From the NCBI GenBank assembly GCA_951406725.2, contig OX597833.1, positions 39,184,001 through 39,248,000 on the forward strand: 64,000 nucleotides of DNA, written 5' to 3'. Within the stretch, counting starts at the first letter, position 1, and every line of letters begins with the position of its first letter. This document shows positions 1-64,000 of this stretch, one piece after another. A program made the translations under genes and the position numbers. The notes beneath the pieces were generated by a model. That model searched no databases, was not told the DNA's origin, and worked only from the letters and a program-made list of their open reading frames with translations. This stretch comes from Octopus vulgaris. Its lineage: Eukaryota.

Positions 1-457
1 ATTTGAGTCGAGAACAAAGGAAGTGGATTCTAAAGCAGTATTGGAAGACTGAAAATGCTGAACAGATGCATACAGCATCGAAGAGAAGTATTTGATACTT
101 CTCCATCAACATGACTGACAATTTATTATATGAGATAAATTTGTAAAAATAGTTTCAGTGGTTAATGCACTGAAATCTGGATGTCCTAGGATGTCAATGA
201 GTGAAGAAAATGAGATGAGAGTCACTTTAACATTTGTGAGCAGTCCAAAAAAGTGCATAATCAGGAGCTATCCATACCAAGACTCAAATTATTTGCCATT
301 ATTCATGGTACCTTTAAAAAAATACTTTAATTTCAAAAGCATATACCTACATTTCTAGAATTTATGAGATTATACTGCATTTCATAAAAGTAATAAATAA
401 GTGTAAATGTAATAAAATGAAAAAATTTTGAAGTGTATATCTACTTTTGGCCCACTG
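1..457 (+). mobile_element. Internally deleted Tc1/mariner-superfamily element (DUF4817-type HTH N-terminus), right end
   Basis: Frameshifted translation LSREQRKWILKQYWKTENAE...SVVNALKSGCPRMSMSEENEMRVTLTFVSSPKK resembles a mariner HTH/SGRP N-terminus; ends in TIR-like aagtgtatatctacttttggcccactg followed by TA. Confidence 0.65.
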
Positions 458-669
458 TATGTATATATGTATGTATATTTTCATATGTGTGTGTACGGTG
501 GGGTGTATAGCAAGGAAAATAATGGAGGTACTGGTATTATATTTATTCCTTGGTTACACCTGTTTCAACAGCACATGGATTAAATAAACCATTTAACAAG
601 CTGGAAAACATGAATATGAGCAACAATTTTGTTGCATTGATTATTTAATATTATGTAATGTAAAATCCA

Positions 670-965
670 GATGTGGCAGTGTGGTAAGAAGTTTATTTCC
701 AAACTATATGGTTCTGGGTTCACTCCCACTGTGTAGCATCTAGGGCAAGTGTTTCTACCACAATCTCAGGCTGACCAAAGCCTTGTTAATGGACTTTGTA
801 GGTGGAAACTGAAAGAAACTCATTATACATATAGGTATTTACATATGTGTATTTGTGTCTGTGTTTGTCCCTCCTCATTGCTTGACAACTGGTGTTGGTG
901 CATTTACATCTCCATAACTTAGCGGTTTGGCAAAAGAGACCAACAGAATAAATATCGAGTTTAAG
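670..965 (+). mobile_element. SINE family A (tRNA-like head, internal TA/TG microsatellite), degraded
   Basis: Aligns by eye with full copies at 31604, 41135 and 51503. Confidence 0.8.
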
Positions 966-1076
966 ATAAAATAAAAAACAAGTGCAAACACAGAAATAAT
1001 AGCATATATACACACACACATGCACACATACACCCACACACACATACATGCATGCGTACATGCATGCATGCATACA

Positions 1077-1112
<36 letters not shown>

Positions 1113-1429
1113 TATAATATATTTGTTTTGCAAGATTCTTTATATGAATTCGTGTATTGAAACAGATATTGTTGTATTTGGGGATGGTCATGTTGCCAGT
1201 TTAGCCAATGAAAACACACGCTCTATATATTTGGTGTTTATTTGCTTCAGCTTTATTTTATATATATGTGTATAGATGTATGCATTTGTGTGTGGGTGGG
1301 GTATGAGGCCAAGTAGTTAGGGTTGGACTGTTGTAACCACAATATGTAGCAACCAAATCTCTTTCAAATCACTCTTACCATCTTAAAAAAGATTTTGTTT
1401 GGTTGATTTAATCCTAGATACATAATCCT

Positions 1430-1650
1430 TCCTACTATAGGCACAGGACCTGAAATTTGTGGGGAGGGGGCTTGACAATTACATAATCCCCATTATCTAA
1501 CCCACCCTCCACCCAGTACTTATTCCATTGAACCTTAAAGAAGAGGAGGCAAAGATGACGTTGGTGGAATTTAAACTTAGAACACAGAGATTGACGAAAT
1601 GTTAAGCATTTTGCCCTGAGCGCTACCAATTCTGCTAGCTCACTGCCTTG
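1430..1650 (-). mobile_element. SINE family B, degraded
   Basis: Reverse complement of aaggcagtgagctagcagaattg...gtttaaattccacc...gcctcctcttc...aataagtactgg matches family B. Confidence 0.75.
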
Positions 1651-1805
1651 ATAATAAAGGAGGGCAGGACACCAACACATACGCAAAGACACACACACAT
1701 TGGTATATATCAGGTTGAGTAAAAAGTAAGCAATGTTTTGAACCATGAAAAATTTGTACCTGATTTTTGCAGTTTGGAATTTTTTTAAACATCTTTTTTG
1801 CATTT

Positions 1806-2120
1806 GATAAATATGGAGACCTGAGAATTGAGATTGCTAAGATGTGACACCTATGAGAGTCAAACATAAAGGTTATCCCTATTGTTATCAGAGCACTGGG
1901 TTCAATACCACCCAATCTGAAAAGTCATCTGAAAACTTTGGAAATGCCCTACAATCTCGGTGTATTGCAAAAGTCGGCATTACTTGGAACTGCACACATA
2001 TTGTGTAAAGTACTGTCTGTCTGAGGTCCTTGTTGTGACTTCACAAACATTACAAACCCCCAGTAGACACAGTATCTTCAATCAACAACCTTACGATATT
2101 GTATATTGTGTGACATCTAC
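1806..2120 (+). mobile_element. R4/Dong-like LINE 3' fragment (restriction-like endonuclease C-terminus plus 3'UTR)
   Basis: DKYGDLRIEIAKM*...IKVIPIVIRALGSIP...LQKSALLGTAHILCKVLSV*; followed by (AAT)n. Confidence 0.8.
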
Positions 2121-2167
2121 AATAATAATAATGATGATGATGATGATGATGATGATAATAATAATAC

Positions 2168-2582
2168 AGACTAGACCTAGTGGTGGTGAACAAGGTGCAC
2201 CACATATGCTATATAATTGACGTTGCATGCCCCTTTGACCCACAAATAGTCAAGAAGGAAGGCGAAAAGATAGATAGATACAACCCTCTTAAGTATGAAA
2301 TAGCCTGGCTATGGAAAATGAAGAAGGTGAAGATAGTGCCCATTATTGTTGGGTCCTTAGAAACAGTATCAGAAGGCATCAAGAGGAATATAAAGGAAAT
2401 TAGAATAGAGTGCCCAGTAGAACTGTTACAAAAGGCTTGCCTCCTTGACACAGCCAAAATAATCAGGAAAGTATTAGATAGCTGAAAAGAACGAATAACA
2501 TGGTAACATAGGCTGCATGTAGTAAGCCTGCTATGCATGCAAGACTTCAGGGGCTCCAACAAAAACCTGTGATAAAGAGGAA

Positions 2583-2585
<3 letters not shown>
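2168..2585 (+). mobile_element. Second, divergent R4/Dong-like LINE 3' fragment (RLE domain)
   Basis: ORF 2180-2485: RLDLVVVNK...IIDVACPFD...EKIDRYNPLKYEI...VPIIVGSL...LQKACLLDTAKIIRKVL, a PD-(D/E)xK RLE; flanked by (AAT)n on both sides. Confidence 0.85.
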
Positions 2586-2627
<42 letters not shown>

Positions 2628-2629
2628 GC

Positions 2630-2850
2630 TCTCGCTATCATAAGCACAAGGCTTGAAATTTTGCACGGGAGGGGTTAATCAATTACATCAATCCCAGTGC
2701 TTAACTGGTACTTATTTTACTGACCCTGTAGAAATGAAAAGCAAAGTTGACCTTGGCGGAATTTGAACTCAGAACAACATAAAGATGGATGAATTGCCAC
2801 TAAGCATTTTGTCAGACATGCTAACAATTCTGCCAGCGTAAAGCCTTACT
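2630..2850 (-). mobile_element. SINE family B
   Basis: Matches the family B consensus (gagttcaaattccgcc...gtcaactttgcttttc...aataagtaccagtt) with (ATT)n tail. Confidence 0.8.
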
Positions 2851-3277
2851 CCTAGATACATAATGCCTGCAAATAAAAAAGATGCAGGGTTAGTCACAGC
2901 TGGAAAGCCTTTGATTTAATTTTTTAAAAGAACTATCTACTTTAAATTAGTTTGTCAGTGGCTGAGTATTCCTCAGACATTTGTTCCTTTAACATAATTC
3001 TCAGGCTGCTTATTATTACTGGTACAGTGGGCTTCATTACAGTTTCTGATTACCCAACTTTACTTAGAAAGCTTCAGGTAACCTAAAAATCACCTGAGTG
3101 GAAAGCTAACATCTTAATCACAGAGCTATGCCTACTTCTAACGTTTCAATAATAGTGATCCTACCACTACCATTTCTAGCCTTCCAGCTTGTCCTACTCA
3201 CCCTTATATAATGTTGGGTAGCTTTGTATCTCTATGGCAAAACACCTGGATTTGTCTTTTTCCATTTATTACTCTCT

Positions 3278-3705
3278 CCTTTTTACTCTTTTACTTGTTT
3301 CAGTCATTTGACTGCGGCCATGCTGGAGCACTGCCTTTAGTCGAGCAAATCAACCTCAGGACTTATTCTTTGTAAGCCTAGTACTTATTCTATTGGTCTC
3401 TTTTGCTGAACCGCTAAGTTACGGGAACGTAAACACACCAGCATCGGTTGTCAAGTGATGTTGGGGGGGGGGGGGAGACAAACACAGACACACAAACATA
3501 TACGTACACATACATATATATAAATATATATACATATATACAACGGGCTTCTTTCAGTTTCTGTCTACCAAATCCACTCACAAGGCTTTGGTCGGCCCGA
3601 GGCTATAGTAGAAGACACTTGCCCAAAGTGCCATGCAGTGGGACTGAACCCGGAACCATGTGGTTGGTAAGTAAGTTACTTACCACACAGCCACTCCTAC
3701 ACCTA
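3278..3705 (-). mobile_element. SINE family A, full length
   Basis: Head ggtgtaggagtggctgtgtggtaag...ggttcagtccc (A/B-box-like); tail gaaacaagtaaaagagtaaaa. Confidence 0.9.
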
Positions 3706-3984
3706 TATTGAAAAATAATTATGAATGACAGCATCTATTTTAACAAAAAGGCAATCTTTATACCCAATTTAATGTGGCTGTCTTGTAAGAAAGCTGAATA
3801 CTGGGACATTAGCATTATGAGGTCCTCTCATAGAGATGCATGGTGCATAAAAGCACAGACATATATCATAGCAGACGAGAATCATCCATTAGAGGCACCA
3901 AAATCTACCAAATCAAGTGATTCAAGTCTGCTGGACTTCTTCCGTAATAAAAAAAAACATGTTAATATAGGTGCTTCTACAAGT

Positions 3985-4203
3985 ATCAGTATGCTAGGGG
4001 GCAAACACTGACACAAACACACACACACTTGTATATACATATACGATGGGCTTCTGTCAGTTTCTGTCTACCAAATCCACAAGGCTTTGGTTGGCCCGAG
4101 GCTATAGTTGAAGACACTTGCCCAGGGTGCCACGCAGTGGGACTGAACCCAGAACCATGTGGTTTGTAAGCAAGCAACTCACCACACAGCCACTCCTGCA
4201 CCT
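3985..4203 (-). mobile_element. SINE family A, 5' half
   Basis: Same head sequence as other family A copies. Confidence 0.85.
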
Positions 4204-4449
4204 ATTGCAAGTTATTTGGCAACTTCACTAAAATGCACCCAGTACACGCTTGGCATTAGGAAGGGCATCCATAGAAACCATGGAGCTTGGTGTGGCCCTG
4301 TGGCTTGCCATATTCTATGAAACCAACCAGCTTATGCCAGCATGGAAAACGGATGTTAATTTTTGTTAGTGTTGATGGTAGTGATGATGATGATGATGAT
4401 GACAATGATGATGCTGTGCAGAAATTATCAAGACATTTACAGTATACAC

Positions 4450-4715
4450 CCACCATCACCATCCTTACCACCATCACCATCCTTACCACCACCACCACCA
4501 CCACCACCACCACCACCACCACCACTGCCACTGTTGCCTCTACCTGTACTATAACTTGCACCATGACGACCACCACCACCACAACCACCACCACCACTGC
4601 TAATGCTGCCATCACCGCCACCACCACCATCACCACCACGACCACTGCCACCACTGCTGCCTCAACCTGTACCACCACCTGCACTACCACCACCACCATC
4701 ACCACCATCGCCATT
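4450..4715. repeat. (CAC)n-type low-complexity trinucleotide tract
   Basis: Direct inspection. Confidence 0.95.
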
Positions 4716-5051
4716 ATTCTACTATTAACGCTTTATTTCATTACTTTTTTACATTCTAATTTTGCCTTTTATTTCATTATTTATCTATTTATTTATATAT
4801 TTATTTATATCACTAACTCCAGTTTTTCAGAAATAGAATCATTACTTCCTTATTCTTCCTAGCTGTTTCCAGATTTGTCTTTTATTTGGAAGTTCACAGA
4901 ATATTCTTATTCTAATTCCAATTTTGATTTTAATTTTAGAAATTCAATTTAATATTCTATGATTTATTTTAAAGAATTTAATGGAATAACCAGGATTATT
5001 TATGTTGGCTGTTTATTTTATTTTGTTAAATCAATGATTATTGTTCTCACT

Positions 5052-5081
5052 GTCATCATCATCATCATCATCGTGGTCATT

Positions 5082-5129
<48 letters not shown>

Positions 5130-5139
5130 GTCGTCGTCG

Positions 5140-5181
<42 letters not shown>

Positions 5182-5420
5182 CCACCATCATTATTGTCAT
5201 TGCCATCACCAGCGTTATCATAATCATTAAGCATCATCCTTAACCTCCTCCCCTCCTCCTCCCCTCCTCCCCCTCTTCCTCTCCTCCCCCCTCTTCCTCT
5301 CCTCCCCCTCTTCCTCTCCTCCTCCTCCTCATCTTCATTCTCCACACCACAACCACCACATCACCACCTCCACCACCGTCATCGTTGCTGTCGTCGTCGT
5401 CATCATCGTCATCATCACCA
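5052..5420. repeat. (CAT)n/(CCT)n/(CGT)n trinucleotide tracts
   Basis: Direct inspection. Confidence 0.95.
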
Positions 5421-5884
5421 CTGACCACTTCATCATTGTAGTCACCATTGTGTTTATCATCATTTGGGGATCACTTTTGTCTGTAAGGGCCAACATCATC
5501 AAGCCAAATCTAACCCTTATCTTTCAAAACCCTTTCAAATTTATTTATTGTGGCATCCATGTAATGATTCTTGATCTCCTAGAAAAAATAGCTGAATTGC
5601 CTTCAAGTCACACCTTTCTATCTTAAAAAAGAACATATTAAAAAAAAAGGGGTCTAAGATATATGATGATTTGATTAGCTCTTCCAAATAAACCATCATC
5701 AACAGTGAGCTATGAGTGTATCTCTATGTTAGTTGTTCCCATACATTTTTGACTGCTGCTCCTTTGGCACCCAGACTACATTCCTAGCATCCCACCACAC
5801 CCCACCAGAAACATAGGCCTCTTTCAACTGTGGCCTTAAAATTACTGTTTATATCACAAATAAAACTTTACCTAGTTAACCCAT

Positions 5885-6295
5885 TATGTAATATCTTGGC
5901 AGTTAACCACTGATGCAGGTAGTTTATTCCATGCTTCAGCAATTCTGAGTGTGAAAAAATGTTTCTGCAAGCCATGAGTGCCGTGCTGGTTTTTGATTTT
6001 GTAAGCATGTCTATGAGTGTTTGACATACAGAATTCAAAAAGGTGCTCAAGGTTGTTGTTGGAAAGGTGGTGGATAATCTTGTGGGTGTCTGCCGAGTTA
6101 GTTGCCAAACATCGGAGCTTTAATGAGTCCATGCTCAGGGAAGCAAGACATTTAAAGTAGGGTAGATCTCTGACGGCCAGTATTCGTTTAGTTGCATGTC
6201 TCTGAATATTTTCCAGGAGATTGAGATGCTGAGCAAGATAGGTGCTCCAGACTGGTGATGCAAACTATAAATGTAGATGTACCGTAGTCATATAC
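5885..6295 (-). mobile_element. CR1/L2-type LINE RT C-terminal fragment
   Basis: FASPVWSTYLAQHLNLLENIQRHATKRI...SMDSLKLR...QKHFFTLRIAEAWNKLPASVV, typical CR1-clade C-terminal motifs. Confidence 0.8.
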
Positions 6296-6299
6296 ATTA

Positions 6300-6970
6300 T
6301 GAAAGTGCAGGGTAGCAATCAGAAATGTCCTTTGGCAATCAAAAATCCTGATATATTTATTTTCAATTTTGACCTCTGTTCAATGTCATTTTAAAGTGAA
6401 ACCAGTTCTTCCTCCACTATCCTTGTTACCTCATTACTGATATCTAGGTATCATGCAGACTGATATTTTAATGAAAAATAAATGTCCTGAAATCTGTCAG
6501 ACATGTCTTTGTGCAGCTCATCCAAGTGTGAACAATATACATGAATAACACCATCAGGTATGCAATTTCCATCTCTAATTCAGAAAGGCTTAGAAATGAA
6601 AGAACCAATGATGGCTTATGTTGCATTTGAATAACTCTAACTTGGGCAGAAACATGGAGAAGGCTAGTTTTACTTTGATAAGGTTTAACCTCATTTCCTT
6701 GCTGTTGCAAATTAACTTCATTGAACTGTGTGAATATATCTGCCATATAAGCAATGTCATGTTTGATGTTTCTTAGTTCATCACAAAGAACAGAATAAGA
6801 CTCTTGCATGAATTCAACAACTGTTTTTGAAAGAGAAATAGAAACTTTCAAGCTGTTTCTCTTTGACAACCATTGAATTTCTGTGTGCAACAACAGAAGT
6901 TCAAAATCTTTATCATTCTCAGTACAGGGCTGTTGAGACAGTGTTGTAGAAAACAACTGGATCTTCCTCA
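6300..6970 (-). mobile_element. hAT (Charlie/Buster-like) transposase remnant
   Basis: DFELLLLHTEIQWLSK (cf. LLLHTEVRWLSRG) and IAYMADIFTQFNEVNLQQQG. Confidence 0.75.
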
Positions 6971-7137
6971 AATCATATGAATGATTTTAAAAAGATTGAT
7001 CTCCTTTGATAAACCACTAAGTGGAATTATTAACAAACTAACATGAGTTGTCAAGGAGTGGTGGACAAACGCACACATATACCAACACACACACACACAC
7101 ATTTATATATACACACACACCTTTGCATTCACACATA

Positions 7138-8051
7138 TGAGGTGGGGTACCCAAATGAAAGTGGAATTTTGCAATGCTATTTTATTCATTTAGTTTTACA
7201 TGCTTACACTTTTATTGCCTTCAAAATATTCTTCATTTGAAGCAATGCATCAGTCCAGACACGTTTTCTGCTGTTTGAAGCAATGCTGGAACTCTTGCAA
7301 GGCAAAGCCTTTTAAAGCCTCCATCATATTTTTCTTCACCTCTTCAACATTTGTAAATTCCACAGAACCAGCTTTCGTCACCAGTGATGACATTACAATA
7401 GAAAGGTCCAAACGAACTCCTGGCTGTTCTTTCGGTTCATGACAAGTATTCAGTTTTGACTGCTTTTGATCTTCCGTGAGCAAATGAGGCACAAATTTTT
7501 CTACAATTCTTTTCATTTGCAATTCTTCACTCAAAATTCGTTGACAGGATCTCCAGGACACACCAGTCATATCACCAAGTTCATCAATTGTTTAATGATA
7601 ATCCTCCAAGATCAGTTCATAAATTTTCCTGATGCTTTCATTTGTTCGTGAGGTCAATGGTTGCCCTGAATGAGATTGGTCTTCAAGTGACAAGTGACCA
7701 TTCTTGAAGTTTGAAAACCACTCGTAAACTTGTGTTTTGCTCATAGCAGCATCCTTGTAAGCTGTTTGAAGTATGACAGCTGTTTTGACTACTGTTTTCC
7801 TCAACAGAAAACAGAATTTCATGGAAGCACACTGTTCATTTGTTTCAGCCATTGCAAAAATCAATGAACAAGGGAGAAGCACTGCAAAATATAGATGCAC
7901 TACTTGGCAGTATATTTTTGCCCAATGCCGCTGGTCAACAGACTGATGCCTGAGGATCGCATCAAGTACCTTCTAATAGTGGAAGCCTGAACTACAATGG
8001 GCTTGTCTCACAGAGAATGTTTCCAGTTACTTTTGGGTATCCCCACCACCG
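7138..8051 (-). mobile_element. Internally deleted mariner element with both TIRs
   Basis: ORFs 7592-7900 and 7250-7570 give a mariner HTH (EQCASMKFCF...VYEWFSNFKNG...SGQP; KFVPHLLTEDQK) and C-terminus (EYFEG); imperfect TIRs tgaggtggggtacccaaa / tttgggtatccccaccaccg flanked by TA. Confidence 0.85.
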
Positions 8052-8099
8052 TACATATAAACAGTAGTTGGACACAGTTCCATAACCACAGGAGTTGGA

Positions 8100-8935
8100 A
8101 ACAGTTCTACAACTACAGGATGAATCTGATCAAATTAAATGCTTAAATAGTCTTGACTATTAATTCTGTCATGAAGGGAGACCATTGTACTGGTGGATTT
8201 CCAAGATATAGCCCCCCCCCCCCCGATCATCACAGATCCTCCTCCATGGTTAACAGTTGGAAAGAGGCAGTCTGGGTGAAATGCTTCTTTTGGCTGTCTC
8301 CACATGTATACTTGGCTGGTGGTTGGAAATAAGGTAAAGGATGACTCATCCAAGAAAATAATATTCTTCCACTGCACTAGGGACCAATTCTGTAGATTTT
8401 TACTCCACTCTAAATGCTTTGCAATGTTTGTTTTTGAAAGTAGTGGTTTTCTGATTACAGCCCTCCCATGAAATCTAGCTTTGTGCAGCTCCTGGCAAAC
8501 AGTTTTTGTGAAAACTGGGTGCTCAAGGTGGTCCTTAAGCTCAGCATAAATTTTGGGAGCTGTACTTTCATGATTCTTTCTAACAATTCGCGTAAGAATC
8601 CAATGGTCCCTACCTGAAAGTTTTGGTTTTCTTTCAGAGTTTTGTTTTGATGAGGAGGTTGTTTTCATTATGCTAGTGCCTGCCCACAAGCAGCAAAAAT
8701 TTGACCTCTTTGAAAGTCCGATGTATCCGTCATTTTAATGAATTTTGATTACCTTTTTCTCAACAGAAAAAGCAACTTTAGCAAAACATATTAAGAAAAT
8801 AAATCAAAAAACATAATAAATCAAAAATAATAAATAAAAAAACATAAAAATAAACAAGCTTTTGATAGTTTTATAGATATTTCAAGATTATGGTGCTATG
8901 ATGCTAGGTGTTTCCATTATTTTGTCCAAACCCTG
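8100..8935 (-). mobile_element. Tc1-type transposon, 3'-truncated
   Basis: ORF 8135-8689 (RKPLLSK...WKNIIFLDESSF...PTVNHGGGSVMIGG); start MTDTSDFQRGQI near 8733; left TIR cagggtttggacaaaataatggaaacac next to TA. Confidence 0.88.
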
Positions 8936-8944
8936 TATATATAC

Positions 8945-9113
8945 ACACAATGGGCTTCCATACAGTTTCCATCTATGAAATTTACTCACAAGGTATAGGT
9001 TGGTCTGGGGCTGTAGTAGAAAACACTTGCTCAAGGTGCCATGTAGTGGGACTGAACCCAAAATTACTTCTTTACAAAGTGAGCTTTGTAACCACACAGC
9101 AACGCCTGCCCCT
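8945..9113 (-). mobile_element. SINE family A head
   Basis: Family A 5' half, degraded. Confidence 0.75.
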
Positions 9114-9599
9114 GTAAGTGGACAGACTCCTTTGGCATCAGAACTATAGTACGTTAATTGACCTTCAAGCCAATGTGGTGAACCATCTGCAACATGGCAG
9201 GGCTGTACATGTGTGTGCATGTGAATGTATATGTGTGTGTATATGTTTGAGTTTGAACTTGTGTGTGTGAGGTGGGAAGTTTCAGGTCGAGATGATGGTG
9301 ATGGTGATGGGGACATCGAAGGGTTATCATTGGAATTAAACAACCTTTTATTTATAGTGACTCATAACATTCTCTCTTAATCATACCATAATTGATCCTA
9401 TTTCTTCTGGAACTTTCTCTACTGTCCTTCCACTCCCCATTCATCTCTACGTCCAACTTCTACTGCTCACCATTCTATCCTCTATCTCTTTCTCTCTTTC
9501 CTCATTCTCTTCTCCCTCTCTCTCTGTCAGTTCATTTCCTCCTCTCATTCTCTCTACTATTCTTTTAGTCTATCTGCCTGCCAATCTATTTGTCAACTT

Positions 9600-9636
9600 T
9601 ATCTATCTATCTATCTATCTATCAATCAATCAATCA

Positions 9637-9724
<88 letters not shown>

Positions 9725-9751
9725 CAACTTTATCTATCTATCTATCTATCA

Positions 9752-9837
<86 letters not shown>

Positions 9838-9838
9838 T

Positions 9839-9869
<31 letters not shown>

Positions 9870-10092
9870 GTATCTATCTATTTTATAAGTCTAATATTTT
9901 CTTACACTCTTATTCCTTTTCTCTCTCTTACATGTGCTACCTTTCTCACACACTCTCTCTCTCACTCACACTCTCATTCATATACATATCTATGTATGCA
10001 TGCATGTATGTGCATATGCGTGTGTGTGAGTGAGTGTGTGTGTGTGAGTGAGTGTGTGTGTGTGAGTGAGTGTGTGTGTGTGTGTACACACA

Positions 10093-10129
<37 letters not shown>

Positions 10130-10190
10130 TTATATATATGCATATATATATATGCATATATATATATACATACATACATACATACATATA

Positions 10191-10247
<57 letters not shown>
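9600..10247. repeat. (TATC)n, (GT)n and (TA)n microsatellites
   Basis: Direct inspection. Confidence 0.95.
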
Positions 10248-10248
<1 letters not shown>

Positions 10249-10419
10249 AGGTGCATAAGATATTTGAGGACAGATTTATGTTTATAAAAAGATAGATATA
10301 TAATAACAGATAACTTTGTTAACCAAAAAATGGCATGAGGATAAAAATAAACATTCTTTTCTATAATGTTATTCAATAAAGCCACCTTCAGCTTCAACAT
10401 CTGCTTCTATATGAGATCT

Positions 10420-11360
10420 AAATCATTTACATTCTCAAATCAAATGGTCCTGGTTCAGTTTGGACATTACTCTGACTATGGCATCTTTCAAAGGATCTTT
10501 GGTGTTATGGGCATGTTCATTAGCCTCTCTCTCAACAACACTCCAACGGATTTAGATCTGGGGAATTAGGAGGTCAAATGTTAGGGGTTATGTGATCAAG
10601 AAAATTTTCAACCATTCATTCCTGTGTTACTAGAGCCATGTGTGATAGTGCCGAGTTGTACTGAAACACATATGGCCTTCCACTGCATACACTGTCTACC
10701 CAGGGCTTAACAATTATTTCCAGGACCTCAATGTAGGTGGCAGAGTTAACTCTGAGGCCTTGTGGAAAGATGTAAGGAGGCATCACATGTCCGTCATTGC
10801 TGACAATCTCTAAAACCATGACAGTTGCAAGAAATTTTTTATGCATAACACTTGGATCTTCAGAAAAGTCTGCATATAACCATTTGTCATTTGTTCTGTT
10901 AACTTTTTGATCTTGGTTGAAGTTTTTCTCATTTGAGAAAATCCAAATCAAATCTTCTGCTGGATTTTTCAGCTTGTTTAAGAGCTTTTTTGATCTGATG
11001 TAGTGATTTTCTTTTGCTTTTCTGACAAATTGACTTTTCCTCATTATATCTGATGTCTTCGTGGACAACATTTCTGACTGTTCCTTCTGACATGTGGAAA
11101 TCTTTTGCAATTGACCTCATAAGCTTTCTAGGATTGTAATCAATGGTCTGTTGAACTTGCTGGATAAATTCAGGTGTTCTGATGATTTCAGAGCATTTAC
11201 AATACTTATTATGCTTTGATACTGGTGATACATTTCCATCTTAAGTCCCTAACTCCTTACAAACTTTTTAGAGGAAAGATCTGGCACTTTTGAAAATCGA
11301 GATATTTCTAAATTGCTATGCTCAGCCTTTGTAAGCATAATAACAGCATGCCTCTTCATT
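10420..11360 (-). mobile_element. maT/DD37D-like mariner transposase remnant
   Basis: IWIFSNEKNF...VMVLEIVSNDG...FPQGLRVNSATYIEVLE...YVFQYNSALSH...PPNSPDLNPLE, with frameshifts. Confidence 0.82.
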
Positions 11361-11367
11361 TCTTGAG

Positions 11368-11403
<36 letters not shown>

Positions 11404-11410
11404 TACATAT

Positions 11411-11810
11411 ACTCTTTACTCTCTTTTACTCTTTTACTTGTTTCAGTCATTTGACTGCGGCCATGCTGGAGCACCGCCTTTAGTCGAACAAATCGACCCC
11501 AGGACTTATTCTTTGTAAGCCCAGTACTTATTCTATCGGTCTCTTTGCCGAACTGCTAAGTGACGGGGACATAAACACACCAGCATCGGTTGTCAAGCAA
11601 TGCTATGGGGACAAACACAGACACACAAACATACACGCACATATACATATATACATATATACGACGGGCTTCTTTCAGTTTCCATCTACCAAATCCACTC
11701 ACAAGGCTTTGGTCGGCCCGAGGCTATAGTAGAAGACACACGCAGTGGGACTGAACCCGGAACCATGTGGTTGGTAAACAAGCTACTTACCACACAGCCA
11801 CTCCTGCGCC
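11411..11810 (-). mobile_element. SINE family A, near full length with a short internal deletion
   Basis: Lacks about 14 nt (ttgcccaaggtgcc) near 11740 relative to other copies. Confidence 0.9.
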
Positions 11811-11877
11811 TCACACTCCTCACACTCCTGCGCCACACACACACATATATGTATGTGTGTGTGTATATATATAAATA

Positions 11878-11930
<53 letters not shown>

Positions 11931-12500
11931 GTATATACACAAACATGGACATATATATATATGTCAATGTATCTATTCACACACACACACACACACACAG
12001 TATTGCTTATGTGTTTACCTTATATTTCATCTTTTCTGTCAATATTCTCCACCCCCACTACTCTCAGCCTGCCTGCCTGTTTGTCTGTCTGTCTCTCTTT
12101 CACTAAACAAATATGCAAATATACAGATGCATGCTAACATGCTGGCAACAATATGCCCACATAGACACACAAGTATACACACTTTAAAACACAGATATGT
12201 AGATGTATGAATAGATGCAAAAACATAAACACATACACACTTTTGCACGTAACTACACACACATATGCATGAATGCATTTGCACCCACCCACATGCACAT
12301 AAAAATATCAATGCTTGCAAAAATGCATTTACAAATATTCAATTGCATACACAAGTTTACGTGCATATATATATATATATATATATATACACCCATATAC
12401 AAACCCAGACATACCTTCAGAGATGCCTGAAGGAAAATGCCCAATGGCAATTGACATGCACACACACACAACATACACACACATCTACACACACACATAT

Positions 12501-12548
<48 letters not shown>

Positions 12549-12654
12549 ACACATATACATGCAGTACTGAGGAATATTCAAACGTAATATCATATATGCA
12601 GACTAACTCAGAAAAACACTCATATATACATACATGCACAAATACAATTGCAAA

Positions 12655-12737
12655 CATCATCCTCGTCATCATATTCACCATCATCATCCTCATCATCGTT
12701 GTCATCACCACTACCACCATCATCATCATCATTGTTG

Positions 12738-12769
<32 letters not shown>

Positions 12770-13000
12770 GTCATCATCACTATTAGCATCATCATTTAAC
12801 ATCTGTGTTTTTATGTTGGCATGGGTTAGACAGCTTGTCAGGGTCCAACAAGCTGCAGAAGCTGTATTGAATCCTAGTGTCTGAGCTTTGGCATGGTTTC
12901 TACAGCTGGATGCCCTTCCTAATGCCAACCAGTTTACAATGTGTCCTGGATGCTTATTTTCATGATATCAGAGTTTGTGAGGACACCAAGGGACTTGCAA
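12655..13000 (-). mobile_element. SINE family E tail ending in (GAT)n
   Basis: Reverse complement of ggcattaggaagggcatccagctgtagaaacc...aacccatgccaac...gatgttaaatgatgat. Confidence 0.75.
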
Positions 13001-13164
13001 GACAAAATAAAGAAAGGAAAAGTAAAAGGAAAAGGCCCACTTCAACTGAGTGAGAGAGTATCTAACAGAGGGAAGAGGTGGCTTTATGCCAGGTGTTGCA
13101 AGCTAAAATAGTTTAGGGCAAGCACAGGTGTCTTACCAACAAATACACAAATGCATAAATATAG

Positions 13165-13380
13165 ATTTCAAATTTTGGCACAAGGCCAGCAGTTTCGGGG
13201 GAGGGTGTAAGTCAAATCACATTGGCCCCAGTGTTCAACTGGTACTTATTTTATTAATCCTGAAAGGATGAAACGCAAAGTCGACCTGAGTGGAATTTGA
13301 ACTCAGAACATAAAGACAGATGAAATGCTACTAAGCATTTTGCCTAGCATGCTAATGGTTCTGCCAGTTCACTGCCTTAC
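13165..13380 (-). mobile_element. SINE family B
   Basis: Family B consensus match. Confidence 0.85.
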
Positions 13381-13589
13381 AAATACATAAATATTCATTT
13401 CAAATTTTGGCACAAGGCCAGCAGTTTTGGTACTTATTTGGTGCTTAACTGGTACTTATTTCATCAACTCCAAAAGGATAAAAAGTAAAGTCAACTTTGG
13501 TGGAAGTTGAACTTTACTTTTCATCCTTCCAGGGTTGATACAAAATGAGTACCAGTTGAGTACTAGGGTTAATGTAATCGACATTGTTA

Positions 13590-14230
13590 ATACAGCTTCT
13601 AACACCACAAATACCACCACAACAGGCACCACCACTGGCAACAATACAAATGACATAAATACCACTGTTACCACTACTACAAACACTGAAGTGAACACTA
13701 TTAGTGCTACCACCACCAATATTACTACAAACACTGCAATCAACATCATTACCGATACCTCTAACAACATCTCTATTATCCTACCAATGCCAACACCACC
13801 ACTGCCATCTACACCAACACTACCACCACCACCACCACCACCACCACCACCACCACCACCATCATCTATACCATCACTACCATCAACACCACCAACAATA
13901 CCACCACCAACACCATTACTATCATTACCATTACCATCACTACCACCAATACCACATACCACGACACACCACCACCACAACCACCACCACCACCACCACC
14001 ACCACAACAACAACAACAACAATTATCACCAACATCACCACCATCACATCAACATCACCACCATCACCACCATCACTAACACATACACCACCACATACAC
14101 CACCACCACCATCACCACCACCACCACCACCACTACCAGCACCAGCACCACCACATACATCACAAGCACCAGCACCAGCACCAACACTACCACCACCACC
14201 ACCACTACCACCACCGCCAATACCACAAAA
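13590..14230. repeat. (ACC)n/(AAC)n low-complexity tract
   Basis: Direct inspection; source of the spurious Thr/Pro/His ORFs. Confidence 0.95.
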
Positions 14231-15763
14231 CTAAGCATTCCCATTTCATTTGAAATATTCTTATGTGTGAAATATTAAATTCTAAGGGAGACATGTCCCC
14301 TATAATTTAGAGTGAAATGGGGACTGCAAATAAATTAATTTCTAAGGAGGATAAATGCACTATGCTGCAGATAATGATGCATACCATTGTATTGCATTGC
14401 ATGTGGTGTTTACTCTGCTTGCATAAAATTAGTGTGCGTTTATGTGTATATATGTGTGTGTAAACTTGTGTTCCTACATATGTATTTGTGTATGTATTAA
14501 TTTGTATATGTGTATGTATTTGTCTGTGTGTGAGTGTGTGTGTATGTGTGCATGTGTGTGTGTGTGTTTGTGTGTGTTTGTGTGTGCACGTGGATTTGTG
14601 AGCATACATATTATTGTTTGTGTATGCATTAATTTGTATATATGAGTATTTGCACGTGTGTGTATGCGTATGTATTTATGTAAGTATTAATTTGTATATG
14701 TAAGTGTGTGGGTGTGTGTGTGCATGTGTGTGCATATAAATGTATTTGTGTATGCATTAATTTGTGTATGTGAGTGTGTTTGCATGTGTATGTGTGTGTC
14801 TAATTTGTATAAGTTGTATATCTGTGTGTGCTCGTGTGTGTATCCCTGAGTGTATGTGTATATCCTTGAGTGTATGTGTGTGCATGCTTGTGCATGAGTA
14901 TCTGTATGTGTGTGTATGTGTGTTACCACCACCACCACCACTACCACCATCATCATCATCATCATCCTTTTCATTCAACATCCATGTTTCCATGCTTGCA
15001 TGGGACATGGAATTTGCTGACACAGATTTCCTATGGACAGAGCCCTTGCCTGTTTCCAGGTAAGACTATGTTTCTCCATGGTCAGACATGTTTTTTTAAC
15101 CGAGGACTGGAAATACACAATCTTGTTTGAATGTTGATGCTCATGTGTAATGTGTGTGTGTTTGTAGATGTGCATATCATCATCATCATCATCATCATCA
15201 TCAACACCGCCACCACCACCAGCATCACCAGCAGCAGCAGCAGCAGCAGCACCACCACCACCACCATCATCATCATCATCCCCACCACTATCACCATTAT
15301 CCTCCCCACCACCGCTGCCACCATCATCACACGATTCTAATATCTACTTTCTCGTGCTGCCTAAAGTGGATGGAGTTTATTGAGGAAGATTTTCTATGAC
15401 CTTTCCTTTCACCAACACAAGGTAATATTTCACCATGGCCAAAGGCGGCGAGCTGGCAGAATTGTTAGCATGCCAGGCAAAATGCTTCGCAGCATTTTGT
15501 CAAATGACTGAAACAAGTAAAAAGCTAAAAGACTTCTTCTGACTTTTCCTTTAGACTACTTCTTCACTTTGGCTTTGCCACCAGATCCTCCTTCCTCCTT
15601 TTTCTTTGCAGCATGTTTTTCTCCCTTTCCTATATTACCATCCATCTTTTAGGGTGGCGTCCTTAATGTCCATGATGTAATGGTGCTAGAGATGCCGTTG
15701 GTAGCATTACTGGTGCCAGTAGTATTTTTGGTGGTATCTGTGGTTCTAATACTGATGTCTGTG

Positions 15764-16240
15764 AAGGGCGGCAAGCTGGCTGGAACGTTAGCATGCTGGA
15801 CGAAATGCTTAGTGGTATTTCATTGGCCTTTACGTTCTGATTTCAAATTCCGTCAAGGTCGACTTTGCCTTTCATCCTTTCAGGGTCGATAAATTAAATA
15901 CCAGTTGCGTACTTGGCTCGATGTAATAGACTAACCCCCTCCCTAAAAATTTCGGGCCTTGTGCCTAGAGTAGACAAAAATACTTATGTCTGTGACAATT
16001 TTGGTTGCATTACTGGTATTTCTGGAGCTGGCAGAAATGTTAGCATGCCGGGCAAAATGCTTAGTGGTATTTTGTCTGTCTTTACGTTCTGAGTTCAAAT
16101 TCTGCCATTGTTGACTTTACCTTTCATCCTTTCGGGTGGGGTGGGGGGTCAACAAATTAAGTACCAGTTGAGTTCTGGGGTTGATCTCATCGACTGGTCT
16201 CCTTCCCCCAAATTTCCAGCCTTGTGCCTAGAGTAAAAAA
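15764..16240 (+). mobile_element. Two tandem SINE family B copies (15764-15980, 16025-16240)
   Basis: gctggc/tggaa..gttagcatgc...ttcaaattc...gactttgcctttcatcctttcagggtcgataaattaaatacc; the core resembles the Meta/Sauria-type SINE domain (from recall). Confidence 0.85.
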
Positions 16241-16899
16241 GATTACCGGTGTTTCTGGTAATGTTTTGGGGTGATTTTGTGGTGGTATGAGGCTTAGTGG
16301 TAAAGGTGTTGGACACATGATTGTAAGATTGTGGTTTCAATTCCTGGATTGGGCGACACATTGTGTTCTTGCACAAAACACTTCATTTCATGTTGCACCA
16401 ATCCATTCAGCTGGCAAAAGTGAGTAATCCTGCAATGGACTAGTGTCCCATCCAGGTGGGGAAACTATACACCATGAAACTGGCCCTTATCAGTTGATAT
16501 GACTTGAGAAAGTAACTTGCATGATCATAAGGTTATGGCTTCAATTCCTAAATTGGATGATGTTCTTAAACAAAACTCTTCATTTCACATTGTTCCACAA
16601 CACTCACCTGTCGAAAGTGAGTACTCCTGCAAAGGCCTGGCATCTCATCCAAGGGGTCAATATATATATATGCTATAAAATCCAGGAAACTGGCCCTATG
16701 AGTCTATATGACTTGGGAAGGTGCTTTATCTTTTACCCTTTGGGGGGTGGTACTGGTGGTGTTGGTGGTGATGTTAGGAGTGCTATTGGTAGTGGTGGTG
16801 GTGATGGTAATATCAAATTGAAGTAAGGTGGTAAGCTGGTAGGATCATTAGCATGGCAGGCAAAATGCTTAGAGGCATTTTGTCCATCTTTATGTTTAA

Positions 16900-17485
16900 C
16901 CCTTTAGCATTCAGATTAATCTGTCAAATGTAAATGTAAAAGATCCCCTTTAGTCATGAATAGCCATGGAATCACACCTGGAAAGAACCCTTCTGAGACA
17001 CAAGTCCAGGCAAGGCTGTTCATGGAAGACCAGCAGTCGCCTATGCTTACCAGCCTCCTCTCTCCATGCCACCGATGTTATCCAAGGGAAAGGTCGATGT
17101 TATCCAAGGAAAAGCCGATACAACTTGACACCAGTGACGTTGCAACTCATTTCTACAGCTGAGTGAACTGGAGGAATATGAAATAAAGTGTCTTGCTCAA
17201 AAATACAACACACATCCCAGTCCAGGAATCGAACTCACTAGCTCATGAGTGTGAGCCTGACACTCTAACCAATAAGCCATATGTCATCAAATGAAATGTG
17301 TCTGTCAAATGTAATGCTTATTTATTCACATGCATTATATTGTAGCTTTGCGATTTTGATGATGTGATTGTTTATTTTTAAAATGGCATTGTAGGGTAGT
17401 TGTGAGAAGCCTGATATGGTCAATTTGAACATTGAACAGATAGAATATTTGGGCAGGACATGTGAGTTTAAATGTTAAGACAGTG
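16900..17485. mobile_element. piggyBac-type (TTAA) MITE interrupted by a family D SINE
   Basis: ttaa|ccctttagcatt left end; body matches 37858-38078 and 60937-61154. Confidence 0.7.
16938..17290 (-). mobile_element. SINE family D (tRNA-like head)
   Basis: Matches 26115, 26483 and 27690; flanked by repeat tctgtcaaatgtaa (16920-16933 and 17301-17314). Confidence 0.85.
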
Positions 17486-18829
17486 AACTAGCTGGATTGT
17501 TAGGACACTGGGCAAAAGTGTGTGGTGGCATGTCACCTGTCCTTATGTTCTGAGTTCAAAGTCTACCAAGGTTGGCTTTAACTTTCATCTTTTAGGGGTC
17601 GATAAAATAAGTGCCAGTGGAGCACTGGGGTTGATGTAATTGACTTACCCAGGTTCTTCGAACTTGCTGGCCTGGTGCTAAAATTTGGAACCAATATCAA
17701 ATTGAAGTATAAACATGTTTAAATAAAAGCTAGAAGTAAGAAGTAAAAGAAAAGAGTTGATGGATGGATTTAAGGTGAGCAAAAGAATGATGAGAGAATA
17801 TGAAGAGGAGAAGGAGGAGCAGTAAGAGGAAGGGGATTTGAAATGAATGAATGAAAAGAAGCCCAAGAAGTACAAGATCAAGAAGAAGAAGAAAAAACAA
17901 GAAGATTATGAAGAAAAAGTGTTTTAAGGGTAGATTGAGAAGAAGTAGAAGAAAAAAAAGGAAGAATAAAAGAATGATTAAAAATTGTTAAAGAAACCAG
18001 TAACAACAACAACAACAGAAGTAATCATAACAACAACAATAATTTTCATAAACAGATGTAAAATTTAATAAAAAGGAAAAACTTTTTACGAAAATTGCTG
18101 AAAATAAAACAAAACAAAACAAACATGAAATTAAAATAAAAATGAAAAAAAATGTAACAGACAAACAAAGAAATAATAGGAGGAAATAACTAAGAGGAAT
18201 TTCTGTAAGGAAATTAAATCTGCTCCCCACCAAAATGGTTACAATTCCTGGAATGGAATGAAGAATTTTCAGTGGCATTTATTGCTTTTTATATAAATGT
18301 CTTCAAACTTGTGTTTCTTGTTTTAAACATCTACAAATATGCAATTTTTCTTCTATTTTTACTTTCAGTTCTTCTTTCTGTTCCATCTCTTTTAAAATTA
18401 CTACCATTATACATATTTATTGATGCCCTTTTGTTAATTTTTTTGTTGTTGCTGGGCATTTTTATAATTTTTCTTATTTCCTATGTTTATGTTATTTTTA
18501 TTATTGTTGTTTAACTCCCAGGTTGGCACTGATCCCTAAGACCCATTGATCAAAGCATTCCTTTCATAATTACCCTGCTTTTTGTGCCTTATTTTCAGAC
18601 AGTGCACTATATTAGCCAACATCATCCTTTTTTTATACAGCAGAAGATTATAATTTGAGGAATATTTGGTTGTTATATCTAGCAGGGTGAGTAGCTGCAT
18701 AAACAAACTCATTTTAGTTTGGCATTTTTGGTTGGTTCATTCTATTATTTCATATGTTTAGACAGAAATGGTGACCAACCATTCTCTTAATTTAACAGTT
18801 TAGGAAATGTATATGTAATATTGTTGTTG

Positions 18830-19110
18830 TTTGTTCCTTCTTGAGCCATTCTTGGCTCATAAGGGCCAGTTTCCTGGTTTCATTGGTGCATAGGTTCCCC
18901 ACCTGGATGGAATGTTGGTCCATCACAGGTGAGCTGCCAGTGAGAGAAAGTTGTGGTGAAAGAGTCAGCAGAGGTTTGCCATTACCTTCTGCTGGAGTCG
19001 CTTAGGTGCTTTGCTCATAAACACACACATTGCCCGGTCAGAGATTTGAACCCGCAGTCCCCCAACTGTAAGTCTGCTGCTCTAACCACTAAGCCACATG
19101 CCTCCACATA
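18830..19110 (-). mobile_element. SINE family C
   Basis: Head gtggaggcatgtggcttagtggttagagcag...gggttcaaatc; tail aaggaacaaacaacaac. Confidence 0.85.
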
Positions 19111-19445
19111 TGTAATATTGGTATTTGGTTTATTTTACTATTTTGTGTAATTAAGCAATGTATTTTAATGATTAGCTGAGTATCATTAATTAAACATATT
19201 CTGTTAGAACATAATACACTGAATTTACAATGAGTACTCTTTGTATAAATTGTCAAAAATTTTAATACTATAAAGTATTTAGACATTAATATGAGCGATT
19301 ATATATACTGTATTTTGAAATAATAGCATGAAATTCAATATCAAAAAAATTTTTCATGAAGATATATCTATCTATAAAAGGGTATTGTATTAAATATATA
19401 TATAAATATATGAAACATGACAGCTTAAAAGTTTGTTAATCAATG

Positions 19446-19537
19446 CATCTTACGATCGTTTCATGAAAGTATTGTCATTATAATGGAATCCATTGTTGAT
19501 ACACATTGACAGACATTACTTCCGCTCGTCAGAGATG
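19446..19537 (-). ncRNA. Type I hammerhead ribozyme motif, canonical core
   Basis: catct-CTGACGA-(extended stem II gcggaagtaatgtc/gacaatactttcat)-GAAAC-gatc-GTA-agatg; stem I 5 bp, palindromic stem III acgatcgt. Confidence 0.75.
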
Positions 19538-20649
19538 GAGAAGATAAAGTTGTAATAATGAATCTATTAGCTGAGTGGAAAAATGAAACAGCTTGCATAT
19601 TTTGTATATTTTGTTGTGTGGAGGTGCAATGGCCCAGTGGTTAGGGCAGCGGACTCATGGTTGTAGGATTGCAGTTTCAATTCCCAGACCGGGCATTGTG
19701 AGTGTTTATTGAGCGAAAACACCTAAAGCTCCACAAGGCATTAAGGGAAGGAAGCACTATAGAAATGGTAAATGGTTTGTGGCCCAAAAGAAATCATTTA
19801 AAACCTGCTAAAATGATAATTGAAGTGGTTTATATGATGATTGGAAATATAATTTTGAAGTCTTTATGGTATTATAGTGAGGATCTGATCAAAGACTTTG
19901 CAATTAAAGAATAGCAGGAGAAAACTTTTCAAATATAAATAACGGAAAATAAATATTATTATAGAAATAAACATTATTTATGCTTTGAATTACATATATA
20001 ACGGGTATATCAAAATCTTAGGGTACGGGCCATAATCCAGCCCTGTATGTGTGTATATCCCTGTGTCTATGTTTGTTCCCTGCTCATTGCTTGACAAAAA
20101 GTGTTGCTTTGTTTATATCCCCTGTAACTTAGAAGTTTAGTGAAAAAAAAAGGTCCAATAGAATCCATACCAGACTTAAAGCAAAATAAGTATCGCAGTC
20201 AATCGTTTCAACTAAAACTCTTCAAGGTGGTACTCCAGCATGGCCACAGTCCAATGATTGAAACAAGTAAAGGATAAAAGGTAGACTTAACATAAAGTAC
20301 CAGTTAATTTTTTTATAGGCACAATGGGGACAGACGTACTTATCTACTTCTTTGTCTACTTTGATAAAAAATAAATGTCTTTACAACTAATATAAAAAAA
20401 TTCTTTAACCTAATTCAGTACATTAGTTATGGTCATTGATACCACGAAACTTGTTACAATCCAACATAGATCCTGAAGGTTACTAATGAGTGTCACATAA
20501 TCTCTGAAGATTTGACAAGGTAATCTCCTTATAAGTGTTTTTTTTGTATAACAAATACTTTTCATTGTTAATGAAGTACATGCAAGATGATGTAACTAAA
20601 TAACAAACGCCCCCTACTTTGTTTTGTTTCTTCTATATGTACTCCATGA

Positions 20650-20771
20650 TCTATCTTTTGCTGAACTGCTAAATTAGAGACATAAACATACCAACACTGG
20701 TTTTCAAGCAGTGGTGGGGGACAAACACAAAGGCAAAAACACACATATAGACATGTACATACACACATATG

Positions 20772-20827
<56 letters not shown>

Positions 20828-21265
20828 ATGTATTGGTTTATGTCTATCACTGTTTGAGTTGCATAATAGTGCTTTTATCTCTAATTCATATTATATATAT
20901 ATATATATACCATGGGCTTCTTTCAGTTTCCGTCTACCAAATCCATTCACAAGGTCTTGGTCAGTCCAAGGCTATAGTAGAAGACACTTGCCCAAGGTGC
21001 CATGCAGTGAGATCGAACCCAGAACCATGTGGTTGGGAAGCAAGCTTCTAACTACACAGCCACATATGTGTATATAAATATATATATATATATATATATA
21101 CAATGGGCTTCTTTCAGTTCCTTACCACCAAATCCACTCACATGGTTTTGGTAAGCTCAATGCTATAGTAGAAAACACTTACCTAAGGTGCCACACAGTG
21201 GGATTGAAACTGGAACCATGTGGTTGGGGAGCAAGCATCTTACCACACAGCTGCCCCTGCTCCTA
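20650..21265 (-). mobile_element. SINE family A, with a second tandem head (21100-21265)
   Basis: Two consecutive family A 5' halves separated by (TA)n. Confidence 0.8.
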
Positions 21266-21272
21266 TAGTGCA

Positions 21273-21380
21273 ATGCTTAAAACACCTAGGTTTCCCAAGT
21301 GGCCACATATCTAAGTACTAACTAGGCTTGACATTGCTTAACTTTGGTGATGTGGAGAAGAACTGGTGCATTCAACGTTG
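21273..21380 (-). pseudogene. 5S rRNA pseudogene or 5S-derived sequence, 5'-truncated
   Basis: Reverse complement caacgttgaatgcaccagttcttctccacatcaccaaagttaagcaatgtcaagcctagttagtacttagatatgtggccacttgggaaacctaggtgttttaagc follows metazoan 5S rRNA (A box agttaagc, C box region), with CpG decay. Confidence 0.85.
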
Positions 21381-21719
21381 TTTTTTGGAAGACGTATAAG
21401 AACATGCATAGGGTTCTAAATACTGGTTATTTATCATGCAATTTAAATTTAAATCACACACACACACACACGCACACACATACACACACACGTGAGTGTG
21501 TATATATTATGGAATGATTATTATTATTTATTATGTATTATTTATGATTTATTTAGCATTTTTCAATTAATTTTAAAAAAAATTTAATTTATATTTATTA
21601 TAATTTTTCAAAGTTTATTTTTATTATTAATTTTATTTCAATTATTCCTTTTCTTTGTTTATTTATCCTTTATTTTTTTCTTAGCTATGTTTAAGTGTGT
21701 GTATGTGTGTGTGTGCGTG

Positions 21720-21775
<56 letters not shown>

Positions 21776-22528
21776 TGTGTGTGTATGTGTGTGTGTGTAT
21801 ATGTGTGTGCTTTAGCTTAATTTTAATATTTTTTTGCCACCTTTCTATCCCATGCAAAATAAATAAATAAATAAATAGAAATACAGAAAAATAATTATTT
21901 CCTTTTAAAATATATTTTTGGAACTTTTATTTTTATATTTTGAAAGTAAATTTCTTGATTTATATTTTATTATATTTGCTTTAAATAAAACATTAAAACA
22001 ACGAAAAAAATCTCAACAAATTTAAACTTTATTTTTATGGCTTTTTTTGTAATTATTATTTCCTCAACCTTTTCAATTGTACATTAAACAGTCTTTTTTC
22101 TTTAATTTTACCTTATTGCTTTATATTTTTACTTGTTTATTATTTTCTACAATTTCGTAATACTCATTATTATTTTTATTATTATTATTCTTATTATTAT
22201 TATTATTAATACTATTTGATTTTCTTTTTGTTTTTGATTTGTGATTTATTTGATGTCAAATTTCAATTTCATTTAACTAACTTGGTCAATTATTCTGCTG
22301 CCATCCCTTCTTCTCCTTTCCAATCTGTCCATCCAACCATCTGTCCGTCCATCCATCCATCAAACCTACCAACCAACCAACCAACCAACCAACCAACCAG
22401 CCAACCATCCAGCCAACCAACCAACCAACCAACAAACAAGTAAACCAAAACAGCAAACCCTATCCCATCATGCCTCCATTCAATGTCATGCAACACCACC
22501 ACCATTGCCAGCATCACCACAACCACTG

Positions 22529-22559
<31 letters not shown>

Positions 22560-23064
22560 CGCTGCCACTGTCCCCACCAATTCCACCACCGCCGCCGCCA
22601 CCACCACCACCACCCTCTAACCATTGCTCCGTTTGTTCACACATCCAGCATATCAAACATCTGTTCATCCATGAATTTTATCTGGTGGTCTGTCAGCCAT
22701 TTCCTATACATCTGTCTGTCTGTCTGAATGTCTCAATGTCTGTCTGTTGATTGTTGGTTTTTTTTTATGCCTTTCGGTCTACCCATCCGACCATTTATCA
22801 GTTGGTCTATCCTCTAAAAAAAAAAATATGGGTAGGAAGGAGAATTTCCAGGAGTATGTATTCAGGGTAGATAGTTTAAGATTTACGTGAAGGGTATTAG
22901 ACAAAGTAGGAAAACAAGCAAAGAAAAAGAAAATATATTCTGGTTTTGGGCCTTGAGTGTAAATGATATTCAATTTGCTAGTTCAGAGCAGAAGCTGTAG
23001 TAGTAGCAGTGCAAGATGTACAGAGAGTAAACAATATATCTATTATATAGTTCTTATTACTTAA

Positions 23065-23395
23065 GTGAAGCCATGCAGCTTAGTGGTTAGGGTATTCAGG
23101 TCATGATTGTAAGGTTGTGAGTTTAATTCTCAGTTGTATATTGTGTCCTTCAGTAAGACACTTTATTTCATGTTGCTCCAGTCCACTCAGCTAGCAAAAA
23201 TTACCTGTAATTCAAAAAGTACCTGTAATTCAAAGGGCCAGCCTTGTCACACTCTGTGTCACACCGAATCTCCCTGGGAAGGGTGCATGTGTCTGTGGAG
23301 TACTCAACCACTTGTACGTTAATTTCATGAGCAAGCTGATCTGTTGATCAGATCAACTGGAACCCTCGTCATCATAACAGACGGTATGCCATTAC
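23065..23395 (+). mobile_element. SINE family F (tRNA-like head)
   Basis: gtgaagccatgcagcttagtggttagg...ctccagtccactcagct...aattcaaagggccagccttgtcacact; second copy at 43120-43420 (-). Confidence 0.75.
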
Positions 23396-24019
23396 TTACA
23401 TAAACCATTCACTCCCTATGGAGGAGGTTCTTATGTTTCCCCTAGGGAAGACTTTACTCTTCTAACTTTTGTTGGTTTTGAATTGTCATCAATGCTTCTG
23501 TAGCCTTGCTTTTTGTAATCAAACCCAGTTTTACTTCAGCTTGTGCCACATAAAACACATTCATCCCGGTGTTGGGGCCAGATAAAAAGCACCTATGCTG
23601 GTACCACCTATAAAACACTGGTGCTAGTGCCACTTAAGAAGCACCCAGTACACTTTGTAAAGTGGTTGGCATAAAGAAGGGTATCCAGCTGTAGAAACCA
23701 TACCTAACAAATTCTGGGGAGGAGTAAGAGGATTACATTGACCCCAGGCTCAAATACTATTTATCTTATCAACTCTGAAAGGATCAAAAGTAAAGTTGAC
23801 CTCAGCAAAATTTGAACTCAGAATGTAAACACAGATGAGAGATGCAGTGAAGCATTTAGCCCAATGTGGTAATGATTCTGCCAGCTTACTGCCTTAGTCA
23901 CAGGTAATATTGCCATTTAGATATTTAAACTGGGAGGGTGTGGCTCGTTTATTATTACATTAAAAAAGTGTAAAGAGGGAGGGTGATATTGATCGATGAT
24001 TAAGTTTTCTGAACTCTGG

Positions 24020-24230
24020 TTTCAAATTTTGGCACATGTCAGCAATTTCAGGAGAGAAGGGAAGTCGATTACATTGACCCCAGTGCTCAACTGGTACTTT
24101 TTTTTTCACCCCAGAAGGTTGAAAGGCAAAGTCACCCTTGGCGGAACTTGAACTCAGAACATGAAGATGGACAAAATGTCACTAATAATTTTGCCCTGCA
24201 TACTAACAATTCTGCCATCTCGCTGCCTTA
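24020..24230 (-). mobile_element. SINE family B (another degraded copy at 23715-23895)
   Basis: Family B consensus match. Confidence 0.8.
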
Positions 24231-24239
24231 AGTTTTCTG

Positions 24240-24590
24240 ACATTAAACATCAAACTCATTTGCACATCACCTGTTACAGTTGCTATGATGATGACTCATG
24301 GGGCTTCCTAAGTATGAGCTACTTGAGAATTATCATTAAGCATACTGTAGCACAATGACCTGCTCAGATATGAGCTTGGCGATGGCTTACTGCTTTCTAA
24401 TGCTGAGGTTGCCATCAAGTAAAAACTTAATTGTGGGTTCATTCCCCACCTGCCAACTCCTCACTTCTTGCCATTCTCCTGTATAATAATGTGGTTACAC
24501 AGTTGAAGAATATATTAAACCGTACAGGAGTCAGTACAGAGCCTTGCCTAACTCCCCTCTTTACAATAAAGTGCTCATATTACTGTCCTT
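24240..24590 (-). mobile_element. RTE-like LINE reverse transcriptase fragment, decayed
   Basis: FIVKRGVRQGSVLTPVRFNIFFN (cf. GVRQGCVLSPxLFNI). Confidence 0.65.
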
Positions 24591-24984
24591 CAAAAAAAGA
24601 AAAAAAAGGACCATTTTTCTTGGAGATTGTAATTGAAATTCACAACACACACGCACATACACACATACACACACACACACACTATAGACACACTTTAATC
24701 ATACCTCATTTGGTTCCCATATATTCATATTTCAAAAGGGAAGTAAGTTTTTACATGAAATGTCCCATAAGTTTGTCACCACTTTACATCATGTTGATGT
24801 TTAAATGTTGTTTTACACATAGGACATCTGGTACACTAAGACCACAACATCAAATTCCAATAATCCAGCAATCCAATATTCCTATATTCCAATAATCCAA
24901 TATTCAAATATTCTGTTTTCATTCATAAGAATTGACACTGACCATCTGCTACTGAATACAGATAACCACATTGGTACAGCTTTG

Positions 24985-25245
24985 CTGCTGATGTTGTTGC
25001 TATTGTTGTTGTTGTTTGGTTGCTGTTGTTGTTGTTGTAGTTGTTATTACTGTTGGTGCTTTTGTTGTTGCTGTTGTTGCTGTAAATATTGTTGCTTTTC
25101 TTGTTGCTACTATTGCTGTTGCTGTTATTGTTGTTGCTATTGTTATTGTTATTGTTGTTGCTGCTGTTATTGTTATTGTTGCTGTTGTTGTTATTGTTGT
25201 TGTGATTGTTATTGTTGCCGTTATTGTTATTGTTATCGTTATTGC

Positions 25246-25291
<46 letters not shown>

Positions 25292-25440
25292 ATTGTTGTT
25301 GTTGTTGTTGATGTTGCTATTGTTGTTATTGCTATTTTTCTTGTTGCTACAATTGCTGTTGTTATGGTTATTGTTATTGCTGTTGTTATGGTTCTTGTTA
25401 TTGCAGCTGTTGTTGTTGCCACTGTTATTATTGTTCTTGT
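24985..25440. repeat. (TTG)n/(TTA)n/(CTG)n trinucleotide tract
   Basis: Direct inspection. Confidence 0.95.
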
Positions 25441-25441
25441 T

Positions 25442-25855
25442 TCTTATTTCTTTATTGCCCACAAGGGGCTATACTCAGAGGGGACAAACAAGGACAGACA
25501 AAAGGATTAAGTCAATTATATCGACCCCAGTGCATAACTGGTACTTATTTAATCGACCCCGAAAGGATGAAAGGCAAAGTCGACCTCGGCAGAATTTGAA
25601 CTCAGAACGCAGATGAAATACCAATTTCTTTACAACCCACAAGGGGCTAAACACAAAGAGGACAAACAAAGACAGACAAACGGATTAAGTCGATTATACT
25701 AACCCCAGTGTGTAACTGGTACTTATTTAATCAACCCCGAAAGGATGAAAGGCAAAGTCGACTTTGGTGGAATTTGAACTCAGAACGTAATGGCAGACGA
25801 AATACCACTTAGCATTTAGCCCCATGTGCTAACAATTCTGCCAGCTCGCCACCTT
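25442..25855 (-). mobile_element. Tandem dimer of a SINE B variant with an alternative tail
   Basis: Two units (25445-25623, 25624-25855) with tail gtctgtccttgtttgtcccctc...gtgggcaataaagaaat; same tail at 63015-63087. Confidence 0.85.
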
Positions 25856-26114
25856 ATTATAAGAACAATAATAACAGAACACTGTTATTATTGTTCTTGT
25901 TTCTTTCACAGTTATTGCTGCTGTTGCTGTTGCCGTTGCTGGTGCCAATGCTGTTGATTCTGTAATTGTTACCATGGTTGCTATGAGGGTGGCAAGCTTC
26001 AGAATTATTGGCACCAGCTTATCCATTTTTATGTTCTGAATTCAAATTCTGCTGAGGTTACCCTTGCCTTTCACCCTTTCAAGGTCCATAAAATAAACAC
26101 CAGTCAATTACTAG

Positions 26115-26800
26115 AAGACCCCTTTTGATCATGAATGACCATGGGATTACACCTAGAAAGATCCCCTCAGAGGCATAAGTCTGGGAAAGGTTGTTTTATG
26201 GAAGACCAACGGTATTCCATGCATACCGGCCTCTCCTCTCCACACCACTGATGTTATTCAAAGGAAAGGAAAAGGCCGATACAGCTTGGCACCAGTGATA
26301 TCGCAACTCATATCTACAGCTGAGTGAACTGGAGCAATGTGAAATAAAGAGTCTTGCTCAAGAACACAACACACAGCCTGGTTCAGGAATTGAACTCACT
26401 ACCTCAGGATTGTGAGCCTGATTCTCTAACCACTAAGCCATGCACCTTCGCACATATACATGCATGCATACATATATACATAAAGATCCCCTTTGATCAT
26501 GATGACCATGGGATTGCACCTAGAATGTTCCCCTCTGAGGCACAAGTCCGGGCAAGGTTGTGTATGGAACATTGTCAGTTACTCATGCATGCCACCCTCC
26601 CCTCTCTGTGCCACTGATGTTATCCAAGGTAAAGGCAAAGGCTTCGCACCAGTGACATCATTTCTACAGCTGAGTGAACTGGAGCAATGTGAAATAAAGC
26701 GTCTTGCTCAAGAACACAACACACAGCCTGGTCCAGGAATTGAACTCACTACCTTATGATTGTGAGTCCAAAGCTCTAACCACTGAGCTGTGCACTTTCG
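26115..26800 (-). mobile_element. Two tandem SINE family D copies nested in a family B SINE
   Basis: Copies at 26115-26450 and 26483-26800; SINE B 5' part at 25990-26112 resumes at 26801-26870. Confidence 0.85.
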
Positions 26801-27022
26801 ATTACTGGTGTCCATGTAATCGACTTACCTCCTCCACCAAAGTTACTGGCCTTGTGTCAAAATCTGAAACCTTTATCATAGTTGCTACAGTTGTTTAACA
26901 CTATTCCAACCACAATCTACTCCCACAGATAGATAAAAAAAAAATATAAATGCACCCTTTTTGCTATGACCAAATTGCCCCTGGCTACAAATGCAACTCA
27001 GCACCTAGCAGTAACTTACACT

Positions 27023-27162
27023 CAGGGGCGGACTGAGCTGTTGGTCAATTGGGCACTGCCCAAGGGCCTGGAGTTCTACATATTAACTCTACTGATATCA
27101 ATGCTAAGGAGTCTGGTAAACAGTTATGCCTGAGGGCCCTTAATACTCTCAGTCCACCCCTG
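27023..27162. mobile_element. 140-bp hAT-type MITE
   Basis: TIR caggggcggactgag / ctcagtccacccctg (14/15); perfect 8-bp TSD cttacact (27015-27022, 27163-27170). Confidence 0.92.
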
Positions 27163-27689
27163 CTTACACTACTTGTAAATATGTGCCCTCAGCCAGGTGA
27201 ACCTGTTCCATCCATTGGGACCAAGCTACCCTGGCTACTGGTATAAAACAACACATATCTGTAAACTACACTACACTGTGTACACATGCCCATAGCCAGA
27301 TGAAGTTATTCAACAAACTCTGACTAAATTGCCCCTGGCTACAGATGTAACACAGCAGTAGTGGTAATCCATGGCTCACTAATGCCATAATTATTGTTAC
27401 TGTTATAATTATTTAGCTCCAAGTAAGTGCTGATTGAGGAGATGTCTAATCAAAGTCATTCTAGATATGACTGTCCTGCTTGAAACCTGACAAAGAATAT
27501 CCAAAGCTGCATATTCTATTTTGTCCTTCATATTTTAGGGGGAAAAGGACTGATTGATTTGGAGTTTTTGGTGGCTATTTCTAACATCTCACAAGACCAT
27601 GTAGTATAGGTAGTAGTAGTAGTAGTAGTAGTAAAGGTAATATCAATAACAGTAGCATCAGCAGCAGCAGTAGTAGTAGTAAAAAGGGG

Positions 27690-28356
27690 TAAAGTCCCCT
27701 TTGGACATGAATGACCATGGGACTGCACTTAGAATGTTCCCCTCTGAGGCACAAGTATGGGCAAGGTTGTTTTATGGAGGGCCAGCAATCACCCATGCAT
27801 ACCAGCCTCTCTTCTCCACATCACTGATGTTATCCAAGGGAAAATGCAAAGGCCAATACAGTTTGGCACCAGTGATGTTGCAACTCATTTCTACAGCTGA
27901 GTAGAACTGGAGCAATGTGAAATAAAGTGTCTTGCTGAAGAAGAGCACAACACACAACCTGGTCCAGGATTGAAGCTCACTACCTCATGATTAGTGGTGG
28001 AACATGGCCTAGTGGTTAGAGCAGTGGACTCGCAGTCAAGGGATCGCGGGTTCAAATCTCAGACCGGGTGATGTGTGTATTTATGAGCGAAACAACTAAG
28101 CTCCACGCGGATCCGGCAGAAGGTAATGGCGAACTTCTGCTGCCTCTTTTGCCACAACTTTCTCTCACTCTTTCCTCCTACATCTTGCAGCTCACCTGCG
28201 ATGGACTGGCATCCCATCTAGGTGGGGAACCTATATGCCATGGAAACCAGGAAACTGGCCCTTATGAGCCAGGTATGGCTTGAGAAGGAACAAACAAAAA
28301 AAAAAACCTCATGATTATGAACCTGATGTTCTAATCACTGAGCCATGCATCTTCAC
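27690..28356 (-). mobile_element. SINE family D interrupted by SINE family C
   Basis: Family D sequence stops at 27993 and resumes at 28306. Confidence 0.85.
27994..28305 (+). mobile_element. SINE family C with 12-bp TSD
   Basis: TSD acctcatgatta at 27982-27993 and 28306-28317. Confidence 0.92.
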
Positions 28357-29038
28357 AGAAGTAGCAGTAGTAGTATTGGTGGTGGTGGTGACAGTAGTAG
28401 TAGTTGTAGTGGTAGTAGTAGTGGTAGTAAAAGCAGTAGCAGCAGCAACAACAGAATTGCCGATTTACTATTGCTATGCTTTTTATTGTTGTTGTTGTTT
28501 TGCTCCAAGCATGTTCTAATAGTGCAGGCCCTTTTTATCAAAGTTATTCCAAACATGACCATCCTGTCTTTATTTATTTTTTTTAATTCAAAAATAGCAT
28601 ATCATTATCCTATGTTTCCATACTTTTCTTTTAAGGTGACAGGATGTAATCCAAATGCAAATATGACTGCTTTGCCTCATAGATCCACCCTAATTAACTC
28701 ATATAATAATTATTCTTATAATTACTAACACCTGCTTTCGATACTATTTCGAATGTTATTATTGTTATTGTTGTTGTTGAGGTAATATATGGCTGATCTG
28801 ATTATTACCTTGTTATTGCTAATGTTACTGCACACCTGCTCCACGATACCTTGACCCCCACATCCCCAACTACTTACACTGCCATTTATCTTCAAATATG
28901 ACATCCTGTCAGTTACCTGTGATTTAAAATTTCCTAAAATGTCCACCGGAAATACATTCATTGGTTATTGCTTGAAAGGCCAGAAGAATGGTGCTGTTTG
29001 AGAGGCCAGCTGTTTTATCTTCTATCACTGTATGAATG

Positions 29039-29349
29039 GGAGGCACATGGCCTAGTGGTTAGAGCAGCGAACTCGCAGTTGAGGGATCGTGAGTTCGAAT
29101 TTCAGACCAGGCAATGTGTGTGTTTATGAGCGAAACACCTAAGCTCCACGCGGCTCCGGCACAAGGTAATGGCTAAACTTCTGCTGACTCTTTTGCCACA
29201 ACTTTCTCTCACTCTTTCCTCTTGTATCTTGCAGCTCACCTGCGATGGACCGGCATCCAATCCAGGTGGAGAACCTATATGCCAAGGAAACCGGGAAATC
29301 GGCCATGATGAGCCAAGCATGGCTTGATAAGGAACAAACAAAAACAACA
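29039..29349 (+). mobile_element. SINE family C with 12-bp TSD
   Basis: TSD actgtatgaatg at 29027-29038 and 29350-29361; tRNA-like head tggcctagtggttagagc...gagttcgaat. Confidence 0.92.
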
Positions 29350-29830
29350 ACTGTATGAATGCAAGAGAATGTGGGTTCAGCAGTTTGGCTGTATGATGGT
29401 ATGGTAGTATGACAGTATGGCAGTAAGTCTTTTACTGTTTTATGGCAATTCAAAGCTACTTTAAGGATCAGTGATATTCTAAAGTTCAAGATTTCTTTTC
29501 ATTCTATTACCAAAGATTACACCACACATGCAATGCATATACATATTATATGTGTATGCACATACATCTACACACACATAACACTCACTTTTATGTGTGT
29601 GTGTGTGTGTGTGTGTGTATTATGAGCATGATCATGATCATTATCATTATCATTTAACGTCTGTTTTCTATGCTGGCATGGGTTAGTTGGATTGACCAGA
29701 GCTGGCAAGCAGAAGAACTACACCAGGTTCCACTTTGATTTGGATTGATTTCTATGGCTGGATGCCCTTCCTAACACCAATACACAGACACACTCACACA
29801 CACACACACACACACACACACGCGCGCGCG

Positions 29831-29864
<34 letters not shown>

Positions 29865-30012
29865 CATTAAAAAATTTTTGCTATTTCAGCATACATTTTT
29901 CAGTTTGAAAACGGCTTTTTGAAGCTTAAAACTCATTCACTGTAAACATTATTATTAAAGTAAAAATTATCCCCACTAAAAGCCATCTCTACTCATTTTT
30001 CAAATATAATAC

Positions 30013-30187
30013 TGATGATGATGATGATGATGGCGACAGCGACTAAGACAATGATATTGATGATGATGATGATGAGGATAACAACAACAACAATGAAAAT
30101 GATGACGATGATGATGATGAGGACAATGACAACAATGACAATGATGATGACGATGATGACGATGATAATGATGATAATGATGATAAC

Positions 30188-30222
<35 letters not shown>

Positions 30223-30280
30223 CAATGATGATGATGATGATGATAACGATGATGATGATAACGATGATGATGATGATTTA
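30013..30280. repeat. (GAT)n tract
   Basis: Direct inspection. Confidence 0.95.
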
Positions 30281-30884
30281 TGATGAACACATTTTTGTTC
30301 AGTATGTTCAATATTAGAATGGATTTTCTAAATTTTAAATTATTTCTTTAAAAATCTGCTGTGAACCATTTGAGAATCACTGGTCTTTTACACTCTCACA
30401 CTCGACAGTCTACACGAGCACAAAGTCTTGTATTTCCTTAACAAATTAGGTTATTAGTTTCCTCTTAGTTCATTGTTAAGCAAACTTTAAACAAATTTCA
30501 TATTCTATATGTGAGAGATATAAAAGTAAGAATTAGATTTGACAATTTGACTGTAAAAATAAAAGAGTACAAAGCATAAAAAAGGTCATGGCTGCATGGT
30601 AAGAAGCTTGCTTTCCAACCACATGGTTCAGGTTCAGTCCCACTATGTGGCACCTTGGGCAATTGTCTTCTGGGAGAGTCTCAACGTGACCAAAATCTTG
30701 TAAATGGAATTGGCAGGTGGAAACTGAAGGAAGCCTGTTGTGTATATATTTATATGTGTGTGTGTTTGTCCCTCACCACTGCTTGATAACTGATGTTGGT
30801 GTGTTTATGTCCCCATAACTTAGCAATTTGGCAAAAGAGTCCAATAAAATAAGCAGCAAGCTTATATATATAAAAACAAACAAA

Positions 30885-31497
30885 ACTAGAAAAGCACTCG
30901 GAGAGTGCAGACCTCTGCCAAGTAGCTCATTTCTGCCCATATACATGCATGCTGAAAATTGTCCAATTTCCCAAACCAACCCCAGCAAAAACATAACCTC
31001 CTTGGCAGGAGTAAAAAAAAAATAACACAGCTATGTGATTTAAAAAAACCCTTTGGAAACAGGATTCATCTGAAGCAGTTATAATACATCAATGACAATG
31101 GCAAGCTCTGCAGACCTTCGCCAAGCAGCTCATTTTAAGATAGATACGCGAGTAAAATTACTAATAGAGAAAGAAATGAAAATAAACTTTAGAAACAGCA
31201 ATGCTACCATAGGTTACGTGGAAATGATGAACGTGTTTTCAAGGGAGATAATCAAAGAATGTAACATTGTAATACTACATGTAAAGTAAATATAACAAAT
31301 GAAAAATCTTTCAAAAAGCCATAAAATGTTCCAGATCACTACTAAAATTTCATCATCTATTCCTTATGTTATTACCAACTTTTCCTGCAAGTTTCATGAA
31401 ATACCATTCACGACTTTTTGTGTTATTTTGCACACAGACGGACAGATAGACAAACCAACACTGATGGAAACATAACCTCCTTCCTTGGCGGAGGTAA
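30885..31497 (+). mobile_element. Helentron-associated (HINE/DINE-1-like) non-autonomous element, two tandem units, inside a SINE A
   Basis: Subterminal inverted repeats acctctgccaag (30911) and accttcgccaag (31114) versus cttggcggaggt (31484); terminal hairpin acctcc..ggaggt; (GACA)n; A-rich flanks. Confidence 0.65.
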
Positions 31498-31603
31498 AAA
31501 GTACTGGAGTTAATTCATTTGACTAAAATTTCTTTAAGGCAATGCTCCAGCATGGCTACAATCTAATGACTGAAACAAGTAAAAAGATAAAGATAAAAAT
31601 GAC

Positions 31604-32000
31604 TGGTGTAGGAGTGGCTGAGTGGTAAGTAGCTTGCTAACCAACCACATGGTTCCAGATTTAGTCCCACTGCATGGCACCTTGGGCAAGTGTCTTCTAC
31701 TATAGCCTCGGGCTGACCAAAGCCTTGTGAGTGGATTTGGTAGAGGGAAACTGAAAGAAGCCTGTCATATATATCTATATGTATGTATATATGTGTGTGT
31801 TTGTATGTCTGTTTTTGTCCCCCCAACATCGCTTGACAACCGATGCTGGTGTGCTTAGCAGTTCGGCAAAAGAGACTGATAAAATAAGTACTAGGCTTAC
31901 AAAAAATAAGTCCTAGGGTCGATTTGCTTGATCGACTAAAGGCAGTGCTCCAGCATAGCCACAGTCAAATGACTAAAACAAGTAAAAGAGTAAAAGAGTA
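31604..32000 (+). mobile_element. SINE family A, full length
   Basis: Complete head, internal microsatellite and (agtaaaag)n tail. Confidence 0.9.
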
Positions 32001-32967
32001 GGAGACAGAGGTTTTGTTTTAATGTACCATCTATTTTCAGCTGGATTCATTGGACAACATTTATGAGAAAACTATTGCTACTAAACAACTCTTTTCTAGT
32101 TAAAATTTTATTGCTAACAAGATATTTTCATCAGCAGAAATAAGTTTAGTGTTAACACTAGGTAAATACATCATCATTGCTGTGCTCACCATTATTAGTG
32201 AAGGCCACTTAGTGCATTGAATAAAATGAAGTAGGATAAAATATAATAAAATAAGAAAGAGAAAAGTTCTATTGTCAACAAATTTCTAGAAAATTTCCAT
32301 CCAAAAATCAACAAATTTATTCAATTTCTTTTCCCTATGAAATACAACAGAGAAGGAGAAACATTTGAAAGGAACCAAATGGAATTAGAGAATTTTGCCA
32401 AGGGGCAATATTGGATTGGGGAATGAGTAAGTCACTTCAAGTTAACTCAAGCGCTCGTAATTGATTGCAGTTCTCCTCCTCTCAACCCACACTTAGCTTC
32501 CAACCGCACCACACCACCCCTGCATGCCACGCCATGCCATGCCATACACCGTCTCTCCTTTTCTTTCGAGCCAACACTTACATTCCCTTTCTCTCCTTCT
32601 CTCCACCATCACCACCACCACCACAACCACCACCACCACCACCTGACTAACAGCACTCTATTCTGCAATATTTTGTTTATATTGTCCCTTAAGAACAAAA
32701 TAAAAAAATACAACAGAACAAACAGAAACAAAATAAAATGTGTACACAAAAGCCAAACAAAAACAAAATGATAATTAACAATAATAATAATAATAATAAT
32801 AATAATAATCTTTACATATATATATGCAAACATTTATAATATATATATGCATATATATATATACATGTACACATGCACACACACACACACATACGTACAT
32901 ACACACTCACATACATAAATGTATATATGTGATTGTGCATGTGCGTATGTATATATATATATATGTT

Positions 32968-32999
<32 letters not shown>

Positions 33000-33487
33000 C
33001 ATATATGTACATATGCATATACATACACACATGCATACATGCATACACACATGTTATGTATACACATGCAAAAGAGAATATAATACCAATGAATACAAAT
33101 AAGAATAAGAAATATATATATAAAAAAAAGATGACAAAAATTTAAAAATAAAATTACTAAAAAAGAATACAGAGAAGAAACAGGAAGAAATATTCCTGAT
33201 AATCTGGTGGTGGTGGTGGAGGAGGGGGATATGAGGGTGAAAACAAATAAGGACACAGAGAGAGTGGCAAATTCATGTTCTTCTGGAAGAGTAGGACACA
33301 CTTTGCCATCAGCTAAAATATGGTGCCGCAAGGGTTCAAGAAAATGGGATTTACATTTCAAGGAATTTTTACCTATTACAACAGATACTCCAAGAATAGC
33401 TACTCATATATATAAATATATATATATATATTCTGTATGAATTGCTATTTATATGCATACACACACACACACATACACACACACACA

Positions 33488-33549
<62 letters not shown>

Positions 33550-33662
33550 CATATATGTATATATATATACATATTCATATATATGTATACATACATACAT
33601 ACATGTATATTTATATATGTGTATATATATATATAAATATATATATATACACACGTATACAT

Positions 33663-33713
<51 letters not shown>

Positions 33714-33720
33714 TATATAC

Positions 33721-34130
33721 TCTCTTTTTCTCTCTTTTACTTGTTTCAGTCATTTGACTGCGGCCATGCTGGAGCACTGCCTTTAATCGAGCAACTCGAC
33801 CCCGGGACTTATTCTTTTTGTAAGCTCAGTACTTATTCTATTGGTCTCTTTTTGCCGAACCACTAAGTAACGGGGACATAAACACACCAGCATCGGTTGT
33901 CAAGCAATGCTAGGGGGACAAACACAGACACACAAACACACACACGCGTATATATATACATATATACGACGGGCTTCTTTCAGTTTCCGTCTACCAAATC
34001 CACTCACAAGGCTTTGGTCGGCCCGAAGCTATAGCAGAAGACACTTGCCCAAGGTGCCACGCAGTGGGACTGAACCCGGAACCATGTGGTTGCTTAGCAA
34101 GCTACTTACCACACAGCCACTCCTGCGCCT
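33721..34130 (-). mobile_element. SINE family A, full length, CpG-rich (young)
   Basis: Near-consensus copy. Confidence 0.92.
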
Positions 34131-34247
34131 ATATATATATATATATATAACGGGAAGCTTTATGAAAATAGACAAAAGACGAAGGCAGGTGGAAAACAAA
34201 CAAACAATTGTATTAGTATGGCGCTCAGGAAATATAAATAAAACAAG

Positions 34248-34285
34248 TCTTTAACGTTTCGAGCCTACGCTCTTCAACAGAAAGA
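34248..34285 (-). ncRNA. Minimal hammerhead motif with CUGUUGA core in the Penelope pLTR
   Basis: tcttt-CTGTTGA-a-gagc-gtag-gctc-GAAAC-GTT-aaaga. Confidence 0.7.
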
Positions 34286-34884
34286 TACACAGAGAAAAAA
34301 ACACAGAAAGAAGGAGAGAAAAAAATGCGTGCAGTAACTAACGAATCAACATGGCGATCTGATTTCGGCCAGAAGTCAAAGATCAAACATGAGACGCGAG
34401 AGCGAAATTAGGGGAGATAATAGGGTTGAATGACCTACTCCAACATAAGGGTGTGTGTGTGTGTGTGCGTGTATGAGAAAGTATTAGTGCGTATGAGAGG
34501 TCTGGACGTGTGTATGTATAGGGTTGGTGTATGTATTAGTATGTATTAGTATGTATTAGTTGGTGTATGTATTAGTATGGCACATCATATATGATGTGAT
34601 GTGTAAAGTCGTGTGGTGTAGTGTGGAGAGAGGAGAAGAGGGGAGGGGAGGGGAAAGGGGAGGGGGAGAGGGTGAGGAGGGGTGAGGAGGGGGAGAAGGA
34701 AGGGGGAAGGAGGAAAGAGGGAGAGGGGGAGAGGGGAGAGAGAAGGGGAGTGAGAGAGAGAAGGGGAGTGAGGGAGCAGAGGGAAGGGGAAGAGGGAAGG
34801 AGGGAGGGAGAAAGAGGGAAGAAGGGAAGGGGAGTAGGGGTGAAAGGATGAAGGACTGAAGAGAAGTAGGGGTCGGTGGGGAGG

Positions 34885-35950
34885 TTAGATGAGGAGGGGG
34901 AGAGGGGAGTTAGATGAGGAGGGGGGAGAGTTGAGACCAAATGGCGTATAAGAGCGAAGAGAGAAGATTAATTCCTGTTCACGGCGCAAACGGAAATCTG
35001 GATGGCCTCTGTGTAAGGACAAACCGAACACAGACAGGTGTTGCAAGGAGTGACCGGTGGAGCGGAAATGGCGTGAGACCAGTGTGTCGTTCGCAAGGTG
35101 GATGTCACGAAGGTGTTCCGCGAACCGGTCAGCCAAGCGGTGTCCCGTTTGTCCGATGTACAAGGAATGGCAGAGAGAGCAAGAGACGCAATAGATAATA
35201 TTGCTGGAGGTGCAGGTGAAGGAGTTGATGATGCGATAGGGTCGATGATGGGTGCTAGTGAGGAGGGTGGTGTTGGAGAGGTAAGGGCAAGTGCGGCAAC
35301 GTGGGCGGGAGCAGGGGAACGAGCCGGGTTGGGAGGTAGGGTCAGGGAAGGAGCTATGGACCAAAAGGTCTCGAAGGTTGTGGGCTCGTTTGAAAGAGGG
35401 GAGTGGTCGGTTAGGGAAGAGGTGTGAAGTGGACGGGTCGGACTGGAGATGACGGAAAGCCCGAAGAATGGTGCATTGGAGAGGTAGGGTCGTGGGGTGG
35501 TAAGTGAGGGGAAAAGGAAGGCGGGAGACTACAGGGCGGGTTCGGGGAGAGAGAGCAGATACACGGTCCACGGACCGTGCTCTGGCAAGGGCGGTGTGGA
35601 TAGTAGTGAGGGGGTATCCACGTAGGGTGAAGTGGTGAGCCATACGTTGAGACTGAGTCTCAAAGTCATGGTCGTCACTACAGAGCCTACATAGACGGAG
35701 GAATTGGGAATAGGGGATGGAAAGCTTGGTGTGTTCTGGGTGGGAGGAAGAGAAGTTGAGGTATGAGTGTGAGTCTGTGTGTTTGTAGTGAATGGAGGTG
35801 GTAAGAGTGGAGTGAAGAATGCTAACCGAAATGTCGAGGAAGGAGACAGAGGTGTTGGAGATAGTGGAAGTGAAGTGGAGGGCTGGATGGAAAGATTGGA
35901 TGAAAGAGAGGAAGGAATCTAGATGTTCACGGGAGAGTAAGGTGGCACCG

Positions 35951-35955
<5 letters not shown>
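34885..35955 (-). CDS. Partial Penelope-like polyprotein: RT C-terminus/thumb, Cys linker and GIY-YIG endonuclease
   Basis: Frame is open upstream of the annotated ATG: IIGATLLSREHL...FHPALHFT...SFLDI...YKHTDSHSYLNFSSSHPEHTKLSIPYSQFLRL...CSRPRCRTC...NIIYCVSCSLCHSLYIGQT...RFAEH...PFGLN. Confidence 0.88.
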
Positions 35956-36000
<45 letters not shown>

Positions 36001-36173
36001 ATTATATATTCAAATATGGACAAACACACGCACATGCACACACACACACACACACATATACATACACATTTATATATATGTATGATTATATATGTACATA
36101 AATACACACCACACACAAACACATACATATACAAACGCACACACACATATGTAAATATGTATATATATGTAAG

Positions 36174-36243
<70 letters not shown>

Positions 36244-36279
36244 TACATATATATATATGTAAGTAGTTGTGGCCAATGC

Positions 36280-36510
36280 CGGTGTCAAGTCAATGGTACC
36301 TGTGATGGTGGCATGTAAAAAGCATGCGCTACATTCTTGGAGTGGTTGGCAGTAGGAAGGGCATCAAGCTATAGAAACCTTGCCAAATCAGATTGGAACC
36401 TGGTGCAGCTCTCTAGCTTACCAGTTTTCAGTCAAACTGTCCAACCCATGCCAGCATGGAAAGCAGATATTGGGCAATGATGATGATGATGATGATAATG
36501 ATGATGATGA
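36280..36510 (+). mobile_element. SINE family E with (GAT)n tail
   Basis: ggcagtaggaagggcatcaagct...tccaacccatgccagcatggaaagcag. Confidence 0.8.
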
Positions 36511-36942
36511 CATATGTCTCTTTTGCTAAACCTCTGGGTTACAGGGATATAAACACACCAACGCTGGTTACCAAGAAGTCGTCGGGGACAAACATAAACA
36601 CAAAGACTCACACACTCTTTCTCCCTCTCTCTCACACACTCTTTCTCCCTCTCTCTCACACACACACACAAAGACACACATATACGACAAGCTTCTTTCA
36701 GTTTCTGTCAACTAAATCCATACATAAGGGTTTGGTTGAATCAAGCTATAGTAGAAGACACTCACCCAATGTTCCACACACAGTGGAATTGAACCAAGAA
36801 CCATGTGGCTGGGAACCAAACTCCTTTCCACACAGCCACACCTGCACCTATGTATATATTTGATGGGTTTTCTTGTCATAAATGACAGCCAAGGGCTCTG
36901 CAATTTCTTGTTGAACAATCTACACAAGTGATTTCTCAATAA

Positions 36943-37298
36943 CAGTGGCTCACAACCAATTGTTATCTTTGGACCCCTTTATTCTTTTACTTGTTTCAGT
37001 CATTAGACTGTGGCCATGCTGGAGCACTGCCTTTAGTCGAATCAATTCGACCCCAGGACTTATTCTTTGTAAGCCTAGTACTTTAGGGACCTAAACATCA
37101 GTTGTCAAGCGACGTTAGGGGGATAAACATAGACACACAAACATATACACACACATACATACATATCATCCAGCCGTAGAAACACTGCCAGATTTGACTG
37201 GGCCTGATGAAGCCTTCTGGCTTCACAGACCCCAGTAGAACCGTCCAACCCATGCTAGCATGGAAAACGGACGCTAAACGACGATGATGATGATGATG

Positions 37299-37329
<31 letters not shown>

Positions 37330-38208
37330 TACGACAGGCTTCTTCCAGTTTCCGTCTACCAAATCCACTCACAAGGCTTTGGTCGGCCTGAGGCTATAGT
37401 AGAAGACACTTGCCCAAGGTGTCACCCAGTGGGACTAAACCTGAAACCATGTGGTTTGTAAGCAAGCTACTTACCACACAGCCACTCCTGCGCCTCTGTT
37501 TACAACTTTATTCTGCTGGACCTCAATGGCCATTTGATGTATAAAAACTATTTTTATAGCTACTTTTTTCAGAATTCCTATTTTGTTTTTCACCCATTCA
37601 CTTGTATAGATTGAACTATGTAAAATGTTCGAGAAAGAAACATAGCCGTTTCATTGCAATACATACATTTAGCATTGTAGTATTTAAACCAGCCATATCA
37701 GGCCAAAATATCTTAGCTGTTTTATGTACAAATTAGCCAGATCGGGTCTCTCTCACATAACTTGCAACGTCATTGAAATCTCAAAGTTACAAGATTATGC
37801 ATGATTAGTTCAAAATAATGTGACTAAATGAATAAATAAACATTACATTTGACTGAACCCTTTAGTGTTCACATTATTCTGCCAAAGTTAATGCTTTTTT
37901 ATCCTCATTGCTTTGAACTAATCATGCATTATCTCGTAGTTATGAGATTTTGATGAGTTAGCTATTAATTTTTAAGGTGATATTGTAGGGTTGGTGTGAG
38001 AGACCAGATATGGCCAGTTTGAACATGAAACAAGCAGAATACTTTGGGCCGGATATGGCCGGTTTAAATGCTAAAGGGTTAATTGGAACGCTAACGAGTA
38101 ATCTCAAAACTGTTCATGGACCCTTAAAATACTAAAGTGGATGCCCAATTTATTATTTTGCTAATGTGGACCACCAGGGGTCAGATGGACTCCAGCTGAT
38201 AACTACTG
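36943..38208. mobile_element. Old hAT-like MITE containing nested SINE A (36980-37495, itself holding a SINE E tail at 37165-37300) and two piggyBac-type MITEs
   Basis: Ends cagtggctcacaacc / agctgataactactg; similar end at 63943; TSD not conserved. Confidence 0.5.
37858..38078. mobile_element. piggyBac-type MITE
   Basis: tgaa|ccctttag...ctaaaggg|ttaa. Confidence 0.8.
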
Positions 38209-38569
38209 GTTGATAGTGATCAAATGTCTGTACAGTACATTGTCTCTGTTTGTTAAGTGGGCATTGGCTGTACAGGTGCATGGCTTGTCATACGTTAAAC
38301 ATTGAAGTGATCACAGAGTAATGTAGAACGATGGGGGTTTTTGCCCATGAGCACAACACACAGCCTGGTCTGGGAATTAAAGCCATTATCTTGTGATTGT
38401 AATGTGATTTCGAATATGTATATGTGTGTGTGTGTGTGTGTGTTTTTGTGTGCATGATTGTGTGTATGTGCACACGTGAATGTGTGTTTGTGTGTGCATA
38501 TGCATATGTGTGTATATATGTTTGTATGTATATATATGTAGATATATCTATCTGTATGTATGCATGCAT

Positions 38570-38691
38570 CAATCTCTCTCTCTATCTATCTTTCTATCTA
38601 TCTATCTATCTATCTATCAATCTATCTATCTATCTATCCAGCTATCTATCTATCTATCCAGCTATCTATCTATCTATCCATCTATCCATCC

Positions 38692-38753
<62 letters not shown>

Positions 38754-38755
38754 AG
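38570..38755. repeat. (TATC)n microsatellite
   Basis: Direct inspection. Confidence 0.95.
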
Positions 38756-38815
38756 ATTATGTACATTTATGTGTTTGTGTGTGCGTATGTATGTTTGTAT
38801 GTATATATGTATGCA

Positions 38816-38846
<31 letters not shown>

Positions 38847-40206
38847 GAATGAATGTGTGTGCATGAATACAAAAAGAAAAAGAAAAGCACGTACACACAC
38901 ACACGCACACACACATACACGCACACACATACACTCACACACACATTGAGATACACAGCAATACACAAAAACCTACCTAAAGACACACAAATACTCGGCA
39001 AACAGTTGTATCAGGAAATCATTGAAAAGGTTGCAGCTGTGCGATGGAAGACTTTGACAAACCAATTAGTAAATTAATTAACTAATGAATTAATAATGAA
39101 AAAGAGAACTACAATCAGTGCATATGTTTTCACTGGCAGAATGATCTTTCACAAGCACCAAAACCTGTTCAACTTATGACATTATATTCAGAATCTTGCT
39201 AAATAAATATAAAATCTCTCTTTCTATCTCTCTCTCATTAAATCTTTTTCCTTCCTCCTCTCTCTCATATTTAAAAAAAAAAATACAACTAAATTTGCAA
39301 ATTGTTGAAACACAATAACTGATAGGTTAAGGTCATCGACAAAACTGCCATCTCTTGCACACTCCACTATCACCACCGCCACCATCACCACAACTACCAC
39401 CACCACCAAAATCTACCACCACTACCACCACCACTACCAACACCACCACTACCACCACTACCATCACCACCACTGCCACCATCACCACCACTGTTACCAT
39501 CACCACCACCACTACCACCACCACCACTACCACCACCACCACCAAAAACCACCACCACCGCCGACGACAACACTTATTGGTGCCGCCACCACCACCTTGC
39601 TGTCTTCATTTTGATGTCCATTTAACCATGCTTGCATAGGTCAGACTCTGAATGTGTTTTCATTTGCAGAGTGCTCTGCAGTCTGTTGAAGGCGAGCAAA
39701 CCAAAACTTCAAAGTCACTGTCAACCTTTGGCTTATAAAGGTTAATAAACTTATATGTAGATACACGACATGTAAGTGTACATACGTGTGTGTATGTATA
39801 TGTGTGTGTGTGTATATGTATGAGTGTGTGTGTGTGTGAGTGAATATCTATTATCTTTTGCTTGTTTCAGTCAGTAGACTGCAGCCATGCTGAGGTACCA
39901 TCATGGAAAATATTTGTTGAACAAATTGACCCCAGTATTTTTTAAAACCTGGTACTTATTCTATTAGTCTTTTTTGCCAAACCACAAAGTTATGGAGACA
40001 TTAACATGCACCAGCACCAGCTGTCAAGCATGGCAGGGGTGGGGACAAACACAGATACACACACACATTCTTTCAGTTTCTGTCTGTTGAATCCACTCAC
40101 AAGGCTTTACTTGGCCTGAGGCTATAGCAGGAGACATTTGCCCAAGGTGCTAAAGGGTGTATGTATGCTTGCATGTATGTATATATTTGTGTCAGTAGTG
40201 TAGCAG

Positions 40207-40265
<59 letters not shown>

Positions 40266-40332
40266 TTATCTATCTATTTATATACACACACACATATACA
40301 GACAAACATATATACATATAAATACATATACC

Positions 40333-40366
<34 letters not shown>

Positions 40367-40594
40367 CGTTTATATATGAACAAAATAAGAATAAACAAAA
40401 ACAAAAGCAAATTACACGAACGTAAATAAACAAGAGATACAAATATTACAGGCATTTCCCCTCACACACACACTAACTAAACATAGATGCACATAGAGAT
40501 ATACGCATGCACAAATGAAGACACATACAATAGAAATACAAAATGGCTGACGGTTATTAAGGAGAGACACGCAAATAAGAAAGAAGAAAGCAAA

Positions 40595-40639
40595 GGACCA
40601 CTGATGCGGTCACAGGAGTGTGACGAAAGAACTCTGGCC
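40595..40639 (+). ncRNA. Hammerhead-like motif with variant core CUGAUGC
   Basis: ggacca-CTGATGC-g-gtcaca-ggag-tgtgac-GAAAG-aa-CTC-tggcc. Confidence 0.5.
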
Positions 40640-40827
40640 GAAATAAGATTAAGATTAATGTAAAAAATAAATAACGCTGAAGCAAAGTAACACCAAATAT
40701 ATAGTGCGTGTGTTTTTATTGGCTAAACTGGCAAAATGACCATTCTGAAATACAACAATATATATATATATAGGAAATGTACTTGCATAGCAAGTGATTT
40801 GATCTGAGATCGTGTGCTGAAACGAAA

Positions 40828-41120
40828 ACAATTGCAGCGTGGAAGGTGTTTGTAAGCCATTTAAGAAACACACAAAAGCTGTTCGATTCACTTCAACATT
40901 TAAGTTTAATTTGTCAAAATATTTTCAGCGCTTTAAGACCGCGACCTGTTCACTGACAAAAATTCGTGAACAGATGCAGCACAGATTTTTGTCAGTGAAC
41001 TGGTCGTGATCATAAAGCGCCGAAAATATTTTGACAAATTAAACTTAAATGTTGAAGTGAATCGAACGGCTTTTGTGTGTTTCTTAAATGGCTTACAAAC
41101 ACCTTCTACGCTGCAATTGT
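40828..41120. repeat. 293-bp palindrome (136-bp arms, ~21-bp spacer), probable inverted Penelope pLTR pair
   Basis: 40828-40963 is a near-perfect reverse complement of 40985-41120; (TA)n flanks. Confidence 0.9.
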
Positions 41121-41134
41121 ATATATATATATAT

Positions 41135-41530
41135 AGGTGTAGGAGTTGCCGTGTGGTAAGTAGCTTGCTTACCAACCACATTGTTCCGGGTTTAGTCCCA
41201 CTGTGTGGCACTTTGGGCAAGGGTCTTCTACTATAGCCTCGGGCCGGCTAAAGCCTTGTGAGTGGATTTGGTAGATGGAAACTGAAAGAAGCCCATCGTA
41301 TATATGTATATATGTATATGTTTGTGTCTGTGTTTGTCCCCCCAACATCGCTTAACAACCGATGCTGGTGTATTTACATCTCCGTAACTTAGCGGTTCGG
41401 TAAAAGTGACCAATAGAATAAGTACTAGGCTTACAAAGAATAAGTCCTGGGGTCGATTTGCTTGACTAAAGGCGGTGCTCCAGCATGGCTGCAGTCAAAT
41501 GAGTGAAACAAGTAAAAGAGTAAAGAGTAA
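41135..41530 (+). mobile_element. SINE family A, full length
   Basis: Complete copy. Confidence 0.9.
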
Positions 41531-42557
41531 GAGATATATATATACACATACATATATACATACGTATTTATAGAGATATGTATATACATACATGCAAACA
41601 CATCTATCTATACACACACACACACATATACAGACAAACACATATACATATATAAATACATATACATATGTGTGTGTATATGTATGTATATATGTATATA
41701 TATGTACATATATATATATATACACATACATATTTATAGATATATATATATACATACATACAAACACATAGAAATGCACAACAACATCATCATCATCATC
41801 CACAACAACAACCACAATAACAACACAACTTATACACACTTAACAACAGAATATACAGATGCAATATAACACAACCCTCTACATCTAACATCTAAACTCA
41901 CTTGTAAGGTGTACATGTGGGCATCTCGCCTGTCAATATGTGTAGTTACATGCAGCAAAAATGCCACATATATGCACATGCGTACATATATCGCTTAATA
42001 TAAAATTAGTACTGCAGCTGCAGTCCAGGCTGCAGTGCAGTAGGAAATGCATGAATAGGGTCTAATTTCATTGAGTTAAGTGCAGCTGATTGCTTAACAG
42101 GCTAAATGGTGCATTAGCTACATCAGTTATACAGTTTTGTCTGCAGCAATAGTAATTTCAATAGAAAATAGAGTTATGTAGTGCTGTAACAAATGGTTGC
42201 GTATGTATAATTATGCCTCATGTAATCAGGACAAATTTACTTCATCTGTTGGTGGTGATAATGATAGCGGTGGAGGTGGTAGTTGGTAGGTGGTGGTGGT
42301 GGTGGTGGTGGTGGTGGTAGATGTATAGGTAATATAGGTGATGATGATGATGATGATGATGGTGGAGACAGTGTTGTTGGTGTTCTTTGTGTTGTGGTTG
42401 TTGTTGTTGTTGTTGTTGGTAGTATTGTTGTTGATGTTGATGGTGTGTGGTGGTAGCAGGGCTAGTGTGAGTGGTGGTGATAAAAATGATGATGATGATG
42501 ATGATGATGATAGTGTTGGTGGTGGCAATGATAATAGTTGTGATGTTGGTGGCGGTG

Positions 42558-42597
<40 letters not shown>

Positions 42598-43464
42598 AAT
42601 AATGATGGTCTGACGATGGTTGTGATGTTGGTGTGGTGGTGAGGATGATGGTGGTGTACTTGATGTTGTCGGATAAGGGTGATGAGGTGATGGTCTTGGG
42701 CTTAGGGGCAGGAGACCCCAGACCTTGGAAAAAAAAAAAAAAAACTTTGATCGTCTTGTATTCAAGGGCTCTTCCTTGACACCCGACACCACTGGGAGGT
42801 GGCCCTTGAATTCGCTGGAAATGGAGATCTCCTGGTCCAAATTCTTGGACAGCTGTTGTTGGTGTTGATGTTGATGGTATTAATGTTGGTGATGATGATT
42901 ATGATGATGTCAGTGGTGGTAATGATGGTGGTGGTGCTGATGATAATGCTGCTCCTATTTGTGGTGGTGGTGGTGATGGTGTTGGTGATTGTAATGATGA
43001 TGGTGTTGGTGGAGGTGATGATAGTGATGATGTTGGTGACAGTGATGATGGTGGTGGTGATGGTGGTGATGGTAGTGGTGGTGGTGGTGGTGGTTTTGGT
43101 GTTGTTGTTATTGTCATTGTTATTCTGGTATTCTGTCAGTTATGACGACAAGTGTTCCAGGTGATCCAATCAGCGAAATAGCCTATTCCCGTGCATGTGG
43201 CCGAGAACTCCACAGTCATGCATACACAGATTCAGTGTGACATAAAGTGTGACAAGGCTGGCCCCTTTGAATTACTGGTACTACTCATTTTTGCCAACTG
43301 TGTGGACTGGAGCAATGTGAAATAAAGAGCCTTTCTCAGGGACATAATATGCTGCCAAGAATTGAACTCACAACCTTACGATTGTGAGCTGATTACCCTA
43401 ACCACAAAGCCATATACCTTCACTTTGTTGTTATCATTGCTGATAATATTGTTATTTATGCTGA

Positions 43465-43715
43465 TAGTGTGGAGGCATTGTGTGTGTTTATTGAGTGAAA
43501 ACACCTAAAGCCCCATGAGGCTCCAGCAGGGGTTGGTGGCGACCCCTGTTGTACTCTTTCGCAACAACTTTCTCTCACTCTTTCTTCCAGTTTCTTGAGT
43601 AATGCTGCGATAGACTGGCATCCCATCCAGCTGGGGGGAACACATACGCCACAGAAACCGGGAAACCAGGCCCATGAGCATAGTTAGGCTTGAAACCGGT
43701 GCATAAAAAAAAAAG
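43465..43715 (+). mobile_element. SINE family C variant, head partly deleted
   Basis: gagtgaaaacacctaaagc...ctgcgatagactggcatcccatccag...gaaaccgggaaacc, poly-A end. Confidence 0.75.
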
Positions 43716-46287
43716 TTGATAGTAATGGTCATTTTTTTATTTAATGCTGGAGATAATGCTGCCCTTGTTGTTTGTGGTGGTGTTGATGTTGGTGTTGGTG
43801 GTCTTGTTGGTGTTCTCGGGGTCATTGTTGCTCTTATGGTTGTGTTAGTGGTAGGGTTATTGTTGTTGCTGGTGATAATGCTGCTGCTGTTGTAAGTGAT
43901 GATGACTATTGATGGTACTGGTGTCTCTATATTATAAGTGATGACATGGCAAGCTGGTAGAAAAGTTAGCAAGCCAGGCAAAATGCTTCACAGCATTTTG
44001 CCTGGCGTGCTAACGAAACAGCCAGCTCACTGCCTTATAATGATAATTCTTTCTACTATAGGTGCAGGAGTGGCTGTGTGCTCACCAACCATCTTTTGGG
44101 GTCGATAAAAACCAGCTCCCCCACTACAAATTTCAGGCCTTGTGCCTATAGTGCAAAGGATTATTAATAACAAGGCAAGTTGGTAGAATTGTTCTGACGC
44201 AAAACAAAATGCTAAGGGGCATTCCATCCAGTTCTTTACATTCTGAGTTCAAATACCACTGCAGTAGACTTCGCCTTTTATCATTCGGGTGTCAAGTACT
44301 AGAGCCCATATAAGGGACTTGACTCATTCCCTTTAAATATTCGCTGGCCTTGTACTAATTAGAAACCTAATATTATTGGCTTCAAATCTTGGTGGCACAA
44401 CGCTAGCAGTTTCAGAGGATTACATTGATTACATTAGTTTAACAGGTACTTATTTTATTGACCCCAAAAGGACGACAAAAGGTAAGTCAACTGCAGTAAA
44501 ATTTGAATTCAGAATGTAAAGCCCTGAAATACTGCAAAGCATTTTGCATGACAATGCTCATGATTCAGCTGTTATTATTTATGATAATACTCCTGTGTTT
44601 TTCTCTGTCACAACATATGAATGAGAAAGGAACGAGTGATAGATGAATAAGGAAGGAAGGGGTGATGGCAAACTGGTTGTGGGAGCATATATGTATGTAT
44701 GTGTGTGCGTATATAAGGGTATTATGTGAATGTTTGTGTGTGTGTGAATCAGTGTTCTTTCAGAGCAAGCAATGATCGATGTCACATCTCAAAAGATAAC
44801 CACAAGATAACATTGACAAGTGTATTAATTTGATTTACCCTCCATATTTTGATGGCACGGGGCCAGCTAGTTATTTATAATAAGGAAAGCTGTTACAATC
44901 GTTATCACATTGGACAAAATGCTTAACGGTAGTTCTTCCTGTTCTTTATGTTCTGAGTTGAAAAGATTTGCCTTTCATCAATAAAATCAATAAGATAAAT
45001 ACCAGTTGTGCACTGGGGTCAATGTAATCAACAAGAACTTTCTCCCTGAAGTTCAAGCTTTGAGCCTATAGTAGAAAGAATTAATATCATCATCAATAAT
45101 TACTATTTGGGTTATTATTTGTATTTCTTACCATCACAACTGCCACCATGCTGTTGTTGACATCTTTATCATCTTCGTTGCAATTACTATCAGTATCATT
45201 ATTATCTTAATCATTATCATCATCATCATCACCATCATCATCATCCTTCTCCTCCTCTCCCCTCTTCCTCTTCCTCTTACCTCCTCTTCTTCCTCCTCCT
45301 CCTCCTCCTTATTGATGATTACAATCATTATCATCATTACTATCATCATATCTCTCATTGTTATCTTCTTCCTCGTTGTCGCTGTTGTCGTCATCATCAT
45401 CGTCGTCATCATCATCATCATCATCATCATCATCACTATCCTTCTCCTCTCCCCTCTTCCTCTTACACCCTCCGCCTCCTCCTCCCCCTCCTTATTGATC
45501 ATTACAATGATTATCATCATTACCATCATCATATCTCTCATTATCATCATCATTGCTATCCTCCTCCTTGTCGCTGTTGTCGTCGTCATCATCATCATCA
45601 TCATTATCATCATTATCATCATCTTCGTCGTCATCATCATCATCATCATTTCTCACTGGAAAAGTGAGAGGAGAAAGATATTTCTAATGTAATTTTCATT
45701 GCCAGAAAGCCAACACTTGCCATAATTGATTCTACATCTCCAAGTGTGAAACTGTTATTATATTTACTCTCTCTCACACACACACACACACACATACACA
45801 CACACTTGCACACATACACACTCATACACACACACACACCCACACTCACGCCCCCACACACTCATACATACACACCTACATATGCACACACATGCACACA
45901 CACATGCACACATACACATGCACACACACACACATGTACACACACACACATGCACACACACATACATACACACACACCTCCACACACACACACACACACG
46001 CACACACATACGCATACACATACACATACAAGGAGAGAAGACAGTAAGAGAATAAGTCAAAATGGTGATAAAAAGCTCACCAAAAAATTTCAAATTGTAA
46101 TGCTAAAAAAAATTAAATAAACACCAATAAAATGAAGAAGAAATTTAATAAAAGTATAAAAAGGAAGTCATATTTTTTCGTCATCAAATATTTCTTTGTT
46201 TGCATTGCTCTTATCATCATCATCATCATCACTACCATCATCATCAGCCACCACTGTCTTCATCATCGCCATCATCATCACCACCAC

Positions 46288-46337
<50 letters not shown>

Positions 46338-47004
46338 CCATCGTCACCACCACCACCACCACCACCACCACCACCACCACCACCACCACTGCCCCCACCA
46401 CCACCACAACCACCACCACTACCACTGCCCCCACCACCACCACTAGCCACCACTGTCTTTGTCATCATCCTTCCTCATTATCACCATCATCATCTTCATC
46501 ATTGTCGTTATAATCAACATCATCATCATCATCATCATCACTACTATCATCATGCTTATCCTCATTGTTGTCATCATCATCATCTCTGTTGTTGCTGTTG
46601 TCACCACCACCACCTCCCCCACCACCACCACCGCCACTACCATACCACCACTACCACCATCATCACCACCATCATCACCACCACCACCACCATCACCACT
46701 ACTATCCTCCATTACTGCCAGCACCCCCCCCATGCTGTATCGTTATTTACAAATCCTAGTGTTATCATTTTCTGGAATGTGCCTATGTCTACCTTTTTAG
46801 GTAATCTGTCTGTGTCCTCCCAGAAAGGGGTTGTGTATCATTCCAGCTGTAATAATTGCATACAAAGTGAAGGACACATTCCATAGCCACTTTCATCATC
46901 ATTCTCATCACTACCATCATCATCATCATCATCATCATCGTCATCGTCATCATTGTCGTCATCATCGTTGTCATCATCATTGTCGTCGTTGTCATCATCA
47001 TCAT

Positions 47005-47345
47005 CACTCGAAAGGTTCTTGAATAAGGTTTGTTTAAGGATGTTGAACAAAACACCCTTGTTTCCAGAGGGAAATTATTCAAACCCCACCAAATTCCTCT
47101 CAACAGATGGCTACAATGCTCCCCCACTACTACTGCTCATGACCAGAGATGTACATATCGTCAGCCACTAAGGGACATGCTCAACTGGTTACGGTCAAGC
47201 AACTGACAAGCAAATATGTGCTATTGAGCAGAATATTTGCTGTAGCCCATCTTTTATACCAAAACAAAACAATGTATGTGATAACACTTCCAATCAGTGA
47301 AGATAAGAAGCCATGAGAACCAGTGCCTGGTATTACATCATGGTA
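47005..47345. mobile_element. Partial copy of the non-coding element at 47849-48398
   Basis: Colinear with 48063-48398. Confidence 0.8.
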
Positions 47346-47519
47346 TCATCATAGTCACCATAATCATTATAATAAATAATAAAAATGAAAACAACAACAA
47401 TAATAATCCTTTCTACTAATGGCACAAAACTTGAAATTTGGAGGGAGAGGACTAGTTGATTACATCAACCCCCAGTACTTCACTGATACTTATTTTATTG
47501 ACCCCAGAAGGATGAAAAG

Positions 47520-47755
47520 GCATCGTTTTAGTCTTCAGGTTCCACAATTTGCTGATTTCTATTTAAAAATATTTATACTTGCTCAGTTTTTGGTATGTCT
47601 TGACAGATACGTTTATATCGATGGGGACAGTCATATCAATGAGGAGGCATGATTTTTGTCTGAAGTCTTTTAATATGTCTGGCCTATTTGCATCTACCTT
47701 TCTGTCAGTTTGAATAGTGAAGTTCCAGAGGAGTGAGATGTGATCATTTTCCAGC
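47520..47755 (-). mobile_element. R4/Dong-like RLE LINE fragment
   Basis: LENDHISLLWNFTIQTDRKVDANRPDI...CLLIDMTVPID...KLSKYK. Confidence 0.88.
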
Positions 47756-47758
47756 ATC

Positions 47759-47831
<73 letters not shown>

Positions 47832-47848
47832 GTATTATTATTATTATT

Positions 47849-48397
47849 GAGTGATGGAGCAGTGTATGCCATGAAAGTGATACTGGGGTGAAATATACAA
47901 AACCCAGTATACCCATCATGACTACCTGTCTGATAAGGTTACACTAGGCACATGCATCACAACCATATGTGCACGACATGGTGATCTCATATCAAGATAA
48001 TCAGCACATGACCTTGCAGGTGGGGCACAGTTAAAATTTTCTTCTGGTCGAGTAGCCCATCCCGCTCAAAAGGTCCCTGAATAAGGATTTTTTAAGGATG
48101 TTGAATGAACCACCTATGTTTCCAGAGGTGAATTATTCAAACCCCAAAGAATCCTTCTCAATACATGGCTATGATGCTGCCCCACTACTTCTGCTCGTGA
48201 TCAGAGATGCACATATTGTCAGCCACTAAGGGACATGGTCAAGTGGTTATAGTCAAACAACTGACAAGCAAATCTGTGGTTTTGAACAGAATATTTACTG
48301 TAGCCCATCTTTTATATCAAAACAAAATAAAACAATCTACATGATAACAGTTAAAATCAGAAGCCATGAGAGCCACTGCCTGGTACTGCAAAAGGGC

Positions 48398-48398
<1 letters not shown>
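47849..48398. mobile_element. ~550-bp non-coding interspersed element embedded in (ATT)n
   Basis: Flanked on both sides by (ATT)n; second copy nearby; no long ORF, no TIR, no tRNA head seen. Confidence 0.65.
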
Positions 48399-48454
<56 letters not shown>

Positions 48455-48469
48455 CATTATTATTATTAT

Positions 48470-48732
48470 TCTATGTTTGACTTTTGCTTTACATTTGTAC
48501 AAGTTGGCTCCAAATCTCACCCAGAGACCTCAAGAGACAACAAGTTGGAAGTTCATGTTGGTGTTATGCCTAGGGTGTCATATATTTGGTTTTGTACTTA
48601 GTGTTGTACTAGTGAATGTCTAAAAAACCATACGAAAATTATGTTTGTTTTAAAACTTGAGATTACATAGAAAGTATTTTGCATAGGATATGAGCAGTTT
48701 CCATGAGCACTATCTTTTGAATTTCTGCCATT
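48470..48732 (-). mobile_element. R4/Dong-like LINE extreme 3' end plus UTR
   Basis: MAEIQKIVLMETAHILCKILSM*; (TAA)n tail. Confidence 0.8.
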
Positions 48733-48974
48733 ATTATCATTATCATTATTATTATTATGTAAGGCAGTGAGCTGGCTGAATCGTTAGCATGCCAGGCAAA
48801 ATGCTTAGTGGTATTTCTTCTAACTCTTTTCATCCTAAACTCAGATCTTACTGAGATTGGTTCGCCTTTCATCTTTTGTTGGGCTGATAAAATATGTACT
48901 AGTTGAACACAGGGGTCAATATAATCAACTAGTCCCCTCCCTTAAAACTGCTGGCCATATACCAACGTTATTAT

Positions 48975-49365
48975 TAATCGACATTTGATAGTTTCAGGCA
49001 GATTTTAACTGCATCACCTGCTACCACACCCTGTTGTACAGCATTTTGTGTCATTTTCATTGTTGGGGGAGTGCAAACTCTTTCCAGTATTGTATTGCAT
49101 CCATTTGTTTTGTTATGGGGTTTGGTTACAGTCTTTTGTTGTATTAGTGTTTGTTTTGTGAGTTGTGTGTGTAATGTGAGTTGTTCTCTTCTTTTGGGTA
49201 TCTGGCTTGTAGAGTACATGTGAGGGTGGTTTATTTTACTGGATATTTACTGTATAAAGTGTCTTACATTTGTGGATTGCTATATTTGGGTTGAATTGAT
49301 AGTGTCTTGTGTAGGATGTGGGTTGTAAGATATTGTTGTTATTATTATTATTATTATTGTTATTA

Positions 49366-49435
<70 letters not shown>

Positions 49436-50230
49436 CATTATTATTCAGTAGTCTTATTTTTATCACAGGCTTTCAGTGCACTACTGAGGGCAGCTCTGTC
49501 TACCTTGGTTTGTTGTAGTGTTCTTATTTTCACTGTATTGAAAGTGCCTTACATAGGATGTATGCAGTGTCTAGTAGTGGTATTTCCTGTATGTTATATA
49601 TATTCGTAAGTCCTGGTGTTTTGGTTATGCATTTGTCTGAATGTTTTTTAATCATACCTAATGCACCTATTATTATAAGGATTGTTTCTGTTTTTAGACT
49701 CCACATTTGAGTCACCTCTATTTCCAGATCTTTGTATTTTGAGAGTTTCTTCATTTCTTTTAGAGATACTTTGTCTCTGTTGGTATTGATACATTGATTC
49801 GAAGGCATTTTTTACTTCATGATCTCTGACAACTATATCTGGTCTATTAGCCTTGATTTCTCTATCTGTGTGCATTGGCATACCCCAGAGTATAGTTACT
49901 TTCTCATTTTTTGAGACCTTTTCTTGGGTGTGCCTACACCATCTTTTTTCTGTTGTTATTCCATAGTGTTGGCATAACTCCCAATGTAAATAAGTCTCAA
50001 CTCTGTCATGTTTGTGGATATATTCCTTCTTAGCCAGGACTGAGAAGCCAGAAACAATATGGTTTATTGTTTCTTTCCCACCACCACATTCTGCAGTTAC
50101 TTATATTATTTTCCATTATGTGTTTTTGATGATTTCTGGTGGGAAGGCTTTGCTCTTGTGCTACAATTAAAAATCCTTCAGTCTCTTTGATTCCTGAGCT
50201 TCTCTGCCATTGTTGGCATTTTACTTTGTC
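48975..50230 (-). mobile_element. R4/Dong-like LINE 3' part: zinc-knuckle region, RLE and long 3'UTR
   Basis: ETEGFLIVAQEQSLPTRN...CRM...ETINHIVSG...HTDREIKANRPDIVVRD...KLSKYKDLEIEV...IIIGALG...LLDTAYILCKAL*; (TTA)n both sides. Confidence 0.9.
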
Positions 50231-50273
<43 letters not shown>

Positions 50274-50281
50274 CATCATCA

Positions 50282-50336
<55 letters not shown>

Positions 50337-50554
50337 TAGGTAGTGAGCATGTTTGGTAGAATACTTAGCGGCGTTTCATTCATCACTGTGTTTTGAGTTC
50401 AAATTCCGCTGAGGTCAACTCTGCCTTTCATCTCTTCAAAATCGATAAAATAAGTAACAGTTGAACACTGGCGTTGATGTAATCGACTCATTCTCTCCCC
50501 CAAAATTGCTGCCCTTGTGGAAAAATCTGAAATTATTATTATTATTATTTTTAC

Positions 50555-50629
<75 letters not shown>

Positions 50630-51035
50630 ATGAAAACTCACAGCTTATTTTGCTGGTTATGGTGGAAAGAGTCAGCTGTCCACAGCCAGCAGACTAAGGT
50701 GACACTTGTTTACTGGTCATGCTTCAAGAACCCTGTGAAGAATTCTTGCAGCTCCAAGCAATGCTGATTTCTGTAGGTGGTCTACCTTCACTCTTGCACC
50801 AATCTTTTTCAGCCATGTTGGTTGTTGAGTGCTGATACTTCCAAGTGCACCAATTACTATTGGTATCACATCTACTATCTTCATTGACCACAACCTTCAT
50901 ATTTCCCACTTCAAATCGTCATAGTTGTTTATTTTTTCTTCTTCTTTCACATTGATCCTGTGGTCACCAGGGCATGCTATGTCGATTATCATACATGTTC
51001 TTTCTTTTTTATTGACCACAACAATGTTCGGTTCT
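50630..51035 (-). mobile_element. Further divergent R4/Dong-like RLE fragment
   Basis: PNIVVVNKKERTCMIIDIACPGD...EKINNYDDLKWEI...IPIVIGALG...LQKSALLGAARILHRVLEA*; (TAA)n tail. Confidence 0.85.
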
Positions 51036-51502
51036 CAGTGTCTGGTCAGGTAATTATTATCATTATTATTACTATTATTATTATTACTATATTTGAATTT
51101 CATAGTGCAAAGATGTGTTTTTGGTTCTCCCTTCAAGAAATATTTTATTTAAACATTACTAAATGAGGTTGTCTTTGGAGTACTTCTAAAAATGAGCCAT
51201 AACAGTATAATGAAGTGCTGCCCCGAATGCCAAGTTTTAGACAAAACAAAAAAACAAAAACAGGTTTGTTTCACTAACTTTATTAATTTATTAGCACACA
51301 TTACATTATCACAACCAAAATGGTTACTACGTACTATCATGCTACAAAACTGGACACTACAATGGCCAAAACAAGAACACAAAACTAAATAAGTATCCAA
51401 GAGAGAGAAGAAAAAGAACAGTATCTTTTATTTGCTTCAGTCATTAGACTGTAACCTTGTTTTGAAGAATTTTTAGACAAATGAATCGACCCCAGTACTA
51501 TA

Positions 51503-51912
51503 GGCGTAGGAGTGGCTGTGTGGTAAGTAGCTTGCTTACGTACCACATGGTTCCAGGTTCAGTCCCACTGCGTGGCACCTTGGGCAAGTGTCTTCTACTA
51601 TAGCCTTGGGCTGACCAAAGCCTTGTGAGTGGATTTGGTAGACGGAAACTGGAAGAAGCCTGTCGTATATATGTGTATATATATGTGTGTGTGTGTATGT
51701 TTGTCTGTGTTTGTCCCCCCAACATCACTTGACAACCGATGCTGGTGTGTTTATGTCCCCGTAACTTAGCGGTTTGGCAAAAGAGACCGATAGAATAAGT
51801 ACTAGGCTTACAAAGAATAAGTCCTGAGGTCGATTTGCTCGAGTAAAGGTGGTGCTCAAGCAAGGCCGCAGTCAAATGACTGAAACAAGTAAAAGAGTAA
51901 AAGAGTAAAGAG
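51503..51912 (+). mobile_element. SINE family A inserted antiparallel into an older SINE A (51420-52215, -)
   Basis: The older copy's tail is at 51420-51497 and it resumes after 51912. Confidence 0.85.
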
Positions 51913-54382
51913 TCTATCAATTTCTTTGGTCAAACTGCTATGTTACGAAGATGTAAACACATTAACACCACCTATTAAGTGGACAAAGACAGATGGACAA
52001 AAACAGATACAAAGACACACAGACACATACAGATACACAGGCACACATATATATGATGAGCTTCTTTCAGATTCCATATACCAAATCCACTCACAAGGCA
52101 TTGGTCAGCCCATAGCTACAGTGGAAACATTTGACCAAGGTGCCACGCAGTGGGACTGAACCCAGAACTATGTAGTCAGGAAGCAAGCTTCTTACCACAC
52201 ACCACGCCTTTGCCTATTGAACAATAAAAATAATTTAGAAGAATAAATAATTTGGAAGAAATGCATCAATGACAGTAGTAACTCACGTGATTCCAAATAC
52301 TGCAGACCATTCTTATAACAGCTGTACAATGGTAAACCTTCCTTCAATGCAAAATGAAAATATTGAATTTTTTTATCTATCACAGTTACAAGGAAAATAT
52401 GTAGATAGATGGATCTTGTGAAACCAAATGGCATTTTTGTGTCATAGCAGAGAGCAAAGAGAAAAATTAGATATCTTTACTTACAACTGATGGAAGCAAT
52501 TTAAACTCTCTCTTATGTCAAGCTGTACAGTAGGCTATCCAGGTCATTTCAGTAAAGCATATATCACATTAGTAAAAGGCAAAATCTCTGGCACTATCTG
52601 CTGCACCTATAATATGAAAGACACAACCAACACACAGGCTAGAATTGTTATACATCCCTCTGACTGTACATTTATGCTCCAGTACATGGACCAAAGAAAC
52701 TCAAGAGTCACAATAAAAGACATCAGATACAACGTAGATCCAGTAGTAAGGAAATGAAGAAAAACATGCAAACTTGAGAGAAACTCAGAATTTGTATGAA
52801 GAGACAGCAAGAAAGCCACATTGGTAGTGGCCCAGAATCTTTGGAGAAAATGGCTAGGAGAACACCAACATGTTGGTTTCAAATTTTGGTAGACGGTCAG
52901 TGATTTCAGGGAAAAGGATACATCGATCCCATTGTTCAACTGGTACTTATTTTACTGATGCTGAAAGGATGAAAGACAAAGTTGACCCTGGGGACATTTG
53001 GACTCAGAACAAATACCAAGTCAGAAGAAATACCAATAGACATTATTCCCAGTGTAGTAACGATTCTCCCAGCATGCTGCCTTGGAGAACACTAGCATAT
53101 TGGTGCCTGTGAGTTAAGAGCTGGGACAAGTTAAAATTACTACACATTTTCAAATGTAAGAATGCTTGAGAAAGATATGGAGTGACATGGACTTCAGTTG
53201 AGCTGGGCAACATGGCAGTATTAAAGTGCAAAATTTTTCTCAGAAGCACATGTTTTGTGGTACTTTTTATCCCGTGCTGGAGCAAACATTGTTGCCCTCA
53301 TTGCTACTCAAATGAACAGATGATGATGAAAGTAAAAGTGTTGGATGTTCCACCAGAATTGTGCATCAGGTGGACAGTTGTATGTGTTGTCCTTGAGGGA
53401 GGGCATATGCTCCTGTTAGTAAAAAGACTCCAGAAAAATTGTCGAGCATTGCATTGATTGTCCTAATCCAGGTAAACCAGATAACTTGGAGAGAATTCAG
53501 TACCTAATAGAGCTCCCAAATAAGTACCAAACTGCATGTTATGACAGACAACGGAAGACCTATGTATCACATATAGTTGCATTTGAGAGCTCTCTGTCCA
53601 TAACAACAGAAGACAAGCTGTTTGAAAATAATGAAGAGCTTAGTAAAAAGATAAACAAGCATTCCATCATTAAGTTTGTATGTAGAATATCAATCAACGT
53701 AAAATTTTGATGGACAGTTTGAAATTAGACCCCCTTTGAAACAGAAAGTTTTTTGTTAAAGAACCAAGAGCCATCTCAGGCTGTGATACTAGGGCTGGTT
53801 ACAAAAGGGTTAAAACATGGAAGACAATAATACAGGGTTAAGATGAAAACAGAGTGATACAGTTCAATGAAAAAGTATGTAGTTTTTTGAATGGGCATGT
53901 ATATGTGTATATGTTATATATATATAATAATATAAATAATATATAAATATATGCATATATATATACACATATATGTACATACCAACATATATATGTATAT
54001 ATACATGCATATACATATGTATATATATGTATATATAGATGCATATATGGGTACAGGACATCAAAAAAATGTTGAACACAATGAGAAATGAAAACATAAA
54101 AACAAAAACATCAAAAACAAACTTTTTTTTGAACAACGAAAAACACAAACAGAGAAATGAGACAGGCAACATAAAGAATATTCCCCTTCATCAGTTGTCC
54201 CTGTTTCATCTACTCTGTGTTTCGAAGGTAAGGACAATACGCGACTTCGTTGAAACAGTCCTTCCCGCAAAGCAAATTAAATAAAATTGGGGATTTTTTG
54301 CGGAGGGTGAATGGGGTAACAAGAACAGGACAGTGAGAACAAGACAGTAAAAGCAAACGGTTAGGGCTGTTAAGTCAAGACG

Positions 54383-54415
<33 letters not shown>

Positions 54416-54799
54416 CCTGACTATCTCCTTCTTTCTATCTATGTATCTATCTCCCTGTCTCTTTCTACCTATCTATCTGTCTGTTTGTCTGCTTGTCTAT
54501 CTATCTGTTTGTCTGTCTGTCTGTCTATCTATCCATCCATCCATCCATCCATCCATGTAGTTGATTTGGTACTTCGTTTTTAACCATAAGTGTTGCTGCT
54601 GTTATTCTGGTTGTTGTTGATATTGTTAAAAAGACAAACAAAAGTAGAACAACAAAATAAAATAATTACAAAAAATAAGAAGGAACTATTGATTTTTATC
54701 ATTATATTGCTTATACATACATACATACATACATACATGTATATACATATATACACTGTTGTAGTGCACCTGAGCACTATACACAATAATTTCATTATT

Positions 54800-55053
54800 A
54801 TCATTATTATATATACATATATATATACATCATACACACACACACATATTTATACACACACATACATATAAATATATACACACATATACATACATGTACA
54901 CACACATATATATATACACACACACATATACATATGTGCATAATTATGTGTTATGTGTATATGCGCATAGTTATATGCGCATAGTTATGTAAGTATATAT
55001 ATGTATATATATCATCATCATCATCGTTTAATGTCCACCTTCCATGCTGGCAT

Positions 55054-55087
<34 letters not shown>

Positions 55088-55216
55088 AGAGAGAGAGAGA
55101 TACATAGATAGATATAGATATACATACATACATACATACATATATATATGTATATATCTATATCTATCTTTATACATATATGTGTATGTATATATCTATA
55201 TCTATATATATATGTG

Positions 55217-55247
<31 letters not shown>

Positions 55248-55266
55248 TTATATATATATGCATGTA

Positions 55267-55309
<43 letters not shown>

Positions 55310-55318
55310 GTATCTGTA

Positions 55319-55362
<44 letters not shown>

Positions 55363-55395
55363 TGTGTGTGTATATATATATGTATATATACATAT

Positions 55396-55426
<31 letters not shown>

Positions 55427-55499
55427 CACACATGCATGTATATATATGAATATATATATACATACACACATACATATATATATATGTGTGCATATATGC

Positions 55500-55542
<43 letters not shown>

Positions 55543-55545
55543 TGT
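54800..55545. repeat. (TA)n/(CA)n compound microsatellite
   Basis: Direct inspection. Confidence 0.95.
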
Positions 55546-56123
55546 ATTTGTATATAATCTTCATGCTTTATTATTCTGTATTAATGAAATATTGCCAAAA
55601 GGTGATAAAAATTAATAGAATATAGTTTTTAAATTTATTCAATTTTATTTGAAATTATTCATTTATTTCATTTATGTTTTTCATTGCAATGTTTGTATTT
55701 TTTGAAAGAGGTGGAAGTGGGTGTGTGTATTTACTTTCACTTTTATTTCTATCGGTGTTTGTGTTTTTTTCTCGTTGTTTTTGTTGAGACTGCATTATAT
55801 TTCTGTATTATGTTCATTTTTTAGAAGTATTTTTGTATAGTTTTATGTTTATATTTCTTTTAATATTTATCTCTAATCTGATGTATAAATTTGGAGGAGT
55901 CAGTGTATGTACGTGTGTGTGTGTGTATGTGTGTGTTTGTGTAGGCATGTGATTATATGAATGTGTGCGTATGTCTGTGTATGTGCATGTGTGCATATAC
56001 GTATATGAGTGTGTATGTGTTTGTGTTAATGTGCATATATGTGTGCTTATATGTATGTGAATGCATGTGTGTGAGTCTGAATGTGTATGTATATACTTAT
56101 AAATATATATATATACATACTCA

Positions 56124-56172
<49 letters not shown>

Positions 56173-57881
56173 GGAGAGAGAAAGAGAGATAAACAGAGTC
56201 ACAGATGTATTGTTAAGACATTCACTTTGCAGTAATGTGATTCCTGGTTCAATCCTGCAGCACAGCACTTTCAAGTTTGTCAGTTATGTGTACATGAAAT
56301 TTAGCAGAGAGAACCTGTAGGAAAGGTTGCCATATATATATATGTGTGTGTTCGTGTGTGTATGTTTGTGTGTGTCTGTGTTTGTGTGTGTGTTAGCATG
56401 TGTTCATGTGTGTGTGTGTTCGTGTGCGTTCATGTGTATGTATGTGTGCATGTGTGTGTGCATGTGTGCGTGCATGTATGTTTGTTCCTCCCAGCATCAC
56501 AGGATTGACCAAACTATGCACTTTGCATCATTTTAGCTTTCAAATTATGCTACCCCACTGGCTAGAGGATCAAACCAACACCCCTCGCCCCCTGATCAGA
56601 AGGTTATTTCATTGCAGGGTTACCCCTTGACAGCTGAGTGAACTGGAGCTACATGAAAGGAAGTGTTTTATTCAAGAACACAACATGTTGCCTGGTTTGG
56701 GCCAGTATTGTGCCAAGAAGCTTAACTTAACCATTCATTTTGTGGTCAATGAGATAAAAATCTTTGAGGTCTAATCCTCAGCTCACAGCTTCAGCTAGAG
56801 ATTTATATATATATATATCATCGTCATTGCCACCATTTTCATCATCATCATTTTCTAATGCCCAGCTTCCATGTTGGCATGGATTGGGTGGGTCCAAGGA
56901 CCACATCATGATACAGTATCTGCTTTGGCATGGTTTCTACAGTTGGATGCCCTTCCTAACACCAACCACTTTACAATGCATACTGCTTGCCTTTTTCGTG
57001 CTGCCATCAGCACTATTTAGGCCCCCATGTAGTTTGAATGACTACAGAACCCATGATGGTTTAGATGGGGTGGGGTGGAGTAATTCATGCAAGGAGATGA
57101 TTTATGCAAAGATTGCATCATCCTGGACAAGGCAAGGATCCTTAAAGACTTACTGAACCTTGAATCTCTCTTAAACTCAGGACATAAGATCTACAGCCCT
57201 TTGCCCACTTTGAAATGCTATATGCTGCAGGTGTTGGCTTCTCTGTTCATTGATTAAGGCTGTAAAACACACTTGCAGACTGGAACCTGCCTAGGGGTGG
57301 AGATTCCCTCTTCACCCTTTAGGTCCATAAGATTTGCTGACTGGACCGGTTCAAGGGCAATGACTCGTCCCATTTAAGGCTCAGACTGTGTATATTATTC
57401 TTTTGTTTACAAATTAACTGACTGTAATGGTTTTCTACTTCCAGTTTGAAGAGGGATTATATGCCTGCGGACATTGGAGTCATCAGACTCCAGGGTCTGC
57501 ATATTTGAGTGTGTGAGTGTGTGTAAGTTTATGTATTCTTGCTTTGACATTGCACAACAGTTGTAAATGATTCTCACTGTCATACAAGCAGTGCCTTTTC
57601 ATTTCCAATGCTCTGTGCAAACACGTCTGACCTTGGGGAATTATCAACTTGCTTGGAAACAGCTGAGGGTTTGTGACAGGAAGGACATCCAATCATAGAA
57701 AATCTGCATCTGATACATGCAAGCATGGAAAAGTGAATGTTAAAACTATGTTGAAGATGATGCAAGACCAAGTAAAAGCATGTGTATAGTTAAAAGCAAG
57801 TTTGTATATATATATAATGATAATAGTAATAATAAAAAGCAACAACAAAAGAATGAGACCTCGATATTAGGTTTTATATGT

Positions 57882-58053
57882 GTATAGTTTAAGACAATCA
57901 GTAAGTTGTCTTTATAGTACTCAGAGTTTCGAATGTCAGAGCGAGAGAGCTACGATGCATTAATAGCTGATGAGAATGCTTCGTAGCTCTTCACTGCGAC
58001 ATTCAAAACTCAGAGTACTATAATTACAACTTACTGATTGTCTTAAACTATAC
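57882..58053. repeat. ~170-bp palindrome containing a hammerhead motif (inverted pLTR junction)
   Basis: Arms 57882-57961 and 57975-58053; atag-CTGATGA-gaatg..cattc-aAAA-ctc-a-gag-TA-ctat at 57963-58021. Confidence 0.8.
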
Positions 58054-58408
58054 ATATATATATATATATATATATATATGTAGGTAAAAAGAAGTTTCTT
58101 TCCCAACCTCATGATTCTGGGTTCAGTCCCACTGTGCAGCATAGTGGGCATGTTTCTTTTACTATAATCTTGGGTCGACCAAAGCCTTGTGAATGGATTT
58201 GGTAGACAGAAACTGAAAGAATCCCACCATGTGTATATATAAATGAATAGAAAATGGAGATATACAACTGACAATGCAAAAATTAAAATTTATTAACATT
58301 ATATTCATATTCTTATAATAATATAATATAATATGATAAATAATAAATATTGAATACAAATTACATACGATTGTTTCAATTCTTACCCATAATAAAATTA
58401 TATATATA

Positions 58409-58791
58409 TCTCTCTCTATATAAACGGCAGTTTGTCTGTGCGTGTTTCTGTGTGTCTGTTTGCTTGTACCCTCACTCTGACCACGGCTTTCAACCGATTC
58501 TGATGAAACTTGACACACACATAGCCCAATGTCATAATTCAAAACTAACGCAGCGAAAATTTTGAAAAGTTCCCCCAGTTCTGAAAAATCGATAAATTCG
58601 ACATGGGGTCGAGAATAAGAAACACAAACCACAAACTGTCTAGGGGACGCAACTCCACCTTTTTTAACTCTCAAAAAAAATTTACCATCACTTTTTCCCA
58701 TTTTTTTGCTATTTTTTTGGCTATAACTCTCTAAAAATGCTTTATAGTTATTTCCCTTACAAACCTGAGCAACGCCGGGCGATACTGCTAG
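58409..58791 (+). mobile_element. Non-autonomous Helitron
   Basis: 5' TC(TATATAAA), internal (TCTG)n-like tract, 3' GC-rich hairpin cctgagcaacgccggg (58764-58779), terminal CTAG followed by T; no TSD. Confidence 0.85.
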
Positions 58792-59498
58792 TATATATAT
58801 ATATGAAGAAGCCCATTGTGTATATGTGTGAGTGTGTATCTTTGTGTCCATGTTTGTCCCCCACCATCACTTGACAATTAGTGCTTGTGTGTTTACGTCC
58901 CCGTAACTTAGCGGTTTGGCAGAAGAGTCCAATAATGTATGTACTAGGCTTACAAAGAATAAGTCCTGGGGTTGATTTCTCTGAATAAAAAAAAATCCCT
59001 TTAAGATGGTGCTCCAGCATGGGCGCAGTCAAATGACTGAAACAAGAAAAGGAGTAAAAAACATATACATAAATATATATATATGTGTGTTTATAAGCAT
59101 GTGTAGATTTGTGAATACTTGCGATTCTGAACCTGTGTACAGAAATATGTGTAGCTGTATGTGAATGTGGATATCTGAGTTTGAATTTGGTTATATGTAC
59201 GTGTATATTTGTGTGCTCATGTGTGTGTACATGTGTGTTTTGTGGGTGAGTTAGGGGTGGCATTATTCCTTTGAAGTTTCTTTGAGAAAGCAATTTCTAT
59301 GCATTACAAAATTTTGAAAATGTTTCTGCATAAATGGATCAGATTTGTACATTTAGAATGAAAGAAATAGAAGTGACATACCACACACACTTATGTTCAT
59401 ACACACATGCATGCATACACATGCACACATACGTAGTGTGTATGTACATGTATGCATATTAATATATATATGTGTGTGTGTATATGTATGTAAATATA

Positions 59499-59545
<47 letters not shown>

Positions 59546-60559
59546 ATATAAACATGCTATGTATGTAAATATATTCATGTACGATTCTGATCAAAAGTTT
59601 GAATACACTGATGAAAATAAGGTTATTTTTACTGTAATTGATGATGAAGGTGAAGAGTAATACCAGAATAAGCAGGTAACCTGAAAACAGACACATGTGT
59701 GTCACTGCAGGTGTAGCTGTGTAGGCCCAGGCATGGGTGTGTAGGAGCAGGTGAGGGCATGTAAGTGCAGGTGTGGTTGTGTGGTAAGTAGTTTGCTTTC
59801 CAATCACATGGTTCTGGGTTCAGTCCCACTGCATGGCTCCTTTGGCAAGTGTCTTCTACTATAACCGTGGGATGACCAGAACCTTGTGAGTGGATTTGGT
59901 TTATGGAAATTGAAAGAAGCTTGTCTTGGAGGGCTGCACCAGGTTCCAATCTGATTTGGCATGGATACTCTTCCTAATGAGTGTGATCGTTGCCAGGGCC
60001 ATGTATTGGCTCCCGTGCTGGTGACATAAAAAAGCACCATTTAAGCATGATCGCAGGGTGACTGCTGGTCTTCCATAAACAACTTTGCCCAGACTTGCGT
60101 CTCAGAGGGGAACTTTCTTGGTACAATTCCATCTTCATCTTCATTTTTACTGAAATGACCACCCCATATCATAAAAGATGAGCATTATTTGATTCTTACA
60201 TGTGTATATCTAGGATTATGCACTGAGTTTGGACAACAAATGAAAGAAGCATTAGATGCAAATTGCTTCATATGCTTCATCACTGAATATGACTTTAAGC
60301 CAGTCCAACTTGCTCTAAGTTTTGAGAACCCTCCAAAATTGCTATCAACCCACAATGTTTTTTATTGTGATAGCCTTAATGTTTTTCATGAGATGGTTTC
60401 TAAGCAAATTGTAATGTTTCTGCAAAAGATGTTCTAGTGCTGCATTTTACAGTTGCTGGAAGCTGTTCTTGGATGGCACAACTCAATGTAAATATGAATG
60501 CAATAAAAATGGTGAATTGTGGGATAAGTCTAGAGAGTTGGTCTGTTGAATGATTTGTA

Positions 60560-60885
60560 TCCATTGAGCTGGTGGCACGTGAACAAAACATTTGAGTGAG
60601 GTCATTGCCAGTGCTGCTGGACTGACCCTTGTGCAGGTGGCATGTAAAAAACACCATTTGAACGTGGCCATTACCAGAACTGCCAGACTGGTCCTTGTGC
60701 CTGTGGCACATAAAAGCACCCACTACACTCTCAGAGCAGTTGGCATTAGGAAGGGCATCCAGCTGTAGAAACTCTGCCAGATCAGATTGGAGCCTGGTGC
60801 AGCCATCTGGTTCGCCAGTCCTCAGTCAAATTGTCCAACCCATGCTAGCATGGAAAGCAGACGTTAAAGGATGATGATGATAATG
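60560..60885 (+). mobile_element. SINE family E with internal sub-repeats
   Basis: Repeated ggtggcac(a/g)t..aaaa(g)cacc units; tail gacgttaaaggatgatgatg. Confidence 0.8.
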
Positions 60886-60936
60886 ACTGAGCCAAAATTG
60901 TGTTAAATCTTCCTCAACATCAACAAATGCATTTAA

Positions 60937-61154
60937 CTCTTTAGCATATAGATTTCTATCAAACTTATTGTTTATCTATTCACTTTCTTCTTAATCAATC
61001 ACACATTATTTCACAGCTTCAAGATTTCAATGGCGTGTTTCTATAGTTTTATAATGATATTGTAGGGTATTTGCGAGAGGCTGGATCTAGTCAGTTTTAA
61101 CATAAAACAGGTAGAATATTTGGACTGGATATGGCTGGATTAAATGCTAAAGGG
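60937..61154. mobile_element. piggyBac-type MITE
   Basis: TTAA|ctctttagcat ... atgctaaaggg|TTAA. Confidence 0.85.
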
Positions 61155-62004
61155 TTAACTGAATTGATACCTTCCAGAAAATGAGTCCATTGCCATCTAA
61201 AGCAAGAATTAGAGTATTTTTTTATTGATAATTCTATCTATAAAACATTGATTCTTGCAGAATCTCAAATGTCAAATAAAAGGAAAAAAGAAATAATATT
61301 TCATCATTCATAATATCATAATGCAGATATAAATTAATTAATGAATTAATGAATTAATTAGCAAACAATTAGTAGATAATTAGTTTTTATATTTATATCT
61401 TTTATCTCTTACTTGTTTCAGTTACTGGACTGTGGCTGTGCTGAGGCACTACCTTCAGGAGTTTAGTCAAAAACATTAACCCCAGAACTTAGGTATTTTT
61501 AAAAAAGTCTACTGCTTATTCTACTAGTCTCTTTTGCTCACTCACTAAGTTACAGGAACATAAGCAAATTAACACCTGTTGTCTGACAGTGGTGGAGGAC
61601 ACACACACACACACACACAGATTGGAGGACACACATAAAAACACACACACACAGATATATATATACATACCCGATGCCAATGTTATGTAATTGGCACCCT
61701 TGCTGGTCACATGGAAAAAGTACCCTTCGAACTTTGGGCCTCACAAAAGCAGTGACAAGTTAGCAAGACCTTTGGCGACATCCTGTGCTTGAGAAGACCT
61801 GTCAAGCCGAGTGAGATCGTAGTCATGGCCAATGTTGATGTTACATAACTACCACCCATACCGGTGGCACATAAAAAGCATCCATTACTCTCTTGGAGTA
61901 GTTGGCATTAAGAAGGGCATCCAGCTGGAGCATGGTGCAAATCCCCAACTTATCAGTTTTTAGTCAAATCGTTGAACCTATGCCAGCATATGGAAAATGA
62001 ATGT

Positions 62005-62408
62005 TGCAGGAGTGGCTGTGTGGTAAGTAGCTTGCTTACCAACCATATGGTTCTGGGTTCAGTCCCACTGCATGGCACCTTGGGCAAGTGTCTTCTACTA
62101 TAGCCTTGGGGCGACCAAAGACTTGTGAGTGGATTTGGTAGACGGAAGCTGAAAGAAGCCCGTTGTATATATGTGTGTATATATATATATATAGATCGCC
62201 ATGTTGATTCGCTAGCTTCTGCATGCATTTTTTTTTTCTCTCCTTGTTTCTTTCCGTGTTTCTTTTCTGTGTATCTTTCTGTTGAAGAGCGTAGGCTCGA
62301 AATGTAAAAGACTTGTTTTATTTATATTCCTGAGCGCCATACTAATATAATTGTTTGTTTGTATTCCATCTGCCTTCGTCTTTTGTTTATTTTCATAAAG
62401 CTTCCCGT

Positions 62409-62447
<39 letters not shown>

Positions 62448-62670
62448 GCGTGTGTATATGTTTGTGTGTCTGTATTTTTCCCCCCACCCCAACATCGTTT
62501 GATAACCGATGCTGGCGTGTTTACATCCCCATAACTTAGTGGTTCGGCAAAAAGAGACCGATAGAATAAGTACTAGGCTTACAAAGATTAAGTCCTGGGG
62601 TCAATTTTCTTGACTAAAGCTGGGGCTCCAGCATGGCCACAGTCATATGACTGAAACAAGTAAAAGAGTG
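62005..62670 (+). mobile_element. SINE family A with a solo Penelope pLTR (62193-62409) inserted in its internal (TA)n
   Basis: 62193-62409 is the reverse complement homolog of 34149-34360, including the hammerhead motif at 62274-62311. Confidence 0.88.
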
Positions 62671-63130
62671 ATGAAGATGGTGATATGAATATATGACAGC
62701 TTTCTTTTAGTTTCTCTCTATCAAATCTACTGACAAGGCTTTGATTGGTCCAAAGCTATAACAGAAGACACTTGTCCAAGGTGCTAGACTGAACCTAAGA
62801 ACAACTCTGTGTACATTTACGCATCTTTTTCCTTGCTGGGTTTGGAAGAAGCCTTCACAGTGTCCTAGCCTTCATATACCTAACCACAAATTCATAGAAT
62901 ATATTACAAAAATACCAAATTGGAAAGCCTCCTCATCAACACAAAATCATAAACCACAGAATGTACTTCAGCTGGCAGAGTCGTTAGGACCCTGAGTGAA
63001 ATGCTTAGCAGTAATCGACTTAATCCCTTTGTCTGTCCTTGTTTGTTCTCATCTATGTTTAGCCACTCTGTGGGCAATAAAGAAATATATATATATATCT
63101 ATATACATATCATAATGGGGGCCGGTTTAT

Positions 63131-63191
63131 GGGGTTACCCTGGGTTTCTTGCTCATAACGGGCTTAGCCTTACAGCATATCTTCAGACCCC
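63131..63191 (-). ncRNA. Type I hammerhead ribozyme motif, intact canonical core
   Basis: ggggt-CTGAAGA-tatgctgtaaggctaagcccgttatgagcaa-GAAA-ccc-a-gg-GTA-acccc. Confidence 0.8.
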
Positions 63192-64000
63192 AAACACTGC
63201 ATCATGATCCTCCTCCCCCCTCTCCTCCTCCTCCTCCTCCTCCCCCTCCTCCTCCTCCTCCTCCTCCTCATCATCATCATCACCACCACCACCATCATCA
63301 TAGTTGCTTTAATGATTGTAGGGGTCAAACAAAACTAATACTGAAGCAAATGATTTTTTTTTTGCTGGCTGGATGCTTTTCTTGTTGCTAACCTTTACCT
63401 GTTCCTAAGCAAGGTAATTTTTTTTCTTCAAGTCTATCAAACAACATGATTTTGAGGAGGATGGTAAACAAACGACACACACAATTTGTATGAATGCGGA
63501 CTTTTATTTACTATCCACATGCATATCACAACAAGCAATACACACATACCTCTTTCATTCACATACAAACACACAAAATCAATCCTAAAAGATAGAAAGC
63601 AACAAAGGTATAAGTAAAGAGAGTATAAGTCTCTCCTTCATTAATACTTCCACATTTCTATCTCTATTCACATCTAGTTTTGATGATTAAAACTGGCTAT
63701 TTTGGAAAAGGATTTCAACATTTTCTTTCCTCCTTCTTTGAAATATTAGATAATGTTAGATATTCTTCCTTTCTTAGGCTTCTTTAATGGTTTTCACAAT
63801 ATTCCTTTATTGTAACTCTTTTATTGCTACATTCTTATTAATGCTTTTCCATTGATACTCATCTCTTTGTACTCTATATTTTTTTATGTAGTTATTCATT
63901 ACTACTTTTTAATTATTACCCTGTTATTGCTACTCTCTAAAGCAGTGATACTCAACCATCTTTTCCCTATGGATCCCTTCAATTACAACTTTATTCTGGT

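What the first reader, a model, noticed from the sequence alone, without database searches (positions are those of the whole stretch)
40828..41120. Palindrome carrying two hammerhead-like motifs with a swapped G3:C8 core
Seen: each arm contains tttgtca-GTGAAC(A/T)-stem II (gg(t)cg(c/t) ... gcgc(c/t))-GAAA-ata-TTT-tgacaaa, at 40910-40960 (-) and 40988-41038 (+). This gives a 7-bp stem I, GAAA and a self-complementary stem III (AATATT). The core reads GUGAACA instead of CUGANGA, so positions 3 and 8 are both changed. Known: C3 and G8 form a Watson-Crick pair in the active hammerhead fold, so G3:C8 is a compensatory swap; Penelope pLTRs carry minimal dimer-forming hammerheads and often occur as inverted pairs. 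Inference: a Penelope-associated family with a covaried core that a CUGANGA motif search would miss.
Basis: partly seen in the sequence, partly recalled or inferred. Interest (0 to 1): 0.8.

Follow-up and report, generated by a model that had tools for sequence, protein, structure and literature searches.

The report
Swapped-core hammerhead in octopus retroelement
The palindrome is two back-to-back end pieces of a very abundant octopus repeat, likely a Penelope-like jumping gene, each laid out like a small self-cutting "hammerhead" RNA with two paired core letters swapped (G3:C8); the family's version would likely cut only slowly, cutting is untested, and these two copies are damaged.

Summary
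The arms (136 nt, 7 mismatches) each carry a minimal type I hammerhead layout with G3:C8; only the left reads GUGAACA (right: A9U). The repeat is very abundant: 5,272-11,984 contigs were laid in each of three runs. Family-majority letters give a perfect 5-bp stem II with G10.1:C11.1 after one extra nucleotide, the published signature of Penelope-like element (PLE) hammerheads. The arm's tail begins an ORF that Octopus protein records extend into PLE-type RT motifs (matched by eye); (TA)n flanks, a one-sided 55-nt tail and the inversion also fit a PLE. A neighbouring C3:G8 motif differs from it by five compensatory pair changes. Limits: the variant table was blind over the core, so G3:C8 is seen in one insertion event plus one contig only; cleavage is untested; the inverted pair cannot form the dimer in cis, since a read-through RNA folds into one long hairpin; and many copies span the predicted cut site. 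I found no natural G3:C8 hammerhead in ten paper searches, but the key 2017 paper was not held. This scan noted G3:C8 before, in phages and protist PLEs. Verdict: new variant of a known kind.

The parts
40773..40968 (-). Left unit of the repeat family (family B): pseudo-LTR with hammerhead layout, ORF start and tail; lacks about 8 nt of the family's common inner end
   Evidence: loose ends at 40773/40777 and 40961/40968
40910..40960 (-). Minimal type I hammerhead layout, core GTGAACA (G3 at 40953, C8 at 40948), extra G, predicted cut after U17 (40917); G10.1-U11.1 and a 10.2/11.2 mismatch in this copy
   Evidence: family-majority letters at 40927/40928
40773..40860 (-). First 29 codons of an ORF (ATG at 40860) that Octopus protein records continue into PLE-type RT motifs
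40773..40827 (-). 55-nt one-sided tail (ORF +34 to +88), present on the left unit only
   Evidence: loose ends at 40773, 40777 and 40831; tail concept from PMC8557442 and PMC11167929
40969..40971 (.). 3-nt linker at the head-to-head junction
   Evidence: one search compared with the loose-end consensus behind 40968
40972..41120 (+). Right unit: starts at the family's common inner end and stops at ORF +33 (no tail)
40988..41038 (+). Second hammerhead layout, core GTGAACT (G3:C8, A9U), U17 at 41031; decayed
40758..40772 (.). (TA)n flank, left
41120..41135 (.). (TA)n flank, right; a SINE-like repeat follows
40596..40639 (+). Neighbouring family A hammerhead layout with C3:G8 (core CTGATGC, A9C in this single copy), used as comparator

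Best explanation
The palindrome is a head-to-head pair of short end pieces of a very abundant octopus repeat, likely the pseudo-LTR of a Penelope-like retroelement, and each piece carries a minimal hammerhead layout with a G3:C8 pair that would, in the intact family sequence, likely cleave slowly and only as a dimer or with protein help. Shown: layout, abundance, majority stem II, ends, (TA)n flanks, tail ORF and its continuation in Octopus proteins. Inferred mechanism: the element's RT starts copying inside the ORF start at one of two sites (about +30 and +84/+88) and runs to a common 5' end about 20 nt upstream of the core, giving 150-205-nt units in (TA)n; two such cDNAs from one source were joined head to head here. 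The RNA copied was not cut at the hammerhead, which fits a slow ribozyme. In the family RNA, G3 pairs with C8 so that the 2'-OH at position 8 stays placed for acid catalysis, and two copies pair through AAUAUU to build stem III. The two copies here are dead: they are decayed and, if transcribed through, fold into one long hairpin.
For: Layout far above chance. Family-majority letters restore GTCGC/GCGAC: C11.1 in 83/90/91% and A11.2 in 98/98/99% of depth in X3/X6/X8. No variant of 3% or more at G12, A13, A14, A15.1, stem III or U17, which lie in the visible part of that table. The extra nucleotide after A9, G10.1:C11.1 and a palindromic stem III are the min-HHR features of PMC4209133. One contig of X3 with majority letters at 40928 and 40935 reads the core strand as in the window (table 5c). 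Against family A, 5 of 13 pairs differ on both sides and stay Watson-Crick (2.3, 2.5, 3:8, 10.4, 15.2), 7 are the same (with the majority letter at 11.2) and 1 is broken in A. Tail peptide P0003 matches the start of O. sinensis P0004 (93% identity, E 1.8e-8) and O. bimaculoides P0005 (84%); O. vulgaris P0006 overlaps P0004 (78%) and continues through PKF, TDKSG and PPLYGLRKDHK, which resemble the GxKF, DKG and first RT motifs in PMC8557442 (by eye). C3G/G8C partly restores cleavage in a lizard PLE hammerhead (PMC11167929) and generally (PMC8495972); uncut RNA was the main template there.
Against: The variant table cannot see 40939-40968, so fixation of G3 and C8 is unmeasured; the two arms share a rare letter and count as one event. 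No within-family compensatory change was seen, and most non-CpG sites outside the motif are also below 3%, so conservation may reflect youth, not selection. The extra nucleotide is G, where the published consensus has H. The AAUAUU self-duplex is weak (-0.2 kcal/mol). The two other hammerhead families in the window also have off-consensus cores with no compensation (A9C in 1 of 1 copy; A6U in 2 of 2), as relaxed selection would give. P0006 had no Pfam match, no PDB match below E 1.3 and no usable model (pLDDT 34.5); no full-length RT/GIY-YIG ORF was found for this family. The raw-read run gave 0 reads. Similarity of the A and B peptides is weak (8/19, E 0.011 for one comparison).
Confidence: 0.6

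Rival explanations
1. Vestigial ribozyme: the motif descends from a PLE hammerhead and G3:C8 is family-wide, but it no longer cuts; it is carried along in the pseudo-LTR or kept as a fold or protein-binding element.
For: Contigs with loose ends at the common 5' end upstream of the cut site number 144/244, 111/205 and 93/149 of those at the outer tail end in X3/X6/X8, and no loose-end row at the cut site is among the 18 of 700 shown. All three families in the window have off-consensus cores. Hammerhead mutants did not affect insertion in vitro (PMC11167929); Naiads proliferate without canonical hammerheads (PMC8557442).
Against: The only two changed core positions in the left arm are the two that pair, and they remain complementary (my rough odds under random drift: about 1 in 230, before allowing for the many families scanned). 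Summed contig depth falls 3.0- and 3.2-fold across the cut site in X6 and X8, though only 1.2-fold in X3 (contig depth is a poor measure). Uncut templates are also the rule for a PLE hammerhead that does cut.
Confidence: 0.28
2. The swap is confined to this insertion or a minor subfamily, while the family majority has another core.
For: The core is invisible in the variant table, and the arms are one event.
Against: One independent majority-type contig has C8, A9 and the extra G, and its next letter fits G3 (table 5c). Two private transversions at exactly the pairing positions are unlikely when most non-CpG sites vary below 3%.
Confidence: 0.08
3. A fold-back or MITE-type DNA element, or a chance hairpin, whose inverted repeats imitate a hammerhead.
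For: The locus is a long palindrome between TA runs; part of the family shows a 6-nt inverted match (GAGATG) at its two ends (loose-end consensus); Rfam matches here are only hairpin-type miRNA models below their cut-offs.
Against: The family is laid as a single-arm unit with mixed flanks at both ends, and strand-switch joints lie at many different places. The arm ends inside an ORF start conserved in Octopus records. The layout occurs 0.01-0.02 times per shuffled window.
Confidence: 0.04

Closest known systems
Minimal type I hammerheads (min-HHR) of metazoan Penelope-like elements, including the U3-A8 variant of Schistosoma Cercyon elements (Cervera and de la Pena 2014, PMC4209133)
   Same: Type I layout, extra nucleotide between 9 and 10.1, G10.1:C11.1, palindromic stem III, U17, position in a pseudo-LTR, many solo copies, pairs on opposite strands close together, a covaried 3:8 pair.
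   Different: The 3:8 pair is G-C (reported natural covariation is U-A); the extra nucleotide is G, not H; stem I is 7 bp (4-5 reported for the Schistosoma families); no activity shown.
Engineered C3G/G8C double mutant (Poseidon element PAc of Anolis, PMC11167929; general statement in PMC8495972; G3-C8 remark in PMC3884650)
   Same: Same core pair; partial rescue of cleavage in a PLE hammerhead; hammerhead next to the ORF start; tail between two RT start sites in the ORF.
   Different: Here it is the natural sequence. The ATG lies 56 nt after the cut site rather than at stem II, the two 3' ends lie at about +30 and +84/+88, and the tail is 55 nt rather than 30-40.
Natural hammerhead core variants (Perreault et al. 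2011, PMC3088659; A6C, PMC7151607)
   Same: Natural departures from CUGANGA, including a compensated 3:8 pair.
   Different: Section 8 of PMC3088659 lists U3-A8, A6C, insertions and U15.1-A16.1; it does not mention G3-C8 (figures not seen).
Non-LTR retrozymes (PMC7229834, listing only; bioRxiv 10.64898/2026.07.22.740005, part 1 of 5 read)
   Same: Short, non-coding, hammerhead-bearing derivatives of PLE pseudo-LTRs.
   Different: Retrozymes are head-to-tail tandems with a hammerhead in each unit on one strand; this locus is an inverted pair and ends in an ORF start.

Membership tests
PLE minimal type I hammerhead | Stem I joins the 5' and 3' ends around the core | tested here: met
   7 bp in both arms; P 0.70-0.99 in the isolated left unit, about 0.05 in the right unit
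PLE minimal type I hammerhead | U4 G5 A6 A9 | tested here: met
   Left arm 4 of 4; right arm has A9U
PLE minimal type I hammerhead | C3:G8 (or the reported U3:A8) | tested here: not met
   G3:C8 in both arms; the Watson-Crick pair is kept, the letters are not. Filed as a variant for this reason.
PLE minimal type I hammerhead | One unpaired nucleotide between 9 and 10.1 | tested here: met
   G in both arms; published consensus H
PLE minimal type I hammerhead | Stem II closed by G10.1:C11.1 | tested here: met
   C11.1 in 83-91% and A11.2 in 98-99% of depth; imperfect in both window copies
PLE minimal type I hammerhead | G12 A13 A14 A15.1, U16.1, H17 and palindromic stem III | tested here: met
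   Both arms; no variant of 3% or more at 40917-40926 in three runs
PLE minimal type I hammerhead | Core fixed across the family, with covariation | tested here: inconclusive
   Table blind at 40939-40968; one event plus one contig; five compensatory changes only against family A
PLE minimal type I hammerhead | Self-cleavage after position 17 as a dimer | not testable with these tools
   No assay; no raw RNA reads offered
Rfam hammerhead families | Score at the gathering threshold | tested here: not met
   No hammerhead match
Penelope-like element | Pseudo-LTR that ends inside the ORF start, with a one-sided tail | tested here: met
   Ends at ORF +33 and +88; family ends at 40773/40777 and 40831
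Penelope-like element | Inverted or partial-tandem copies; microsatellite/AT-rich targets | tested here: met
   opposite-strand and go-back joints and AT-rich loose ends
Penelope-like element | Telomerase-like RT in the ORF | tested here: inconclusive
   PKF, TDKSG, PPLYGLRKDHK in P0006 match described PLE motifs by eye; no profile, PDB or fold confirmation; P0006 ends before the catalytic motifs
Penelope-like element | GIY-YIG endonuclease | not testable with these tools
   No full-length ORF retrieved; no genome held
Non-LTR retrozyme | Head-to-tail tandem of units, each with a hammerhead on one strand | tested here: not met
   Inverted pair; no tandem array of the unit here
MITE / fold-back DNA element | Fixed terminal inverted repeats defining the mobile unit | tested here: not met
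   The family unit is one arm; only a 6-nt inverted match at its ends in part of the contigs

The most novel reading that the evidence does not exclude
One of the most abundant octopus retroelement families fixed a working but deliberately slow G3:C8 hammerhead. Because its RNA is mostly copied uncut, the pseudo-LTR itself spread as a 205-nt SINE-like unit. With three of three Penelope-like families in this window off the CUGANGA consensus (G3:C8, U6, C9), octopus genomes would hold a large, overlooked set of detuned or protein-dependent hammerheads that standard searches miss.
Probability: 0.25. Interest if true: 0.7.

Novelty: new variant of a known kind. Interest (0 to 1): 0.45.

Why it matters
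The C3G/G8C swap is a classic laboratory proof of the active hammerhead fold, and I found no report of it in nature in the papers searched. A natural version in a very high-copy animal repeat gives thousands of copies with which to ask whether PLE hammerheads are under selection to cut, to cut slowly, or not at all, which is still open (PMC8557442, PMC11167929). It also shows that CUGANGA and Rfam searches undercount PLE hammerheads. The locus itself is an ordinary dead insertion, and this scan has met the swap before in phages and protist PLEs.

Tried and rejected
No whole genome is held, so BLAST against the genome and a copy alignment were impossible. Pattern scans found nothing: metagenome contigs 0, viral contigs 0, prokaryote genomes 0; P0006 had no relative in viral contigs. 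Run X23 (raw DNA reads) gave 0 reads laid, which is no test. Seven runs guessed to be RNA hold 0.38-0.44 of the words and one metatranscriptome 0.12; none was laid, so they are not evidence of expression or cleavage. A search for full-length ORFs (570-2000 aa) with P0004 1-222 gave 0 of 563 candidates. Pfam on P0003-type frames, P0005 and P0006, the PDB search, the atlas (P0004 part: nothing at 0.9; P0006: eukaryotic clusters with DUF8422 on 16-41% of members) and single-sequence folding did not name the protein; the frame for the tail was off, corrected; no fold search was run on the poor model. The family C duplex energy used coordinates one base off and is not used. Rejected: the lack of a variant row at G12 as a sign of selection (other CpG positions, e.g. 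40812, also lack rows); the lack of rows over the core as proof of fixation (blind zone); the 34885-35952 RT/GIY-YIG remnant as this family's ORF (its 3' region carries family C); the junction piece resembling the core as a separate feature (it is unit end plus linker). The supplement of PMC8557442 holds none of the family A or B strings tried. Lunse et al. 2017 (PMC5785218) and Przybilski and Hammann 2007 (PMC1986816) are not held and may bear on novelty and rates.

Full report
Observation. The window shows a 136-nt inverted repeat, 40828-40963 and 40985-41120, with 7 mismatches, 5 of them inside the motif. Each arm has a 7-bp stem I, a 7-nt core, one extra G, a stem II, GAAA, the palindrome AATATT and U at position 17. 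G3 and C8 are in both arms; A9 only in the left. A G3:C8 descriptor matched only these arms; 100 dinucleotide shuffles gave 0.05-0.13 matches per window, and 0.01-0.02 with a stem I of 7 bp or more. Rfam has no hammerhead match. The motifs are not unusually stable on their own.

The family. No genome is held, and the window has no third copy. Of 24 runs listed, 20 hold part of the stretch. I laid 4 of them on 40765-40980: the raw-read run gave 0 reads; the three contig sets, labelled as three organisms, gave 11,984, 8,149 and 5,272 contigs. This shows a very abundant repeat but gives no copy number. Depth-weighted majority letters differ from the left arm at 40927 (83/90/91%), 40928 (98/98/99%) and loop position 40935 (59/66/72%). 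The first two turn stem II into five Watson-Crick pairs, GTCGC/GCGAC, closed by G10.1:C11.1 after the extra nucleotide. These are the features that PMC4209133 lists for PLE minimal hammerheads, except that its consensus has H at the extra position. Other variants in the motif are 2-7%: one keeps a G-U pair in stem I, two are CpG changes in stem II, the rest lie in loop II. GAAA, stem III and U17 have no row at 3%.

The main gap. The table's distance-to-end values never fall below about 30 and follow the distance to the end of the laid part, so 40939-40968, which holds the core, cannot show variants. Both arms share the rare letter at 40928, so they are one event. The only further copy seen is one X3 contig in the between-joint table with majority letters at 40928 and 40935; it reads C8, A9 and the extra G, and its next letter fits G3. 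Family-wide G3:C8 is therefore likely but not measured. The family is homogeneous outside the motif too, so its conservation is no proof of selection.

Penelope link. Read outward, the left unit ends in an ORF start (P0003). O. sinensis P0004 begins with the same peptide (93%, E 1.8e-8), runs about 220 residues and then passes into a methyltransferase domain, which I read as a chimeric gene model. O. bimaculoides P0005 has the same start. O. vulgaris P0006 overlaps P0004 at 78% and continues through PKF, TDKSG and PPLYGLRKDHK, which resemble the GxKF/Y, DKG and first RT motifs described and aligned in PMC8557442. That match is by eye; Pfam, PDB, atlas and folding did not confirm it and no full-length ORF was found. 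The architecture agrees independently: (TA)n on both sides, an inverted copy at the 5' end, and a tail on one side only (PMC8557442). The two 3' ends fall at about +30 and +84/+88 of the ORF, as expected if RT starts at two internal sites in the ORF start (PMC11167929). The host is therefore most likely an Octopus species.

How it likely works. Loose ends mark a common 5' end about 20 nt upstream of the core; the right unit starts exactly there (40972). Contigs ending there are about 0.55-0.6 of those ending at the outer tail end in all three runs (144/244, 111/205, 93/149; only 18 of 700 rows were shown, none at the cut site). So many copies were made from RNA not cut at the hammerhead (inference). 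The same was found in vitro for the lizard element, whose hammerhead cuts only with its protein and whose C3G/G8C double mutant is partly active. One result points the other way: summed depth falls 3.0- and 3.2-fold across the cut site in two runs, 1.2-fold in the third, which could reflect copies ending at the cut or library bias. G3:C8 keeps the pair that positions the 2'-OH of nucleotide 8 (PMC8495972). PMC3884650 remarks that a G3-C8 variant does better with G17 than C17; this family has U17, but U17 is common in PLE hammerheads, so I draw nothing from it. The locus itself cannot act as a dimer: read-through RNA folds into one hairpin (-224 to -230 kcal/mol) with stem I probability 0.0 on both strands.

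Neighbours as controls. A core-tolerant scan found 6 hits in 64 kb, 5 in three repeat families. Family A (40601, +) has C3:G8, the same extra G and a near-identical stem II; against family B, 5 of 13 pairs change on both sides and stay Watson-Crick, including 3:8. The descriptor demands stems, so this is partly circular, and A-B kinship rests on about 60% motif identity (my count) and a weak peptide match. Family C (34280 -, 62279 +) lies behind an RT-thumb/GIY-YIG remnant (Pfam E 0.039) and has A6U in 2 of 2 copies. All three families are off consensus, which supports the vestige rival as much as the novel case.

Literature. Ten searches gave no report of a natural G3:C8 hammerhead or of hammerheads in octopus family B. 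Seen: PMC4209133 parts 1-2 of 4 and supplement passages; PMC3088659 passages and section 8; PMC6765202 passages and part of section 11; PMC11167929, PMC3884650, PMC8495972, PMC7151607, PMC11014351, PMC8967140, PMC6962438 passages; PMC8557442 and PMC13282606 passages and supplement searches (PLEs are 6.83% of the O. vulgaris genome, 190 families; no mention of hammerheads); bioRxiv 10.64898/2026.07.22.740005 part 1 of 5. Not held: Lunse et al. 2017 and Przybilski and Hammann 2007, seen only as reference titles; the first could already list such a variant. Figures and repeat libraries were not seen. Hammerhead numbering and the labels SINE-like and Neptune-type are from my own knowledge. Earlier scan notes report G3:C8 in phages and protist PLEs; none was found for this sequence or genome; I did not test them.

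Verdict. A real, PLE-type minimal hammerhead layout with a natural G3:C8 pair in a very abundant octopus repeat; dead at this locus; family-wide fixation likely; activity unknown. New variant of a known kind, interest 0.45.

Noticed in passing
window 40596-40639 (+), within 40378-40760: Second hammerhead layout (family A), C3:G8 with A9C, extra G, 6-bp stem II; ATG at 40736; its 3' part matches 1166-1258 on the other strand, whose tail peptide weakly resembles that of family B.
   Followed up: partly
window 34248-34285 (-) and 62274-62311 (+): Family C hammerhead layout with core CTGTTGA (A6U) in 2 of 2 copies, 90% identical over 218 nt; the first lies about 600 nt behind a PLE ORF remnant. 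A possibly fixed U6 variant; not found by name in the passages read or in earlier scan notes.
   Followed up: partly
window 34885-35952 (-): 5'-truncated PLE ORF remnant, 355 open codons: RT thumb region, CxxC linker and GIY-YIG (Pfam E 0.039), starting at a (TA)n run.
   Followed up: partly
window 41132-41560 and more than 20 other places: Abundant SINE-like repeat that follows (TA)n runs, often directly beside PLE ends (also at 34145-33696).
   Followed up: no
window 40827-41121: If transcribed, the pair gives about 136 bp of double-stranded RNA, a likely substrate for A-to-I editing or small-RNA pathways (own knowledge); Rfam scores it only as a generic miRNA-like hairpin below cut-off.
   Followed up: no
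loose ends at 40777 and 40968: Part of the family shows the same 6 nt (GAGATG) in inverted orientation at its two ends; unexplained.
   Followed up: no
protein P0004 (XP_029654200.2): Octopus sinensis gene model that joins about 220 residues of this element's ORF to a methyltransferase domain; probably an annotation chimera.
   Followed up: partly
window 21275-21391 (-): 5S rRNA match just at the gathering score (38.5 bits), next to a SINE-like copy; perhaps a 5S-derived repeat head.
   Followed up: no
window 2165-2485, 5884-6264, 7250-7972, 8135-8734, 10616-11240, 47563-47943, 49530-50100: Decayed fragments that look by eye like Dong-R4/RTE/CR1-type LINE and Tc1/mariner transposase ORFs.
   Followed up: no
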